Assembly: GCA_963798665.1 (NCBI GenBank)
Contig: CAWCUN010000019.1
Location: 59,324 to 123,323 of the forward strand
Length of the DNA stretch: 64,000 nucleotides
Origin: an uncultured Chitinophagaceae bacterium
GTDB lineage: Bacteria > Bacteroidota > Bacteroidia > Chitinophagales > Chitinophagaceae
Direction of reading: 5' to 3'
Every line of letters begins with the position of its first letter. The first letter of the stretch is position 1. The translations under genes and the position numbers were made by a program. Shown here piece after piece: positions 1 to 64,000 of the stretch. Under the pieces are notes generated by a model. That model was not told the origin of the DNA and made no database searches. It saw nothing but the letters and a program-made list of their open reading frames with translations.

Positions 1-1171
1 TTTTTGAAAGTGCCATATTCAATGTGGCATCACCGTCGCTATCGGTATGTCCTATTATTTTTACATGAATGTTGGCATTATCCTTTAACACATCTGCAAT
101 ATCTTTTAATGAGCCATAAGAGTCCGGTTTGATCGTAGCAGAATTAACATCAAACAAAATTCCTGTAGTAGAGAATTTTCCTTCACTTATTAATTTATTT
201 CGGGTATCCGGTTCTCCAACAGCCAGTTTCATATTGCTGATGAGGTATTTATCCGGATTGGCAAAATCGCTTAGGGTTTGAAACATCATTGTATTATAAG
301 TTTCACCCGGAGGGAATGCCCTTGGCAAATCAAATACTTTATTCTGGTCGACATATACTCTAAGACGCTGCTTTTGCCGCCATATAGATACTTTTATTTT
401 AGTAGCCCCATTATTTTGAAATTGAATTTGATTGTTCATCATTTTATCACCCGCGTTATAAGTATAAATAGTAGCTATGCCCCCTTTGTCCCGGGGAATA
501 GGTTGTATTCCCAGGTTTATTCCTGACCGCTTATTATAATTAAACTCGGCATTCAGCACTTCCTTGCCATCTTTTCCATTGCCGGCAGACAGGAAAAGGA
601 TCTGAAGAAAAGGGATGTAATTACCACTGGCATAAATAAGATCAAATTCAAGCGTAAAATTGTCCGGCAGATTATTGATATCTTCCGGCTTAAATATGCC
701 TCTTTTATTAAGCATTAGCCAATGGCCGGTTTCGCCGGAGACAGTAACCGTTTCGCCAGCAGAGTTTGTATTCCAGTTTTCCGGAAAGTCACCAATAGCA
801 TCCCGTGAAAAATCTTCATACATTAAAACTTTATCGCCGGGCACAAAATCAAATTTTGAGTAAGTAGCAAGTGAGGTGGAAGCACTTTGCTGGTCTTTTT
901 CCTGTGCATTATTGTTAGCATTAGCAGCCGTAGAGTTTGCTGCAGGGGTGGTATCGTTTGCGCCGGCGTTGCTATTGGTATTAGCATTATTATCCTTTTT
1001 TTTCTTTGAGAATAATTTGCCCAATACTTTATCGGCTGTGTGTTCGGTAGCAACTGCTGCTCCTTCTTTCACTCCTTCTCCCGCTTGTTGCGTAAGTACA
1101 TCTCCCACTTTCTGTGCTGCTATGTCATTTAAAAAAATAAATGCAGCTACAAATAAAATGAATGTTTTCAT
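1..1171 (-). CDS. OmpA-family outer-membrane/periplasmic protein (3' end truncated by window edge)
   Basis: Not in the ORF track because it runs off the edge. Read by hand from ATG at 1171: MKTFILFVAAF (signal peptide), a low-complexity Asn/Ala linker, FDFVPGDKVLMYEDFSRDAIGDFPENW, then the OmpA C-domain GILFDVNSATIKPDSYGSLKDIADVLK...IIGHTDSDGDATLNMALSK. Open to position 2. Confidence 0.85.
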   Translation of the reverse strand, partial: MKTFILFVAAFIFLNDIAAQKVGDVLTQQAGEGVKEGAAVATEHTADKVLGKLFSKKKKDNNANTNSNAGANDTTPAANSTAANANNNAQEKDQQSASTSLATYSKFDFVPGDKVLMYEDFSRDAIGDFPENWNTNSAGETVTVSGETGHWLMLNKRGIFKPEDINNLPDNFTLEFDLIYASGNYIPFLQILFLSAGNGKDGKEVLNAEFNYNKRSGINLGIQPIPRDKGGIATIYTYNAGDKMMNNQIQFQNNGATKIKVSIWRQKQRLRVYVDQNKVFDLPRAFPPGETYNTMMFQTLSDFANPDKYLISNMKLAVGEPDTRNKLISEGKFSTTGILFDVNSATIKPDSYGSLKDIADVLKDNANIHVKIIGHTDSDGDATLNMALSK

Positions 1172-1401
1172 AAAAAAATATTTAGGTAAAAAAATGTAAT
1201 AGACAATTTGCCGCAGCAAAGTAGTAGTGCCTGAATATTCATTGGAAGTAATTGCTTCCCCTTTGCTAAATTAGTTTACAACATTATTGAAAAAAATGTC
1301 GCTCAGTATATGGCAGCTTTGACTTTATAATTGGGCGTGAATATAACTTTCCCGGCGCTTATTACAGATTTATATGCCGGGTTAAATTTATTATCGTAAA
1401 T

Positions 1402-1436
1402 AAAAAAAGCTTCTTCATGAATATTTATGAAGAAGC
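1402..1436 (-). terminator. Intrinsic terminator after the orphan response regulator
   Basis: GCTTCTTCAT/ATGAAGAAGC inverted repeat; the A-tract at 1402-1408 gives a U-tract on the minus strand. Confidence 0.7.
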
Positions 1437-1471
1437 AAATTGATGTATAAATTTTCTTAAAGAGTAATTGA

Positions 1472-2149
1472 TTATATCTCCTGGTCGAGCAGCTTGTTTT
1501 TTACAGCAAACATGATAAGTCCGGCAGTACTTTTAGCGCCCGTTTTTGTTTTTAGTTTGTCCCTTATTGCTTCAATTGTTCGAGGGCTTAGTTCAACTGC
1601 TTCGGCAATTTCACGCGTGCTTTTTTCCTCACACATAAGCCTTAATACTGTTATTTCTTTGTCGGAAAGAACGGCATCTTCCTGTTGCAACTTTAATGAA
1701 GATGGTACCTTCTGCCTCAGGTTATTTAGAAGAGCCTTATTAGTTAAAGAGTTAAAATAATATTCCTGCTGGTAACAGGTTATAATAGCCTCATAAATTA
1801 TTTCAGAATCTGACGTTTTGGTAAGATAGCTATTAGCGCCAAGCTCCATTAATTTAGTTATCATACTTTGGTCGTCAACCATTGTAAGCATGATGATCTT
1901 TATCTGCGGGTAAAGTCTTTTTAATTCGGGAAGAGTAGCAATACCATCCATTATGGGCATTTGGATATCAAGCAAAATAACATCCGGCTGTATTCCTTTT
2001 AACAAATTCAACAGATGCTGCCCATTGTCAGCTTCAGCTATTACTTTAATATCCTTTTTGGATGAAAGCGCTGTTTTAACTCCTGCCCGGTAAAGCACGT
2101 GGTCATCTGCAATTATCACATTTACTACGCCGCCGTTTTCTGTTTTCAT
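1472..2149 (-). CDS. NarL/LuxR-family DNA-binding response regulator (orphan, RR1)
   Basis: REC domain (IADDH, LLDIQMPIMDG, LTM, YLTK) plus LuxR HTH (LSDKEITVL...LSPRTIEAIRDKL). No kinase adjacent. Confidence 0.92.
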   Translation of the reverse strand: MKTENGGVVNVIIADDHVLYRAGVKTALSSKKDIKVIAEADNGQHLLNLLKGIQPDVILLDIQMPIMDGIATLPELKRLYPQIKIIMLTMVDDQSMITKLMELGANSYLTKTSDSEIIYEAIITCYQQEYYFNSLTNKALLNNLRQKVPSSLKLQQEDAVLSDKEITVLRLMCEEKSTREIAEAVELSPRTIEAIRDKLKTKTGAKSTAGLIMFAVKNKLLDQEI

Positions 2150-2242
2150 TGGTTTTTGTACAAAATTTTATTTATAACGCATTTTACAAATGTCTGTTGT
2201 TTGAATGGTAAATTAAACCGGACTACTACGAAATTATAAATA

Positions 2243-2256
2243 TAGTAATTCTACGA
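2243..2256. promoter_or_regulatory. Putative operator (TAGTAATTCTACGA) resembling the palindromes at 15511 and 15870
   Basis: AGTAA-N3-TAC core, about 95 bp upstream of the RR1 start codon. Confidence 0.45.
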
Positions 2257-2423
2257 GTAATTAAGGTATAATAACGAACAATATCCTTTATAAATTGCAA
2301 TGATGATACAACTATTTTCTATGAAGTTAACTATCGTTTAGGTCTGTTTAAATACCATGATAAAGAGATGATTAACAAACTTCTATATCGTCAAATAGCT
2401 GCCTGTTTCGATTGCTGTATTGA

Positions 2424-2999
2424 TTATTTTTTCTTTTGACTTTTGGGTGCAAAGATTGCGAACATCCTTTTTCCTTCAAGTTTGGGCATACTTTCAAGAG
2501 TACCCACTTCAACAAGTCTTTCCGCGAATTTCAGTAGCAATAACTCGCCTCTTTCCTTGAACATGATTGCCCTTCCCTTAAATTGCACATATGCTTTTAC
2601 TTTATTTCCATCTTTTAAGAAGTTTTCAGCATGCTTTGATTTAAAATCAAAGTCGTGATCATCGGTATTGGGCGTGAAGCGGATTTCCTTTACCTCGGAA
2701 ACTTTGCTTTTGGCTTTCATTTCTTTTTCCTTCTTCTTCTTTTCGTAGAGAAATTTATTGTAATCTATAATTTTGCAAACCGGTGGATCAGCCTGGGGAG
2801 AAATTTCAACCAGGTCAAGTCCCTGGTCATTTGCTATTCTTTGTGCTTCGGCAATAGGATAAACGCCTATCTCGATATTTTCTCCAACCAATCGTACCTG
2901 GGGCACTTTTATCATATGATTGGTTCTGTGTTCCTGCTGTTGTTCTTTTCTAAAACGAGGATTAAATGCGCCCCTTGGAGGTCTTTGTGGAAATGCCAT
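2424..2999 (-). CDS. infC: Translation initiation factor IF-3
   Basis: VRLVGEN...GLDLVEISPQADPPVCKIIDYNKF, KEIRFTPNTDDHDFDFK, VKAYVQFKGR. Directly downstream of thrS. Confidence 0.97.
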   Translation of the reverse strand: MAFPQRPPRGAFNPRFRKEQQQEHRTNHMIKVPQVRLVGENIEIGVYPIAEAQRIANDQGLDLVEISPQADPPVCKIIDYNKFLYEKKKKEKEMKAKSKVSEVKEIRFTPNTDDHDFDFKSKHAENFLKDGNKVKAYVQFKGRAIMFKERGELLLLKFAERLVEVGTLESMPKLEGKRMFAIFAPKSQKKK

Positions 3000-3048
3000 T
3001 AATTGATTTTAGTTTAAAAATTGTTTTCTTTGTTATAAATAATTGCAG

Positions 3049-4992
3049 CTATATTGCTGCATAATATATGGTTTTGCTTTTTACTTCCTTTCGAACCATT
3101 TCAATGAAGGCGGGTAATGATTGAACTCCTTCATCGCCTTTACCCTGCCGTCTTACAGATACTTTTTCTTCGTTCACTTCCTTTTCACCGATAATCAGCA
3201 TTAACGGTATTTTGGCCAATTCAGTATCTCTTATTTTTTTACCGATCTTTTCGCTGCGGCCGTCTATCTCAGCACGAATATCATAATTTTTTAATTCAGA
3301 TAAAACATTTTCTGAATAGGACAGAAATTTATCGCTTATGGGCAAAATTTTTACCTGAATCGGAGCAAGCCACAGAGGAAATTTACCTGCAAAATGTTCC
3401 AGCAAAAACCCAATGAACCGCTCATGGGTACCCAATGGCGCCCGGTGGATAATTAATGGAGTTTCTGCCTCATTGTTCTGATTTTTAAACTCCAGGTTAA
3501 AACGCCTTCCCTGTGCAAAATCTACCTGGTTAGTAGCAAGGGTAAACTCCCTGCCAATAGCACTCCATATTTGAACATCTATTTTAGGGCCATAAAATGC
3601 GGCTTCATCCGGCACTTCAACAAATGGGATTTCTGCCTCTTTCATTACCTGCCTCACCATCGCTTCAGTTTCAATCCATAAAGTCGGTTCATCAACATAT
3701 TTCTGCCCAAGCTTTTCCGGATCATGAAGTGATAAACGCATCACATACTTTTCAATTCCAAAAATTTTGAAGTACTTAATGTACATATCATTTACAGCTC
3801 GAAATTCCTGCGCAAATTGATCTTTGGTACAATAAATATGTGCGTCGTTCATATGTAAACAACGCACGCGCATCAGCCCAAATAATTCCCCGCTTTGTTC
3901 ATAACGATAACATGTTCCATATTCAGCCAGGCGTATCGGCAGGTCTTTATAACTATGTTGTTCCGCAGCAAATATTTTATGATGATGCGGGCAGTTCATT
4001 GCCTTTAAATAATACTTTGTCCCTTCCAATTCCATTGGAGGATACATGCTATCCTGGTAATAAGGCAAATGACCACTTGTAAGGTAAAGATTTTCTTTGG
4101 CGATATGCGGAGTTACCACTCTTTTATATCCGGCAGCCGATTCAGTTTCCTTGGCAAGTTTCTCCAATTCTTCAATAACCACAGTACCATTGGGCATCCA
4201 CAACACCAGTCCCTGTCCAACATCATCATCCATCGTAAAGATGCCAAGTTCTTTCCCTAATTTTCGATGATCCCGCTTTTTCGCTTCTTCAAGAAAAATA
4301 AGATATTCATCCAATTCTTTTTGTGTGGGAAAAGTAACACCATAAATACGGGTAAGCATTTTATTTCTCTCATCACCTTTCCAATATGCTCCGGCGATGT
4401 TTGTAAGTTTTATGCCTTTTATTGCCCCGGTGGAAGAAATGTGTGGCCCGCGACATAAATCAGTAAAGTTACCCTGGGTATAAAAAGTAATATTTCCATC
4501 TTCAAGGCCTGTAAGCAAATCAAGTTTATATTCATCACCCTTCTCCTCGAAATATTTTACTGCATCTTTTTTGGAAATTTCCTTTCTTGTGAATGAATTG
4601 TTTTGTTTCGCCAGTTCACCCATTTTTTTTTCAAGCTTTTCAAGATCACCCTCGCCTATTTGATTATCACCCGGATCAATATCATAGTAAAATCCTTTTT
4701 CAACCGGCGGCCCAACCCAAAACCTAACACCAGGAAAAGTTGACTCAATAGCCTCCGCCATTAAGTGAGCCGATGAATGCCAAAAAGTGGATTTTGCCTT
4801 TTCATCATCCCATGTAAGAAATTTTATAGACGCATCTTTTTTAATTGGTCGTGTCAAATCCCACACTTCGCCATCAACTTCAGCGGCCAGGATTTTTCGT
4901 GCAAGCCCTTCACTTATTTTTTTTGCAATATCTAAAGCTGTAGTTCCTTCTTCATATTGCCTCACCGCACCATCAGGAAAAGTAATATTCAT
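3049..4992 (-). CDS. thrS: Threonine--tRNA ligase
   Basis: TGS domain, WHSSAHL, DLCRGPH, RDHRKLG, KAMNCPHH, FYGPKID, anticodon-binding domain. Confidence 0.98.
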   Translation of the reverse strand: MNITFPDGAVRQYEEGTTALDIAKKISEGLARKILAAEVDGEVWDLTRPIKKDASIKFLTWDDEKAKSTFWHSSAHLMAEAIESTFPGVRFWVGPPVEKGFYYDIDPGDNQIGEGDLEKLEKKMGELAKQNNSFTRKEISKKDAVKYFEEKGDEYKLDLLTGLEDGNITFYTQGNFTDLCRGPHISSTGAIKGIKLTNIAGAYWKGDERNKMLTRIYGVTFPTQKELDEYLIFLEEAKKRDHRKLGKELGIFTMDDDVGQGLVLWMPNGTVVIEELEKLAKETESAAGYKRVVTPHIAKENLYLTSGHLPYYQDSMYPPMELEGTKYYLKAMNCPHHHKIFAAEQHSYKDLPIRLAEYGTCYRYEQSGELFGLMRVRCLHMNDAHIYCTKDQFAQEFRAVNDMYIKYFKIFGIEKYVMRLSLHDPEKLGQKYVDEPTLWIETEAMVRQVMKEAEIPFVEVPDEAAFYGPKIDVQIWSAIGREFTLATNQVDFAQGRRFNLEFKNQNNEAETPLIIHRAPLGTHERFIGFLLEHFAGKFPLWLAPIQVKILPISDKFLSYSENVLSELKNYDIRAEIDGRSEKIGKKIRDTELAKIPLMLIIGEKEVNEEKVSVRRQGKGDEGVQSLPAFIEMVRKEVKSKTIYYAAI

Positions 4993-5197
4993 AATTCGTT
5001 AACCTCATCAAAGATTTGTTTTTTAAATACATTAGAAAAATGCAAATTTAACGAAGTATTAGACAAAGAAGACATTCATTTGAAGGATAAACTTTTATTT
5101 ACCTATAATTTTGTATGAAGTGATAAAAGTCGCTTCTGTAATGATAAATATCCTGACGAAGCAATTATACTTTTTGAACTAATTGTTATTGCATGCT

Positions 5198-6241
5198 ATG
5201 AAATTATTTTACTTTTTTATTTTTTTATTGTTTTCTTCTTCAATTGCTGCTCAGAATTTTAATGGCCAATGGAAAGGTGGATTTAATGAAACGAGTTACG
5301 GTTTTTCGGGGTTGGGAGGCAATGATATTGATTACGTTTTAGAACTTCAAACGAAGGGCTCTGAAGTTTCAGGATATTCTTATACTTACTTTAATGAGGG
5401 CGCCAAAAGATACTATACCATCTGCAAATTAACGGGAAGTGTAAACAGGTCGACTAAAGACATTGTTGTAACGGAAATTGAACGGGTTAAATATAATACT
5501 CCACCAAATTTTCAAAACTGTTTTCAAACCCACAGGTTACACTATGAGCAGGATAGCTCGGATACGGAAATGCTGCGTGGTACGTGGATACCGGCACCTA
5601 ACCAAACGGGAAACTGCGGCTACGGGACAACACTTCTTGCAAGAAGGATTGTAAAAAGGATGCCTTTGGGAATTACGGCTACGGATAAAGATGTAGTGAA
5701 AACAACTCCTGAAAAAACCAAGCCCGCAACGAAGCCAAAATATGTTGCACCAAAGCCAAAAAATAAACCGGTTGTGACAAAGCCTACCGTAAAACCAAAA
5801 CCACAGATTGAGAGGGAGGAGGTGACAAAGGATAAAACAACTGATCTTTCAAACAATAAAAACACACAAATAATAACTTCTCCCCCAGTAAAATTCGAAC
5901 CACGGAGAAAGGACATTATCAAGACAATCCCCATTACACAGCCAACGTTCAAGGTAGATTTTTATGATAATGGTGAAATAGATGGCGATTCCATAACAGT
6001 TATTTATAACGGCAAAATTGTTCTTTCACATAAAATGTTGTCAGCGAAACCAATTACTTTAAATCTCTCCCTGGATGAGGATACGCGGCAAAATATTATT
6101 ACGATGTATGCTGATAATTTAGGAACAATCCCACCTAACACAGCATTGATGATTGTTACTGATGGTGATAAAAGATATGAAGTAAGAATAACCTCAGATA
6201 CAGAAAAAAGTGGCAGTGTTGTATTCGTGCATGGGGAATAG
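5198..6241 (+). CDS. Exported hypothetical protein: N-terminal beta domain, Pro/Lys/Thr-rich linker, C-terminal YDNGEIDGDSIT...NLGTIPPNTA domain
   Basis: Long ORF with a hydrophobic signal peptide (MKLFYFFIFLLFSSSIAAQ). ATG at 5198 preferred over TTG at 5183. No function recognised. Confidence 0.75.
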   Translation: MKLFYFFIFLLFSSSIAAQNFNGQWKGGFNETSYGFSGLGGNDIDYVLELQTKGSEVSGYSYTYFNEGAKRYYTICKLTGSVNRSTKDIVVTEIERVKYNTPPNFQNCFQTHRLHYEQDSSDTEMLRGTWIPAPNQTGNCGYGTTLLARRIVKRMPLGITATDKDVVKTTPEKTKPATKPKYVAPKPKNKPVVTKPTVKPKPQIEREEVTKDKTTDLSNNKNTQIITSPPVKFEPRRKDIIKTIPITQPTFKVDFYDNGEIDGDSITVIYNGKIVLSHKMLSAKPITLNLSLDEDTRQNIITMYADNLGTIPPNTALMIVTDGDKRYEVRITSDTEKSGSVVFVHGE

Positions 6242-6296
6242 ATCTGGTCAATAGTCATTGAAGTCATTAATAACTATTGGCTTAATGGCCATTGGA

Positions 6297-8657
6297 CTAA
6301 AATTTGAAATTCCATGTTACGGAAGGAATAACCGGAAATAATGAAACCTGTTTTGCCTGCACATTTAGTGTGCCATTATAAGGACTTCCATCCTGGTCAA
6401 AATAAATGAAGTAAGGATTTTTGTGACTATAAATATTATATACACTGAAAACCCACTCACTTTTTAACTTTCCTGAAGGATGCTTGTTTGGTGTATATGT
6501 TGCCGCAACATCGAGACGATGATATGATGGAAGCCTGTACTCATTAATGCGGCTATACTCCTGCGTTAGTACGCCTTCGAAAATATAAAAACGCTGTGGC
6601 AATGTTGCAGCATTTCCTGTTCCAAAAACAAATGTTCCCGAAAGTTTCCACTTTTTTGAAAGTTCATAAATGCCCACTACTGAAAGATCATGTCGCCGGT
6701 CATATTTGGCAAAATACGAGTCACCAAAATTTAATTTCGGGAACTTCCTTTGGGTCCAGCTCAATGTATAACCAATCCAGCCAGTCAACTTTCCTTTTGT
6801 TTTATTTATAAATAATTCTGTTCCATAACTCCACCCTTTACCAAAAGTGAAAAAATTCTCAGTGTCTTCCAAAGTGGCAGGTGTATAACCTTCCTCGTAT
6901 TCAATCTGGTTCTTTAATTGCTTATAGTATATTTCAACAGATGTTTCATAGATATTGTCATTAAAATTCTTAAACAATCCGAGTGCATATAACCAACTTT
7001 CCTGCGGCTTCACTTTTAATGTACTTGGTACCCATAAGTCAGTAGGAAGCGTGGTTCCTGCATTGCTGACAAGATGAATGTATTGCAGGTTTCTTGTAAT
7101 GGCAGCCTTAACTGATGTTTCATCATTGATGGCATAACGAAGTGTGAACCGTGGCTCAAAACCGAAATAAGTTTTTACAGCCTCACTCTTCTTATAAACA
7201 GTACTGTCCAGGCGATTGCCGTTTATATCAGTCGTATAAATTTTATACTTGCCTATTTGTTGAAATCCACTTGCCCGAATTCCCGCGTTAATCTTTATTT
7301 TGTCGCTTATATCCCAATCATCCTGTATATAAGCTGCTGCTTCATGTGCATATTTTCGTTGTGCATTGTTTGGTTTAAATTCCACAGAATCCTGCTTTCC
7401 ACTTACGACTGATGGCGTAAATGTGTGGTATGTGTAGGCAAAACCAAATTTCAATTTATGATTGGTGAAAGGATACAGATCAAGATCTTCCTTTATATTC
7501 CAATCCTTTATTCCTGATAAAAGATTAACCTGAAAATTATTTTGATTTGCCCCAAAATTGAAATTATAATCATTGTAAACAACGGTAGTATTTGAAAACA
7601 GACGATTATTAAAAACATGATTCCATCGAAAAGTGCCGGTAGAATTGCCCCAGGGTATACTTACCTTGAGTGATTGTTTTCCATTTACGAAATCAAACTT
7701 GTCCTTGCCAAAATATCCGCTGAGATATATCCTGTCTTTTTCAGAAAACTTGTAGTTGATTTTTGCATTCAGATCATAAAAATAGTAACCGGAGCCGCTA
7801 AACGAATTTGTCTTGCTTATAAAAGGCTTTGCCAAAGCATCGATGTAAGTGCGTCTTGCAGATATTATAAAAGATGCTTTATTCTTTATTACCGGACCCT
7901 CGATTGAAAGTCTCGACGCTATTAAACCAATGCCACCCTGTACTACAAAATTTTTATCGTTGCCTTCCTTCATGGAAATATCAAGCACACTTGACAATCT
8001 TCCTCCATACTGTGCTGGCATTCCTCCTTTAATAAGAGACGTACTCTTGATGGCATCCCCATTAAAAATCGAAAAAAATCCGAAAAGATGGCCGGTATTA
8101 TATACTACTGCGTCATCCAATAAAATTAAATTTTGATCGGGACCACCACCGCGAACATATAAACCGGAACTTCCTTCACCTGCGCTTTGCACTCCGGGTA
8201 AAAGCTGTATTGTTTTTAATACATCAATTTCACCCAAAAACGCAGGGATCGATTTCACCTGGTTTATGGAAAGGTCGAGCTTACCCATTTGAGCATTCTT
8301 TACATTTGCATCTCTTTTTTTTGAAGAAATTATAACGGCCTGTTCTGTTGTTATTCTAGGAAGAATTTCAAAATTATAATCGACATCTGCATTCAGTTCA
8401 ATCGTTTTTATTTTGGAAACGTAGCCAACATAAGAACAAATAAAATTGTAAGTTCCCGCGGCAAGTGTAATTGAATAAAAGCCAAATTGATTTGATGTTA
8501 TTCCTTTGGATTTGCCAAGAATAGAAATTGTCGCACCGATTAGCGTTTCGCCGGAAAGAGAATCTTTTACATAACCACTAACAGTAATTTTGTTTTGACA
8601 AAAAGTGAATAAAGGCAGCGATAAAAAAGTAATAACAATTAACTTTTTCATTTTCAT
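6297..8657 (-). CDS. TonB-dependent outer-membrane receptor with carboxypeptidase-regulatory-like N-terminal domain
   Basis: SGYVKDSLSGETLIGATI, plug motif LLPGVQSAGEGSSGLYVRGGGPDQNLILLD, GGMPAQYGGRLSSVLDI, C-terminal WNFKF. Confidence 0.92.
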   Translation of the reverse strand: MKMKKLIVITFLSLPLFTFCQNKITVSGYVKDSLSGETLIGATISILGKSKGITSNQFGFYSITLAAGTYNFICSYVGYVSKIKTIELNADVDYNFEILPRITTEQAVIISSKKRDANVKNAQMGKLDLSINQVKSIPAFLGEIDVLKTIQLLPGVQSAGEGSSGLYVRGGGPDQNLILLDDAVVYNTGHLFGFFSIFNGDAIKSTSLIKGGMPAQYGGRLSSVLDISMKEGNDKNFVVQGGIGLIASRLSIEGPVIKNKASFIISARRTYIDALAKPFISKTNSFSGSGYYFYDLNAKINYKFSEKDRIYLSGYFGKDKFDFVNGKQSLKVSIPWGNSTGTFRWNHVFNNRLFSNTTVVYNDYNFNFGANQNNFQVNLLSGIKDWNIKEDLDLYPFTNHKLKFGFAYTYHTFTPSVVSGKQDSVEFKPNNAQRKYAHEAAAYIQDDWDISDKIKINAGIRASGFQQIGKYKIYTTDINGNRLDSTVYKKSEAVKTYFGFEPRFTLRYAINDETSVKAAITRNLQYIHLVSNAGTTLPTDLWVPSTLKVKPQESWLYALGLFKNFNDNIYETSVEIYYKQLKNQIEYEEGYTPATLEDTENFFTFGKGWSYGTELFINKTKGKLTGWIGYTLSWTQRKFPKLNFGDSYFAKYDRRHDLSVVGIYELSKKWKLSGTFVFGTGNAATLPQRFYIFEGVLTQEYSRINEYRLPSYHRLDVAATYTPNKHPSGKLKSEWVFSVYNIYSHKNPYFIYFDQDGSPYNGTLNVQAKQVSLFPVIPSVTWNFKF

Positions 8658-8672
8658 AGGGTAGCTTAAAAA

Positions 8673-9278
8673 TTACTGCAGGGAATCTTTTGTTTCGCCG
8701 CAGTTTAGCATAGTCGCCTTATAGGTAGGATGATTTTTACCCAGGTAAGGATTAATTATTTCTGAAGTGTTGCTTATCCAGTTTGCTTCTTTATCCTCAC
8801 CAAAAGCCATTGGGCAATTTTGCCAATAAAGCTTCGGCCCTTCATAACCGATTGTTTTCAAAAACGGATACAAATTTTCAGAGATCATTCGAAAATCTTC
8901 ACGCATTTCGGTTAAATCATTTTCCTGCAACATGGCTTCGGCATTGGCCTTTATATCGCTCACTTCCTGCGTGGCCGCCATCAAAATACTAGCGTCATCT
9001 TTTTTAAGTTCATCGAGTTTCAAACTGTCCACCGTACCAATAAATTTTTGTCCTTCTGCTTTCGCTGCCGAAGTATCCGCATTTACAAACGCATTCTTAA
9101 CATTTAAATAATTATTTATAGCATTAAGAACACTTTGATTAAACTCAATCGAATGTTTCTTTATTTTTACTGATTCCTGCTTTGCTTCTGATGAACCGGA
9201 ATCATCTTTTTTGAAAAAAAACCACCATGCCCCGAATAAAACTGCCGCAAGAAAAAGAATTGCCAATAAACTTTTCAT
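8673..9278 (-). CDS. DUF3347-type heavy-metal-binding protein with N-terminal membrane anchor
   Basis: YWQNCPMAF...ANWISNTSEIINPYLG...MLNCGE motif typical of this Bacteroidota family. Confidence 0.8.
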   Translation of the reverse strand: MKSLLAILFLAAVLFGAWWFFFKKDDSGSSEAKQESVKIKKHSIEFNQSVLNAINNYLNVKNAFVNADTSAAKAEGQKFIGTVDSLKLDELKKDDASILMAATQEVSDIKANAEAMLQENDLTEMREDFRMISENLYPFLKTIGYEGPKLYWQNCPMAFGEDKEANWISNTSEIINPYLGKNHPTYKATMLNCGETKDSLQ

Positions 9279-9357
9279 AACCTGTTAAAATTTTTATGCG
9301 AAGGTAACATATAAACTTTCAAGCCGAAAATTACTAAGATGATTACCAAATAGAACT

Positions 9358-9365
9358 TAATTTTG
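9358..9365 (+). promoter_or_regulatory. Bacteroidota sigma-70 -7 box (TAATTTTG) for the ABC-F gene
   Basis: Matches TAnnTTTG, 20 nt before the ATG at 9385. Confidence 0.6.
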
Positions 9366-9384
9366 CACGCTTATCAATAGGTTT

Positions 9385-11334
9385 ATGCTGTTAGGTTTAC
9401 AAAATGTTACGTTTGAATTTGGTGCAAGAGCTATTGTGGAAGATGCAACATGGCATATTCAGCCAAACGAAAGAATCGGTTTTATAGGTTATAATGGCAC
9501 AGGAAAATCAACCCTGCTTAAAGTATTTACCGGCCAATATTTACCCTCGTCAGGCACAGTTGAAAAAGGTAAAGAAACCACCATCGGTTTTCTTCACCAG
9601 GATTTGTTGAGCTTTGATACCGATGATTCAATACTACAGGTTGCGTTAGGCGCCTTTGAACACGTACTGTTACTGGAAAAAGAAATAGAAAAGCTTGGCC
9701 ATGAATTAGAAAAAAATTCCGATGAAGCACTGGCACACTTATATGCTGATAAATTGCATGAACTTGAAATACTTGGGGGCTATAATATTCATCATAAAAC
9801 TGAGGAAATATTACAAGGGCTGGGATTTCAAAATGCAGACCTGCAACGTCCATATAAAGAATTCAGCGGCGGCTGGCGCATGCGTGTATTGCTTGCTAAA
9901 ATGATATTAATGCAGCCCGATGTCCTGTTACTTGATGAGCCTACAAACCATCTTGACCTTCCTTCCATCGAATGGCTTGAAAAATATTTACAGCATTACC
10001 GGGGCTCTGTTGTAATTGTCTCACATGATAGGTATTTCCTTGACCGAATGGTTACAAAAATTGTTGAATTATATCAGCAGCAACTACATTTTTATGCAGG
10101 AAATTATTCATACTACCTGGAGGAAAAGGCTCAACGAATTGAATTGCAAAAAAGAGCTTATGAAAATCAACAGGATTATATAAGACAGCAGGAAAGGTTT
10201 GTTGAACGGTTTAAGGCAAAGGCATCAAAAGCAGCGCAGGCCCAAAGTATCATGAAGAAACTTGATAAGATAGAACGAATTGAAAATACTGATCTTGAAA
10301 GGCCAAATATGCGCATCAATTTTACTGTTGGTGTTACCCCCGGAAGAGTGCTTTGTACTTTAAAAGATGCAACGAAAAGTTTTGGCAATGTGAAGATAGT
10401 TGAGCATACAAAAGCTGAAATTAGCCGTGGTGATAAAATTGGATTAATAGGCGCTAACGGTAAGGGTAAATCGACATTGCTAAGAATGGTTGCGGGCACT
10501 GAGTTATTTGACGGTGAAAGAATTAATGGTCATAATGTAAAAGATGCTTTTTATGCCCAGCACCAGTTGGAAGCGCTGGACATTAATAACACGGTGATTG
10601 AAGAAATGAACCTATGTGGAAGTGGAAAAACAGAGCTTGAACTAAGAACTCTGCTCGGATGTTTTTTATTTAGTGGGGACGATGTTGAGAAAAAAATTAA
10701 GGTATTAAGCGGAGGTGAAAAGGCAAGAGTTGCGCTTGCCAAAACCATTGTAAGCAAAGCTAATTTTCTTTTACTTGACGAGCCTACCAATCATTTGGAT
10801 ATGCATTCGGTTGATTTGCTTATTGAAGCTTTAAACAAATATGAGGGTACCTATATTTTGGTAAGCCATGACAGATATTTTGTAAACCAGACTACCAATA
10901 AGATTTGGGAAATTGAAGACTATAAAATTAAAGAATTTTCCGGTACTTATGATGAATGGGAGCGTTGGAAGCATGAGAGGAAATTAACGGAAAATAATTC
11001 TTCAAAAAAGAAAGAAGCACCAGTTGAAAAAAAATCGAATGAGCCTGTAAACAAAAAGAAGCCCGATAATTCAGCTATTAATCGCGAACTTCAAAAAGAG
11101 TTACAGAAAGCGCAACGACTATTTCAGCAACTCGAAGAAAAGATAGCAAAGCTTGGTAAACAAAAACTAACTCTCGAAAATAATCTCGCTTTGCCGGAAG
11201 TTTATCTTGATAAACAAAAATTTGTTGACGCAGAAAATCAATATCAACAAAAATCCAATGAGCTTAAAAAAGCAAATGAAGAGTACGAAAAATTATTTGA
11301 AAAAATAATTGAGATCGAAGAAAAAGTTTCCTGA
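9385..11334 (+). CDS. ABC-F family ATP-binding protein (Uup/YheS-like, C-terminal coiled coil)
   Basis: Two ABC cassettes (GYNGTGKST / FSGGWRMR / LLDEPTNHLD; GANGKGKST / LSGGEKAR / LLDEPTNHLD), no TM segments. Confidence 0.93.
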   Translation: MLLGLQNVTFEFGARAIVEDATWHIQPNERIGFIGYNGTGKSTLLKVFTGQYLPSSGTVEKGKETTIGFLHQDLLSFDTDDSILQVALGAFEHVLLLEKEIEKLGHELEKNSDEALAHLYADKLHELEILGGYNIHHKTEEILQGLGFQNADLQRPYKEFSGGWRMRVLLAKMILMQPDVLLLDEPTNHLDLPSIEWLEKYLQHYRGSVVIVSHDRYFLDRMVTKIVELYQQQLHFYAGNYSYYLEEKAQRIELQKRAYENQQDYIRQQERFVERFKAKASKAAQAQSIMKKLDKIERIENTDLERPNMRINFTVGVTPGRVLCTLKDATKSFGNVKIVEHTKAEISRGDKIGLIGANGKGKSTLLRMVAGTELFDGERINGHNVKDAFYAQHQLEALDINNTVIEEMNLCGSGKTELELRTLLGCFLFSGDDVEKKIKVLSGGEKARVALAKTIVSKANFLLLDEPTNHLDMHSVDLLIEALNKYEGTYILVSHDRYFVNQTTNKIWEIEDYKIKEFSGTYDEWERWKHERKLTENNSSKKKEAPVEKKSNEPVNKKKPDNSAINRELQKELQKAQRLFQQLEEKIAKLGKQKLTLENNLALPEVYLDKQKFVDAENQYQQKSNELKKANEEYEKLFEKIIEIEEKVS

Positions 11335-11385
11335 CGATTCTCTATCGAAGCAGATCGCAATTTAAAGGATGACAACCGCATATCT

Positions 11386-11428
11386 AAAAAACAAAACCCC
11401 ATAAAATTTTACAGGGTTTTGTTCTTTT
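11386..11428. terminator. Bidirectional intrinsic terminator between convergent genes
   Basis: AACAAAACCC/GGGTTTTGTT inverted repeat flanked by A- and T-rich runs. Confidence 0.65.
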
Positions 11429-11443
11429 ATTTAAAAATCCAAA

Positions 11444-12781
11444 TTAATAATTTCTCAGCCTCATTTCCACTCTCCTGTTTTTTGCACGGCCTGCAGAAGT
11501 TTTGTTATCTGCTATTGGCTTGTCCTCGCCATATCCCGTCGCAACTATACGGCTCTCATCTATTCCATTCTCGATAAGATATTGCTTTACTGAATTAGCA
11601 CGACTCTCTGATAACTTCTGGTTAAGTTCGGCGCCTCCCGTATTATCTGTGTGACCATCTACGTCAATTTTATAAGTTGGATTGTCTTTCATTATCTGAG
11701 CCACATCTTTTAATGATTTGTACGATTTTGCCAACAGTTTTGAACTTCCTGTCGCAAAGAATATATTTTGGGCTGCCTTATTCACTTTTTCAACCACCAC
11801 TACATCTATTACAGGACATCCAAAGTTGGATGCTGGCCCTGCTTCATTCGGACATTTATCTTCTTCATCATTTACACCGTCTTTATCTGTATCAGGTATA
11901 GGACAGCCCTGGTAGCGGGCTACCCCTGGTACATCGGGACATTTATCTTCTTCATCATTAATGCCATCTTTATCTGTGTCTGGTATCGGGCAGCCCTGGT
12001 ATTTCGCAAGACCAGCTACATCCGGGCATTTGTCATCTTTATCTGCAATGCCATCACCGTCCTTATCTGGGCATCCCTGCAATGCAGCTACACCGGCTTC
12101 ATCGGGGCATGCATCAAGGCTATCTACTATACCATCATTATCGCGATCGGTAACTTCTATTACCGGCATCACAACGGGAGCAGCAGGTTTTTCCTTGCTA
12201 ATGTTAATCCCCACACCTAAGGAATGATACAAATTATTGGGGAAAACATCTTTACTTAAAGAAATTCTATATTGGGTTTGCAAAAGAAAATAGACCTGGC
12301 TTTTTATATTAAACTGGAAACCCAGGCCCAACGGTACATAACCACCAAATTTATTTGTATAATATCCGCCGCCAACTCCCGCGGTAAGGAATGGTGTGAA
12401 GAAATGATCATCACTGAGTGGATGAAAATTTAAAGCGCCTTCCAACTCAGCACCAAATTCATTATTATATTGCTGGCCGGAATTATTTAAAGCGTAGTCA
12501 TAAAAAATTCCATTAAATTTTCCTGATACATCTATGTACTTATTAAGACCTTTCCAATATGATACCGTAAACGCTGACGCTTGTTTTCTTGGCTTAAAAA
12601 TATCACCTTTTTTAAACACAGCACTCAAAGAAGTGGTATCAATTTCTGTAGGCGAATTATAATCAACTAAGGCATAGTGAAAGCCTATAAGTGACGGTTT
12701 AACCGGAGAAGAAAATTTTTGTGCAAGGGCAGAATAACATAATGAAAAGAATAAAATAAGAGCACTTAGTTTTTGTTTCAT
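11444..12781 (-). CDS. OmpA-family protein with beta-barrel, four thrombospondin type-3-like Ca-binding repeats and OmpA C-domain
   Basis: The track labels it +, but MKQKLS is read from the reverse complement of TTTTGTTTCAT ending at 12781, so the gene is on the minus strand. DxDxDGxxDxxDxCP repeats; IFFATGSS...GHTD...NQKLSESRANSV...NRRVE. Confidence 0.93.
   Translation of the reverse strand: MKQKLSALILFFSLCYSALAQKFSSPVKPSLIGFHYALVDYNSPTEIDTTSLSAVFKKGDIFKPRKQASAFTVSYWKGLNKYIDVSGKFNGIFYDYALNNSGQQYNNEFGAELEGALNFHPLSDDHFFTPFLTAGVGGGYYTNKFGGYVPLGLGFQFNIKSQVYFLLQTQYRISLSKDVFPNNLYHSLGVGINISKEKPAAPVVMPVIEVTDRDNDGIVDSLDACPDEAGVAALQGCPDKDGDGIADKDDKCPDVAGLAKYQGCPIPDTDKDGINDEEDKCPDVPGVARYQGCPIPDTDKDGVNDEEDKCPNEAGPASNFGCPVIDVVVVEKVNKAAQNIFFATGSSKLLAKSYKSLKDVAQIMKDNPTYKIDVDGHTDNTGGAELNQKLSESRANSVKQYLIENGIDESRIVATGYGEDKPIADNKTSAGRAKNRRVEMRLRNY
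11817..12150 (-). repeat. Intragenic tandem repeats (four units of about 27-29 codons, TSP3-like)
   Basis: Units such as DTDKDGINDEEDKCPDVPGVARYQGCPIP and DTDKDGVNDEEDKCPNEAGPASNFGCP. Coordinates approximate. Confidence 0.85.
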
Positions 12782-13053
12782 ACATGAAAGTTTTAGTTGG
12801 GAGATCTTATTTATATTTTAGAAATAAGAATAATTCTTTAGCTTTTTTTTAGAGTTCCGAAGATACAAACAAATATTATTCCACATACCCGGGCTATAAA
12901 TTCTGCCCTCTATATTTGGAACACAGTTTTGATTTAAGTTATATTTGCCGGATTATTTTGGGCGGTTTTTATGATGGTTTAGTGGCAAGAAAACATAAGC
13001 GTAAAATTATTCCGAAGTACTAAATTTTTTTGAATAATTTTTTTTATTTTAAT

Positions 13054-13126
13054 GGCCCCGTAGCTCAGTGGATAGAGCAACAGCCTTCTAAGCTGTGGGT
13101 CGAACGTTCGAGTCGTTCCGGGGTCA
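13054..13126 (+). tRNA. tRNA-Arg (anticodon TCT)
   Basis: Acceptor GGCCCCG/CGGGGTC+A, D-arm TAGCTCAGTGGATAGAGC, anticodon arm ACAGC-CTTCTAA-GCTGT, T-loop GTTCGAGT. No encoded CCA. Confidence 0.95.
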
Positions 13127-13248
13127 CTTTTTTCAATGGATTTAAAAAATCCAAAAAGCTTTTTGCAACTTCAATTTTTAATAATACAGTCTATTCTCTC
13201 CAAATATAATTGTCTATTTGTACTTTTATATAAAACCGGTTTTACAAT

Positions 13249-13920
13249 ATGGAAGTTACAATTGAAGAAAGTTGGAAAGGAATATTAAAGCAAGAATTTG
13301 ACAAAATATATTTTCAACAAATTGTAACTTTTCTAAAAGCTGAAAAAGCTACAGGCAAAATTATCTATCCTCCCGGACCGCTAATCTTTAATGCATTTAA
13401 TAAAACGCCATTTCCAAAAGTGAAGGTTGTTTTATTAGGACAAGACCCATATCATAATAAGGGGCAAGCCCACGGATTAAGTTTTTCAGTTCCTGACGGT
13501 ATTGCCAAGCCCCCATCACTTATCAATATTTTTAAAGAACTTGAAAATGATTTGGGAATAAATCCAGGTCCAAATGGAAATCTTGAAAGATGGGCGATGC
13601 AAGGTGTATTGCTTTTAAATGCTTCATTAACCGTGAGACAAAATGAGCCAGCCAGTCATAGTAAAATTGGGTGGCTTCAGTTTACGGATACCGTTATCTC
13701 AAAAATTTCACAGCAAAAAGAAGGAGTTGTTTTTTTACTATGGGGCAGGTTCGCCCAGGACAAACAATTTCTTATTGATGAAACAAAACATTACGTGCTT
13801 AAGGCGGCTCATCCTTCTCCCTTTAGTGCGGACAAAGGTTTTTTTGGATGCAGGCATTTTTCCAAAACAAATGAACTGCTTTCTTTCAACAGTAAAGAAG
13901 CTATAAATTGGAAGCTTTGA
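13249..13920 (+). CDS. ung: Uracil-DNA glycosylase (family 1)
   Basis: LGQDPYH, AHGLSFSV, GVLLLNASLTV, AAHPSPFS motifs. Confidence 0.97.
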   Translation: MEVTIEESWKGILKQEFDKIYFQQIVTFLKAEKATGKIIYPPGPLIFNAFNKTPFPKVKVVLLGQDPYHNKGQAHGLSFSVPDGIAKPPSLINIFKELENDLGINPGPNGNLERWAMQGVLLLNASLTVRQNEPASHSKIGWLQFTDTVISKISQQKEGVVFLLWGRFAQDKQFLIDETKHYVLKAAHPSPFSADKGFFGCRHFSKTNELLSFNSKEAINWKL

Positions 13921-13942
13921 TTTTTTATAAAAGAAGAAGAAA

Positions 13943-14695
13943 TTGAAAAATTTTCTGGCAAGAATTTTTGCTACCTGGGCGCTTATCATTTTTATCGTTA
14001 CCATGATTCCGGTGGCCTTGTTGATGTGGATTATTGGTGTCATAAACGAACCCCGGCGGACTCATGTTTTCCGGATTATCTCAAATGTATGGATGAGGAT
14101 TTTCTTTTTTACCACCGGTTGCAGATTAAAAATTTCAGGAATAAAAAATTTTAAACGGGGAGAAAATTATATTGTCATTTGCAATCACAATTCATTGATG
14201 GATGTACCCATTAGTACTCCTTTCATTCCCGGCACAAACAAAACTATTGCAAAAGCTGAAATGGCTAAAATTCCTGTCTTTGGATTAATCTACAAAAGAG
14301 GCTCAATACTGGTAGATAGAAATGATAAAAACAGCCGGCGGGATAGTTTTGTAAAAATGAAAGAAGTATTAAGATTGGGAATGCACATGTGCATTTATCC
14401 CGAAGGCACCCGAAATAAAACATCTATGCCATTAAAGGCATTTCATGATGGGGCATTTAAACTTGCAGTTGAATGCGAATCTGATATTTTACCGGCTTTA
14501 ATATTTAACACAAGAACAGTTCTGCCGCCAGGTAAAACTTTTTTCTTTTGGCCATCAAAAATGGAACTGCACTTTTTGCCACCGATGAAAATAAATAAAG
14601 GGGATGATTTTGAAGTAGTGAAAGAAAAATTGCACAAGATAATGAGTGAATATTATATCACTCATCGCAATAAACCAAGCAAAGAAAAAAGCTAA
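13943..14695 (+). CDS. 1-acyl-sn-glycerol-3-phosphate acyltransferase (PlsC family)
   Basis: NHNSLMD (HX4D) and YPEGTR motifs; N-terminal TM segment; TTG start. Confidence 0.9.
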   Translation: MKNFLARIFATWALIIFIVTMIPVALLMWIIGVINEPRRTHVFRIISNVWMRIFFFTTGCRLKISGIKNFKRGENYIVICNHNSLMDVPISTPFIPGTNKTIAKAEMAKIPVFGLIYKRGSILVDRNDKNSRRDSFVKMKEVLRLGMHMCIYPEGTRNKTSMPLKAFHDGAFKLAVECESDILPALIFNTRTVLPPGKTFFFWPSKMELHFLPPMKINKGDDFEVVKEKLHKIMSEYYITHRNKPSKEKS

Positions 14696-14717
14696 TAGGT
14701 CTACTAAAACATTCAAA

Positions 14718-15386
14718 TTATTCGATCATCTTATTTCTCATGCCATACATTATGAGGCCGCCTATTGTTTTAGCTCCCACCTTATTCTTCATATTTTGAC
14801 GTATAGTTTCAATTGTTCGCGGACTCAGGAAGATGATTTTGGAGATTTCCTCCGTTGTTTTGTCTTCACCAAGTAGCTGCAATATTCTTAATTCCTTTTC
14901 GCTAAATGTGATGGGTATATTGTTGCCGTAATGATGACGCACATTTTTCTTTTGCATCAACTTGCCCATTACAGCATTATTAACCAACTGATTAAAATAA
15001 AAATCATCATTCATACATGTGCGAATGGCCTCATAGATTTCCTCCGGATCAGTAGTTTTTGTAAGATAGGCATTTGCTCCCATCTCCATCATTTTGCTAA
15101 TCATCTGTTGATCATCATACATCGTGAGAACGATTATTTTTACGTCCTCATATTCCTTGCGAAGCATTGAAATAGCATTTATCCCATCTATTTCAGGCAT
15201 CCTTATATCCATTAATAATACGTCCGGCTTTTTTATGTTGATCTTGTGCATAAGATCTTTACCATCCTCGGCCTCCCATATCATTTTTAGATTCTCTTTG
15301 GTTGAGAGAGCCATTTTGATCCCGTCCCTGAAAATTTTGTGATCGTCGGCTATTGCAATCTTTATCAGTGCAGTGGTTACAGACAT
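14718..15386 (-). CDS. NarL/LuxR-family response regulator (RR2), divergent from the signalling operon
   Basis: IADDH, LLMDIRMPEIDG, YLTK, HTH FSEKELRIL...LSPRTIETIRQNM. Confidence 0.92.
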   Translation of the reverse strand: MSVTTALIKIAIADDHKIFRDGIKMALSTKENLKMIWEAEDGKDLMHKINIKKPDVLLMDIRMPEIDGINAISMLRKEYEDVKIIVLTMYDDQQMISKMMEMGANAYLTKTTDPEEIYEAIRTCMNDDFYFNQLVNNAVMGKLMQKKNVRHHYGNNIPITFSEKELRILQLLGEDKTTEEISKIIFLSPRTIETIRQNMKNKVGAKTIGGLIMYGMRNKMIE

Positions 15387-15496
15387 GGATTTATTTACTT
15401 ATAGTAGTTGCGGTAAAAATATAAAACAATAACGAACAAAGTACCAATGTATTTCAAAAAACGTCTATTATTTTTATCTATATCCCCGGTTTTCGC

Positions 15497-15535
15497 GAGT
15501 AAAACTACAATAGTAAATTTACTATTACAAATGTA
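15497..15535 (-). promoter_or_regulatory. RR2 promoter: -7 box TACATTTG followed by the perfect 18-bp palindrome AATAGTAAATTTACTATT and an adjacent degenerate copy
   Basis: Minus strand reads TACATTTG(15535-15528) TAA TAGTAAATTTACTA(15524-15511) TTGTAGTTTTACTC(15510-15497). Confidence 0.7.
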
Positions 15536-15835
15536 ATTTGTGAAGGCTGAATTTTTGCACTTTTACTCAAAAGAGTGTATTAATCACATTGTAAAAAATG
15601 AGCAATTATCCAGCAAAAAGATAATCAAGGTACATTTGCCGGCTTAAGCAAAATTCTAAAAGAGGTGGTGGGAATCTGCTCTCGCCGAAAAATATCAGCT
15701 TTAAGCGCTTTTATGCGAAACTTTCCAATATTTAGTTGTTAGGTCAAGAATCTTAGCTTTCGGGATTGCATTATGAAGTGGCGATTGAAAAAAATCCCTA
15801 TTCGTATTTATACAATTTTTCAGAAAAATTTTTCG

Positions 15836-15884
15836 TACATTTACCATAGTAAATTATCGACAGTCTAGATAGTAATTTTACTAT
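15836..15884 (+). promoter_or_regulatory. Promoter of the small-protein operon: TACATTTA box followed by two operator-like sites
   Basis: TACATTTA(15836-15843) CCA TAGTAAATTATCGA(15847-15860), then ATAGTAATTTTACTAT(15869-15884), a near-perfect palindrome. Confidence 0.6.
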
Positions 15885-16082
15885 TTTTAAAAGTATATTT
15901 ACCTCTTTTTTACTGTTGATTTTACGTATCTACTTATGGCAAAACCCTTACCCATATTGACTTTTACTAAATTTTCAGAATTGAATTTCGTAAAATACCC
16001 TTTGTAAAAAATTTTGTTTTTGAGGAAGTTAGTATCCAAAATTGACTAAAAGCTATTTTAAAACAACTAAAAACTTACAATT

Positions 16083-16454
16083 ATGACACCAAACGCACTC
16101 CCAGAAACCAAGAACCTTGCTGAAGTAGGTGAAGACATCGGACTTGCAGAAGGAATTGAACTAGTAAAAGCTTTTCAGGAAGCTAACCCTGATGCTACTT
16201 CAGGATATTACATAGGCCGTAATATACTTGAGCAAATTATGGCACAACCTGGTTGCGTGGGAATCAATTTCCGCAAATGCCTTACCAACATGAACGAAGA
16301 ACATTTAGTTTATACAGGCGTTGATGCTGATGGAAAAGACATACTGCAATACAGCGTGATTACAAACACAGGTGATATCGAAAAGCAAAATGGCATTGTT
16401 GCCGATAGAATAATGTGGTTTGAAGACTGGAAAAATATTATGGAGATCGATTAA
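16083..16454 (+). CDS. Small soluble hypothetical protein (123 aa) of a Bacteroidota family found upstream of 7-TM/histidine-kinase genes
   Basis: ATG in an A-rich context. Core IGRNILEQIMAQPGCVGINF...LVYTGVDADGKD...IVADR. The family assignment is from my recollection of homologues, not a search. No signal peptide. Confidence 0.8.
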   Translation: MTPNALPETKNLAEVGEDIGLAEGIELVKAFQEANPDATSGYYIGRNILEQIMAQPGCVGINFRKCLTNMNEEHLVYTGVDADGKDILQYSVITNTGDIEKQNGIVADRIMWFEDWKNIMEID

Positions 16455-16563
16455 TGAAATACCGCTATATTTTTTAAAAAATTAAAATAGATAGTTATAT
16501 TTGGTCTCAAACTGACCTGCTATTTTAAATATTATAAAATATACCAACCTTATTTCACTTTTA

Positions 16564-17208
16564 TTGCCCTTGGCGTTTTTTCTTTTGTTTAAAATACATT
16601 CAAAAGAAAAATCGTTAAGGGTAATTTTTTATTATTTGATTTATTGCATTACTAACGATGCATTAGGTTTTTATTTTCAGAAGGTTGTACATTCTGAAAA
16701 CTTCTTTATTCTCTACGCAATTTTTACCGTAGCAGAATTTAGTTTCTTTTGCCTTTTCTATTATTATATTCTGCCGATAGGCTTAATCAAAAGAAGCGTT
16801 TTTTATATTTGGCTGCTTTTTTTCCTCTTTGCAATAATTGATTTTTTCCTGATAAATAATATGGATGCCTTTGATTCAATCACCGTCGGTGTTGAATCGA
16901 TTTTGATCATACTAATGTGTATCTATTATCTTGTCGGACAAATAAGATCATCTAACAGTTTTTTAATTTACTCAACAACAAATTTTTGGATTATAATCAC
17001 CTTCCTCATTTATATGTCAGGAACTTTTTTTCTTTACATAATGGCAGAAAATATGCTAAATGACAAGTCGTTTCAAAAACAATATGTTGTTATAAATGCC
17101 GCATTTAATATTCTAAAAAACATCCTACTTTCTGTTTCCATGCTTATGAAACCTGGCTTGGTTCGAACTCAAGCTATAAGACATAATGATAGAGACGACC
17201 TCTTTTAA
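16564..17208 (+). CDS. Stand-alone seven-transmembrane protein (putative split receptor for the downstream kinase)
   Basis: Seven hydrophobic segments if the in-frame upstream stretch 16516-16563 (PAILNIIKYTNLISLL) is included in TM1. The start codon is uncertain (TTG at 16564, or ATT/ATA upstream). TATATTTG box at 16496-16503. Confidence 0.8.
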   Translation: MPLAFFLLFKIHSKEKSLRVIFYYLIYCITNDALGFYFQKVVHSENFFILYAIFTVAEFSFFCLFYYYILPIGLIKRSVFYIWLLFFLFAIIDFFLINNMDAFDSITVGVESILIILMCIYYLVGQIRSSNSFLIYSTTNFWIIITFLIYMSGTFFLYIMAENMLNDKSFQKQYVVINAAFNILKNILLSVSMLMKPGLVRTQAIRHNDRDDLF

Positions 17209-17225
17209 ACTAAAAAATTAAACTG

Positions 17226-18065
17226 TTGGACATTTATATGTTCTTTTTACAAGCGACTGAAAATACTATGGGCTTTTCTAACGTACTCATATTTGGAACA
17301 ATAGGTATGTTTGTAATGGCTATTACGCTTGTATCAGTAGTGGTGTTTCATCAACGGAGAGTTATAAGATTTAACAAACAACTGCAAAAACTTGAAGAGG
17401 AAAAACAACAAATGTTACTTAAAGCCTCTATAAGTTTCCAGGAAGAGGAACGGCAACGCATTGCTGCAGATTTACATGATGATGCCGGGCCTTTATTAGC
17501 AACTGCAAGACTTTACCTTAATGAAAATTTAATTCACCAGGAACCCGCGGTACAATTGCAATCAATATTTAGCGCCAAGCAAATTATAGATGATAGCATC
17601 CAGCTTATAAGAAATATTTCTCATAGCCTGATGCCACCAACACTAAAAAACTTTGGACTTGAATCTGCTATGAAAGATATGTTTGATAAAATAAATGGTT
17701 CAGGAGTAATTAATGCCAGTGCACGTTTTCACGATAACCGGGAAAGACTCAGTGAAGAACAGGAATTATTAATTTTTAGAATCTTACAGGAATTGGTTAC
17801 CAATATTATTAAACATAGTTACGCAGGATTTATTCATCTTACTCAGAATGTGCAGGGAAATTTTTCATACTTTCGCATACACCATGATGGAAAGGGTATT
17901 TTGCAATCGGAATTTCAAAAGCTCAATTATAATTCAACCGGACTAGGGCTAAAAAATATAGAGAGTCGAATAAAAGTGTTGAAGGGAAGTATTTCATTTG
18001 ATATCGACAGTACTCATACATATTATAAGGTAACAATTGAGGTACCCAGGGAAATCGCTAAATAA
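17226..18065 (+). CDS. HisKA_3-type (NarX/DegS-like) histidine kinase with one N-terminal TM helix and no sensor domain
   Basis: TM VLIFGTIGMFVMAITLVSVVVF; H-box EERQRIAADLHDDAG; N-box QELVTNIIKHS; HDGKG and GLGLKNI G-boxes. Confidence 0.92.
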   Translation: MDIYMFFLQATENTMGFSNVLIFGTIGMFVMAITLVSVVVFHQRRVIRFNKQLQKLEEEKQQMLLKASISFQEEERQRIAADLHDDAGPLLATARLYLNENLIHQEPAVQLQSIFSAKQIIDDSIQLIRNISHSLMPPTLKNFGLESAMKDMFDKINGSGVINASARFHDNRERLSEEQELLIFRILQELVTNIIKHSYAGFIHLTQNVQGNFSYFRIHHDGKGILQSEFQKLNYNSTGLGLKNIESRIKVLKGSISFDIDSTHTYYKVTIEVPREIAK

Positions 18066-18118
18066 ACAAGTTGTTCATTCCGTTTATATCTTTGCGTTTT
18101 TAATTTAACCCATTTAAA

Positions 18119-18775
18119 TTGAGTATGGATACAATTAAGGTTGCCATAGCCGATGATCACAAGATTTTCAGGAAAGGAGTAATTCTTTCTTTACGGCCAT
18201 ACCATAATATTAAATTTGTACTCGAGGCCGAAAACGGCGAAGAACTTATACAAGGCATAGAAGCGGCCCACCCCGATATCATTTTAATGGACCTTAAAAT
18301 GCCCGTGAAAGACGGCATTGAAACTACGAAATATCTCAATAAGCATTATCCGGCCATACGTGTGTTGGTACTTACAATGTATGAAGATGAAAGATTTGTC
18401 GGTCATTTAATGGATAGTGGCGCCAACGGCTATTTATTAAAAAGTACCGACCCCGAAGAAATAAAACAAGGGATTACTGATGTGATGCGAACTGGTTTTT
18501 ATCTCAATAATTTTGTGAACAGGGTGCTTATCAAAAAAAATTATGCCAAGCAAAAATTTAACCCAAACCTTAATAGCGAAGTAATAATAAGCGAGAGGGA
18601 AAAGGAAGTACTTTCATTGGTTTGTATGGAATACACTGCGCAGGAAATTGCACAAAAAATGGATATAAGTGCGAGAACCGTTGAAGCAATTAAAGACCGA
18701 CTGATGGAGCGTTTTGGGGTAAAAAATTCTGTGGGGCTTGTTTTCTTTGCAATGAAAAATTCTTTAATCGATTAA
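18119..18775 (+). CDS. NarL/LuxR-family response regulator (RR3), likely cognate to the upstream kinase
   Basis: IADDH, ILMDLKMPVKDG, YLLK, HTH ISEREKEVL...ISARTVEAIKDRL. Has its own TATCTTTG box at 18087-18094. Confidence 0.92.
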   Translation: MSMDTIKVAIADDHKIFRKGVILSLRPYHNIKFVLEAENGEELIQGIEAAHPDIILMDLKMPVKDGIETTKYLNKHYPAIRVLVLTMYEDERFVGHLMDSGANGYLLKSTDPEEIKQGITDVMRTGFYLNNFVNRVLIKKNYAKQKFNPNLNSEVIISEREKEVLSLVCMEYTAQEIAQKMDISARTVEAIKDRLMERFGVKNSVGLVFFAMKNSLID

Positions 18776-18804
18776 GCTTTACAAGGTTCCTTTAGAAATA
18801 ATAA

Positions 18805-19476
18805 TTAAGATACATTCTGATTCTGAAATTTCATTTCGGGTATTTCGCCTTTAACGATAAGCTTTCCGGCTGTCTTTGCCTTTATTTCTTCAACGGTAAC
18901 ACCGGGAGCCCTTTCAATTAATTCAAATCCGTTTTGAGTAACATCTAAAACAGCAAGTTCCGTAACTATTTTTTTTACGCACCCGATCCCTGTTAAAGGA
19001 AGTGTACATTGAGATAATAATTTCGATTGACCGTTATTGTTAGTGTGCATCATCGCAACAATAATATTTTTTGCGCTCGCCACCAGGTCCATTGCGCCTC
19101 CCATTCCTTTCACCATCTTACCCGGAATTTTCCAATTTGAAATATCCCCCCTTTCACTTACCTCCATCGCTCCAAGCACCGTTAGATCAACCTTGCCTGC
19201 CCGAATCATTCCAAAGCTCATAGCACTATCAAAAAATGCCGATCCGGGCAAGGTTGTTATTGTTTGCTTGCCCGCGTTTATTAAATCAGCATCCTCGTGG
19301 CCTTCAACCGGAAATGGCCCCATACCCAATAACCCGTTTTCTGATTGCAACACTACATTGATACCATCAGGAATATAGTTGGCTACCAGCGTAGGGATTC
19401 CAATACCAAGGTTCACATAGTAGCCATCTTTTAATTCCATTGCTATTCGTTGCGCAATCTGATTTTTGTTTAGCAT
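18805..19476 (-). CDS. scoB: 3-oxoacid CoA-transferase subunit B
   Basis: [20 protein letters not shown] (catalytic Glu), [10 protein letters not shown]. Confidence 0.93.
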
Positions 19477-19560
19477 ACCATTAATTTTGAAAATTGCGAA
19501 ATTTAGAAAATGTGTAGCAGATCATAATGTGCGTTATCCAATCGACTAATCACCAATTAA

Positions 19561-20262
19561 CTAATTAGCCAACTTTCTTACCGTCCTTTGTTCAATTCTT
19601 TTTTCATAATTTATACCTTGAAAAATACGATGAACATAAATGCCCGGGGTATGGATTTCATTTGGATCAAGTTTGCCCAGCTCTACAAGTTCTTCTACTT
19701 CCGCAATTGTTATTTTACCAGCCATCGCCATAAGCGGATTAAAATTCCTGGCTGTTTCCTTATAAATGAGGTTGCCCATTGAGTCTCCCTTCCATGCCTT
19801 TACTAATGCAAAATCAGGTTCAAAAGCATATTCCAGTAAATATTGTTTGCCATTAAATTCACGAAGCTCCTTTCCCTCAGCAACCTCTGTACCTACACCC
19901 GCAGGTGTATAAATAGCGGGCAATCCATATCCCGACGCCATGCATCTCGTTGCGAGCGTCCCCTGCGGAATTAGTTCAACTTCAAGTTCACCGCTCAATA
20001 ATTGTCTCTCAAATTCTGCGTTTTCTCCTACATAGGAAGCAATCATTTTCTTTACCTGCTTTTTTCGCAACAGTAGTCCAATTCCAAAATCATCAACGCC
20101 GGCGTTGTTTGAAATACACGTAAGCATATTAACGCCTTTTTTTTCCAGGGCTGTGATACAATTTTCCGGTATTCCACACAGTCCAAACCCTCCCAGCATT
20201 ATAGTACTGTTATTTGCTATGTCTGCTATAGCCTCCCCGGCATTGGTGTAAACCTTCTTCAT
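19561..20262 (-). CDS. scoA: 3-oxoacid CoA-transferase subunit A
   Basis: [39 protein letters not shown]. Confidence 0.93.
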
Positions 20263-20266
20263 CTGC

Positions 20267-20650
20267 TTATTTTTTTATAGAATTTGGTTTAAATGGTTTA
20301 TATCCTTCCTTTCTTCTAAAATCTTCCTGTCTTTCATTTTGAGCGTTGATACTATCAAAAATGATTCTCATCATTTCAGGATGAGCTGTATACCATGAAT
20401 AGCTTTTGTCAAAATCTGAAGATGTTATATTATGTATGTCATAAACTTTTTGACTAAGCAATTTGGTTTCTGTAAGTTCATCGACCGTTGAATCCTTCCG
20501 GGCCACTTCAGCTGATAACTCCTGGGCTCTGATTACGTCCCAAAGAATACCTTGCATTTTTTTTGGTTGGATAATCCCTTCCGGAATATCATTTTTATTG
20601 GAACATGAAATCAAGCTAAAACACGCTATTAAAAAAAAAACCGTCTTCAT
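20267..20650 (-). CDS. DUF4296-type lipoprotein
   Basis: Lipobox LISC; [13 protein letters not shown]...[12 protein letters not shown] pattern; usual position after DUF4835. Confidence 0.7.
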
Positions 20651-21567
20651 TACTTAAGTTCTTCTTTATATTTAGAAGCAGATGAAACATCAAGGCGCTG
20701 CAAAAATTCGAGAGCTCTTGATTTGTCAGGAGGCGATGCTTTTGAAAATATTTTTATTAATTCCTGAGTTTTGCCCTGGAAAAAAAATTGCAGAATCATG
20801 GTATTAGGGTTCTCGGTATTGAAGTTATTCAACAAGTTAAGCACATTCAATATCTGAGCTCTTGCATTTGCTTCTTCATCGTAGAGTTTATCCATACCAA
20901 GCCTGTAATAACGGTATATTGCGTCGTGGATAATTGTGTACCTGCTATTTAATAAGTTTTCTGCTAGCCAATAGCGATTCCGCGTGCCGTCAAAGGCCTT
21001 CCAACCTGAAACATTTTTTGCTTCAGGAGCATTGTTTATTATATTTTGTGCTTTTTGAAAATAAGGATCACCACCACGAGGCGAGAATGAATCGTAATCC
21101 ATACCAAGAATAATATTTATATAGTAAGCAAATATTGCTGTGAGATTTGAACTCAATGCATCCGTTCCGGAAACCCGGTTTTCATTAAATTCCAATTGTT
21201 GAAATTCCGCATACTTAAATGTCACATCATTATCCTGGAAATTAATTATCGGGGAAAGATAGGAAGAATTGAAGATAGGCCTCGCAGACTGAATAGTCAA
21301 AGAACCCTTGTATACGTTGGATTCATCAGTTGATTCCAAATTCAACAAAAAACCACATTCAATTTTTTCCTGCTGACTAAAATTGTCATTGCTCCATTTG
21401 CGGTTGTTCACAAAATTATTCAGGGCAGTTTGCAGTGTTTGAAATGTTTTTTTGTCAACGCTGTTGGCTACCCTATTGCTTAGAACACTTACTCTCGCTT
21501 TGAGTTCCTGGGCCTGGCATATGGAAACAGAAAAAAATAAAAATAAAAAAATAATAACTCTATGCAT
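20650..21567 (-). CDS. porD: DUF4835 family protein (T9SS component PorD-like)
   Basis: AQELKARVSV, FVNNRKWS, YYINIILGMDYDSFS, RYWL; known coaBC-porD synteny in Bacteroidota. Confidence 0.75.
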   Translation of the reverse strand: MHRVIIFLFLFFSVSICQAQELKARVSVLSNRVANSVDKKTFQTLQTALNNFVNNRKWSNDNFSQQEKIECGFLLNLESTDESNVYKGSLTIQSARPIFNSSYLSPIINFQDNDVTFKYAEFQQLEFNENRVSGTDALSSNLTAIFAYYINIILGMDYDSFSPRGGDPYFQKAQNIINNAPEAKNVSGWKAFDGTRNRYWLAENLLNSRYTIIHDAIYRYYRLGMDKLYDEEANARAQILNVLNLLNNFNTENPNTMILQFFFQGKTQELIKIFSKASPPDKSRALEFLQRLDVSSASKYKEELK

Positions 21568-22765
21568 TTCTATAATTAATAATTGCGTTTACAAGATCCT
21601 TTGCAACTTCCTTTTTTGATTTTTTTTCAAAATTATATTCATTACCTTTTTTATCGAAAATAGTAATCTTATTCGTATCGTGTCCGAAACCTGCTCCTTC
21701 GTCATTCAAAGAATTAAGAACAATCATATCAGCATTTTTTACCGATAATTTTTTAATAGCATTTTTCCTTTCGTCATTTGTTTCTAAAGCAAATCCAACT
21801 AACGTCTGACGTTCAGTTTTCAATCCACCTGCGCTCGCAAGAATATCTTTTGACTTTACCAGTTTTATTGAAAGTTCATCATCACTCTTTTTAATTTTTT
21901 CTTTGACGGTTGTCTCGGGAGTATAGTCTGCAACGGCGGCAGCCATTACAATAACATCACTATCTTCTAAATTTGCAACACATGCTTCATACATATCATT
22001 CGCGGATTGCACCCTTGTCACTTCTATACCGTCCGCAACAGCTATTTCTGAAGGGCCCAGAATAAGTCTCACCCTGGCACCCCTTTTAAAAAATTCCTCT
22101 GCTATTGAAATGCCCATTGTACCTGTAGAAAAGTTACTGATGAATCTGACGGGGTCAATTTTCTCATAAGTGGGGCCGGCGGTAATAAGCGTACTTAATC
22201 CTTTGAAATCATTTTGTTTTAAAAAAAAATCTTTAAGTGAATTAAAAATCTCTTCTGGCTCTGCCATTCTTCCTTTACCCTCCAATCCACTTGCAAGTTC
22301 GCCTTCATTTACATCCAGTAGCTTATTTCCAAACCTTCTTAAAGTTTCAATATTTTTTTGAGTAGCAGGATGATGCCACATATCTTCATCCATAGCGGGT
22401 GCAATTATAACGGGACAAATTGCAGAAAGCCAAACGGCCTGCAATAAATTATCACAAATACCGTGGGCCATCTTAGCCAGGGTATTACAAGAGGCCGGAG
22501 CAATTAACATAACATCTGCCCATCGTCCGAGCATAACATGGTTTGCCCATGTTTCTTCGTCAAAAAGATCAACAAGAACTTTGTTTTTTGATAGTGTAGA
22601 AAATGTTAGCGGAGACACAAAGTCAACAGCCGCTTTAGTCATTATGACTTTTACTTCAGCTCCATTTTTTACAAGTATCCGTAACAGATCCACCGCTTTA
22701 TAAGCGGCAATGCTACCGGTCACGCAAAGCAAAATTTTTTTACCATCAAAAACTTGCAAATTCAT
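21560..22765 (-). CDS. coaBC: Bifunctional phosphopantothenoylcysteine decarboxylase/phosphopantothenate--cysteine ligase
   Basis: TGSIAAYKA, APASCNTLAK, PAMDEDMW, ITAGPTYEKIDPVRFISNFSTGTMG, AAVADY, VGFALET. Confidence 0.96.
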   Translation of the reverse strand: MNLQVFDGKKILLCVTGSIAAYKAVDLLRILVKNGAEVKVIMTKAAVDFVSPLTFSTLSKNKVLVDLFDEETWANHVMLGRWADVMLIAPASCNTLAKMAHGICDNLLQAVWLSAICPVIIAPAMDEDMWHHPATQKNIETLRRFGNKLLDVNEGELASGLEGKGRMAEPEEIFNSLKDFFLKQNDFKGLSTLITAGPTYEKIDPVRFISNFSTGTMGISIAEEFFKRGARVRLILGPSEIAVADGIEVTRVQSANDMYEACVANLEDSDVIVMAAAVADYTPETTVKEKIKKSDDELSIKLVKSKDILASAGGLKTERQTLVGFALETNDERKNAIKKLSVKNADMIVLNSLNDEGAGFGHDTNKITIFDKKGNEYNFEKKSKKEVAKDLVNAIINYRNA

Positions 22766-22836
22766 AATGTGAATTTTATGAAAATTGATCTGAATTGCTT
22801 ATCTCTTATAAAAACAAAACCAGTAAAAAGTAACTT

Positions 22837-22864
22837 AAAAAAAATAGCGGTATAAAACCGCCAT
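22837..22864 (-). terminator. Intrinsic terminator after rpoZ
   Basis: Minus strand ATGGCGGT-TTTAT-ACCGCTAT followed by a T-run. Confidence 0.6.
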
Positions 22865-22934
22865 TAAAATTATAGTTTCTTATGCAAAGATTACCACAAA
22901 ATCGAACTATTAAAATTATATTAAACTGTAAAGC

Positions 22935-23276
22935 CTAATCGAAAAGATTATCCTCATTTCTGCGATAGTAAATCTTATCTTCCATAAATTCGGCTGTTGC
23001 TAAAAGGGCGGGGTTTGGCATTCTTTCGTATGCTTTGGAAATTTCTATCTGCTCTTTATTTTCATGGATTTCTTCCAGGCTATCAGTATGGCTTGCAAAT
23101 TCCTCTAACTTATTATGAAGTTCTTCCTTAATGGAAATATTAATCTGGTTGGCTCTCTTTGCTATTACCGCGATGGATTCATATAAATTTCCTGTCTTTC
23201 CTTTTATATCGGTAAGATTTTTGGTTTCAACCACGTTGCTGGTATTAGCGCTCTGCTGGCGTCTTAACTTGCTCAT
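22935..23276 (-). CDS. rpoZ: RNA polymerase omega subunit (Bacteroidota type)
   Basis: TGNLYESIAVIAKRANQIN...EIHENKEQIEISKAYERMPNP; bamD-rpoZ synteny. Overlaps the bamD 3' end by 32 nt. Confidence 0.88.
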   Translation of the reverse strand: MSKLRRQQSANTSNVVETKNLTDIKGKTGNLYESIAVIAKRANQINISIKEELHNKLEEFASHTDSLEEIHENKEQIEISKAYERMPNPALLATAEFMEDKIYYRRNEDNLFD

Positions 23277-24069
23277 TTTGTATTTGTTTAATATTGTTTA
23301 GGCTTAGGTTTTTATAATCTTCTGCTTCTTTCAACAATTTGCTTTCAGGATATCTATCGGCAAAATCAAAATATTCTTCTGACACCTTCTGATAACGTTC
23401 TTCCTGTTTATCGTATATACTTAACTTAGCAAACTGGTAATACGATTTAATCGCCATTAACATATACTCTTCACCTTTGTTTGATTCCGGATAGCTGTTT
23501 AGCAAGTTGGTGAAAGAAATACCTGCCGCACGGTATTGAGAAATATTATAATACAATTGGGCAGTTTTATAATCTTTCAATTCCAGTTTAGCTCTTCCTT
23601 TCGCAATTATATCGTTGGCATCTTTAACCCTTGGCGAATTAGGGTAAGTATTAATAAAAGATTGCATCATACCAATTGCCTTAGTAGTGTTTATCTGCTC
23701 AAGTTCCACGTTTGGAGATTGTAAATAAAAAGTATACGCATGCATATAAGCAATCTCCTCCGCCCTGGAACTATTTGGGAACACTTCTAAAAACCCTTTG
23801 AAAAGATTTTCTGCATCAGAATAATTCTTTTGATAAAAAGAACAATACGCATACTTATAATATAGCTCTTCAAATTTATCAGTTCCCTTGAAAACAGAAA
23901 ACAATTCTACATATAATTCCCCGGCATTTTTGTATTTTTTAGCGGCAAAATACTCATCAGCTTTCTTTAGCTTATAATCGAAATCTTTGCTTTTGAGCAC
24001 TTTGCTGAACTTGGAATTACACGAGGCCAGGATAAAAAGCGGCATCATTAAAACGATTACAAACTTCAT
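23245..24069 (-). CDS. bamD: Outer-membrane protein assembly factor BamD (TPR lipoprotein)
   Basis: Lipobox LASC, TPR helices, FINTYPNS, LELKDYKTAQLYY. Confidence 0.9.
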   Translation of the reverse strand: MKFVIVLMMPLFILASCNSKFSKVLKSKDFDYKLKKADEYFAAKKYKNAGELYVELFSVFKGTDKFEELYYKYAYCSFYQKNYSDAENLFKGFLEVFPNSSRAEEIAYMHAYTFYLQSPNVELEQINTTKAIGMMQSFINTYPNSPRVKDANDIIAKGRAKLELKDYKTAQLYYNISQYRAAGISFTNLLNSYPESNKGEEYMLMAIKSYYQFAKLSIYDKQEERYQKVSEEYFDFADRYPESKLLKEAEDYKNLSLNNIKQIQNEQVKTPAER

Positions 24070-24158
24070 AAAGAGTGGCGAAATTACGGGATTTTGGGCA
24101 AAAATGATTTTAAAAAAAACTCATACAAAATCGAAGCAGTTAATGTTTTGATAATTAC

Positions 24159-24189
24159 AAAAAACCCTCCCCAAAAAAGGAAGGGTTTT
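24159..24189 (-). terminator. Intrinsic terminator after the OmpA gene
   Basis: AAAACCCTCC/GGAAGGGTTTT inverted repeat with an A-run on the plus strand. Confidence 0.55.
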
Positions 24190-24212
24190 ATCATTGAGCA
24201 AAAAGTGGACTT

Positions 24213-25781
24213 TTAATTAGATTTAATATCAACAGTATTAGCATCACCTCCACCTACTTCACAATTAACCTCAATACGATCTGCACTGATTCCTTCTTTT
24301 TCTGTTAAGTATGCTTTTATGGCGTCTACTCTCTTATTGCAAAGAGCCTGAGACGCTTTGGAAGCTGCAGGATAACCTGTAACAGTTATTGAGCATTCAG
24401 CATTATTTTTCAATTTTGACGCTACAGTTGCCAACATCGCCTTGGCATCACTGCTTATACTGGCGCTTTTTCCTCTAAAAGAAACGCTTGGTAAATCACC
24501 GATTTGACAAGCCGCAGGCGGAGGTACCAAATTTTTACAACATTCCGGATCAGGACATTTACCTACACCGTCAGCATCAACAGGTTGACACTCTGTTGGA
24601 GTGATTAGTTGTTTGTCTTTACAATCTGGCACACCGTCACCGTCTGTATCTTTTGAAACGCCATGTGTATCAACAGGGCAGCCGGCAGGAGTATTTGGTT
24701 CTCTGTCAAGCTGATCAACAACGCCATCGCCATCAGCATCATCAAATACGGGTTTAGGTATTTTCATGTGCTTAGGGTTATTGATTTCACTGTAAGCATA
24801 ATCAAGTGGATTGATCCACCACAAAGGCTCAACAGATCTTTTACCCAGGTTAAAGTTCAAGCCTAATGAGGCATAGTTATAAGTATCAAAATCTCCGGTT
24901 AATACTCCAATATTACCGGTCCCATCCTGCTATTGCTGCCCATCCAAAAGGTCATCTTTAGTTACAGTAAACCTGTCTTCGAGAGCCAGATTAACCCTTT
25001 TGCCTAATTTAAAAGCTATACCTGCAAGGAAGGTTCCCGTTGGCCTAAGTGTTTGCCCAAATAAAGTTGGATGACTTTTTTTATGATTTTGAGCATCTGT
25101 TTCATAAGTGTCGTCCATGCCTGATTTTAATTTGTCACGAATATCTTTTCTATCACTATAAACGCCGCCAGCAAGGCCATTAAATAAAGCAGTGTATGGC
25201 TGATTATTATCATTAAGGGCATTTACTTTAGTATCATAAATTGTAGCTCCGATTCCAACGCCACCATAAATTACCATGCCGGTTTTTTGCTTGTGAAAGC
25301 GGATATTATTTAATGTAAATATGCCTTGTAATGACAGGTCCTGGACGTGTGAACGATAATTGTAAAAAACTACATCGTTTCCACCATATCCGTTATGAGA
25401 CCACGCCGGATTATTTTTATATCCATCAGAACCTTTCCAGTTTTGTCCTTTAGCAATACCATAAACATACTGCAGTCTTAAAGAAAAAAGATAACCTAAA
25501 GCTTTACGAATATGAGCAGAAAATCCAATAGTTGGTATTTTTGCGGCAACGTCGCCGCTTATTGAAAACATCCCACCAGAGATACCAAATTCAAATTCAC
25601 TTCGTGGCTTTGCAGGGAAGTCATAAGTATTATTCATAAACTCATTTTGTTGAGCCAATCCTTTAGAAGGAACAACACTTGAGTCGTAAATATTATAAAC
25701 TCCGGTGTCCTGGGCAAAAACGCCGGAGGACATGAGGGATAGTATCCCTATTAAAAATAATTTGTACTTTTTGCTTGCCAT
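24213..25781 (-). pseudogene. OmpA-family outer-membrane protein (beta-barrel + TSP3-like repeats + OmpA C-domain) interrupted by one in-frame TAG at 24930-24932
   Basis: The two track ORFs (25781-24930 and 24860-24213) are in the same frame, with 23 sense codons between them: LLDGQQ*QDGTGNIGVLTGDFDTYNYASLGLNFNLGKRSVEPLWW. Could be a real nonsense mutation or a base-call error. Confidence 0.8.
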
Positions 25782-26078
25782 AACTTTTTGATTAATAATT
25801 TTCTAAATAAACTTGTTGATTGTGTGCAAAAATATCAAACGAATGTCAAAATGCAAATTTTTTTTAGCAATTATTTAGATTTTGAATGATTTATACATCC
25901 CTACAATTCAGTAAATTAATGACTCTTAGACACACAATTAGGCTGCTTAATACAACAACTTTTACTTTTCAATGATTTATCCTTTTCTGAATGTCGCCAG
26001 GTACGAAGGATATTCCTATAGATTTACAATTATTCAGTACTTATTTGATTCTGTGTTATATTGCCTTTTTATAGCAAA

Positions 26079-27041
26079 ATGCAGTTTTCAAAAAATCTTA
26101 TATCGGAGGAATTACATGTTTTCGAAGAAAAGTTTGCCGAATCAGTAAAGAGTCATACTCCACTGCTTGACAGAATAATGAAGTATATCATCAAAAGAAA
26201 GGGAAAGCAACTGAGGCCGATGTTTGTTTTTTTAAGTGCTAAGCTTCATGGCGAAGTAAATGAATCTACATATAGAGCAGCAGCGTTAGTCGAATTATTA
26301 CATACAGCAACTCTTGTTCATGATGATGTCGTTGATGAATCACTCGAAAGAAGAGGTTTTCTTTCGATAAATGCTTTATGGAAAAATAAGATTGCAGTTC
26401 TGGTCGGAGATTATTTACTTTCAAAGGGATTGCTTTTATCGACCGGCGCCGGCGATTTCAGGCATCTTGATATTTTATCGAATGCGGTAAAAGAGATGAG
26501 TGAGGGCGAATTACTCCAAATTGAAAAAGCACGTAAACTAAATCTTAAGGAAGATATTTATTTCGAAATAATTCGTAGCAAAACAGCTTCTCTTCTTTCG
26601 TCAGCTTGTGCTGTGGGTGCCTGGAGCACGAGTAACAACGACACTATAACCGATACGATGAGGAGATTTGGAGAGAAGACAGGTATCGCTTTCCAAATAA
26701 AAGATGATCTTTTTGACTACGGAAATGAAGATATAGGCAAACCTACCGGCAATGATCTTAAAGAAAAAAAATTGACGCTTCCCCTAATATATACACTCAA
26801 TAATATAAATAATAGTGATAGAAGAAAAATAATTTATATCATCAAAAATCAAAACAAAGACCCGGAAAAAATTAAATATGTCTTGCAAAAAGTAATTGAA
26901 ACAGGTGGGATTAAATATGCTTCCAGAAAAATGGAACAATATCGTGACGATGCATTGTCAATATTATTTGAATTTCCTGAAAGTGATATAAGAAAGGGCC
27001 TGGAAGAATTAGTGTTATTTACAACAGATAGAAAGTATTAA
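26079..27041 (+). CDS. Polyprenyl diphosphate synthase (IspB/HepT family)
   Basis: GKQLRP, ELLHTATLVHDDVVDES..RRG (FARM), FQIKDDLFD (SARM), GKPTGNDLKE. ATG at 26079 preferred. Confidence 0.93.
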   Translation: MQFSKNLISEELHVFEEKFAESVKSHTPLLDRIMKYIIKRKGKQLRPMFVFLSAKLHGEVNESTYRAAALVELLHTATLVHDDVVDESLERRGFLSINALWKNKIAVLVGDYLLSKGLLLSTGAGDFRHLDILSNAVKEMSEGELLQIEKARKLNLKEDIYFEIIRSKTASLLSSACAVGAWSTSNNDTITDTMRRFGEKTGIAFQIKDDLFDYGNEDIGKPTGNDLKEKKLTLPLIYTLNNINNSDRRKIIYIIKNQNKDPEKIKYVLQKVIETGGIKYASRKMEQYRDDALSILFEFPESDIRKGLEELVLFTTDRKY

Positions 27042-27173
27042 TGTGCTAAGTAGCTGATGCCCCAATTACTGGAATTTTAAACTAATTAAAAGCATGACCG
27101 CATAGAAGTATATAGAAGCATAATACAATTACGAAATTCATCAATGAACTAATGGCATTGGCAAACTAAATTC

Positions 27174-28893
27174 ATGGAAAAAAGATGGAAAATATTATCC
27201 GCCGAAGAAAGCAAAGTTGTTGCTTTACAGCAAGTATTGACTATAAGTTTTCCTCTTTGCAAAATTCTTGTCCAGAGAGACTATTGATACTTTTGAAAAA
27301 GCTAAAAATTATTTCAGGCCACAGCTATCTCACCTTCATGATCCCTTCCTGATGAAGGATATGGAGAAAGCAGTTTCGCGAATTTTGCAAGCGATACATA
27401 GCAATGAGAAAATTCTTGTATTTGGCGATTATGATGTAGATGGAACTACTTCGGTGGCTTGCATGTATAGGTTTCTTAAAAAAATTTATAAAGAAGATAA
27501 TATTGCTTTTTACGTTCCTCACAGGTACAGGGAGGGCTATGGAGTAAGTAAGATGGGAATTGATTTTGCCAAACAAAACGATTTTACACTTATCATATCA
27601 CTCGATTGCGGAATAAAGTCTGTTGAGCTTATCACTTATGCAAGACTGTTAGAGCTTGATTTCATTGTTTGTGATCATCATCTCCCCGATGATAAACTGC
27701 CACCCGCAATTGCGATCTTGAATCCAAAACAAAAAGATTGTAACTACCCCTATAAAGAACTATGCGGATGCGGAGTCGGATTTAAATTGATAACAGCTCT
27801 TATCCATACGATTAGGCATACCTGAAGAAGAATATACGTCTTATCTTGACCTTGTTGTAACGGCTATCGGTGCTGATATTGTTCCAATAACAGGTGAAAA
27901 CCGGGTACTTGCCTATTTTGGATTGCAAAAGCTCAACATCAATCCGTCAGCTGGAATAAAAGCCCTGATTCAATTGAGCGGAGTTGCAAAAAAAATTTTC
28001 AATCAACAACGTGGTTTTTATCATTGCTCCCCGCGTAAATGCAGCGGGCCGTATGGATGATGCAACAAAAGCTGTAATGATGTTTATTGAAGACGATTTT
28101 AAAAAAGCAATGGAATATGCTGAAATGTTACACAGCGATAACACTGACCGCAAGGAGGCAGATACAAATATCACAGAGGAAGCATTGGCTATAATTGAAG
28201 GTGACGCCGGGATGATGACCAGGAAGAGTACTGTTGTTTTTAAATCACATTGGCACAAAGGTGTTGTAGGAATTGTAGCAAGCAGGCTAATTGAAAAATA
28301 TTACCGGCCCACTGTTGTGCTTACACAGAGTGGCGAATTTGTGGGGGGAAGTGCCAGAAGCGTACCCGGCTTTAATCTATATGAAGCCATTCATGCTTGC
28401 CGTGAATATTTAATTGGCTACGGGGGACACTTTGCTGCCGCAGGGATGACTATGCTGACGAAAAATGTAGATGGCGTTCAGCAATAAGTTTGAAGAAGTC
28501 GTTTCTTCGATAATAGAACCGCAATTACTTATTCCTGAAATTCAGATTGACGCAGAAATAGATTTTAAAAATATAACGAAAAGCTTTTATAATATTCTCA
28601 AACAAATGGAACCTTATGGCCCTGAAAATCTCCGGCCTGTGTTTATTACGAAAAATGTATGGGATACTTCATGGTCAAAAATTGTAAAGGAATTACATAT
28701 ACGGTTTATTCTTAAGCAAGACAATGTTATATTAACCGGGATAGGATTTAATATGGCCGAAAAATTTCACTTATTGCAAATGAAAAAGCCAATTGATATC
28801 GTTTATACGATTGATGAAAATGAATGGAATGGCATATCAACCCTCCAATTAAAGGTTATAGATTTCCGGCTTTCAGAAAATAATCTCAATTAA
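27174..28893 (+). pseudogene. recJ: Single-stranded-DNA-specific exonuclease RecJ, broken by four apparent +1 insertions (likely sequencing errors)
   Basis: MEKRWKIL start at 27174; GDYDVDG, DCGI, DHH, ADIVPITGENR, APRVNAAGR, WHKGVVGIVASR, GGHFAAAG, EPYGPEN. Frame changes near 27280, 27800, 27985 and 28473. Confidence 0.9.
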
Positions 28894-28907
28894 TTCTCAT
28901 CTTTATA

Positions 28908-29613
28908 GTGAAGATTTTTTATTATATAAGGTATTGGTTTTTTATCGGGATTAACTGGAGTTTTCCACTTGCTTTCTTTAGCATTTATCATGAAATAAGA
29001 GGTGAAAGAAAATATAAGATTAATTCAACCCAGTTAGATAGATTGAAAACAATAACCGTAGCTGGTGACAATCTTGAACATGCATCAATTTACCAGGCCT
29101 GCAATTACTACATCCTGGAAAAAGGCTTTGCCTACCTGCAGAGCATAAACGAAAATAAAAACGTTACTGATTTTGGTTGTGGCAAAGGGCGTGCAATGGT
29201 TGTTGCGGCACATTATGGTTTTAGTGAGATTACCGGAATTGATTTCGCAAAAGCATTATGTAATGCTGCAGAACAAAATATCAGGGAAACTGAATCTCTT
29301 TATTCATCGGTAAAATTTGCAATTATCTGCGATGATGTGGTTAATTATAAAATTGTGACAAACACAAAATGTTTTCTTCTTCTTCAATCCATTCGATGAA
29401 GTGGTAATGCTGAAAGTTGTAAAAAATATTCTTTCATCTTTTAAAGAAAATAAAAGAAAAATTTACATCATGTATGCAAACCCGGTTCATAAAGAGATCT
29501 TCATGAGTGCGGGCTTTCAGGAAGAATATTATTTTAAAAAATTACAGTACTTAGAATTGAGTATTTTAACCAAGAGTGCAGAAGAAAGCAGGGAATTATC
29601 TGAAGTTTATTAA
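28908..29613 (+). pseudogene. Class I SAM-dependent methyltransferase, one apparent +1 frameshift near 29370
   Basis: DFGCGKGRA, TGIDFA. Removing one A restores VFFFFNPFDEVVMLKVV, joining the two track ORFs. Confidence 0.8.
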
Positions 29614-29640
29614 AAAAAGGCCCTGAAATTTCAGAGCCAT
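29612..29640 (-). terminator. Intrinsic terminator after htpG
   Basis: GGCCCTGA/TCAGAGCC stem preceded by A7 on the plus strand. Confidence 0.55.
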
Positions 29641-29661
29641 TCAACAAAAATTTTTATATAT

Positions 29662-31515
29662 CTAAGCTTCCAGTATTATTTTACTTTTCTTTTCTCCTCC
29701 CATCATTTCTACACTTCGATTTATAAAGTTAGTAAGCTCGTTCCCTTTTAACAGGCCTTGTGAAAGCAAAGCCAGATCCGCCAAATTTCTAACTTCTTTT
29801 CCCTGTTGCTCTTTATTTTTCTCCTTTAATATTTTTTGATAAACGGGATGATTTCCATTTACCGTAAGAGTAACTTCTTCTGGCATATTTCCATAAAAGC
29901 TTCCCATTCCGCCACCCCCGGCCATTGCCATATCTTTCATTCTTCTCATAAATTCAGGCCTGGTAGCAATTACAGGCAGAGATTCCGATGCCAAACCTTT
30001 TACCTCAACAGTTACATGCAAATCAGGAATTTCAAAATGAAACAGATCTTTTAGTTTCTTTTCTTCATCTTTACTTAACACACTTTCGATTTTTTCATCT
30101 TTGTTAATCAGGTTTTCCGTAATATCAGCATCTACTCTTACAAACTGAACATCGCTCCACTTCATTTCCATATTATTGACAAATGCTGCATCCACTATCG
30201 TTTCAAGTTTTACAACTATATAATTTTTTTGCTTTGCCGCCTGTATAAAACTATTTTGCTGAACGGGATCTGTTGTATATAACATCACCAGTTTTCCCTC
30301 TTTGTTTTTTTGCAAAGTTTCAGCAGCATTTCTGTATTCATCAATTGTATAAAACTTGTTCCCGTCAGCATCTTCGAAGAGATTAAATTTATTTGCCTTC
30401 TCCAAAAACTTATCATCTGTTATCATTCCATATTTTACAAAAAGGCCAAGGCTTTCCCATTTTTCTTCAAAAGATTTACGGTCGGTTTTGAATATTTCCT
30501 CAAGCTTATCTGCCACTTTTTTGGTAATGTAAGAATTTATCTTCTTCACATTTGGATCACCCTGCAAATAACTTCTGCTAACGTTTAATGGAATATCCGG
30601 GCTATCAATTACTCCATGAAGCAACATTAAAAATTCGGGAACAATATCCTTCACTTCATCAGTAACAAAAACCTGGTTGCTGTATAATTGTATTTTATCT
30701 TTCTGTATTTCAAAGCGCTGTTTTATTTTAGGAAAATAGAGTATCCCTGTAAGATTAAAAGGATAGTCTACATTAAGATGTATCCAAAATAATGGTGCTT
30801 CACTAAACGGGTACAATTCTTTATAAAAATCCTGGTAATTCTGCGGTGTAAGATCCGCAGGCTTTTTGGTCCATGCCGGATTGGTATTATTTATTTGTTT
30901 ATCATCAAACTTTATAGGAACAGGCAAAAATTTACAAAATTTTTCGAGCATACTTTGAATGCGCTCCTTCTCCAGAAATTCTGCACTTTCTTCATTAATG
31001 TACAAAACAATATCTGTTCCTCTTGTATCTTTTTCAGTTTCTTCAAGCGTGTATTCCGGGCTTCCGTCACACTCCCATCTTACCGCTTTGGCATCTTCCT
31101 TGTAACTCTTTGTGATGATTTCAACTTTATCACTCACCATAAAAGAAGAATAAAAACCAAGTCCAAAATGGCCAATAATATTAGCTTCATTCTTTCCCTT
31201 ATATTTTTCTAAAAATTCTTCAGCGCTGCTAAACGCAACCTGGTTAATGTATTTATCCACTTCTTCGCCTGTCATCCCAACCCCTTTATCGGAAATGGTT
31301 AAAGTCTTTTTTTCTTTATCAATACTAATGTTGATATCAACATTATCAATATCTCCTTTAGCTTCACCTAATGAAGAAAATGTTCTCAATTTCTGAGTGG
31401 CATCTACTGCATTACTTACCAGCTCACGAATAAAAATTTCATGGTCACTGTAAAGAAACTTTTTAATGATCGGGAAAATGTTCTCCGTTTGAACTCTTAT
31501 ACTTCCTTTTTGCAT
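29662..31515 (-). CDS. htpG: Molecular chaperone HtpG (Hsp90)
   Basis: MQKGSIRVQTENIFPIIKKFLYSDHEIFIRELVSNAVDA, IGHFGLGFYS, LNVSRSYLQ. Start at 31515 preferred over the track's 31590. Confidence 0.96.
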   Translation of the reverse strand: MQKGSIRVQTENIFPIIKKFLYSDHEIFIRELVSNAVDATQKLRTFSSLGEAKGDIDNVDINISIDKEKKTLTISDKGVGMTGEEVDKYINQVAFSSAEEFLEKYKGKNEANIIGHFGLGFYSSFMVSDKVEIITKSYKEDAKAVRWECDGSPEYTLEETEKDTRGTDIVLYINEESAEFLEKERIQSMLEKFCKFLPVPIKFDDKQINNTNPAWTKKPADLTPQNYQDFYKELYPFSEAPLFWIHLNVDYPFNLTGILYFPKIKQRFEIQKDKIQLYSNQVFVTDEVKDIVPEFLMLLHGVIDSPDIPLNVSRSYLQGDPNVKKINSYITKKVADKLEEIFKTDRKSFEEKWESLGLFVKYGMITDDKFLEKANKFNLFEDADGNKFYTIDEYRNAAETLQKNKEGKLVMLYTTDPVQQNSFIQAAKQKNYIVVKLETIVDAAFVNNMEMKWSDVQFVRVDADITENLINKDEKIESVLSKDEEKKLKDLFHFEIPDLHVTVEVKGLASESLPVIATRPEFMRRMKDMAMAGGGGMGSFYGNMPEEVTLTVNGNHPVYQKILKEKNKEQQGKEVRNLADLALLSQGLLKGNELTNFINRSVEMMGGEKKSKIILEA

Positions 31516-31593
31516 GTTGCGATTTTTTGCAAATTCTTTCAAAAAAAATGCCATACTGAATTTGCTGACAACATGGCAAATAAATTGCAATTT

Positions 31594-32307
31594 TTATTCA
31601 GGTTGTACCGACCCGCTTCCTGCCGTATGAATCTCCGGCGATTGCGGATGTCCCTTATAATATACATCGCCGCTACCAAAAGAGCTGGCTGATAAATGTA
31701 CACTTGCAAATACATGTGCGTTGCCACTTCCTGTAACCCGTACTGTTGTATTTTCACTTTCCAATCCGCCGCAGTTTAGATCGCCGCTGCCCGTGGCACT
31801 ACATGTAAAATCCTTTGTACGGCCGCTTAAGTTTATATTGCCCGATCCGCTAACAGACGCATCTACCTGAGGCGCATCTACCTCTGCTTTCAAATCGCCG
31901 GAACCTGAAACGTGGATTTTTATTTGCCTGGAATTTTTAATAATATCCTGCGATGTGATATTTGCCGAGCCGGAAATTACCAACTCATCTAAGGTTGGAG
32001 CGGTTACATATACTTTTGCATGATCATTATGGATTGAATATCCATGTTGATAATAAATATTTAATGTTCCTTGTTTTACTTCGGTAACCACGTGTTGTAA
32101 AAGATTATCATCGTTTTCAACAGCTACAGAAAATTCGTTGCCATTGTTAATTTCTACATCAATAGAACCTGAAGTTTTCACCCCATCGAAATTACCTGTA
32201 TTTCTTTTTTCCGTGCGAATATTACCATTTCCTGTTACACCTGTTCCATTTATTCCATCACAGGAGATAATTAATAATGAAGCAGCAATCAATATTGAAA
32301 TTTTCAT
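31594..32307 (-). CDS. DUF2807 / head-GIN domain lipoprotein (autotransporter-adhesin-like beta-solenoid)
   Basis: Lipobox LIISC; repeated SGSG[DN]I motifs. Start MKISILIAAS at 32307. Confidence 0.85.
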   Translation of the reverse strand: MKISILIAASLLIISCDGINGTGVTGNGNIRTEKRNTGNFDGVKTSGSIDVEINNGNEFSVAVENDDNLLQHVVTEVKQGTLNIYYQHGYSIHNDHAKVYVTAPTLDELVISGSANITSQDIIKNSRQIKIHVSGSGDLKAEVDAPQVDASVSGSGNINLSGRTKDFTCSATGSGDLNCGGLESENTTVRVTGSGNAHVFASVHLSASSFGSGDVYYKGHPQSPEIHTAGSGSVQPE

Positions 32308-32376
32308 TGTAATAATTTTTATGATTATCACCTGGCAAGATACAAACTTCAATAAACTTTTTAACTTCGCAGGCAA

Positions 32377-33909
32377 ATGACAGAAAAAATTCTGATCCTC
32401 GATTTCGGCTCACAATACACACAACTAATTGCCAGGGCCGTTCGGGAAGCAAACGTCTACTGCGAAATCATTCCCTTTAATAAAGACATCCCCTTTTCAT
32501 CTTCCCTTAAAGGAGTAATACTTTCAGGCTCGCCTTTTTCAGTAAATGAAGAAAACGCCCCCCTTATTGACGTGAAGTCTATTGCAGAAAAAGTGCCTGT
32601 GTTGGGGATTTGTTATGGCGCCCAGCTCACAGCTAAATTGTATTGCGGAATTGTGGAAAAGAGTGACAAGCGTGAATATGGCAGAGCCAAACTCCAGGTT
32701 AAGGACTACAATGAACTTTTACAGGACGTAAAAAGTGATTCTGATGTTTGGATGAGCCACAGTGATACGATTGTAAAGCTTCCTGAAAATTTTTCTCTAT
32801 CTGCAATTACGAATAGCATACCAGTCGCTGCATTTAAATATGAAAGTGAAACCGTCAAATTATTTGGATTACAGTTTCATCCTGAAGTCTACCATTCTGC
32901 CGAAGGCAAAAAAATAATAAAAAATTTTTTAGTAAATATATGCGGATGCACACAGGACTGGACTCCTGCGCACTTTGTTAATGATACCGTTGAGGTAATA
33001 AAAAATATCGTTGGTGATAAAAAAGTAATTATGGCATTGAGTGGTGGTGTGGATTCCACGGTTGCAGCAACTCTTATATATAAAGCAATCGGCAAAAATC
33101 TTTTTGGAATTTTTGTGGACAATGGCGTGCTAAGAAAAGATGAATTTCAACAAGTGCTTGATTCATGTAAAAGCATAGGGCTAAACATAAAAGGAGTAGA
33201 CGCAAAAGATCATTTTTACACAAAGCTGGCGGGTAAAGTAAGTCCTGAAGAGAAAAGAAAAATCATAGGCAAATGTTTTATTGAAATTTTTGATGATGAG
33301 GCACATAAAATTGAGGGAATAGAATTCCTGGCACAGGGCACCATTTATCCTGATGTTATTGAATCAGTTTCGGTACACGGTCCGTCGGTTACAATTAAAT
33401 CTCATCATAATGTGGGAGGTTTACCCGACTATATGAAATTAAAACTTGTAGAGCCGCTTCGTTCATTATTTAAAGATGAGGTAAGAAAAGTTGGGATGGA
33501 ACTTGGGCTTCCTGCATCACTTTTAAATCGTCATCCTTTTCCCGGCCCTGGTCTCGCAATTAGAATTTTAGGAGAAGTAACCGAAGAAAAGGTACAATTG
33601 TTGCAACAGGCTGACGCGATTTATATTAAGGCTTTATTAAAATATGACTTATATGCAACTGTTTGGCAGGCGGGCGCTATCTTGCTTCCTGTAAAGAGTG
33701 TGGGTGTAATGGGTGATGAGAGAACTTACGAGTTCACAGTAGCATTAAGGGCGGTAACTTCTGTAGATGGCATGACTGCAGATTGGGCTCATCTGCCTTA
33801 TGATTTTTTAGCTTATGTATCTAACGAAATTATTAATAATGTAAAGGGAATTAACAGGGTTGTGTATGATATAAGCAGCAAACCTCCCGCAACAATTGAA
33901 TGGGAATAA
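32377..33909 (+). CDS. guaA: GMP synthase (glutamine-hydrolysing)
   Basis: [60 protein letters not shown]. Confidence 0.98.
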
Positions 33910-33990
33910 TATTGAGTACTGATTGTTGACAGGGGCGTAGTAATCTAATTTCTGGTTAAGGTTCTTAATAAACGTTATCTGATCTCTTAT

Positions 33991-35169
33991 ATGAAAAAAA
34001 ATATCCGGCTTCTACTTTTTATTTTGTTTTTTTCAACAACGCAATTATTTGCTCAAAACAGTATTACCCCCGATAAAACTTATAGAATTGCAATTTTCAC
34101 ACCTATGTATCTTGATTCAATTTTTTCAAATACAACATTCGCAACAGAAAAATCAATTCCAAAATTTGTAATGCCTGCCGTAGAGTTTGCACAGGGCGCT
34201 CACATTGCATTGGATACCTTATCACTTAATGGCAAACATGCCGAAGCATATATTTACGATTCCAGGTCTTTTACCCAACCCATATCGTGGTTAATAAAAT
34301 ATAACAGGCTGGATAACATTGACCTGATTATTGGTTCAGTAAAAGACCCCGACTATCATGAACTTGCGGATTTTGCGTTACAAAAAAATATTCCTTTTAT
34401 ATCCGCCACTTATCCCAACGACGGAGGAATTATTGCTAACCCATCTGTAATAATTGCCAATTCAACACTAAAGGCTAATTGCGAAGGGATTTTTAGTTAT
34501 CTCGTTCAGAAACATGGCACAGATAAAATTTATTTAATAAAACGAAAAGGTGATGACAGAATTGAAAACTATTTCAGAAGCATAAACACATCGGAGGGAA
34601 AGCCGTTATTAAACATAAGAACAATAATGGTTGATAGTACGATATCTACCTATAGCTTATGGAACAGGATAGATACAACAAGCCCTACTGTTATCATCGG
34701 CGCCAGTCTCGAAGAAAGTTTTGCAAAAAGTCTGGCAGATGCATGCTATCCGATTCAAAAAAAACATTCCCTCATTTTGATGGGAATGCCCAACTGGGAT
34801 GGCTTTAGAAGCTTTTACAAAAAAGACGCTTACAAGGATTTTCCTATTTTATATACAACGCCCCATTACGATGAAGAAAGAAATTATTTCGATAGTTTAT
34901 TAACACAAAAATATTTTCAGTTGTACCGTGCAAAGCCTTCAGACATGGCCTATAAAGGATTTGAAATGACCTACTACTTCACCAGTGTTCTCCTTAACTA
35001 TCCTTACGATTTCATGTCGCACATAAATGACAGTGCTTTTGCTGTTTTTCACAATTTTAACTTCAGGCCTGTTTTTATTGATAAAAAAAATGAAACCCCG
35101 GACTATTTTGAAAATAAGCATCTTTTTATAATGCAGATTTTAAATGGCGAGATTTTAAGGACCTGGTAA
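33991..35169 (+). CDS. Periplasmic-binding-protein type 1 fold protein (guaA-linked, no LysM domains)
   Basis: Signal peptide; RIAIFTPMYLD, IDLIIGS, IPFISAT, AYKGFEMTYYF. A similar gene usually follows guaA in Bacteroidota. Confidence 0.65.
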   Translation: MKKNIRLLLFILFFSTTQLFAQNSITPDKTYRIAIFTPMYLDSIFSNTTFATEKSIPKFVMPAVEFAQGAHIALDTLSLNGKHAEAYIYDSRSFTQPISWLIKYNRLDNIDLIIGSVKDPDYHELADFALQKNIPFISATYPNDGGIIANPSVIIANSTLKANCEGIFSYLVQKHGTDKIYLIKRKGDDRIENYFRSINTSEGKPLLNIRTIMVDSTISTYSLWNRIDTTSPTVIIGASLEESFAKSLADACYPIQKKHSLILMGMPNWDGFRSFYKKDAYKDFPILYTTPHYDEERNYFDSLLTQKYFQLYRAKPSDMAYKGFEMTYYFTSVLLNYPYDFMSHINDSAFAVFHNFNFRPVFIDKKNETPDYFENKHLFIMQILNGEILRTW

Positions 35170-35253
35170 ATTGAAAAAGCTTTTTTCTGCAATTCCTATT
35201 TAATTTAGATTTATACTTACAGCAATTGTTATTATTAATCGTTTCCAAAAATT

Positions 35254-35832
35254 ATGAGGACAAACAGGTTAGAAGCATTTAGCGATGGGGTACTCGCTAT
35301 CATTATTACCATTATGGTTTTGGAAATGAAGGTTCCACATGGAAGTGATTTGAATTCTCTTAAGCCCGTTTTACCAGCATTTTTAAGTTATATACTAAGC
35401 TTTATTTACATAGGAATTTACTGGAACAATCATCATCACATGTTGTCAACTGTTCAGCATGTAAATGGAAAAATATTATGGGCCAATAGCCATCTTCTTT
35501 TTTGGCTGTCTCTCGTTCCCTTTGCATCAGGCTGGATGGGAGAAAATAATTTCGTAAAATGGCCGATAGCAGTTTATGGAATAGTACTGCTGATGGCCGG
35601 TGTAGCTTATTACATTTTGGCACAGGCACTTGTTAAACTTCATGGAAAAAACTCAACACTCGGAAGGGCTTTGGGTAAAGATCAAAAAGGAATAATTTCT
35701 ATAGTCATCTATATTGTTGCAATCCCCTTTTCATTTGTAAACTCCTGGATTAGCTTAATCTTGTATGCAATTGTTGCAGCTATATGGATCATTCCTGACA
35801 GAAGAATTGAGAAAAGAGTTATGGAAGAATAG
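35254..35832 (+). CDS. TMEM175-family (DUF1211) potassium channel
   Basis: RLEAFSDGVLAIIITIMVLE signature; YWNNHH; multiple TM helices. Confidence 0.92.
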   Translation: MRTNRLEAFSDGVLAIIITIMVLEMKVPHGSDLNSLKPVLPAFLSYILSFIYIGIYWNNHHHMLSTVQHVNGKILWANSHLLFWLSLVPFASGWMGENNFVKWPIAVYGIVLLMAGVAYYILAQALVKLHGKNSTLGRALGKDQKGIISIVIYIVAIPFSFVNSWISLILYAIVAAIWIIPDRRIEKRVMEE

Positions 35833-35960
35833 CGAATCTATTTTTCAACCCTTATGCCCTCATCATTCAAAAAAAGACTTACCAGGTTATTCTCATTTTA
35901 AAAAATATTAATTTTAAATAAACTCATTTAAATCTATTGTTTTATTTTAAATAATTTATC

Positions 35961-36854
35961 ATGCAACGCCGTTCATTTTTACAAAATTCTGCATTTGCTT
36001 TTGGAGCATTAACTATCAATAATAAAAATTTTCTAAAAATGTTTGCAGAAGATCCCTGGAAGATAACTATGCTTACTGATAATATCGGAATATTCACTGA
36101 AAAGGGCGGCACGATAGCATTCCATTTTTCAAAAGATGGCATTACAGTAATTGATGCACAGTTTCCCGATACAGCGCCCCATCTCATTGCCGAGCTAAAA
36201 AAGAGAAATGATCAGCCGTTTAGGGTATTGATAAATACGCACCATCACGGCGATCATACATCCGGTAATATTGCATTTAAAGATATTGTAACGAGAGTGC
36301 TGGCGCATGAAAATTCTAAAACCAATCAAATGAACGTGGCGGTTAAAAATAAAACCGAAGACAAGCAACTGTATCCTAACAATGTTTTCGGAACTGTATG
36401 GGAGGAAAAAGCAGGCAATGAAAAAATTGCCTTACATTATTTTGGTGCAGGGCACACTAACGGTGACGCAATGATACACCTACAACATGCAAATATTGTT
36501 CATATGGGAGACCTGATTTTTAATCGCAGGCATCCATTCGTTGATCGTAGCGCCGGCGCTAATATGCAAAGCTGGATAAATGTTTTAGATAGTGCTATGA
36601 AAAAATTCAATAACAAAACTAAATATGTTTTCGGGCATGCGGGGGAAGGTTATGATGTTACCGGTTCAAAAGAAGATCTTATTGCCTTTCGCGATTATCT
36701 GGGAAATGTGTTGAAATTTACCGCAGATGGAATTAAATCCGGAAAAACTGAAGAAGAAATATTAAAGGCCACAGAAATACCGGGGTCTCCCGAATGGAAA
36801 GGCGATGGAATACAAAGACCCTTGCAGGCGGCTTTTGAAGAATTAAGTGCTTGA
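35961..36854 (+). CDS. Metallo-beta-lactamase-fold hydrolase with twin-arginine-like signal
   Basis: MQRRSFLQ leader; THHHGDHTSGN (HxHxDH), GHTNGD, GDL, GH motifs. Confidence 0.88.
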   Translation: MQRRSFLQNSAFAFGALTINNKNFLKMFAEDPWKITMLTDNIGIFTEKGGTIAFHFSKDGITVIDAQFPDTAPHLIAELKKRNDQPFRVLINTHHHGDHTSGNIAFKDIVTRVLAHENSKTNQMNVAVKNKTEDKQLYPNNVFGTVWEEKAGNEKIALHYFGAGHTNGDAMIHLQHANIVHMGDLIFNRRHPFVDRSAGANMQSWINVLDSAMKKFNNKTKYVFGHAGEGYDVTGSKEDLIAFRDYLGNVLKFTADGIKSGKTEEEILKATEIPGSPEWKGDGIQRPLQAAFEELSA

Positions 36855-36911
36855 TCACATCCGTCATATCTTGCCTCATTATATTGGGTATCGTATTTTA
36901 AACAGTAACTC

Positions 36912-36948
36912 AAAAAAAAGGGACTTGCAATGTAGCAAGTCCCTTTTT
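36912..36948. terminator. Bidirectional intrinsic terminator
   Basis: AAAAAGGGACTTGC/GCAAGTCCCTTTTT 14-bp inverted repeat between convergent genes. Confidence 0.85.
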
Positions 36949-36964
36949 AAATTAATGCTTCAAT

Positions 36965-39790
36965 TTACTTTACCAGTTGAATTACCGATGAAGTATTATT
37001 TTGAATCACCTTAACAAAATAACTTCCACTTCTGAAGTTTGAGGTGTTTATTGTTACCTCATAACTTCCACTGCTCTTTGTGCTGCTTTTAGTAAATATT
37101 GTTTTACCGGCGGCATCCATTATTATTAACTTATAGTCACCTGCATCCCCGGTTATATTTACAGTGATATAATTACTAAATGGATTTGGATAAGCTTTTA
37201 CTCCAACCTGTGGCGTTGATATTTTCGCTTGGTTCCCGGTTGAATTAGATATTTTGGGTTGGTTCGTTGATGAATTATTCATCAAAGTTTTATTAAAATT
37301 GCTATCCGGTTCCTGGAGGCTTATTCTATAGAGCAAGGAATCTGGTATAGCTTGTTTGGAAATATCTGGACCAGCATAACTCACATTCAAAACACTCTCG
37401 CCAAATAGTTGAGAATATCCAACCGCTATTGCATGTTTACCTGCCTTTAAGCCAATGGTACCTGATTGCTCGCCGGCAGAATGATATCCGTCATTATTTA
37501 CTACAAGTATGCTATCAATATATAACAGACTTCCATCGTCCGAGGTTGTATAGAACGTATATTGCCCATCGGAAGGCACGTCGATAAATCCGGTAAAATT
37601 GAATGAAAACATCATTGTCCTGTTAGCAGGTGAAATATTGAAATTACTTACAGTCCCTGTTTTTACGGTATCTAAATCCGAAAGGTCTGGAACGGATCCC
37701 CACTTAAATCCTGTTTCATAATATGCATAATCCAATCCGTTAACTGTATTAGAAGGATAGACTGCAGGTAGCAAACTGCCGGAGGAATCTTCTACTGTTA
37801 CCTGCATTACATCGGTTGCTGTGGCTCCATCATTATCTGTAACTGTCAATTGAAACTGGTATACTCCCTGCACCAATCCGGTTACATCTGTAACTGCAGA
37901 AGATGTATCTGCAATAGCATAAGATGATGGCCCTGATATTTTTGTCCACGCATAGGAGGATATAGTTCCGTCTGCATCACTCCCAGCTACCCGAAAGACT
38001 CACTGTGGATGTTGGTAAGGTAATGGTTTTATTACTGCCTGCATCTGCTGTAGGAGCCTGGTTTAGTGGCCATTTACCGTTACCTGCATTACATCCTTGC
38101 CTGTTGCTCCATCATTATCAGTTACTGTTAATTCAAACTTGTATACTCCCTGCACCAATCCTGTTACATTGTTGTAACGGCGGAAGATGATCGGCAATAG
38201 ATAATGCTGATGGACCTGATATCTTTGTCCAGTATAGGAGGAATCGTTCCATCTGCATCACTCCCACTGCCTGAAAGGCTCACTATAATGTTGGTAAGGT
38301 TATTGTTTTATTACTGCCTGCATTGCTGCAGGCGCCTGGTTTAACAGCCATTTACGGTAATATTCACTGTATCCTTGCTGTTGCTCCATTATTATCGGTT
38401 ACTTTTAATTCAAACTGATATATTCCCTGCACCAGTCCGGTAACTGTTGTAACGGCTGAATTCGCATTCGTTATGATACCTGCTGAAGGGCCCTGATATC
38501 TTTGTCCAGTTATATGATGCAATACGTTCCATCCGGATCACTTCCACTGCCCGAAAGGGTTACTATAATTGTTGGTAGTGTAATTGCCTGGTCAGGTCCT
38601 GCATTGGCTGTAGGTGGCAAATTGATTAGTAACACCTGTTAGTTGGTAAACCTTTAAACTCTTCAGTAACCATAGAAAACACTCTCCCTCTTGTATGATT
38701 ATTAACATTACAGAAATAATTACTCCAAAATCATACATTGTTGCAAACTTGATATAATCCTGCTGAAGTGTTGCAACCCTACCTTACCTGTATTTCTATA
38801 ATATTTTTGCACCCCATCAATCTCAACCTTAATAAAAGCATCCTGACCTGCATATCCTGCTCCTTCTCTTATAGTTAACCGCATAGTATGCGCCTGATTA
38901 TACCATAGCTGATAACGGATAATAATGTTAACATGGGCATTCTGAACCATTGCTTAGCAGCTGTCCGTTGACCTTCATAACATTTGAAGTTGTCTGTAAA
39001 GTATAGTCCATTACATACCAGAATGCTAATGGAGGCGAATAAATCATCATTACCATGATATTTGCCATATTATAACTACTATTACCTGATAGTACCAGAT
39101 GAGCTAAATCCTGTGCAAAATATCCTTTCCATTCAAAACATAAGTCTTATTGGTATCAAGAGCATTAGCCACTGACTGTACTCCTAATTGAAGCTCAACT
39201 CTGTTATATCCATCAGCGGCGGCTACTCCATCCATTATAATTGAATAAAATTTACCCCTGCAACTGTCTATCATAGCACCACTGGTAGTATTACGATATA
39301 TAAAATAAGTATTAGAGCCATCATTCAGACTGTGAATAAGTGGTATTACTCACAGGAAAATATGTAACCGTATCTGTTCTCTTATTTACAACTTATGCCA
39401 TATTGACTTAAAGTTAGGGCTGTAAAGAAGTGTAGCACCGGCAGGAGGAACATCATAGTCAACACTTACAACAACTGTATCTCTTTTTGTAGTTGCTCCT
39501 GTTGTAACTGCTATTTGATAATACCAAATCCCTTGTATTAACCCTGTAACAGTTGTTGTTGCAGAAGTAGGTGAAGTTATCGTAGCCGGGTCAGTCGGAT
39601 AACCTGCTTGCCGCGGCTGTACATCATAAATCTTTGCTCCATAAATAGGAACTTCCTGAACTGCCACTGCCATTAAGGTAACGCTTGATGTTTGTGTGAG
39701 ATAGATAGTTTGGTCTGCGCCCGCATTAGCAGTTTGCGCATGTGTTTTTACAAAACAAAGGATAAAGATAATCGTTAACAGTTTTTTCAT
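36965..39790 (-). pseudogene. Large T9SS-secreted protein (signal peptide, PKD-like domain, polysaccharide-lyase-like jelly roll, 3 PKD-like repeats, PA14, T9SS CTD) fragmented by many indels
   Basis: Fragments read across frames: ANAGADQTI; DGYNRVELQL...EWKGYF...SPPLAFW...IKVEIDGVQKYY; three AG(P/S)(D/N)xxITLPT...SDxDGTI...WTKISGPS...GLVQGxYxF...VTDNxGAT repeats; PA14 FNFTGFIDVPSDGQYTFYTTSDDGS; CTD KAYPNPFSN...GSYFVKV. Confidence 0.8.
37795..38620 (-). repeat. Three tandem PKD-like repeats of about 270-280 bp
   Basis: Recurrent nucleotide blocks such as TACTCCCTGCACCAATCC and CCATCATTATC at about 270-bp spacing. Coordinates approximate. Confidence 0.75.
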
Positions 39791-40742
39791 CTTGTGTATT
39801 ATTTGAATTTTCTTTTATTAAAAGCTTAAAAGTGATCAGATCGATTCAATAATATTGATCGCATCAATTCAGATACTTTACTTTTAAATCCAGTTGAAAC
39901 TGAAATAGAATGACTTGGAATAATTACCACTTCAGCATACTCAATTGAGTTTTTTATGCATGCAAGGGCATAGCGAAAGGGAAAGATTTAGAAGTATACT
40001 GGTGTCCAATTATACCTTACAGTTATTGGATCCAATAAAACATATAAAACATATCACTGCAAAATAAGAATATGCATAGGTTTGGATGGATACATAAGAA
40101 TCGTGGACGCAAATAAAAATCAGCGGTACAGGATTACAATCTCTTCCCTCAATTCTCCTTAATAATTTTGGTTTATTCGATCTTAAATAAATGACGGTTT
40201 TTCATAAATTTCTTAGTTAGATAGATTAGGTGATAAAAAATGCTAGCCCCTATTATTTGCAAACATTAAACCAAAAAACACCTTCAAATTGGTAAGTTTT
40301 CAACAATTATTTTCGGTTGCCTAATTCCATTGACGGAGTTTATTTGTTTATATCTTAATTGATTGGGAATTAATAATTTATGCCTTATAAAAAGATAAAT
40401 CCAGGTGCCAGGCATACATTACTCCTATTGTTAAGGCCACGTTAAAGAAAATAATCATTATATCGAGACAATTTATGCTAACCGGTAAGTGCATTTTTCA
40501 GAAAATAATCAGAAAAGTTTTTATGGAAAAAACAATTTTTCCAATTGGATTTTAATAACAGACCATTAAAAAGATTTACATAATAAAAACGAAACTTATG
40601 TGTGCTAAAAAATAATTAGTAAGGGGCTTGAATAATACGAACGCTGGATAGTTGACGTTCAAAAAACACTTATTTTTTACTTGACTTGTTTTAGAATATA
40701 TTTGAAAATAAAATCTAAATTTAAATTCTAAACTACTTCTCA

Positions 40743-41144
40743 ATGAAAAAATATTTAGTACTATTTTGCCTTGTTACGTTATTTGCAGCATGCGGAAATA
40801 ATGCCAATGACACCACCTCAGGAAATAAAGATTCAGTGGCCGTAGAAAAACCTGCTACAAACGATATTTCTTCCAATCCTGATTACCAAAATGGTTTAGC
40901 GTTAGTTTCAAAATCAGATTGTTTAACCTGCCATAAAATAAGCGAGAAGCTAATAGGGCCCTCCTACCAGGATGTTGCCAATAAATATGCTGGAAGCGAT
41001 ACTGCAGTTGCCTATCTCACTGGCAAAATTATTAATGGAGGAAAAGGAGTTTGGGGCGAAGTTGTGATGACTCCACATCCCTTGCTTCCCAAAACAGACG
41101 TTGAACAAATGGTGAAATATATTTTGTTATTAAAAACAAATTAA
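40743..41144 (+). CDS. Monoheme c-type cytochrome lipoprotein
   Basis: Lipobox LFAAC, CLTCH heme motif, IGPSY, WG..VMTPH axial Met region. TATATTTG box at 40697-40704. Confidence 0.9.
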   Translation: MKKYLVLFCLVTLFAACGNNANDTTSGNKDSVAVEKPATNDISSNPDYQNGLALVSKSDCLTCHKISEKLIGPSYQDVANKYAGSDTAVAYLTGKIINGGKGVWGEVVMTPHPLLPKTDVEQMVKYILLLKTN

Positions 41145-41283
41145 TCGAGATAACAAGTGCTGTACTGAGCATATTACCAATCAATTTTTTCCTGCCCGTC
41201 ACTTTTTAAACAATATATTTTTTGGGATGTTATTAACTGCTAACCAGCCGCATTTTAGGCAGGTTATTGTAACTTTCGTATGA

Positions 41284-42324
41284 ATGGGCAACCTTATTTC
41301 TTTCACTGATAAAGGGCTTTTTTGTGAGCAGGGAAATTTTTATATAGACCCGTGGAAACCTGTAGACAAAGCAATAATTACCCATGGTCATGGTGATCAT
41401 GCCTACTTCGGCCATAAAAAATATTTATGTCATATTCACACAAAACCGATCCTTCAACTGAGATTGGGAGAAAATAATTTTCAAACGTTACAATGGAATG
41501 AAATAGTAAATATAAATGGAGTAAAAATCTCATTGCATCCGGCAGGTCACATCATTGGTTCCTCACAAGTGAAATTAGAGTATAACGGAAAAATATGGGT
41601 GGTAAGCGGAGACTATAAAGTAGAAAATGACAATATTAGCGGAAGGTTTGAGCCGGTAAAATGCAACACTTTCATCACAGAATCAACGTTTGGGTTACCT
41701 ATTTATAAATGGAAAACACAGGAAGAAATTTACGATAACATTGTCACCTGGATTAATAGAAATAAAGAGAATGGCAAAACAAGTATCATTCTCGCCTATA
41801 GTTTAGGCAAGGCACAACGGGTATTGCAGGCTATTAAAGAAACTACACAAACAATTTTTGCCCATGGGGCTGTATTTAATATGCAGCAGACTCTAATTAA
41901 TGCAGGTTGGAATATAACTCCGGTAGTGCGAGTAACGCCTGAAACTCCAAAAGAACTTCTAAAGGCCGCAGTTGTTATTGCTCCGCCATCTGCTGACGGA
42001 ACTCCCTGGATGAAAAAATTTCAACCATATGCTGTTGGCGTTTGTAGTGGATGGATGCAGGTAAGAGGCAATGCAAGAAGAAGAAATGTAGATGCGGGGT
42101 TTGCGTTAAGCGATCATGCTGATTGGGATGGCCTTTTACAGACAGTTAAAGCCACCGGAGCTGAAAAAGTTTTTGTTACTCACGGCTTTCAATCTGCGTT
42201 TAGCCGTTATCTTAATGAAGAAAATATCGCAATTGCTGCCGAAGTGAAAACACAATATGGTAATGAAGATGAAGAAGCACCCATACCTGATATTACTAAA
42301 GAAAGGGAAGTTGAATCGCAATGA
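41284..42324 (+). CDS. Ligase-associated DNA-damage-response exonuclease (MBL/beta-CASP)
   Basis: YIDPWKPVDKAIITHGHGDH, HPAGHIIGS, FITESTFGLP, SGWM, LSDHADW, THG. Confidence 0.92.
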   Translation: MGNLISFTDKGLFCEQGNFYIDPWKPVDKAIITHGHGDHAYFGHKKYLCHIHTKPILQLRLGENNFQTLQWNEIVNINGVKISLHPAGHIIGSSQVKLEYNGKIWVVSGDYKVENDNISGRFEPVKCNTFITESTFGLPIYKWKTQEEIYDNIVTWINRNKENGKTSIILAYSLGKAQRVLQAIKETTQTIFAHGAVFNMQQTLINAGWNITPVVRVTPETPKELLKAAVVIAPPSADGTPWMKKFQPYAVGVCSGWMQVRGNARRRNVDAGFALSDHADWDGLLQTVKATGAEKVFVTHGFQSAFSRYLNEENIAIAAEVKTQYGNEDEEAPIPDITKEREVESQ

Positions 42325-43989
42325 CAACAGAAAATATAAATCCTCAATTCATTGATTCCTTGTCACAAAAGCATGATCCTAAATCGGGGCTGGAATTATT
42401 CGCTCAATTGGTTTCTGAGTTAAGCTCATCTACCAAAACAAATGATAAGTTGCAAAGCCTCGTGGATTATTTTGCGATTGCACCTGATAGTGACAAGGTT
42501 TGGGTAATCGCAATTTTTAGCGGAAGAAGGCCAAGGCGAGCTGTGAATTCCAGGCTCATGCGTGACTGGTGTGCCGAAATAAGTGGTTATCCTTCATGGC
42601 TTTTTGATGAATGTTATCATACGGTTGGTGATCTTGCCGAAACGCTTGCGCTGTTATTACCCGAGACAAAAAGAAAGGATCATGTAAATGACAGTCTCTC
42701 TTTTTATCTGGAAAAATTTATCTCCGTTGAAAAGCAAGATGAAGTAATAAGAAAAAAATTCATTCTTGATAGCTGGCATCAAATGAACCGCGATGAAAGG
42801 TTTGTGTTTAATAAATTAATAACGGGAAGTTTTCGAATTGGTGTTTCGCAAAAAACTATTGTGAATGCCTTGGCAAAAATAGTCGAACTTCCGGCATCAG
42901 TGATAGCGCATCGTATTAGTGGAAACTGGGATCCCTCAACAACCTTATTCAACGATTTATTAAGTGAGTCGGCCTCTCTCACAGATTTCTCAAAACCTTA
43001 TCCTTTCTATCTTGCATACGCTTTAGAAGAAGAAGTGGAAACATTAGGGAGACCCTGAAGAATGGCAGGCTGAATGGAAATGGGATGGTATTCGGGGGCA
43101 AATGATTAAAAGAAATAATGAACTATTTATATGGAGCCGTGGTGAAGAATTGATGACCGATAAATTTCCTGAATATTTCATTTTGAAAGATCTGTTGCCT
43201 GACGGAATAGTTATTGATGGAGAAATAATTCCGGCTGTTGATGGAAAGCCCCTTCCCTTTGCTGTTTTACAAACAAGAATCGGCAGAAAAAATATCGGTA
43301 AAAAACAATTGCTTGAAGCACCGATTTGCTTTTTCGCCTACGATCTCCTTGAATGTAGGTACAAAGATTGGAGGGAAAAATCTTTGAGTGAGCGGCGAAA
43401 TAAATTGGAAGAAATTATCCTTCCCATAAATAATCGTGCGATACAAATTTCTGAAATTATCAGTTTTACATCATGGAATGAGCTTGCAGAATTAAGAAAA
43501 AACTCAAGAGAGATGAATAGCGAAGGCATTATGCTCAAAAGAAAAAATTCTGGTTACAAAGTTGGAAGGAAAAGAGGAGACTGGTGGAAATGGAAGATTG
43601 ATCCGTTAACAATCGATTGTGTAATGGTGTATGCACAAAAAGGTAGCGGGAGGAGAAGTAACCTTTACACCGACTATACTTTTGCTGTAAAGGATGGTGA
43701 TAACCTGGTTACATTTACAAAAGCATATTCGGGGTTGACTGACAAAGAATTTGCGCAGGTTGATAATTTTGTAAAAAGAAACTCCATTGAAAAATTTGGA
43801 CCCGTCCGTACAGTTAAGCCTGAATTGGTTTTTGAAATTGCTTTCGAAGGAATAGCAGCCAGTAACCGACATAAAAGTGGTGTGGCCCTTCGTTTTCCAA
43901 GAATAAGCCGCTGGCGCAAAGATAAAACCGTAGATGAGATCAATACAATTGAAGACTTAAGAACAATGCTAAACACGTACGGAAAATAA
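42321..43989 (+). pseudogene. ATP-dependent DNA ligase, one apparent +1 G insertion near 43049
   Basis: Removing one G from TTAGGGAGAC gives LGDPEEWQAEWKWDGIRGQMIKR (motif I, catalytic Lys) and joins both track ORFs. Later motifs DGEI, YDLL, EGIMLK, WWKWK, VALRFPR. Confidence 0.9.
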
Positions 43990-44034
43990 TTTATGAAAAG
44001 AGAATATCTATCTTGCCCTGTCAATTTATTTTAA

Positions 44035-46542
44035 TTGGAACTTAAGAGCACTCCGGGTTTTAATATTATTCATCAGTGGCTTTGTTCAAAGGGCTACTCT
44101 CCATTTCTTTTCCAGGAAGAAACATGGCAGCATATCATTAATAAAAAGTCAGGTTTGGTAAATGCGCCTACTGGTTGCGGCAAAACTTTTTCAGTTTTCC
44201 TTGGATCCATTATTGATTTCATAAACACTTATCCTGAAAATTATAAATTAAAAAGTAAAAACAATCTTCAGCTTTTATGGATAACTCCCTTGCGGGCACT
44301 TGCTACAGATATAGGAAGAGCGATGGAAGAAGTAATTAGTGAGCTGGGCATGAATTGGAAAGTAGGCATTCGCAATGGAGACACCAGTATAAATGAAAGG
44401 CAAAAACAGAAAAGGCAAATGCCTGAAATCCTAATAATAACGCCTGAAAGCTTACATCTGTTACTGGCACAAAAAGATTATCCGGAAGTATTTAAGTCAC
44501 TCAAAATAATTGCAGTTGACGAATGGCATGAATTAATTGGAAGCAAAAGAGGCGTACAGGTTGAATTGGCACTGTCGCGAATAATAAATTTACAGGAAAA
44601 TGAAACCAGGTCTTTAATTTGGGGGATCTCTGCGACCATAGGAAACTTGCAGGAAGCCAAAGAAGTATTGCTATCTCCGGTTGCAAATTTATCTCAACAA
44701 CCACCTTCTACTTTTGGGAAAACAGTAACAGCGCAAATTGAAAAACCTATCCAGATAGAATCAGTTTTTCCGGATGAAATTGAAAAGTTTCCATGGGCCG
44801 GACACCTGGGAATTAAACTGGTTGAGAAGGTCATTCCAATCGTCATGAATAGTAAGACGACACTCATTTTTATCAACACCCGTGGGATGAGCGAAATGTG
44901 GTACCAGGCATTACTTTCTGCTTGCCCTGAACTCGCCGGCGCAATTGCGCTGCATCACGGAAGTGTGGAGCAGGAACTTAGATCGTGGGTAGAAGAGAAC
45001 CTGCATTCCGGAAAATTGAAAGTGGTTGTTTGCACAGCGAGCCTTGATCTTGGAGTAGATTTTCGGCCAGTCGAGACCGTTATACAAGTAGGTTCGCCTA
45101 AAGGTGTAGCAAGATTTTTACAAAGGGCCGGCAGAAGCGGTCATAGGCCCGGCGAAATAAGTAAAATTTATTTTTTACCGACGCACTCATTGGAATTGAT
45201 GGAAGCCGCCGCCTTGAAGGAAGCTACCCAAATACAACTCATTGAAAGTCGTGACCCCAGAATTTTATGTTTCGATGTATTGATACAATACCTGAGTACT
45301 CTTGCTATTTCTGACGGCTTTTACCCCGCAGAAATTGTAAAGGAAATTAAAACCACCTATTGTTATAAAGATATAGGCCAAGATGAATGGCTGCAGATTT
45401 TACAATTTGTCACAGCGGGAGGTGTTGCCCTGCAACAATATGATGATTATAAGAAAATTGAAATCATCAATGGACTATACAAAATAAATAACCGCAGGAT
45501 GGCAATGCGGCACAGGATGCACATTGGTACTATTGTTAGCGAACCCATGATGAAAGTGAAATTTATAAGTGGCGGCTTCGTGGGCGTAATTGAGGAATGG
45601 TTCATCGCAAGATTGCAACCAGGAGACATTTTCACCTTGGCAGGGAGAACACTTGAATTTGTAATGATAAAAGAAATGACCGCCTTGGTAAGGAAATCAA
45701 ATTCAAAACGATCAATAATACCCAGCTGGCAGGGTGGAAGAATGCCATTGTCGGCTAACCTTGGATTTATGCTTAGAAAAAAATTTGACGAAGCGGGCAT
45801 TTTGTTGCATAAAAAAAATAAGAAAAATATTGATCGTGAGATAACAGCACTTCAACCTTTATTTCACCTGCAGGAGTATTTATCACATATTCCAAAACAG
45901 GACGAATTATTGATTGAACATATTGAAACAAAAGATGGGTTTCACCTTTTCGTTTTTCCTTTTGAAGGCCGGCTTGTACATGAAGCGATGGCTGCAATCC
46001 TGGCTTACAGGATTAGCCGTATTACGCCGATAACATTCTCCCTTGCTATGAACGATTATGGATTTGAATTATTAAGCGACCAACCAATACCGTTAGATGA
46101 CACCAATTCCTATGAATTATTTTCCCCGGAAAATTTATTAGCAGACATTCAAAAAAGTCTGAATAGTGTGGAAATGGCAAAAAGAAAATTCAGAGATATC
46201 GCTGTAATTGGTGGATTAATTTTCCAGGGATTTCCAGGAGAGCAAAAAAAAGCGAGACATCTGCAATCTTCAGCTTCCCTTCTTTTTAATGTCTTTTCTG
46301 AATATGAGCCCGGTAATTTATTGTTAAGACAATCTTATAACGAAGTTATGGAGCAACAAATGGAAGAAGAGAGACTCAGGAATATGTTGGAGCGGATTCA
46401 AAAAAGCAAAATTGTTATTACATTTCCAAACAGGCTCACTCCATTTTGCTTTCCTATCAAGGTTGATAGCATGAGAGAAAATCTCACTTCAGAAAAATTA
46501 GAAGACAGGGTTAGGAGAATGCAAATGCAAATGGAAAAATAA
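44035..46542 (+). CDS. Ligase-associated DEXH-box helicase (Lhr-core)
   Basis: APTGCGKT, ITPLRAL, DEWHEL, ISATIGN, HHGS, SLDLGVDF, QRAGRSGH. Confidence 0.93.
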   Translation: MELKSTPGFNIIHQWLCSKGYSPFLFQEETWQHIINKKSGLVNAPTGCGKTFSVFLGSIIDFINTYPENYKLKSKNNLQLLWITPLRALATDIGRAMEEVISELGMNWKVGIRNGDTSINERQKQKRQMPEILIITPESLHLLLAQKDYPEVFKSLKIIAVDEWHELIGSKRGVQVELALSRIINLQENETRSLIWGISATIGNLQEAKEVLLSPVANLSQQPPSTFGKTVTAQIEKPIQIESVFPDEIEKFPWAGHLGIKLVEKVIPIVMNSKTTLIFINTRGMSEMWYQALLSACPELAGAIALHHGSVEQELRSWVEENLHSGKLKVVVCTASLDLGVDFRPVETVIQVGSPKGVARFLQRAGRSGHRPGEISKIYFLPTHSLELMEAAALKEATQIQLIESRDPRILCFDVLIQYLSTLAISDGFYPAEIVKEIKTTYCYKDIGQDEWLQILQFVTAGGVALQQYDDYKKIEIINGLYKINNRRMAMRHRMHIGTIVSEPMMKVKFISGGFVGVIEEWFIARLQPGDIFTLAGRTLEFVMIKEMTALVRKSNSKRSIIPSWQGGRMPLSANLGFMLRKKFDEAGILLHKKNKKNIDREITALQPLFHLQEYLSHIPKQDELLIEHIETKDGFHLFVFPFEGRLVHEAMAAILAYRISRITPITFSLAMNDYGFELLSDQPIPLDDTNSYELFSPENLLADIQKSLNSVEMAKRKFRDIAVIGGLIFQGFPGEQKKARHLQSSASLLFNVFSEYEPGNLLLRQSYNEVMEQQMEEERLRNMLERIQKSKIVITFPNRLTPFCFPIKVDSMRENLTSEKLEDRVRRMQMQMEK

Positions 46543-46582
46543 AAGCTACGGCATTTCAATCTTAACTTTACAAAAAATCATT

Positions 46583-47239
46583 TTGTTTTCTCCACATAGA
46601 TTTATACTTCAGAAACAAACGCTTTGGTTGTCGCCGGCCCGCTGTATTTTTTGGGAGGAAGAAAAAGCTTTAATACTTTCTGATTTGCATTTTGGAAAAA
46701 CGGGACACTTCAGGAAATCCGGGATTGGGGTGCCGCAAAATATCTATAAAGAAGACCTGCAAAGACTATTCACCCAAATTCAGTTTTTTAAACCAGCTAC
46801 ATTGTTGATCGCAGGAGATATGTTTCACAGCCACGCAAATAAAGAAATTAATTTCTTTTTAAAATGGAGAAACGACATACCCAAAATTTCAATTAAACTA
46901 ATAAAAGGAAACCACGATATTCTTAAAACCAAATTCTATGAGGAAGCTAATATCAATGTCGTTTTGAAAAAATTAGCAGTTAAAAATTTTTGTTTCACTC
47001 ATGATTTTGCATCTGAATGTGAAGATGATGATCTTTTTACTTTCTCAGGGCATATTCATCCCGGTATAAAAGTAAATGGAAGTGGTAAACAATCTTTTAT
47101 GCTTCCGTGTTTTTATTTCAATGAAAAATATGCCGTACTTCCCGCTTTCAGTATGTTTACAGGGTTATATAAAATAAGGCCTAAAAAAAAGGATAGCGTA
47201 TTTGCATTGGCTGAAAACCAGGTGATAAAAATGCAATAA
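46583..47239 (+). CDS. pdeM: Ligase-associated metallophosphoesterase/endonuclease (PdeM/MPE)
   Basis: SDLHFGK, AGDMFHS, GNHD, SGHIHP, LPAFS; fourth gene of the cluster. Confidence 0.85.
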   Translation: MFSPHRFILQKQTLWLSPARCIFWEEEKALILSDLHFGKTGHFRKSGIGVPQNIYKEDLQRLFTQIQFFKPATLLIAGDMFHSHANKEINFFLKWRNDIPKISIKLIKGNHDILKTKFYEEANINVVLKKLAVKNFCFTHDFASECEDDDLFTFSGHIHPGIKVNGSGKQSFMLPCFYFNEKYAVLPAFSMFTGLYKIRPKKKDSVFALAENQVIKMQ

Positions 47240-47263
47240 GAAGTGCCGGACTAATCTGACTTA

Positions 47264-48481
47264 TTACATTATATTTTCTCTTCTCCGCTTCAATTCTCTT
47301 TTTATTAAACTAAGCTCTCTTCCTGTCTGGCCGCTTACAGAAGAGTTTTCCTGTGCTCTTCTCATTAGATAAGGTATTACATCTTTAATTGGGCCAAACG
47401 GTAAATATTTGCTTGCATTAAAACCGGCTTCGGCAAGATTAAAAGTAATATTATCACTCATTCCGTAGAGTTGCGAAAAAAGAATATGATTATTACCTGG
47501 AGCGATCCCATTCTTCTTCATAAGTTCTGTAGCATATAAATTACTGAATTCATTATGAGAGGCGATTATCATAAAAACATTTTTCAGATGTTCAATACAA
47601 AATTCCAATGCGGCGTTATAATCCGCATCAGTGTGTTCCTTGTCTGGTTGAATTGGTGATGCATAGTTTAATAAGATCGCCCGTTTTCGTTCTTTTTCCA
47701 TATAGGCACCCCTCACAGGTTTCACTCCAAGCAAATAATTATTTCTTACAGATGCTTTATAACTGTCTTTTAAAAACTGTAACCGATCATGCCTGTAAAG
47801 CTGCACAGTATTGTATATAACTGCTTTCCCAACATTAAATTTTTGCATCATTTGCATGGTAAGAGCATCCACAGGGTTTTGTATCCAGCTTTCTTCAGCA
47901 TCGATCAACACACCAGTATCACTTTCAATTGCTGCGTTGCATATTTTTTCCAAACGATCTACAACTCTCCGCCATTCTTGTTTTTCGCCCTCGGTCAATT
48001 CGCTAGTTGAAACAATCCCGTTTACGGTATCGTTATAATTTGCGTTATCATGTAATTTTTCCAACAAGGCAAATCGTGAAAGCCCTGTGAGTTTGATACT
48101 CATAAACGGAACATGGGGTTCGCTTGCAGCATACTTTATCACCTTAATGAATTCATCTGTTGCATGATCAAAATTTTCTTCTCCCTCCTTTCCTTCTACA
48201 CCATAATCGAGAATTACCTGTACATTAAAGGGATCAAGTTTTTTAACCACGTCGGAAGTTTCCGATAGAGTTTCACCACCAACAAATTGGCTAAAAATAG
48301 TATTTCTTATTACGCCATTTATTGGTAAACCGGTTTTAATTATCCATGGAGTTATTTTGGTACCAAGCTTTACCAGCCAGCTTTTGGCCATTGTTGTGAA
48401 AAGAAATTTGGCTTTTTTGAGTTCTTTATCTGGTTTGTACTTAAAAGCAACTTCTGTATTTTCGAAAGAAATATTTGTCAT
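47264..48481 (-). CDS. Proline dehydrogenase (monofunctional)
   Basis: FSQFVGGE, ILDYGVEG, SIKLTG, IDAEESW, GVKPVRGAYME, ASHN, QLYGMSD, YLPFGP...YLMRRAQEN. Start MTNISF at 48481 preferred. Confidence 0.92.
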   Translation of the reverse strand: MTNISFENTEVAFKYKPDKELKKAKFLFTTMAKSWLVKLGTKITPWIIKTGLPINGVIRNTIFSQFVGGETLSETSDVVKKLDPFNVQVILDYGVEGKEGEENFDHATDEFIKVIKYAASEPHVPFMSIKLTGLSRFALLEKLHDNANYNDTVNGIVSTSELTEGEKQEWRRVVDRLEKICNAAIESDTGVLIDAEESWIQNPVDALTMQMMQKFNVGKAVIYNTVQLYRHDRLQFLKDSYKASVRNNYLLGVKPVRGAYMEKERKRAILLNYASPIQPDKEHTDADYNAALEFCIEHLKNVFMIIASHNEFSNLYATELMKKNGIAPGNNHILFSQLYGMSDNITFNLAEAGFNASKYLPFGPIKDVIPYLMRRAQENSSVSGQTGRELSLIKRELKRRRENIM

Positions 48482-48634
48482 ATCGGAGGGCCGAAATTCC
48501 AAAATCAAAAACTAATCACCAAATAAATAAGTTAGGGAAAGCCTGGTAAAAATATAACTGTTTTTAAAAGCCCTCCAATTCACTTTTGATCAAAGGGCGT
48601 GGAAAAATTTATGCAAAAAAAATTCGGTTTCTTA

Positions 48635-49435
48635 TTAAGTTCCAAGTAATTTGGTTACAGCCGACACATTCTTTTTCTCAAAAAGCCTGATAAGGTACAC
48701 AACAAATTTTAAAAACAAGCCGCTGGGTTTGGCAATACCTGCCCCCAATTGATCAATTCGCTCATCTCTCGCAAGAATACAATTTTGAAAGTCAGCGCCC
48801 TCTTTGCCTGCTAATTCACCAGAAAAGGCCCAGGCGCCGTCTCTCGCTACAGATACACTAAATTGAACAAGCATTTCATCATACTTATAAATATTCAAAT
48901 TCAGCAGTTTCATTAATGGATTTATCTTAGTAAGGCAATCTTCAATATCATTAATCATAGATGCCAGTATAGAATTTATCATATTGAAATCATTATGTAT
49001 ACCATCTAATAAAGACCCCTTCATAACTAGGGCCGTAGCGATACCGAGATCAAGATTAATATGAACATTCATACCCAATAACAAATGTTGCAGAACAATT
49101 AGCGATTTCTGAGAGATTGAATCAAATGCTATGTGCCATGACCTCGTTAAGTTTCTGCCTGCAATCCACGAATAAAAAGCTTCAATATAACGTCTTGCAA
49201 AAGCCACATCCAGGCGCTCCATTCTTATTCCATCTTCAAAACTTTTATTGGTGATAGCTTCTTTTACTTTGCATGTCACTTTATAATATAACACTGCAAA
49301 ATATCCTGCACAACTATTATTGATTTCGCAATAGATGATTATTTTTTCCAGTATGGCGATTACCTCATCAATTGTATCCGGCAATCGTAAGAGCAGTAAA
49401 TCTTCTTTTGTAATTATATCCTTTGAAGAACTCAT
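48635..49435 (-). CDS. DUF5995-type hypothetical protein
   Basis: GYFAVLYYKVT, MERLDVAFARRY, QHLLLGMNVHINLDLG pattern recalled for this family. Confidence 0.7.
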   Translation of the reverse strand: MSSSKDIITKEDLLLLRLPDTIDEVIAILEKIIIYCEINNSCAGYFAVLYYKVTCKVKEAITNKSFEDGIRMERLDVAFARRYIEAFYSWIAGRNLTRSWHIAFDSISQKSLIVLQHLLLGMNVHINLDLGIATALVMKGSLLDGIHNDFNMINSILASMINDIEDCLTKINPLMKLLNLNIYKYDEMLVQFSVSVARDGAWAFSGELAGKEGADFQNCILARDERIDQLGAGIAKPSGLFLKFVVYLIRLFEKKNVSAVTKLLGT

Positions 49436-49524
49436 GCAAGTGAGATTTATCCTTATGTAAATTTAAATAAACCTCTGCGCTGTTTTAAACATTCATCTTC
49501 CATCTTCACCTTGCGGCCTTATCT

Positions 49525-50052
49525 TTGAAAAAATTCTTTAGAATGGTTTCAAAAAAAGTTTCTGAGAGCCTGGTCATTATGACAGAACTTGTATTGCCAA
49601 ATGACACTAACATCTTCGGCAATCTTATGGGTGGCCGATTAATGTATTGGATGGATATCGCCGCAGCATTAGCCGGTACAAAACATTGCAATGCACCCGT
49701 AGTAACGGCCTCTGTTGACAACATTTCTTTTACCAATCCGATAAAGCTTGGTAATGTGGTACATATTGAAGCTAAGATTTCAAGAGCCTTCAACACGAGT
49801 ATGGAAGTACATATGAATGTATGGGGGGAAGATATCATTCAGCAGTACAGGTATAAAAGCAATGAGGCGTATTATACTTTTGTTGCACTTGACCCGAACG
49901 GTAATCCACGGATGGTTCCGCAGCTTGAGCCCGAAACGGAAGAAGAAAATCTCCTCTTTGAAAGCGCACTACGGCGAAGGCAATTAAGGCTAATTCTTGC
50001 AGGAAAAATGAAGCCGGGCGATGCCGTTGAGCTCAAAGCGCTTTTTTTATAG
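49525..50052 (+). CDS. Acyl-CoA thioesterase (hotdog fold, YciA-like)
   Basis: LPNDTNIFGNLMGGRLMYWMD, VVTASVDNISF, AFNTSMEV. Confidence 0.92.
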   Translation: MKKFFRMVSKKVSESLVIMTELVLPNDTNIFGNLMGGRLMYWMDIAAALAGTKHCNAPVVTASVDNISFTNPIKLGNVVHIEAKISRAFNTSMEVHMNVWGEDIIQQYRYKSNEAYYTFVALDPNGNPRMVPQLEPETEEENLLFESALRRRQLRLILAGKMKPGDAVELKALFL

Positions 50053-50082
50053 CATTACCTGTTAAAATATTTTTTTGTCCGG

Positions 50083-50853
50083 CTACTTGTCAAGGGAAGT
50101 TATTAAGTGATGCTTACTCTTCATCATAAATTTTTTGCTTTGCTCAATAGCATCCATCACTTTTTCCAGGATAGTATCAATGCTTTCTTCATAAGTTAAT
50201 TGAAGAGGTTCTTTGAACCTGACACTTAGCAATGAGCCTTTTTTCTTAAACTTCAACCCCCTTTTATTAAATGCCCGCCAGAAGCCATTTATTACCACAG
50301 GGATTACTACAGGTTTGCTGTGTTTAATAATAAATGCTGTCCCCTTTCTACCTGGCGCAAAAGGCTTAGTGGTACCCTGCGGAAATGTAATTACCCAATT
50401 TTTTTGCAATGCCCTTGCAATTTTTCGTGTATCGCCGGGATCAAGGCCGCGTCTTACCTCTGTGCCCTCCGATCTCCAGGTACGCTTTACCGTTATAGCA
50501 CCGGCCCACCGGAAAACCCTGCTTATAAAACTGCTCTTCATTGTCTCCGCTGCAGCAACATAATATACACGTGTAAACGGGTTCAATAAATAAAAGGGAA
50601 TTCCAAGTTTGTTGTCCTTTCTCCATTTTACTGCGCAAAAAATGTGAAGAAACATTATTACATCGGCAAAATAAGTTTGGTGGTTACTTACAAATAAAAC
50701 ATTTCGCTTTGGAAGGTTTTTGAAATGTTCGGTGCCACTAATACTTATCCTGTTAATTATCGCAAAGCCCGGATAAGTGACGATACCAACAAGGAAATAA
50801 ACTACTGATTTTACAAAGCGAGTTTGCTTTAAACTATCAAACCATCGTTTCAT
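50083..50853 (-). CDS. Lysophospholipid acyltransferase (PlsC family)
   Basis: SNHQTYFAD and FPQGTT motifs. Confidence 0.88.
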   Translation of the reverse strand: MKRWFDSLKQTRFVKSVVYFLVGIVTYPGFAIINRISISGTEHFKNLPKRNVLFVSNHQTYFADVIMFLHIFCAVKWRKDNKLGIPFYLLNPFTRVYYVAAAETMKSSFISRVFRWAGAITVKRTWRSEGTEVRRGLDPGDTRKIARALQKNWVITFPQGTTKPFAPGRKGTAFIIKHSKPVVIPVVINGFWRAFNKRGLKFKKKGSLLSVRFKEPLQLTYEESIDTILEKVMDAIEQSKKFMMKSKHHLITSLDK

Positions 50854-51025
50854 TTAACTAATTTTTGTAGGTGATGCAATTTATGAAAACAGTATCATAA
50901 GCGATTGTATTTATTAGTTACAAAAGAGAAGAAAGTGGCAGTTTTTGCCAACTATCCCGAAAAATAAGGGAAATCGACAATACCGAATAATTTTGCTTTT
51001 TTGCCTGTAAATCATGGTAATTGTT

Positions 51026-51033
51026 TACTTTTG
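51026..51033 (+). promoter_or_regulatory. Sigma-70 -7 box (TACTTTTG) for rpsA
   Basis: TAnnTTTG match 32 nt before the ATG. Confidence 0.6.
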
Positions 51034-51064
51034 CACTCCCAAAATAAAAAAAATTGGGTGAAAT

Positions 51065-53290
51065 ATGAGTAACGAAATTATTAACCAAAATGCTGATGTG
51101 CAGGATACTGGCAACTACCAGGATACAGCAACAAAAAAATCACCTGTTGACAATATAATGGAAGAACAAAAAAACAATGACACAAGCCAGGCTACGAACC
51201 AGGTAAAAGAAGAAACAAAACAATCAATTGATGAAATGCCACAAGGTGGTATTGAAGGAGTACCTTTTCCTGAATTTCCTGAAGTGGAATCTACGCAGGC
51301 CGCCACAGAACCACAACCTACAGAGGTTGAAATACAGGAAGAAGCACTTTCAACTCCTCATGATGATTTTGACTGGAGCGTTGATAAAAGAAATGTAACC
51401 TCTTACAACAAAGAAGAACGGGAGAAGTATGATGAAGTTTATGATAAAACATTCAAACAAATTAACGACAATGAAATGATTTTCGGCACTGTGGTAGGTA
51501 TGACCAAAACAGATGTTGTCATAAATATTGGATTTAAAAGTGATGGTCTTGTTTCATTAAATGAATTCCGCGACATGCCAAATCTTAAAGTGGGCGATGA
51601 AGTGGAGGTGATGGTAGCAGAAAAAGAAGACAGGGAAGGTAATCTTCACCTCAGTAGAAAACAGGCACGCACTACAAGGGCATGGGAAAAAATTGTTGAT
51701 ATGCACCGCACCGGCGAAATTGTTACCGGTCTTGTTACCAGTAAAACCAAAGGAGGCCTTATCGTTGATGTATTTGGTATGGAAACTTTTTTACCAGGAT
51801 CTCAAATTGATGTTAAGCCTGTAACTGATTACGATCAGTTTGTAGGTAAAAAAATGGAATTTAAAGTTGTAAAAATAAATGAGGCTATAAAAAATGCAGT
51901 TGTATCACATAAGGCGCTCATTGAAAGTGATATTGAGCAACAACGTGCAGAAATAATTGGTAAGCTTGAGAAAGGCCAGGTTCTTGAAGGGACAATTAAA
52001 AATATCACCGATTTTGGAGCATTCCTCGATCTTGGCGGACTTGATGGATTATTGTACATAACTGATATAAGTTGGGGGCGTATTAATCATCCAAGCGAAG
52101 TATTGAAACTGGACCAAAAAATTAACGTAGTTGTTCTTGATTTTGATGATGATAAAAAACGTATTAGCCTTGGATTAAAGCAACTGACACCTCATCCGTG
52201 GGATACACTACCAGAAAATATTAAAGAAGGTGAAATCGTAAAAGGGAAAGTAGTGAATATTGAAGACTATGGTGCATTTCTTGAAATATTCCCTGGCGTT
52301 GAAGGTCTTGTTCACGTAAGTGAAATTACATGGGCTAATACTCCAATCAATGCAAAGGAATTTTTTAAACTGGGTGACGAATACGAATCAAAAGTAGTGA
52401 CACTTAGCAAGGAAGATCGAAAAATGAGCCTCTCTATAAAACAAATGACAGAGGATCCGTGGAACACAATTGAAACAAAATACCCTGAGGGAAGTAAACA
52501 TAAAGGATTGGTAAAAAATATTACTCCTTATGGTGTTTTTGTTGAGCTTTCACCCGGCATTGGAGGCATGATTCATATAAGTGATTTGAGCTGGCTTAAG
52601 CGCTTTAATAACCCCAATGAGTACACCAGAGTTGGCAATGATATTGACGTTATCATAATGAGTATTGATAAAGAAAACCGAAAGCTCCAACTTGGTCACA
52701 AGCAAATTGAAGAAGATCCATGGAATTCTCTCGAAGAAACTTTCCCGGTTGGGAGTATACATGAAGGAACCGTTACAAGAAAAGATGATAAGGGAGCCAC
52801 GGTGCAATTGCCATATGGACTTGAAGGATTTGCGCCGGCACGTCATCTTCGCAGGGAAGATGATAAATTTATCGGTATTGACGAGATAGCGCCATTTATG
52901 GTTATTGAATTTGATCGCAACGATAAAAAGATAATTCTTAGTCACAGCCGCATTTGGGAACAGGCAAAGGCCGCAGAAAAAAATGCTGAGTTAAAAGAAA
53001 AAAGAGCAGATGCTGAGGTAACAAAAAAAGCGGTGAAAAATATTCAAAGTAAAGTTGAAAAAACGACTTTAGGCGATCTTGGAGTTTTGGCTGATCTAAA
53101 AAAGAAAATGGATAATAAAGAAAGTGTTGTGGAAAAGCCAGCGAAGGAGGAGCAGCAGGAAGTTGAAAATAAAGTTGTTGCCCCAATAGAAGAAGCTAAG
53201 AAGAAAAAAGTTACAGCGGAGAAAGAAAGTACCGTTGAAAAAGCGGCAAGTGATACTGAAGAAGAAAAAGAGAAAGGTGATTCAGAATAA
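51065..53290 (+). CDS. rpsA: 30S ribosomal protein S1 with acidic N-terminal and charged C-terminal extensions
   Basis: Six S1 repeats (GFKSDG, TKGGLIVD, ITDFGAFLDLGGLDGLLYITDISW, IEDYGAF, ITPYGVF, LPYGLEGF); TTLGDLGVLADLK tail. Confidence 0.96.
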   Translation: MSNEIINQNADVQDTGNYQDTATKKSPVDNIMEEQKNNDTSQATNQVKEETKQSIDEMPQGGIEGVPFPEFPEVESTQAATEPQPTEVEIQEEALSTPHDDFDWSVDKRNVTSYNKEEREKYDEVYDKTFKQINDNEMIFGTVVGMTKTDVVINIGFKSDGLVSLNEFRDMPNLKVGDEVEVMVAEKEDREGNLHLSRKQARTTRAWEKIVDMHRTGEIVTGLVTSKTKGGLIVDVFGMETFLPGSQIDVKPVTDYDQFVGKKMEFKVVKINEAIKNAVVSHKALIESDIEQQRAEIIGKLEKGQVLEGTIKNITDFGAFLDLGGLDGLLYITDISWGRINHPSEVLKLDQKINVVVLDFDDDKKRISLGLKQLTPHPWDTLPENIKEGEIVKGKVVNIEDYGAFLEIFPGVEGLVHVSEITWANTPINAKEFFKLGDEYESKVVTLSKEDRKMSLSIKQMTEDPWNTIETKYPEGSKHKGLVKNITPYGVFVELSPGIGGMIHISDLSWLKRFNNPNEYTRVGNDIDVIIMSIDKENRKLQLGHKQIEEDPWNSLEETFPVGSIHEGTVTRKDDKGATVQLPYGLEGFAPARHLRREDDKFIGIDEIAPFMVIEFDRNDKKIILSHSRIWEQAKAAEKNAELKEKRADAEVTKKAVKNIQSKVEKTTLGDLGVLADLKKKMDNKESVVEKPAKEEQQEVENKVVAPIEEAKKKKVTAEKESTVEKAASDTEEEKEKGDSE

Positions 53291-53306
53291 ATAGACTTGA
53301 ACATTT

Positions 53307-53340
53307 AAAATCCCGTTATTATCGTAGCGGGATTTTTTTT
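53307..53340 (+). terminator. Intrinsic terminator after rpsA
   Basis: AAAATCCCGT...GCGGGATTTT followed by a T-run. Confidence 0.8.
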
Positions 53341-53508
53341 GTGGTACTTTCAACAGTCTCCTGAGCACTTTCGTGGTATTTATTCTCCAACACCTGCATG
53401 CAATTTTTTCATTTACAATTGAAATTCTAATAAAATTTAATGGTATAGTTTATGAGGCTTTTCCTAAAACAATGAATGACGGGTCTGCTTCCGAAATCGT
53501 TAAAGTAA

Positions 53509-53598
53509 ATGGACAAATCAAAATTAATTACATATACATTAATTGGCATAGTCATTCTGTGCAGTATCGTCTTGTTAATTTTAATTATTATTTTCTGA
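53509..53598 (+). CDS. Possible 29-aa single-TM small protein
   Basis: MDKSKLITYTLIGIVILCSIVLLILIIIF*; below the track's size cutoff. May be a chance ORF in AT-rich DNA. Confidence 0.3.
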   Translation: MDKSKLITYTLIGIVILCSIVLLILIIIF

Positions 53599-53939
53599 AT
53601 TTTTAGTTACTCTCCATCGATAAAGTTTGTTTTCGTTTGCAAGTACCAAAAAGGACGTGTCAAAGCGACCTATTTATAGTTTAAAGGTCGATGAGTCTTT
53701 TAAACCCTATTTCTATTCCAAGGAACACGGAGGTCGGGTCACCATCGTTAAAGGGTTACATACATAAAGAGAATGTCTCTTCACAACAAGTTTTTATGAA
53801 AACAATGCAGTTCTGCGTTTGAATTTTACAACTAAAAGATGCCCGGTATATCTGTCTATAACACAACTATTATTATCATTGTTGTGCCTAAAAAAATATA
53901 GTTCAAAAGATGATTATGAGTAACAATGCATAGTTACAT

Positions 53940-54971
53940 TTGATTAACACCTGCCCTTCACAATCAACCTTTATGATCCCGGAGAACAAACAAACAGGCG
54001 TTGCAAAAGCATTACAAACTGCATTCGGCGTAAATGAATTTGAATACATTGAGCAATTAATGAAAGGCCTTTCCAGTGCGTTGGTTTTTAAAATTATTGT
54101 ACGTGAAAATCCTTACCTGTTACGGGTGATAACGAGTACACATGCTATCAATGATCCTACACATTATTTTCGCTGTATGCAGGTTGCTGCTGAAGCGTTG
54201 ATTGCCCCACCTATTTATTATTTGACCACTGAAGACAGAATTTCAATAACCGGTTTTGTACAAGAAAAAACTTTCAGTATAGACGAAGCAAGACAAATGA
54301 TGCCATATTTACTTCGGCAGTTACATGCATTGCCTAAATTTTCTTATCGCATAAATTACTTTGATGCTATGGAAGGTTTTATGGAAAAATTCCGTGCGTC
54401 AAATATGCTTCCCAAAAACGCAATAGAAAATGTTTTTGAGATATACCAAAATATTGTAAGGGTTTATCCGCGTGACGACAGGGAGAATTGGGTTTCGTGT
54501 CACAACGATCTTAAGCCCGAAAATATTCTTTTCGATGGGCTGCGCCCCTGGCTTATAGATTGGGAAGGCGCTTTCTTAAACGACAGATATCTTGACCTTG
54601 CTGTTGTAGCAAATTTTGTGGTGAAGGATGATAAAGACGAAGCTGATTATCTTGAAATATATTTCGGTGAACCTGCTTATGAATACAGGCAAGCCCGGTT
54701 TTTTTTGATGAGCCAGGTACTTCACTTCTATTATTTTGGTTTTCTTATGTTATCAGGATTTACAGGAAAACCAGTTGATGTAAATAATTTTAGCGATCCT
54801 GGTTTCAAAACTTTTCATAACCGAATATGGGATGGAGAAATAAATCTTGCTGACAATGACATAAAACTTCAGTATGCATGGGTGCATAGGGAAGAATTTC
54901 TACGCAAAGTGCAGACAAAGCGTTTTGCTGATTCATTGCGCATAGTTGCCGGGCAAAATAAACTTCACTGA
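53940..54971 (+). CDS. Phosphotransferase (APH/choline-kinase superfamily)
   Basis: KGLSSALVFK glycine loop, Brenner motif CHNDLKPENILF, IDWE, RYLDLA. Confidence 0.85.
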   Translation: MINTCPSQSTFMIPENKQTGVAKALQTAFGVNEFEYIEQLMKGLSSALVFKIIVRENPYLLRVITSTHAINDPTHYFRCMQVAAEALIAPPIYYLTTEDRISITGFVQEKTFSIDEARQMMPYLLRQLHALPKFSYRINYFDAMEGFMEKFRASNMLPKNAIENVFEIYQNIVRVYPRDDRENWVSCHNDLKPENILFDGLRPWLIDWEGAFLNDRYLDLAVVANFVVKDDKDEADYLEIYFGEPAYEYRQARFFLMSQVLHFYYFGFLMLSGFTGKPVDVNNFSDPGFKTFHNRIWDGEINLADNDIKLQYAWVHREEFLRKVQTKRFADSLRIVAGQNKLH

Positions 54972-55004
54972 AATAATCAGGCATTAAAAACTTTAAGGTC
55001 TTAA

Positions 55005-57416
55005 TCATTCCGTTCTCAAACTCCTCACGGGATTTGCTATCGCTGCTTTTATTGCCTGGAAGCTTACTGTAATCATTGCAATAAGAAGCGCTGCAATGCC
55101 GGTAATAGCAAAAACGAACCAGCCAATGTGTATTCGGTAGGCAAAGTCCTGCAACCAGTCATGCATAAAATACCAGGCAACCGGCGTAGCAATTACAATT
55201 GCAATAATTACCAGCCTGAGAAAATCTTTTGAAAGTAATGTAGTAATGTTGAATACCGATGCGCCGAGCACTTTGCGTATACCTATTTCCCTGGTACGCT
55301 GAGCCACCATAAAAGTCATCAATCCCAATAAACCCAGGCAGGTTACAAGGATTGCCATTCCGCAAAAGAGAGACATCAGCGTTCCTAACCGCTGCTCGGT
55401 ATGGTACATTGCATCATATTCATCATCAAGAAATGAATAATTGAAAGGCCGCAACGGAACAGTGCCACGCCATATTTTTGAAATCCTGGAAAGTACCGGC
55501 GATAACTTTCCCGGCCCCACGTGTACCAGGACACTGCCAAACCATTGTGGGCTATTAAAAAGCACAACCGGCTGAATAATATCATGCATTGAGCTGGTAT
55601 GAAAATCTTTCATTAGTCCCACGATTGTGCCGGTCCCGGCTATACCCAGTATTACCTTTTTTCCAATAGCTTCACCGGGATTCAATTGGTAGTGACGAAG
55701 GAAGGCTTCGTTCACGATGAACTCATTGACGGTGCTGTCTCCTTTAATTTTTGCCGGGTCAAAATTTCTCCCGGCAAGCAAGGGAATTCCAAGCGTTGAC
55801 AAATAATGCTGATCACCCGCAACTCCACCCACCACATGCCAGTCATCACCGGAAGTTGGATTGGATTTTATGGAAAATCCATTGCCAATAACTGTTTCAA
55901 ACGGCGAGCGCCATGTCTCTGCCACATTCTGAACGCCGGTTATATTTCTAAGGTCTGCCGCGAAAGCATTCAATTTATTATTAAGATCAGCGTTACCATG
56001 AATGATAAGAACATGATCTTTGTCCAAACCTAATTTTGTTGATTGCATAAAGTCGAGCTGGGACCGTACGATGATGGTTCCTAATATCAAGGCAATAGAA
56101 ATAGAAAACTGAAAGATCACCAGGCTTTTCCTCACGGATACGCCTGATCCTCCTGTTTTAGCAAAATTGCCCTTTAATGTTTCAACTGGCTTAAAACGGG
56201 AAAGTACCAATGAAGGATAGAAGCCTGCCAGCAATGAAACTACGATACCTCCGCCAATGATGTAAGCAAGAAAAGTATCGTCAAAAATATAGAAAGGAAT
56301 TTGTTTGCCTAATAATTTATCGAGGTAAGGCAATGTCGTATATACGGCAACGATAGAAATAACAACTGCGAGAAAAGTAAGTAAAAATGACTCCGCAAGA
56401 AATTGTGTAAACAATTGTGGCAAACTTGCTCCAACGGTTTTTCGAATACCTACTTCCTTTGCCCGTACAGATGCTTTTGCAGTAGAAAGATTTATATAAT
56501 TGGCGCAGGCAATTAACAAAACAAGCAGGGCAATCGTAATAAAAATTTTTATGTATTTAAAATCTGATACAAGCAAAAAATTTCTAAAATTAAACGCCCG
56601 GGTATCAAAATGAGCTTGCTTAAGAGGCTCGAGGGTTAAATGTATAACATTTTGGGACGTGGCCTGGTTTGCCTGGCCGGGAGGATTTACCCAGTCTTCA
56701 ATTTTTTTAGAAAGCGACGCGACATTTGTTCCCGGTTTCAACAAAAGGAATGTTGTATAGTTGGGATTGTTCCACTGCTCTTGTATTTCCAGGCTATCAA
56801 ATCCTGTAATGTTGTAAAACGAAGTAAGGAAGTGGAAAGTAAAATGAGAATTGGAAGGAACATTTTCCATTACCGCAGTCACGATAAACTCCTTTTTATT
56901 GTTAAATAGCAAAATCTGGCCAATGGGATTCGTGTTGCCAAAATATTTTTTAGCCATGTCTTTTGTGATCACTACCGTATTAGGTTTATTCAACGCGGTT
57001 TGCAGGTTACCCTCAATTGGCTTAAAGTCTAATACTTTGAAAAAGTTAGGATCAGCATAACAAAATCCTTTCTCATCAAAAAATACATTTCCATGCCGTA
57101 TGGTTCCCGGAGACCATTCGGGCGAGAAGCGGGTGACATCTTCTATTTCAGGAAATTTTTGTTTGAGCTCCGGCCCGACAAAAACCGGCACAGAAGGAGA
57201 AACTGTTTCGTTGCCGCCCATGAGCACATCATAATTAATTCGGTAAATGCGATCTTTTTTTGTATGAAACCCATCAAAGCTCAGTTCGTATTTTACAAAG
57301 GAAAGAATAAGCAGGCAACAAGTGATCCCGATAGCCAGGCCTGCTAAATTGGTAACGGTATAAGACAGGTCTTTTTTTAGTGACCGGAATGCAATGATGA
57401 TATTTTTTTTAAACAT
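55005..57416 (-). CDS. FtsX/MacB-family ABC transporter permease (array copy 1)
   Basis: LAGLAIGITCCLLI, IACANYINLSTAKASVRAKEVGIRK, QRTREIGIRKVLGAS, ANPVRSLRTE. Confidence 0.92.
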   Translation of the reverse strand: MFKKNIIIAFRSLKKDLSYTVTNLAGLAIGITCCLLILSFVKYELSFDGFHTKKDRIYRINYDVLMGGNETVSPSVPVFVGPELKQKFPEIEDVTRFSPEWSPGTIRHGNVFFDEKGFCYADPNFFKVLDFKPIEGNLQTALNKPNTVVITKDMAKKYFGNTNPIGQILLFNNKKEFIVTAVMENVPSNSHFTFHFLTSFYNITGFDSLEIQEQWNNPNYTTFLLLKPGTNVASLSKKIEDWVNPPGQANQATSQNVIHLTLEPLKQAHFDTRAFNFRNFLLVSDFKYIKIFITIALLVLLIACANYINLSTAKASVRAKEVGIRKTVGASLPQLFTQFLAESFLLTFLAVVISIVAVYTTLPYLDKLLGKQIPFYIFDDTFLAYIIGGGIVVSLLAGFYPSLVLSRFKPVETLKGNFAKTGGSGVSVRKSLVIFQFSISIALILGTIIVRSQLDFMQSTKLGLDKDHVLIIHGNADLNNKLNAFAADLRNITGVQNVAETWRSPFETVIGNGFSIKSNPTSGDDWHVVGGVAGDQHYLSTLGIPLLAGRNFDPAKIKGDSTVNEFIVNEAFLRHYQLNPGEAIGKKVILGIAGTGTIVGLMKDFHTSSMHDIIQPVVLFNSPQWFGSVLVHVGPGKLSPVLSRISKIWRGTVPLRPFNYSFLDDEYDAMYHTEQRLGTLMSLFCGMAILVTCLGLLGLMTFMVAQRTREIGIRKVLGASVFNITTLLSKDFLRLVIIAIVIATPVAWYFMHDWLQDFAYRIHIGWFVFAITGIAALLIAMITVSFQAIKAAIANPVRSLRTE

Positions 57417-57487
57417 AAAATATAATTTCCTGATGTATGATCTATAAGTAAAGACCTGGCAGATTTAGACTCTTCAGGTCTAAATAT

Positions 57488-59884
57488 TTATTCCGTTCTC
57501 AAACTCTTCACAGGGTTTGCTATCGCTGCTTTATAGGTCTGCGATATGATAGTGAACAGACCGATGCCCAACAAAAACAAGAAACACATCAATACATGAC
57601 CAAATCCGAAACTAGTCCTGTTACTAAAGTTTTGCAGGAACATTACAGATAAGAACCACCCGATCGGCATTGCTATGAGACCAGCAATAAACAGAAGTTT
57701 TACAAATCCTTTTGAAAGTATGTGCACCAGTTGCGTTGAGCTTGCGCCAATAATTTTACGAACACTGATCTCTTTATTTTTTACCTCGACTGTATACACA
57801 ACTAATCCAAGTAATCCCAATGTTGCAATGGCGAGTGCGATAAAGCCCAGGAATCCAAGAAGAGAAATGGTAGCCGCCTGGGAATTACTTTTATCAAGAT
57901 CATCACTAAGCCATGAAGCTTTTATTGGTTGAGCAGGATGGGAAGCATTTACAACAGACTCAATCTTTTTTCCTAAATCGGTTTTATTATTTGCATGGGC
58001 TACGACATATAAATAGGTATACGCATCTTTCTTTGTTCTGAAAGCCAATGGATCGACCGGCCTGCCAGCACCTTCATAGATAAAATCTTTCATTACACCG
58101 GCAACCTGTAATTGAGTTGTATCATTTATCCAAACCTTTTGGCCAACAGCTTTCGATGCAGAAGAAAAACCTAATGCGAGCACTGCTCTTTCGTTTAGCA
58201 ATAGATAATCTTCGGCCGCGTGCCGGTCACTTGATGGGAAATTGGTTCCTGCATCAAATACAAAATGCATGTCCCGGATAAAGTCGGCATTCGCGTAATA
58301 GTACTTCAGGTTGAAGGCATCCTTTTTATCAGCAACCCAAACCGATGTTGTCATTCCGCTAAAACGTTTTGTAAAATTAGCAGTGGTTGCAGACACCGAG
58401 CCTACGCCGCTGATCGCACTTATTTCCTGGGCCGTTACATTTTGATTCAACCCATTCAACGGAACTATCATTACTTCACTTCGCTTAAAGCCGGGATCAA
58501 CTTTTGCGATAAAAGAAAATTGTTTATAAAAAACAAACAGGAAAATAATTGCTACCAGCGAAAGGCTGTATTGAAAAACAATGAGTGCTTTTTGTAAACT
58601 TACCTTTCCTAAAATTTTTGCAGTAGACAAATTCTTGAGCACACGGAGAGGCTTAAACGCAGATAATATCCAGGCAGGAGCTGAGCCGGCTAGTAATCCA
58701 GATAATAAAGCGTAAGCGATTGTTAACGCTACAAATGTTACATTGTAATGGAAAGATGAAGGAATAAATTCATAATCGTCATTGAAAGGTGCATAGCGAA
58801 CTATCATGGTGAGTATAAGCCACGCAAAACCTAATGCCAGGAAAGAAAGTACTATCGATTCAAAAATGTATTGAACAAAAACCTGCGAACGTTTTGCTCC
58901 AACAATTTTCCGAATGCCGACTTCCTTCGCCCTCGTAAGCGCCCTCGCTATGGTAAGATTTGTATAATTAAAACAAGCCGCTAATAAGATAAGCAATGCG
59001 ATGCCTGTTTCTGCATAAATTTTGCCCCAGGATGTATTGCCTCCATTATCATTGCCAAGGCGTTTTGTACCAGGATTTATTGCATTTAATGCCTGCAAAT
59101 GAAATTCAGTTACTCCGTTTTTATTAATATTATTAAGATTTGAGGCAATACTATTTAACTGAAACTGCAGCACCTTTTTGTTAATGCTTTTATTAAGCAG
59201 TATATAAGTATAAGCTGCATTAAATGCAAACCAATCGGAAGACTTATCGGCAAGTATTTTATTATTTTCCAGCGAGGCTATAGTATTTACCGAAGCATAC
59301 GCCTCGTAAACAAGGTGCGTTTTCCCCGGAGGTGTATTTAAGACGCCGGTGATAAGATAACTTGTTCCATTATCAAAATGAATAGCCTTTCCAACTACAT
59401 TGGAATTATTAAAAAACTTCTCTGCTGCCTGTTTGGTAAGAATAATGGAAAACGGTTCGTTAAAAGCCGTTGCACTATTCCCTTCTAAAAATGTAAAGCC
59501 GAAAATTGAAAAGAATGAAGGCTCGGTAAAAGCTCCATTAAGATATAGTTCCTTTCCATTAGCTGTTGCTTTTCCATTGAGTGCCGGGTAAACGTTTGCG
59601 GCTGCTTCAACCTGATCGTGATACTTCGCTACATCTTTTAATAATGGCAGAGGCGTGCTTGCCATTTGCCATTTTTCCCCATTTTTTTTGGTGTATTCTG
59701 AAGTAATGCGATAGGTTCTTTCCGGGTGGGGATGAAATTTGTCATAGTTAAATACATCCTGTGTACGAATAAGGATCATTAGCCCAACTGACATGCTTAG
59801 CCCTAATCCAAATACGTTGATAAATGTCGTCAGCTTATTTTTCATAAGACTTCTGACGGCTATTTTAAAATAATTTTTAAACAA
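57488..59884 (-). CDS. FtsX/MacB-family ABC transporter permease (array copy 2; TTG start)
   Basis: (M)FKNYFKIA, AACFNYTNLTIARALTRAKEVGIRK, KEISVRKIIGAS, ANPVKSLRTE. Confidence 0.92.
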   Translation of the reverse strand: MFKNYFKIAVRSLMKNKLTTFINVFGLGLSMSVGLMILIRTQDVFNYDKFHPHPERTYRITSEYTKKNGEKWQMASTPLPLLKDVAKYHDQVEAAANVYPALNGKATANGKELYLNGAFTEPSFFSIFGFTFLEGNSATAFNEPFSIILTKQAAEKFFNNSNVVGKAIHFDNGTSYLITGVLNTPPGKTHLVYEAYASVNTIASLENNKILADKSSDWFAFNAAYTYILLNKSINKKVLQFQLNSIASNLNNINKNGVTEFHLQALNAINPGTKRLGNDNGGNTSWGKIYAETGIALLILLAACFNYTNLTIARALTRAKEVGIRKIVGAKRSQVFVQYIFESIVLSFLALGFAWLILTMIVRYAPFNDDYEFIPSSFHYNVTFVALTIAYALLSGLLAGSAPAWILSAFKPLRVLKNLSTAKILGKVSLQKALIVFQYSLSLVAIIFLFVFYKQFSFIAKVDPGFKRSEVMIVPLNGLNQNVTAQEISAISGVGSVSATTANFTKRFSGMTTSVWVADKKDAFNLKYYYANADFIRDMHFVFDAGTNFPSSDRHAAEDYLLLNERAVLALGFSSASKAVGQKVWINDTTQLQVAGVMKDFIYEGAGRPVDPLAFRTKKDAYTYLYVVAHANNKTDLGKKIESVVNASHPAQPIKASWLSDDLDKSNSQAATISLLGFLGFIALAIATLGLLGLVVYTVEVKNKEISVRKIIGASSTQLVHILSKGFVKLLFIAGLIAMPIGWFLSVMFLQNFSNRTSFGFGHVLMCFLFLLGIGLFTIISQTYKAAIANPVKSLRTE

Positions 59885-59890
59885 GAGAGT

Positions 59891-59965
59891 ATGAATTTAT
59901 AGTTATGAATTTAGAGTTATGAGTTGATAAAAACCATCTTTTGACTTTTGACCTTTGATTTTTAA
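59891..59965. repeat. Two blocks of 7-bp tandem repeats in the permease 2/3 spacer
   Basis: ATGAATT TATAGTT ATGAATT TAGAGTT ATGAGTT (59891-59925) and CTTTTGA CTTTTGA CCTTTGA TTTTTAA (59938-59965). Confidence 0.7.
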
Positions 59966-59968
59966 TTT

Positions 59969-62389
59969 TCATTCCGTTCTTAAACTTCTTACCGGGCTAT
60001 TGATTGCGACCTTAAAACATTGGGCCGTTATCAAAACAAAAGCAGCGATAAAAATAAAAGCAGCCACCATGAAATAAGGAACAGCATTTTGCTGTATCCT
60101 GTACGCATAGTTTTCCAACCACCTGTTAGTGATTACATAAGCAATTGGCCACCCAATGATATTTGATACCAGTATTAACCAAACATAATCTTTTATGAAC
60201 AACGATAAAATATTTCTTACATCGGCACCGAGCACCTTGCGCACTGCAATTTCCTTATTTCTCCTAGTGAGTGTGAAGGCGATTACGCCGAAAATTCCGA
60301 GGAACACAATAATTAAATTTAGCCCTGTAGCTATGTCTGCAGCTTTCTTCAATTGCTTTTCAGATGAATAAAGAGACTGAAATCTTTGATCCATGAAAAT
60401 GTATTCGAACGGAGCATTTGGTAAGAGCGCCTTCCATTTTTTCCTGATGTCATCAACCGCTTTCGGAAAATTGGTCGTGCTTAATTTCAGGTTCATGTAA
60501 CGGTACGAAAGTGCGTCCTGTGTATTGATGATAACGACAGGTTCTATTTGTTGCTGAAGGCTTGAATAATTATAGTCTTTAATAATACCCGCAATCGTCA
60601 ACGGCGGGTTTCCCCCGGGCTGAATCACCTGCCTGCCAACGGCTGCCCCAGGATCCGCAAAGCCTAATGTTTTTGCAGCAGACTCGTTCACTACAACCTG
60701 GTTCGGAATAAATGCACCTGACTGGTTGAAGCAAATACCTGCCACCATCTTTAAACCAAATGTTTTTGCATAATCATGGTCAGCAGAAAAGGCAGAGATC
60801 ATAACAGGATTATTTTTTTCTGCCTGCGGAAATAATGCCATGCTGCCAGGAGGTTTACGATCGGGTATTTCAAATGATAATGACGCATCCTTTACACCAG
60901 GCATTTGCAACAGTTGTTGTTTTATCATTTTCATCCGCTCCACGCCCACGGAATCCCATTGTTTAGGATAAGTGCTTACAACCAGCAACTGCTCCTTATT
61001 ATACCCAAGATCTTTATTGTATATAAAAGACATCTGCTTTGAAATATTTAGTGCGCTGATAAAAACAACAATCGCCAAAGTAAACTGGATAGTCAATAAA
61101 CTTTTACGAAGCAACAGACCCCCCTTTGCCGAATCAATTTTTCCTTTTATCGAATTAATTGTATCGGATGCGCTAAGTACAAATGCAGGATAGATGCCGG
61201 CCACAAGGCCGATCATAACGATAAGGCTAACAAATAACAATATTTGTTTCAAACCAAATTCCCACAACGGAGAAAGGCTGGTATTCAAAATTTCAGAGAA
61301 GGTACCCCTGAGCAATTCATAAAATAGCAATGAAATGAAACCCGCAATACAGGTAAGTATCAGTACCTCCGAAATAAACTGAGTGATCAGTTGGGTTCTT
61401 AAACCTCCAAATACTTTCCTCAATCCAATTTCTTTCAAACGATATGATGATGTTCCGATGTTGATATTGACAAAATTGATGATCGCCATCAATAAAATAA
61501 AGAATGCGATAAACGAAAGCGCTATTATCATCTCTTGCACTGCACCGTTATTAGTTTTCAGATAATAATTTTTTACCGGCGCCAACTGTACCGTTAGATT
61601 GCTGCGAATATTTTCCGAGGCATATTTTGCAAGAATTTGTTGAAAAGGCTTTACCATTTGAGCGGGAGACACGCCGGGTTTCAGTTCTACCATTCCTATT
61701 TCATATGCGCTGTTCCATCCTTCTGCCGGGTCGGCATTGGCGGCATTTGAATAAAACCTGCTCCCGACCGTGGGGACAAAAACATTGTAATCAATATTGA
61801 TCAGGCCGGTAACAGAATTTTTAGGAATATCCTTTAAAACCGCACTTACAGTGTACTGTTGCGTTTCTCCGTTAACGGTAGTTTCCATGCTGAATGCTTT
61901 TCCAACAGCATCTTTTATACCGAACAGTTTTTGCGCAACACTCTCTGTGATTACTGCTGAACTAAGATTGGTGAATGCTTTTTGTTTATTACCGTATAAC
62001 ACCGGAAAGCCATACATGGAGACCAATGTCGTGTCGCCAATGGCAATATTTTCTTTAAAATGATTATTTGCAACCGATAAAACAGTTGCAACAGGATTAT
62101 AGCGATAATAATTTTCAACGAGGCTAGGATATTCTTCTTTCGCAGTCTTCGCCAGCGGCCCAATGGTAGTAAAATCCAGGCCCATGTCTTTTACTTTCCA
62201 CTCACTTTTAATAATGTATTGATTGCCCAGGTCACTGATGTTGCTATTTACACTTTCCTCATTCAGAATGTACATACCAATTATAATTGAGAATGTAATC
62301 CCGATTGAAAGACAAAAGATATTTATCAATGAAAATAGCTTGTGTCCTGCAAGATGCCTGGTGGTTATTTTGAAATAATTTTTAAACAT
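59969..62389 (-). CDS. FtsX/MacB-family ABC transporter permease (array copy 3)
   Basis: MFKNYFKIT, AIINFVNINIGTSSYRLKEIGLRK, RNKEIAVRKVLGAD, NSPVRSLRTE. Confidence 0.92.
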   Translation of the reverse strand: MFKNYFKITTRHLAGHKLFSLINIFCLSIGITFSIIIGMYILNEESVNSNISDLGNQYIIKSEWKVKDMGLDFTTIGPLAKTAKEEYPSLVENYYRYNPVATVLSVANNHFKENIAIGDTTLVSMYGFPVLYGNKQKAFTNLSSAVITESVAQKLFGIKDAVGKAFSMETTVNGETQQYTVSAVLKDIPKNSVTGLINIDYNVFVPTVGSRFYSNAANADPAEGWNSAYEIGMVELKPGVSPAQMVKPFQQILAKYASENIRSNLTVQLAPVKNYYLKTNNGAVQEMIIALSFIAFFILLMAIINFVNINIGTSSYRLKEIGLRKVFGGLRTQLITQFISEVLILTCIAGFISLLFYELLRGTFSEILNTSLSPLWEFGLKQILLFVSLIVMIGLVAGIYPAFVLSASDTINSIKGKIDSAKGGLLLRKSLLTIQFTLAIVVFISALNISKQMSFIYNKDLGYNKEQLLVVSTYPKQWDSVGVERMKMIKQQLLQMPGVKDASLSFEIPDRKPPGSMALFPQAEKNNPVMISAFSADHDYAKTFGLKMVAGICFNQSGAFIPNQVVVNESAAKTLGFADPGAAVGRQVIQPGGNPPLTIAGIIKDYNYSSLQQQIEPVVIINTQDALSYRYMNLKLSTTNFPKAVDDIRKKWKALLPNAPFEYIFMDQRFQSLYSSEKQLKKAADIATGLNLIIVFLGIFGVIAFTLTRRNKEIAVRKVLGADVRNILSLFIKDYVWLILVSNIIGWPIAYVITNRWLENYAYRIQQNAVPYFMVAAFIFIAAFVLITAQCFKVAINSPVRSLRTE

Positions 62390-62424
62390 GAAATTTGTTT
62401 TAAACTAATTACGATAATTAATTT

Positions 62425-64000
62425 CTATTCCGTTCTCAAACTCTTCACCGGGTTTGCCACTGCTGCTTTTATTGCCTGGAAACTTACCGTTATCAATGCA
62501 ATTCCAAATGTTATTAATATGCCTAAACCAAAAATCCACCAGCTCAATGATGTTTTGTAAGCGAAGTTTTGCAGCCACTTATTCATAGCCCAGTAAGCCA
62601 GCGGCGTGGCAATTACATTCGCTATAATTACCAACTTCAAAAAATCTTTACTAATAAATTGCACAACGCTGCCAACACTTGCACCGAGCACTTTTCTGAT
62701 GCCGATTTCTTTAGTCTTTACCTGCGCCGTATAAGTGGCTAATCCAAACAAACCAAGACATGAAATAAAAATAGCTATCGCTGCAAAAGTTGTAAACAGA
62801 GTGCCTGTACGCTGTTGCGATTGATAATGCGATTCGAAAGTCTTATCAAGAAAATCGTAAGAGAAAGGTGCGTTGTTTGCATATTTTTTATACTGTGATT
62901 CTACGGCTTTGATGGCTGCCTGTGCGCCTGCACCTGTTGTGCGTACGTATAAAATGTTTTTCAATCCAGACGTTCTTATTATCAAAGGCGCAACAGGATC
63001 TTTCAGTGATTTGAAATTAAAATCTTTTACTACACCTAATATTTCTCCATCAGCATTCCCGTAGCCAATTTTTGTTCCGACGTAAGGAGGTTTTAAACCC
63101 ATAGCTTTCACAGCAGTTTCATTCAAAATATATTTATTATCGTCAGAAGGCGTTCCCGTAAAATTTGTTCCTGCAATAAACTGGTACTTCATCGTAGGTA
63201 TGAAGTTTTTATCTGCTTGTACACGCCAAAGCATAAACGGAACATTATCTTTTTTTCCATCCCAAATAATATCTCCTGAAATCTCTGTTACATTTGTAAT
63301 GTCTCTTGTGCCGCTAAATGAAACATTTAATATGCCCTTTTGCAATAGCAATTCATTTTCTATTGCATCAGCATTTTTTGTTGCTTCTTCGGGGAATGAA
63401 ACAGTAAAAACATAATTCTTATCATAACCCAAATCTTTATTGCTTATATATTCCATTTGTTTTCCCATTACAATTGTGCCGACTAACAATATGAACGAGA
63501 TTACAAATTGAAGAACGACTAATGATTTTCTGAATGAAGACGTTTTAATACCCAAAAAACTTTTATCACGCACGGCGCCTAAAGGATTGAACGATGATAA
63601 TAACATTGCAGGATAAATGCCCGAAATAAGTATTGTTCCTAACAGTGTGAAAAACCAAATTTCTAACATGGAAAAGTTGGACAGAGAAAGAATTAATTGT
63701 TCGCCTGTAATTCTATCATACAATGGCTTCAATAAAACAATTAAAGCAATTGCGATGATAATAGCAAACATGAATGTCAATACTGTCTCGGTGATGAATT
63801 GCAAAAACAATTGCCTTCTTTTTGCGCCAATGATTTTTTTTATACTTATCTCTTTAATTCTTGTAAGCGCCCGGGCGGTAGAAAGGTTTACATAATTAAT
63901 GCTTGCAATAATCAATATTAATATTGCAACAAGAGCCATTATTCTTACCGTTTGCAATGCGGAATTATCGCCGTCAATTCCTGTAAGATGAAGGTCTCCT
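62425..64000 (-). CDS. FtsX/MacB-family ABC transporter permease (array copy 4; 5' part beyond the window)
   Basis: The frame stays open past the track's TTG at 63957 to the edge (GDLHLTGIDGDNSALQTVR). IASINYVNLSTAR, KTKEIGIRKVLGAS, ANPVKSLRTE. Confidence 0.9.
   Translation of the reverse strand, partial: GDLHLTGIDGDNSALQTVRIMALVAILILIIASINYVNLSTARALTRIKEISIKKIIGAKRRQLFLQFITETVLTFMFAIIIAIALIVLLKPLYDRITGEQLILSLSNFSMLEIWFFTLLGTILISGIYPAMLLSSFNPLGAVRDKSFLGIKTSSFRKSLVVLQFVISFILLVGTIVMGKQMEYISNKDLGYDKNYVFTVSFPEEATKNADAIENELLLQKGILNVSFSGTRDITNVTEISGDIIWDGKKDNVPFMLWRVQADKNFIPTMKYQFIAGTNFTGTPSDDNKYILNETAVKAMGLKPPYVGTKIGYGNADGEILGVVKDFNFKSLKDPVAPLIIRTSGLKNILYVRTTGAGAQAAIKAVESQYKKYANNAPFSYDFLDKTFESHYQSQQRTGTLFTTFAAIAIFISCLGLFGLATYTAQVKTKEIGIRKVLGASVGSVVQFISKDFLKLVIIANVIATPLAYWAMNKWLQNFAYKTSLSWWIFGLGILITFGIALITVSFQAIKAAVANPVKSLRTE

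Follow-up and report, generated by a model that had tools for sequence, protein, structure and literature searches.

Sensor-less histidine kinases are common and poorly understood. One such kinase is encoded in the window, the 64,000-nucleotide stretch of a Chitinophagaceae genome analysed here, next to the genes for a small soluble protein, a stand-alone seven-transmembrane (7-TM) protein and two response regulators. The locus raises the question of how a kinase with no input domain receives its signal, and of what the neighbouring proteins contribute.

Results

Organization of the locus

The original prediction described four co-oriented genes and a divergent RR2 gene on the two sides of a shared control region. 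The five ORFs (RR2, the 123-aa protein, the membrane protein, the kinase and RR3) are all found at these positions in the ORF list, and the control region has the extent given in Table 1. Classical two-component features (His box, N and G boxes and the receiver Asp pocket) are recognizable from domains and translations. The kinase features an intact H-box (LHDDAG), N-box (TNIIKHS) and G-boxes (HDGKG and GLGLKN), and the DD...D...T...K residues of the receivers are readable in both RR2 and RR3.

Table 1 Features of the locus. Positions refer to the window.
Feature	Position	Strand	Description
RR2	14718..15386	-	NarL/LuxR-type response regulator; Pfam Response_reg 2e-28, GerE 3.5e-10
Divergent control region	15387..16082	.	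696 bp between RR2 and the small-protein gene; holds palindromes
Small 123-aa soluble protein	16083..16454	+	No Pfam or NCBIfam model
TATATTTG promoter-like box	16496..16503	+	Candidate; matches the Bacteroidetes -7 consensus TAnnTTTG
Stand-alone 7-TM protein	16522..17208	+	Seven helices in the AF2 model; no Pfam match; start in the ORF list is TTG 16564
Histidine kinase	17226..18065	+	Pfam HisKA_3 2.1e-07, HATPase_c 1e-08; one TM helix
RR3	18119..18775	+	NarL/LuxR-type response regulator; Pfam Response_reg 6.4e-25, GerE 9.6e-13

The kinase

In the kinase, a short outer tail (about 10-15 aa) precedes one TM helix near residue 11, which leads directly into the HisKA_3 and HATPase_c domains; no PAS/GAF or other input domain was found in the protein. 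This architecture, which had been read from the window alone, recurs downstream of 7-TM genes in the 55 kinases whose TM helix could be located: all have a short tail and a single helix within the first 110 residues, followed by a basic cluster. No TM-helix motif is common to the whole family. The NCBIfam models of MctS, UhpB and LiaS match the kinase in their C-terminal catalytic parts only, and far below the cut-offs.

Within the clade of the window, evolution is much faster in the membrane parts (7-TM protein, 0.53; kinase N-terminus, 0.47-0.67) than in the cytoplasmic signalling ones (0.85-1.0). Conservation of the kinase is lowest in its first 30 residues, most of the rest scoring at least 0.85. 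This faster evolution could reflect simple weak constraint.

The 7-TM protein

With TTG 16564 as the start, the membrane protein would comprise no more than ~6.5 helices. In homologues, TM1 is completed by 14-22 additional N-terminal residues. In the window, the frame is open only from 16516, downstream of an in-frame TGA (16513-16515), and contains no ATG, GTG or TTG before TTG 16564; judging from the sequence, translation likely starts at a conserved ATT at 16522. An AF2 model of 16516-17205 features seven long helices (mean pLDDT 91.9) packed in a compact bundle that has no soluble domain. The positive-inside rule predicts an outer N-terminus and an inner C-terminus. A fold search in the PDB retrieved only weak matches to GPCR-like bundles (E >= 0.09, TM about 0.5).

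The protein has 729 representative homologues. Among the 150 matches listed, lengths range from 88 to 303 aa, so that none of these is fused to a kinase, and the genomic open frames all measure 208-290 aa. No Pfam family recurs at E <= 0.01 in the protein and 47 members of its family. Modules such as 7TMR-DISM, HisKA_7TM, 5TMR-LYT and MASE are normally fused to an output domain; they were rejected as candidates, since none is a recurrent Pfam match in the 47 members and the homologues seen are all stand-alone. Both the 7-TM and the small-protein families are devoid of Pfam and NCBIfam models and are annotated "hypothetical" everywhere.

The small protein

The 123-aa protein has no Pfam or NCBIfam match and no hydrophobic segment, and every one of its 736 close homologues is called "hypothetical". 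It is a divergent member of a Bacteroidota family. The protein contains a conserved folded domain of ~100 residues; its AF2 model is poor (pLDDT 51), and the fold search gave no match. Family members typically end in PCPPxC, often followed by D..SEL. This Cys motif has been lost in the clade of the window and is replaced by a Trp/acid-rich variable tail, the last ~15 residues showing 0.39-0.44 identity versus 0.7-0.87 elsewhere in the protein. Signal peptides or lipoboxes occur in about half of the family members. In the window, the protein lacks a signal peptide, and no upstream extension of its open frame is possible.

The small gene is under purifying selection in the clade of the window. 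It is missing from sister Chitinophagaceae genera that retain RR2 and the 7TM-HK-RR3 genes, and no copy is found anywhere in those genomes. No exporter, protease or modifying or processing enzyme is linked to the small gene or to the module in any lineage examined. This profile (a folded domain, loss of the Cys motif, no signal peptide, dispensability in sister genera and no linked exporter or enzyme) does not support the proposal of the original prediction that the small protein serves as the ligand, or as its source, in a peptide circuit of the Agr kind.

Distribution of the module in Bacteroidota

We surveyed 401 Bacteroidota genomes belonging to 180 genera. The 7-TM family is present in 64 genomes and 45 genera, and the protein is stand-alone in every case. 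Both families occur in 42 genomes, the 7-TM family only in 22, the small-protein family only in 16, and neither in 321. In the small-only genomes, 12 of 14 loci actually exhibit the order small-multiTM-HK-RR, with a more divergent membrane protein. Outside the clade of the window, we counted 77 7-TM genes in 69 loci. A kinase gene lies directly downstream of 63 of these; another seven lead a tandem pair of 7-TM genes, and in four of the last seven the kinase open frame overlaps farther than the criterion allowed. What follows the 7-TM gene is nearly always a single-TM kinase and then a regulator. Most loci feature a small-protein homologue upstream, and most a regulator 3' of the kinase. Overlap between the open frames of the 7-TM protein and the kinase is frequent and suggestive of coupled synthesis; the small and 7-TM genes of distant loci are likewise contiguous or overlapping. 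Up to five modules may be found in one genome, some of which do not include the small gene.

The whole neighbourhood, including genes for a uracil-DNA glycosylase, an acyltransferase and a CoA-transferase, is syntenic among the 80 closest loci, so that these loci alone prove nothing on functional linkage. No other gene is conserved beside the module in the flanks of distant loci. The arrangement is not due to chance: each of the 80 related loci has it, and so do numerous distant genomes. The co-occurrence of the four genes extends far beyond close relatives, as the original prediction required of a neighbourhood survey. The locus is one copy of a previously unnamed four-gene cassette widespread in Bacteroidota.

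Kinases differ in class along the phylum. In Bacteroidia they are of the short HisKA_3 type, and in an Ignavibacteria-like lineage of the PAS-HisKA(+REC) type; the sole feature common to the two is the single N-terminal TM anchor. Since it precedes two unrelated kinase classes, the pair of small and 7-TM proteins behaves as a portable input unit, and the constant, never fused 7-TM protein is best read as engaged in a membrane-level partnership with the kinase. The 7-TM protein had been proposed as the receptor. The linkage of its gene with that of the kinase stands, and ligand binding, membrane sensing and gating are all compatible with the sequence as its mode of action. PAS-containing kinases have sensors of their own, and the 7-TM protein is thus not the only possible input in those lineages.

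The two regulators also differ in distribution. RR2 is ~88% conserved across 73 related loci and is present, divergently oriented, in other Chitinophagaceae genera and absent from distant modules. It is a Chitinophagaceae-specific addition to the module, RR3 being the putative cognate regulator throughout the phylum.

Control region and candidate operators

A perfect palindrome, ATAGTAAATTTACTAT, is found in the control region at 15510-15525, and a near-perfect one, with one mismatch, at 15869-15884. Their pattern, TAGTAA(A/T)TTTACTA, makes them candidate NarL-type operators. Across the genome there are one perfect match (0.16 expected) and two one-mismatch matches (5.6 expected); two of the three lie within the RR2/small-gene control region, the third inside a coding region. 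Almost all of the related loci examined retain the copy located ~210 nt 5' of the small gene. Conservation of this upstream copy, and the position of the best genome-wide matches, are consistent with the original suggestion that the circuit may autoregulate via the palindromes.

The Bacteroidetes -7 promoter consensus is TAnnTTTG. The TATATTTG box, which matches it, is a candidate internal promoter for the 7TM-HK-RR3 genes. The surrounding block, AATAGATAGTTATATTTGG, recurs in relatives, where it reads NR*LYL 5' of the 7-TM frame.

Comparison with known systems

LiaFSR and VraTSR of Firmicutes are autoregulated operons that encode a HisKA_3 kinase, a NarL-type regulator and, just upstream, a separate membrane protein that exerts control over them. 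The module is similar in that a kinase with a minimal extracytoplasmic part and a NarL/GerE regulator are encoded in one operon, downstream of a membrane protein. LiaF and VraT are composed of N-terminal TM helices and a cytoplasmic LiaF C-terminal domain, with no 7-TM bundle; LiaS contains a HAMP domain besides two TM helices. In contrast, the module combines a kinase anchored by one TM helix with an accessory protein modelled as a compact seven-helix bundle that lacks soluble domains. Assignment of the 7-TM protein to LiaF/VraT was rejected, as neither it nor 47 homologues match a Pfam or NCBIfam model. The LiaS NCBIfam model scores 65.8 bits on the kinase, over the catalytic core only, versus a cut-off of 450; the kinase is therefore LiaS-type and not an orthologue. 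LiaR induces liaIH, which precedes liaGFSR, and the order small-membrane protein-HK-RR equally fits an effector-first operon of this type. In some species, enterococci, LiaX is an extra small or secreted modulator of LiaFSR (PMC10269926).

The module also resembles UhpABC, in that a HisKA_3-family kinase would take its signal from a separate polytopic membrane protein. UhpABC of Escherichia coli is the textbook split receptor, composed of the HisKA_3-family kinase UhpB, the NarL-type regulator UhpA and the polytopic receptor UhpC. UhpC is a 12-TM homologue of MFS transporters and UhpB has an 8-TM domain of its own, whereas the receptor candidate of the module is a small 7-TM protein and its kinase has one helix. 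The UhpB NCBIfam model reaches 82 bits on the kinase, in the catalytic part only, versus a cut-off of 408.

Agr (AgrBDCA) and ComQXPA are autoregulated loci that, like the module, comprise four genes, for a kinase, a regulator, a polytopic membrane protein of ~200 aa and a small protein resembling a precursor. In those systems, the receptor, with 6-8 TM helices, is part of the kinase itself, and a processing enzyme is the additional protein; ComP and ComA are of the HisKA_3 and NarL types. In the module, the kinase lacks a receptor, the small protein forms a folded domain, and neither Cys nor His residues suited to AgrB-type catalysis are conserved in the 7-TM protein. An Agr locus was rejected because no AgrB/AgrD family match was found, the HisKA_3 kinase has one TM helix, and the regulators are GerE rather than LytTR proteins. 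ComQXPA was rejected because no ComQ-type prenyltransferase occurs in the locus of the window or in distant loci, and the kinase has one TM helix versus six to eight in ComP.

In archaeal sensory rhodopsin II/HtrII, a 7-TM receptor controls a histidine kinase via lateral TM-TM contacts to a membrane-anchored transducer. The proposed module would similarly rely on a 7-TM receptor signalling laterally to a separate membrane-anchored partner. The 7-TM protein itself was rejected as a microbial rhodopsin: the mid-TM7 lysine position varies between K and R, and its replacement by arginine in several members implies that there is no retinal site. Rhodopsins gave only non-significant sequence matches (E 0.4-0.7) and are absent among the 50 fold matches listed.

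Discussion

The cassette constitutes a real two-component system, predicted to depend on accessory proteins. We found no paper on the small-protein or 7-TM families, and no family model, source name or publication for the module, in line with the original statement that no named, characterised system has this organization. With moderate confidence, we view the locus as a system in which the sensor is split over two polypeptides. The kinase would be anchored by its single TM helix, with no sensing domain, and the 7-TM protein, encoded directly 5' and made with the kinase, would pack against this helix. As the predicted membrane partner or sensor of the kinase, the 7-TM protein most likely supplies the missing sensor. 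It may set the kinase/phosphatase balance either in response to a perceived signal (a ligand in a polar intramembrane pocket, or a membrane property) or as a gate. The kinase would then phosphorylate RR3 and, in Chitinophagaceae, probably the paralogue RR2 too, and the phosphorylated NarL-type regulators may bind the TAGTAA(A/T)TTTACTA palindromes and autoregulate both transcription units. The small protein, which some sister lineages do not have, may modulate the 7-TM protein as an accessory, or act with it as a co-sensor, and would not be an obligatory ligand. It resides in differing compartments among members, and this is hard to fit with one conserved binding mode.

Alternatively, the small and 7-TM proteins may be outputs, i.e., envelope-stress effectors induced by the two-component system, the kinase sensing via its own TM helix or an unlinked partner. 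The candidate operator conserved 5' of the small gene and a gene order like that of the lia operon agree with this possibility, as does the DNA-conserved TAnnTTTG-like box before the 7-TM gene, which would allow the small gene to be induced and 7TM-HK-RR3 to be a basal unit. However, the kinase would be left with ~15 extracytoplasmic residues and no input, and the contiguous or overlapping small and 7-TM genes of distant loci leave no space for a separate promoter. Moreover, as regards the 7-TM gene itself, its tight, often overlapping junction with the kinase gene and the occurrence of the pair with two kinase classes argue for a complex, not an effector, and we deem effectors unlikely. That adjacency merely reflects inherited synteny, with no functional coupling, is scarcely credible: the neighbourhood is indeed conserved among the 80 closest loci, but the module is kept in other families, orders and classes in which all flanking genes are different, and also with a different kinase class, which contradicts this explanation.

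Quorum sensing, in which the small protein or its C-terminal tail would be released and act as ligand of the 7-TM receptor in an Agr- or ComX-like autoinducing loop, is quite unlikely. The small gene is first in the operon and 3' of the conserved candidate operator, which makes positive feedback possible; the family combines a conserved body with a variable C-terminal end and the short family-wide PCPPxC motif, and members with signal peptides or lipoboxes reach the outer face of the membrane. Yet the small protein of the clade has no signal peptide, exporters and processing enzymes are linked in no lineage, and what is conserved is not a short leader but a folded domain. Sister genera retain RR2 and 7TM-HK-RR3 with no small gene, and genomes with up to five modules include some that have no small gene. 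Equally, it is very doubtful that the small PCPPxC protein diffuses, or is presented at the surface, as the ligand of a GPCR-like 7-TM receptor that signals in trans to the single-pass histidine kinase. If true, no earlier cell-cell signalling system based on a protein or peptide would be known in Bacteroidota, and Ginsengibacter/Hanamia would possess a derived version that is Cys-less and has a Trp-rich tail.

With the sensor split between the 7-TM protein and the kinase, two unannotated families would explain how an entire class of single-pass kinases receives its input. This class is present in about one-fifth of the genomes surveyed (64 with the 7-TM family and at least 12 with a divergent one, out of 401). 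Both the small-protein and the 7-TM families merit database models. Re-used with two kinase classes, the pair offers a clean natural model for the lateral passage of signals between membrane proteins, and the module is a defined, testable candidate for the signals sensed by Bacteroidota.

Organization of the locus and of its copies in the genome

All five open reading frames of the locus are present as the original prediction described them. The kinase features a single hydrophobic helix, which is preceded by a tail of ~10-15 residues. The NCBIfam models MctS, UhpB and LiaS cover only the catalytic part of this protein, and their scores fall far under the cut-offs. Within the genome, RR2 is most closely related to RR1 (window 1472-2270; phmmer E 2.4e-63), an orphan NarL-type paralogue that may form a third branch downstream of this kinase. 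The genome carries five modules, i.e., the window copy and four others.

Features of the window locus and further module copies (C-numbers denote contigs of the same genome; 7TM, HK and RR are the membrane protein, kinase and regulator genes)
Feature	Position	Strand	Description
RR2	14718-15386	minus	Response_reg + GerE
Palindrome ATAGTAAATTTACTAT	15510-15525		in the 696-bp divergent region
Palindrome ATAGTAATTTTACTAT	15869-15884		in the 696-bp divergent region
Small protein (123 aa)	16083-16454	plus	no Pfam/NCBIfam family
7-TM membrane protein	16564-17208	plus	no Pfam/NCBIfam family
Kinase	17226-18065	plus	HisKA_3 + HATPase_c, no further domain
RR3	18119-18775	plus	Response_reg + GerE
Module copy	C2:260505-262617		7TM-HK-RR
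Module copy	C22:134841-137636		HK-RR-small-7TM, CPPHC ending
Duplicated module copy	C11:41105-43505 and C12:47-2324		adjoins repeated sequence; follows a protein ending in PCPVC

Conservation in close relatives

Outside the Ginsengibacter/Hanamia part of the Chitinophagaceae, the small protein has no close homologues. The gene order, with RR2 divergent from the small, 7-TM, kinase and RR3 genes, is kept in all 80 fetched loci of sufficient length. The same arrangement is present in the culturable species Ginsengibacter hankyongi and Hanamia caeni (L010 and L064). Because the flanks of these loci (uracil-DNA glycosylase, acyltransferase and CoA-transferase genes) are syntenic as well, linkage is not proven by this set alone. 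Conservation in the close set reaches 84-88% for RR2, RR3 and the kinase, the membrane end of which is its least conserved part, 73% for the small protein and only 53% for the 7-TM protein. In two Chitinophagaceae metagenome contigs, L151 (787-2958) and L154 (1339-3422), a second unit, consisting of an unknown 214-234-aa protein, a HATPase_c kinase and a regulator, lies directly beyond RR2, with the two modules back to back.

Linkage of 7-TM and kinase genes across Bacteroidota

A search for relatives of the 7-TM protein, run exhaustively, returned 729 representatives; the 150 listed are all 88-303 aa long, so none of these is a kinase fusion. When the 7-TM family profile was run against an even sample of 401 Bacteroidota genomes, it gave matches in 64 of them and in 45 of 180 genera, always in open frames of 208-290 aa. 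The distant set comprises 69 loci fetched from beyond the window's clade, with 77 7-TM genes. The predicted co-occurrence is borne out in this set, as a kinase gene lies directly downstream of 63 of the 77 genes, often with overlapping frames. Seven further genes each open a tandem 7-TM pair, and four of the remaining seven do have kinases, which were missed by the distance cut-off. Tandem arrays of two or three 7-TM genes before one kinase gene occur in L104, L105, L114, L115 and L138.

The 55 downstream kinases with a placeable TM helix all share one layout, in which a short tail is followed by one helix, found within the first 110 residues, and then by a basic cluster. The helix has no universal motif; a GT pair is shared by Chitinophagaceae and the PAS-kinase lineage, and does not recur elsewhere. 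In this Ignavibacteria-like lineage, the kinase belongs to another class (PAS, HisKA and HATPase_c, with a receiver in some). Here too, the kinase gene comes straight after the 7-TM gene, and its product is anchored by a single helix. The PAS-HisKA kinases that follow the small and 7-TM pair (L096, L098, L101, L107, L113, L119, L120, L122, L123, L126, L129, L130, L135, L138 and L139) are single-TM proteins of 410-670 aa, some being receiver hybrids, in contrast to the short HisKA_3 kinases. A comparison of module neighbourhoods across loci revealed no further conserved neighbour. On the basis of the downstream-kinase survey, the second kinase class and the lack of other conserved neighbours, the small and 7-TM pair behaves as a portable unit attaching to single-pass kinases.

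The small protein is frequent and dispensable

In most distant loci, the gene directly preceding the 7-TM gene was recognized as a homologue by a small-family profile. Of the 401 genomes, 42 carry both families and 321 neither; the 7-TM family is present alone in 22 and the small family alone in 16. In 12 of 14 loci of the small-only category, the order is small-multiTM-HK-RR, and the membrane protein has diverged too far to pass the threshold. A CP..C motif, typically PCPPxC and often followed by D..SEL, occurs at the end of 41 of 46 family members; a signal peptide or lipobox is present in 25 of the 46 and absent from the other 21. In the window's clade, the cysteines have been lost, and the C-terminal end is a variable Trp/acid-rich tail. 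The AF2 model of the protein is poor (pLDDT 51) and its Foldseek matches are meaningless; the family profile retrieved only a weak thioredoxin match from the PDB (E 0.04).

Other Chitinophagaceae genera keep RR2 and the 7TM-HK-RR3 genes, and the small gene is missing from the intergenic region. In L082-L084, L086, L087, L089-L091 and L093, a non-coding gap of 400-850 bp is found in its place. A homologue is absent genome-wide in seven of these nine gap genomes, and those of L082 and L087 have distant homologues elsewhere only. The comparison thus marks the small protein as a frequent yet dispensable member of the module, which argues against an obligatory-ligand role; the proposal that it is the ligand is not supported. 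Some loci carry two small-protein genes, namely L124 (3081-4579), L122 (4254-5513) and L167 (3001-4812). In L124, the 7-TM gene lies between the two, one of which has a signal peptide and the other none.

Structure of the 7-TM protein and alternative functions

The AlphaFold2 model of the 7-TM protein is confident (pLDDT 91.9) and consists of seven long helices. Our reading of the loop charges by the positive-inside rule would place the N-terminus on the outer and the C-terminus on the inner side of the membrane. Foldseek searches with the model retrieved generic GPCR-like bundles only (E >= 0.09, TM about 0.5), and sequence profiles found nothing in the PDB. Conserved features include E in TM3, an outer FDS loop, E in TM5, YEQI...FIY...FW, SGTFF in TM6 and N...(K/R)N in TM7; no His or Cys is conserved in the family. 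This pattern fits a polar pocket or salt bridge rather than a known enzyme or retinal site.

Several other identities were weighed and rejected. A rhodopsin-like receptor is opposed by the K/R variation at the TM7 position and by the missing fold match. An intramembrane protease of the CPBP or rhomboid type is disfavoured by the lack of conserved His or Cys, and such families do not recur in the Pfam scan; the same two observations speak against a DsbB/VKOR-like oxidoreductase acting on the CPPxC motif. A locus for a peptide natural product or bacteriocin does not agree with the large neighbours, unrelated housekeeping genes whose identity changes from locus to locus. The idea of a fused multi-TM kinase split by a frameshift or pseudogene formation is contradicted by the 80 related loci and all distant loci, each of which has two separate genes, and a fused homologue was not encountered.

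Start of the 7-TM gene and control region

Homologues have 14-22 extra N-terminal residues, which complete TM1. In the window, the corresponding frame is closed by a TGA at 16513-16515 and contains no canonical start before 16564. In ~60 relatives, the codon 14 positions before a conserved LP is mostly ATT, with ATC as a rarer variant and ATA absent; in many of them, the N-terminal stretch lacks any ATG, GTG or TTG. The ATT at 16522 is hence a candidate for a conserved non-canonical (AUU) start. Reading the TGA as Trp was rejected, as relatives vary at this position (TGA, TAA, TAG or sense codons) and no canonical start lies further upstream. A conserved DNA block between the small and 7-TM genes (16480-16512) contains TATATTTG (16496-16503), which fits the Bacteroidetes -7 promoter consensus; the block is a candidate internal promoter for 7TM-HK-RR3.

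In the 5.6-Mb genome, the 14-nt palindrome core TAGTAAATTTACTA is matched perfectly at one site and with one mismatch at two more. Two of the three sites lie in the divergent control region and the third inside a coding region. A wider palindrome regulon was rejected, as this coding-region site is the sole other match with fewer than two mismatches. Nearly all related loci retain the copy located ~210 nt upstream of the small gene. Autoregulation by RR2 and/or RR3 via the palindromes, as originally proposed, would be the natural inference.

Relation to known systems

LiaFSR/VraTSR and UhpABC, whose HisKA_3 kinases are under the control of a separate membrane protein, are nearest in function. 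Agr and ComQXPA resemble the module in gene layout, and sensory rhodopsin with its transducer resembles it in principle. The module lacks the defining family features of each of these systems. The source databases name neither the small nor the 7-TM family, and full-text literature searches found no description of the module, in line with the view that the system is undescribed. Comparative genomics likewise upholds the core of the original prediction, a sensor split between the 7-TM protein and a sensor-less kinase. We consider it reasonably probable, judging from sequence comparisons, that the module is an accessory-protein-dependent two-component system with its sensor divided in this way; its novelty would lie in the assembly of such a system from two unannotated families.

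What the first reader, a model, noticed from the sequence alone, without database searches (positions are those of the whole stretch)
15497..15884. Mirror-image divergent promoters, each with a TAGTAA-palindrome exactly 3 nt after the -7 box
Seen: the minus strand reads TACATTTG-TAA-TAGTAAATTTACTA (inside the perfect 18-bp palindrome AATAGTAAATTTACTATT, 15509-15526) plus an abutting degenerate copy. The plus strand reads TACATTTA-CCA-TAGTAAATTATCGA, then ATAGTAATTTTACTAT at 15869-15884. Both promoters have the same box, the same 3-nt spacer and paired sites. Established: Bacteroidota sigma-70 promoters use TAnnTTTG at -7, and NarL/LuxR dimers bind inverted repeats. Inference: these are operators over the transcription start of both the regulator and the small-protein operon, giving coordinated feedback, probably repression given the position.
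Basis: partly seen in the sequence, partly recalled or inferred. Interest (0 to 1): 0.7.

Follow-up and report, generated by a model that had tools for sequence, protein, structure and literature searches.

The report
Conserved private operator array of a two-component locus
The palindromes are real, strongly conserved binding sites that almost certainly let a Ginsengibacter signalling locus regulate itself, but the "promoter box exactly 3 nt upstream" is peculiar to this one genome, so this is an ordinary autoregulated two-component system with a newly defined operator.

Summary
The palindromes are far from chance. A matrix scan of the 5.58-Mb genome puts the two sites first and second (28.4 and 23.3 bits; next best 16.8). 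Across 37 genomes of the genus, 27 of 36 exact TAGTAA-N2-TTACTA copies lie in this one intergenic region.

In 44 orthologous Ginsengibacter regions the core GTA-N4-TAC is exact:
- in 43 at the main operon-side site (B)
- in 42 at a second site 21-22 bp downstream (C)
- in 28 at a third site 35-38 bp upstream (A)

The array persists in other Chitinophagaceae genera. The regulator-side palindrome is less conserved (26/44).

The "mirror-image promoter" reading fails. TAnnTTTR followed 3 nt later by TAGTA occurs on both strands only in this genome (1/44). The plus-strand "-7 box" is operator site A itself. GTA-nATT-TAC automatically contains TAnnTTTA.

For the regulator gene, the conserved promoter-like element lies about 37 nt before its ATG, which puts the operator roughly 93-107 bp upstream of that start.

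Best reading: a phased operator array for the locus's NarL/LuxR regulators, more likely activating than repressing. No transcription start data could be obtained.

The parts
14718..15386 (-). RR2: NarL/LuxR-type response regulator (222 aa), transcribed divergently from the operon
   Evidence: Pfam Response_reg 2e-28 and GerE 3.5e-10. 86-96% identical across the genus and always divergent from the P0001 gene. Closest solved relatives are LiaR/VraR.
15416..15447 (-). Conserved promoter-like element of RR2: TTG (15447-15445), 21 nt, TATATTTT (15423-15416). Inferred start near 15410.
   Evidence: Block TtCGTTAt..t.tTAtattTttac is conserved in the RR2-upstream alignment. TAnnTTTH boxes cluster at -55..-30 from the RR2 ATG in 44 loci. 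Function is inferred, not shown.
15497..15526 (.). RR2-side operator pair: degenerate GTAAAACTAC (15499-15508) and perfect palindrome AATAGTAAATTTACTATT (15509-15526). Centres are 14 bp apart, 117 and 131 bp before the RR2 ATG.
   Evidence: Scores 23.3 bits, second best in the genome. An exact GTA-N4-TAC lies at -150..-90 from the RR2 ATG in 26/44 genus loci, and a tandem pair in 8. Not conserved in other genera.
15528..15535 (-). It matches the consensus exactly but is not conserved.
   Evidence: Present. Absent at this position in the other 43 loci. About 0.76 exact TAnnTTTG are expected by chance in 700 bp counting both strands (own estimate from base composition).
15835..15844 (.). Operon-side site A, GTACATTTAC.
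   Evidence: Aligns with tAGTA-N4-TACnA in orthologues. An exact GTA-N4-TAC lies 35-38 bp upstream of site B in 28/44 loci.
15847..15860 (.). Half-site A', TAGTAAATTATCGA, 14 bp from site A. Only the GTAAA half is conserved.
   Evidence: consensus at.gtaaa.
15869..15884 (.). Operon-side main operator B, ATAGTAATTTTACTAT, centred 206 bp before the P0001 ATG.
   Evidence: Best site in the genome, 28.4 bits. Exact GTA-N4-TAC core in 43/44 genus loci at a nearly fixed distance from the ATG. Retained at about -198 in 16 loci of other genera.
15893..15902 (.). Site C, GTATATTTAC, 21 bp downstream of B. It also reads as the -7-like TATATTTA.
   Evidence: An exact GTA-N4-TAC lies at +21/+22 from B in 42/44 loci; consensus cGTAyATTTACC.
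15916..15926 (.). Possible fourth, degenerate site D (TGATTTTACG), about 44 bp downstream of B.
   Evidence: Conserved ttTACg block. In other genera an exact site lies 45 bp after B. Weak in this genome.
16083..16454 (+). P0001: 123-aa protein of an unnamed family with a hypervariable C-terminal tail. First gene of the regulated operon.
   Evidence: No Pfam or NCBIfam hit. Orthologues 73-85% identical with tails that diverge after IVAD(R/K). 286 representative clusters in the large library.
16564..18775 (+). Rest of the operon: P0002 multi-pass membrane protein (16564-17208), HisKA_3 kinase with no obvious input domain (17226-18065), and the NarL/LuxR regulator RR3 (18119-18775).
   Evidence: Pfam. 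NCBIfam LiaS-like 4.8e-18. Gene order conserved in all loci with enough flank.
2243..2256 (.). Single GTA-N4-TAC site (TAGTAATTCTACGA) 100 bp before the ATG of the third paralogue RR1 (1472-2149, minus strand).
   Evidence: An exact core lies at -94..-115 in 29/30 genus orthologues of RR1.

Best explanation
The TAGTAAwwTTACTA palindromes (core GTA-N4-TAC) are operators for the NarL/LuxR-type response regulators encoded at this locus: RR2, RR3 and probably RR1. They form a near-private autoregulatory circuit.

Upstream of the P0001-P0002-kinase-RR3 operon they make a phased array. Site B is high-affinity. Site C lies 21-22 bp downstream, site A about 37 bp upstream, and a weak site D about 44 bp downstream. 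In this genome and about half of the genus, a second site or site pair sits about 120-130 bp before the divergent RR2 gene. A single site sits 100 bp before RR1.

Inferred mechanism: phosphorylated regulator dimers bind B first, then fill the weaker phased sites cooperatively. They activate a promoter that lacks a good sigma-A consensus. This gives positive feedback on the small protein, the membrane partner, the kinase and the regulators.

They are not conserved promoters.

Shown here: the sites exist, are unique in the genome, are conserved in sequence, position and spacing, and are linked to the regulator genes.
Inferred: which protein binds, where transcription starts, and the sign of regulation. 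My odds are roughly 55% activation, 30% repression and 15% mixed.
For: - Genome uniqueness. Across 37 genus genomes, 27 of 36 exact copies lie in this about 0.7-kb region (compared with the coordinates).
- Conservation of B, C and A in 43, 42 and 28 of 44 loci, with spacings of 21/22 and 35-38 bp.
- Conservation at about -198 and -153 in other genera, where P0001 is only 28-53% identical.
- The same core upstream of RR1 in 29/30 orthologues and of RR2 in 26/44.
- RR2 and RR3 have receiver plus GerE domains. Their nearest solved relatives are LiaR/VraR, EvgA, DevR and NarL.
- For activation: no canonical TAnnTTTG is conserved anywhere within 420 nt upstream of P0001. The RR1 and RR2 sites lie about 90-107 bp upstream of the conserved promoter-like elements, too far for simple occlusion.
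- Established knowledge (my own recollection): LiaR, VraR, DevR and EvgA positively autoregulate through upstream palindromes.
Against: - There are no binding data and no transcription start data.
- Site C reads TAyATTTA, and TAnnTTTA is enriched upstream of genes in this genome. C could therefore be the real -7 box. Sites B and C would then cover the promoter, which would mean repression.
- The scoring matrix was built partly from this genome's own site B.
- The RR2-side site is missing from about 40% of the genus and from other genera, so feedback on RR2 is not a fixed feature.
- The distance from the array to the P0001 ATG (150-250 nt) is long for Bacteroidota, where median leaders are 24-32 nt (PMC9723704). 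The promoter remains unassigned.
Confidence: 0.72

Rival explanations
1. Two mirror-image sigma-A promoters are used, TACATTTG on the minus strand and TACATTTA on the plus strand. Each start site lies under a TAGTAA site, so the regulator represses both units by blocking RNA polymerase.
For: The minus box matches TAnnTTTG exactly. With the box at -12..-5 (PMC9723704), the starts would fall at about 15523 and about 15848, at the edge of the palindromes. TAnnTTTA is also used in this genome. The 20-nt inverted similarity is unlikely to be pure chance at a fixed spacing.
Against: The geometry is present in 1 of 44 orthologous regions. The plus box aligns with operator site A and reads TATATCTA in the closest relative. 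The minus box is not conserved. The implied leaders of 137 and 235 nt are atypical (PMC9723704). No -33 TTG lies 19-21 nt upstream of either box.
Confidence: 0.1
2. The operators are the same, but they repress. Site C (TATATTTA, 15894-15901) is the operon's -7 box and site B covers the -33 region. Regulator bound to A, B, C and D would coat the promoter and shut it off. A signal would relieve repression.
For: C is the best-conserved -7-like element upstream of P0001. B would be centred near -30. A contiguous array spanning a promoter is typical of repressors (general knowledge).
Against: In C, the G before TA and the C after TTTA are as conserved as the box itself. That fits an operator better than a -7 element. 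No -33 TTG is present. The RR1 and RR2 sites lie far upstream of their promoter-like elements. Relatives of these regulators mostly activate their own operons (recollection).
Confidence: 0.25
3. The palindromes are bound by some other factor, or are structural DNA or RNA elements unrelated to the adjacent regulators.
For: No binding experiment exists. The intergenic region holds further conserved blocks of unknown role (15556-15600, ACCnGTTG, GAAGTTAG).
Against: The sites are essentially unique to this locus and to the paralogue RR1, which points to locally encoded DNA-binding proteins. Size and dyad symmetry fit GerE-type dimers. No Rfam match and no consensus RNA fold were found.
Confidence: 0.06

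Closest known systems
LiaFSR / VraTSR cell-envelope stress systems of Firmicutes (LiaR, VraR)
   Same: RR2 is closest to LiaR/VraR among solved structures (5hev 4.4e-28, 4gvp 3.4e-25). The kinase is HisKA_3 with a LiaS-like hit and no obvious input domain. Membrane partner genes precede the kinase. The regulator's palindromic sites lie upstream of its own operon. Positive autoregulation of LiaR and VraR is my recollection of the literature.
   Different: The membrane partner P0002 and the small protein P0001 match neither LiaF/YvqF nor any other Pfam family. There are two or three paralogous regulators, one of them divergently transcribed. The host phylum has different promoter rules. The half-site sequence differs.
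NarL 7-2-7 heptamer sites, and DevR (DosR) tandem boxes phased about 21 bp apart
   Same: GerE-type dimers on short inverted repeats. Several sites of graded quality lie about two helical turns apart, here 21-22 bp. The weaker sites are presumably filled cooperatively.
   Different: The core here is GTA-N4-TAC (7-0-7, TAGTAAA/TTTACTA), not TACYYMT-N2-AKRRGTA and not the 20-bp Dev box. Site positions relative to the start are unknown.
GacA/UvrY box (TGTAAG-N6-CTTACA) and EvgA box
   Same: GTAA/TTAC-containing inverted repeats are recognised by NarL-family regulators. These can act from far upstream, which one candidate geometry here would require.
   Different: The spacer length and flanks differ. 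Those regulators control small-RNA genes or acid-resistance genes and have larger regulons.
agr-type divergent autoinduction locus of staphylococci
   Same: A divergent intergenic region carries regulator sites that feed back on an operon encoding a small variable protein, a polytopic membrane protein, a kinase and a regulator. The putative signal and receptor parts diverge faster than the kinase and regulator.
   Different: The regulator is NarL/GerE, not LytTR. The sites are palindromes, not direct repeats. P0001 is a 123-aa protein with a conserved core, not a roughly 46-aa AgrD. No AgrB-like peptidase was detected. There is no evidence of a secreted signal.

Membership tests
NarL/LuxR (GerE) family response regulators (the presumed binders) | N-terminal receiver domain plus C-terminal GerE helix-turn-helix | tested here: met
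   RR2: Response_reg 2e-28 and GerE 3.5e-10. RR3: 6.4e-25 and 9.6e-13. NCBIfam hits to MctR, UvrY and NarL types fall below the equivalog cut-offs.
NarL/LuxR-type operator | Short dyad-symmetric site (about 14-20 bp) that is conserved and non-random | tested here: met
   14-18-bp perfect or near-perfect palindromes. They rank first and second in the genome and the core is conserved in 43/44 orthologues.
NarL/LuxR-type operator | Physical binding by the cognate regulator | not testable with these tools
   Needs EMSA, footprinting or DAP-seq.
Bacteroidota sigma-A promoter (as claimed for the two boxes) | TAnnTTTG at -12..-5, usually with TTG about 19-21 nt upstream | tested here: inconclusive
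   The minus box matches exactly and the plus box has A for G. Neither has TTG at the right spacing. The motif and its A variant are enriched 15-60 nt before genes in this genome.
Bacteroidota sigma-A promoter (as claimed for the two boxes) | Conservation of the box at the same place in orthologous regions | tested here: not met
   0 of the 43 other loci have a TAnnTTTR box 3 nt before a TAGTA site at the equivalent position on either strand; the single other plus-strand match (L025, at -224) lies elsewhere. The alignments show other sequence there.
Bacteroidota sigma-A promoter (as claimed for the two boxes) | A mapped transcription start 5-7 nt downstream | not testable with these tools
LiaFSR/VraSR-like autoregulated module | Intramembrane-sensing HisKA_3 kinase plus NarL-type regulator | tested here: met
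   HisKA_3 2.1e-07 and HATPase_c 1e-08. LiaS-like 4.8e-18. One hydrophobic segment was seen by eye in the translation; no predictor was run.
LiaFSR/VraSR-like autoregulated module | LiaF/YvqF-type accessory protein | tested here: not met
   P0001 and P0002 have no Pfam or NCBIfam match.
agr-type peptide quorum sensing | LytTR regulator, direct-repeat sites, AgrB/AgrD pair | tested here: not met
   The regulators are GerE-type. The sites are palindromes. There are no AgrB or AgrD family hits.

The most novel reading that the evidence does not exclude
The operator may have evolved to mimic the Bacteroidota -7 element, since GTAAwTTTAC embeds TAnnTTTA. The regulators would then compete with, or substitute for, sigma-A contacts at a phased array. 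That array would drive a positive-feedback loop on a small protein with a hypervariable tail and a fast-evolving 7-TM partner. This would amount to a peptide-type cell-cell signalling circuit in Chitinophagaceae, with a private regulon.
Probability: 0.12. Interest if true: 0.65.

Novelty: new member of a known kind. Interest (0 to 1): 0.33.

Why it matters
- It defines the operator, GTA-N4-TAC (optimum ATAGTAAwwTTACTAT), and the site architecture of an uncharacterised signalling module. The module is patchily distributed in Chitinophagaceae and has no named parts. That gives a concrete handle for EMSA, DAP-seq and reporter work.
- It shows that the regulon is essentially the locus itself, which is the signature of a self-contained feedback circuit.
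- It is a caution for reading AT-rich Bacteroidota intergenic DNA: operator motifs of this type automatically contain -7-like strings, so a single-genome promoter call can mislead.
- The regulatory principle itself, an autoregulated NarL-family two-component system, is well known.

Tried and rejected
- Rfam scan of 15300-16200: only a meaningless miRNA hit at E 0.55.
- RNAalifold on the 185-nt and 78-nt leaders of 28-54 loci: no consensus structure.
- A hairpin I thought I saw near -130 is not positionally conserved.
- A stem between the T-run near -65 and the A-run near -12 is strong in other genera (11-13 bp, score 24-28 against about 13 for shuffles). In Ginsengibacter it is barely above shuffles. 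I left it as an aside.
- E. coli-type promoter and terminator scan: no more hits than in shuffles.
- Conserved small ORF in the leader: the ATG at 15937 is not conserved.
- A proximal promoter TTG-N20-GAAGTTAG at about -85/-62: considered. The spacing fits, but the box matches only 4 of 6 consensus positions. It also overlaps the 5' arm of the possible stem. Unresolved.
- AlphaFold2 model of P0001 from an 18-sequence alignment: pLDDT 46.7, unusable, so no fold search was run.
- Literature search for a described system: nothing relevant.
- The third genomic copy of the 12-mer shared by the RR1 and RR2 upstream regions is not near a regulator.
- My first motif search used the wrong spacer and found nothing.

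Full report
**What is in the sequence.**
On the left is a NarL/LuxR response regulator, RR2 (14718-15386, minus strand). On the right is a four-gene operon:
- P0001, 123 aa, no known family
- P0002, a multi-pass membrane protein, no known family
- a HisKA_3 kinase
- a second NarL/LuxR regulator, RR3

AATAGTAAATTTACTATT (15509-15526) is a perfect 18-bp palindrome. A degenerate copy, GTAAAACTAC, is centred 14 bp away. ATAGTAATTTTACTAT lies at 15869-15884. The two TACATTTR strings each stand 3 nt before a TAGTAAAT, as an inverted pair.

**Are the palindromes more than chance?**
Yes.
- In the window, TAGTA-N4-TACTA with up to one mismatch gives 7 hits against 1.33 expected.
- In the whole 5.58-Mb assembly there are nine exact TAGTA-N4-TACTA. 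Only these two fit TAGTAA-N2-TTACTA.
- A weight matrix built from orthologous sites ranks them first and second in the genome, at 28.4 and 23.3 bits. The next hit scores 16.8.
- Across 37 genomes of the genus there are 36 exact TAGTAA-N2-TTACTA. By comparing coordinates with the P0001 hits, 27 of them lie in this one intergenic region. The reversed control pattern is commoner genome-wide. The motif is therefore not generally enriched; it is concentrated here.

**Comparative anatomy, operon side.**
Record titles place the organism in Ginsengibacter, family Chitinophagaceae. I collected 44 distinct orthologous intergenic regions. All keep the gene order RR2 <- | -> P0001-P0002-kinase-RR3.

The core GTA-N4-TAC is exact:
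- at the main site B in 43/44 loci, centred about 200-220 nt before the P0001 ATG
- at site C, 21 or 22 bp downstream, in 42/44 (consensus cGTAyATTTACC)
- at site A, 35-38 bp upstream, in 28/44

A weak fourth element, ttTACg, follows about 44 bp after B.

The module also occurs in 16 of 161 genera sampled in the order. In those genera P0001 is only 28-53% identical. An exact site is still found at about -198, with partners 22 and 45 bp downstream. This is a phased array of dimer sites, not a single operator.

**Comparative anatomy, regulator side.**
The RR2-side palindrome is less constant.
- An exact core lies 90-150 nt before the RR2 ATG in 26/44 genus loci.
- I estimate about 5 would be expected from the background rate in these regions.
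- A tandem pair 13-14 bp apart occurs in 8 loci.
- The site is not conserved in other genera.

The best-conserved element before RR2 is TTCGTTAT...TATATTTTTAC, about 30-55 nt before the ATG, with a TTG 21 nt upstream. In this genome TAnnTTTG and TAnnTTTA are enriched 15-60 nt before ORF starts. Median Bacteroidota leaders are 24-32 nt, with the box at -12..-5 (PMC9723704). This is therefore the likeliest RR2 promoter. It puts the operator pair roughly 93 and 107 bp upstream of the start.

A third paralogue, RR1 (1472-2149; 47% identical to RR2), carries one exact core 94-115 nt before its ATG in 29/30 orthologues. In some genomes RR1 lies directly beside RR2.

**The "mirror-image promoter" claim.**
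The pattern TAnnTTT[AG]-N3-TAGTA occurs on both strands only in this genome. One other locus has a plus-strand match, at a different place.

The plus-strand "box" TACATTTA is the inside of site A (G-TACATTTA-C). In the closest relative it reads TATATCTA while GTA and TAC are kept. Any GTA-nATT-TAC site necessarily contains TAnnTTTA, so -7-like strings here are a by-product of the operator.

The minus-strand TACATTTG matches the consensus exactly. It is replaced by unrelated sequence in relatives whose RR2 is 96% identical. By my estimate from base composition, about 0.76 such matches are expected by chance in 700 bp counting both strands.

No canonical TAnnTTTG is conserved anywhere within 420 nt before P0001.

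**Mechanism.**
The sites are unique to the locus and its paralogue, so locally encoded DNA-binding proteins are the natural binders. RR2 and RR3 are GerE-type, and their nearest solved relatives are LiaR/VraR, EvgA, DevR and NarL.

I infer graded, cooperative filling of a phased array by phosphorylated dimers, with feedback on the operon and on the regulator genes. Three points favour activation:
- The operon has no consensus promoter.
- The RR1 and RR2 sites lie far upstream of their promoter-like elements.
- Related regulators (LiaR, VraR, DevR, EvgA) activate their own operons, by my recollection.

Repression remains a live rival. Site C reads TAyATTTA and could be the true -7 box, with B over the -33 region.

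Three placements of the operon promoter remain possible:
- within or next to the array, giving a 130-175-nt leader
- near the conserved ACCnGTTG and GAAGTTAG blocks at -88/-62

**Verdict.**
- The operator interpretation is supported by strong comparative evidence.
- The promoter geometry, and the repression inferred from it, are not supported.
- The thing is a new, well-defined operator array of a familiar regulatory kind.

Noticed in passing
window 1472-2281: The third NarL paralogue RR1 (47% identical to RR2) has a conserved GTA-N4-TAC 94-115 nt before its ATG in 29/30 genus orthologues. In several genomes RR1 lies directly beside RR2, so it belongs to the same circuit.
   Followed up: yes
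window 2270-2281 and 15428-15439: The identical 12-mer AATAACGAACAA (TTGTTCGTTATT on the gene strand) lies upstream of both RR1 and RR2. There are only 3 copies in the 5.58-Mb genome. It is conserved in orthologues of both genes but sits on opposite sides of the operator. It may be a second shared cis-element.
   Followed up: partly
window 16083-16454 (P0001): The core is highly conserved up to IVAD(R/K). It is followed by a 10-25-residue tail that differs in nearly every species. The family has 286 representative clusters, including tandem-duplicated forms of 220-270 aa, and no Pfam model. The AlphaFold2 model was unusable (pLDDT 46.7).
   Followed up: partly
window 16564-18775: Evolutionary rates within the operon are uneven. 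The kinase (80-96%) and RR3 (86-96%) are nearly fixed across the genus. P0002 (51-74%) and P0001 (73-85%) diverge fast, and across genera P0002 falls to 23-35%. This is the pattern expected if P0001 and P0002 carry the specificity.
   Followed up: partly
L089-L099, about -60 to -8 from the P0001-homologue ATG; window about 16014-16075: In other Chitinophagaceae genera an 11-13-bp inverted repeat, TTTTTAGAGGTT...AACCTCTAAAAA, ends about 10 nt before the start codon. In Ginsengibacter only the T-run/A-run and AGTT/AACT parts remain. It may be a stem that sequesters the translation start. No consensus fold was found across all loci.
   Followed up: partly
window 15556-15600: A conserved block, TTGCACTTTTAC...GTATTAATCACAT, lies upstream of the RR2-side operator. 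In relatives it reads GTAATTAATTAC, a GTA-N6-TAC palindrome. Its role is unknown.
   Followed up: no
window 15995-16030: ACCnGTTG (about -88) and GAAGTTAG (about -62) before P0001 are conserved across genera at fixed distances from the ATG. The spacing resembles a -33/-7 pair, but the second element is not a sigma-A box.
   Followed up: partly
window 15630-15640: GTACATTTGCC on the plus strand contains another exact TAnnTTTG. It lies in the unconserved middle of the intergenic region, which illustrates how easily the box arises by chance here.
   Followed up: no
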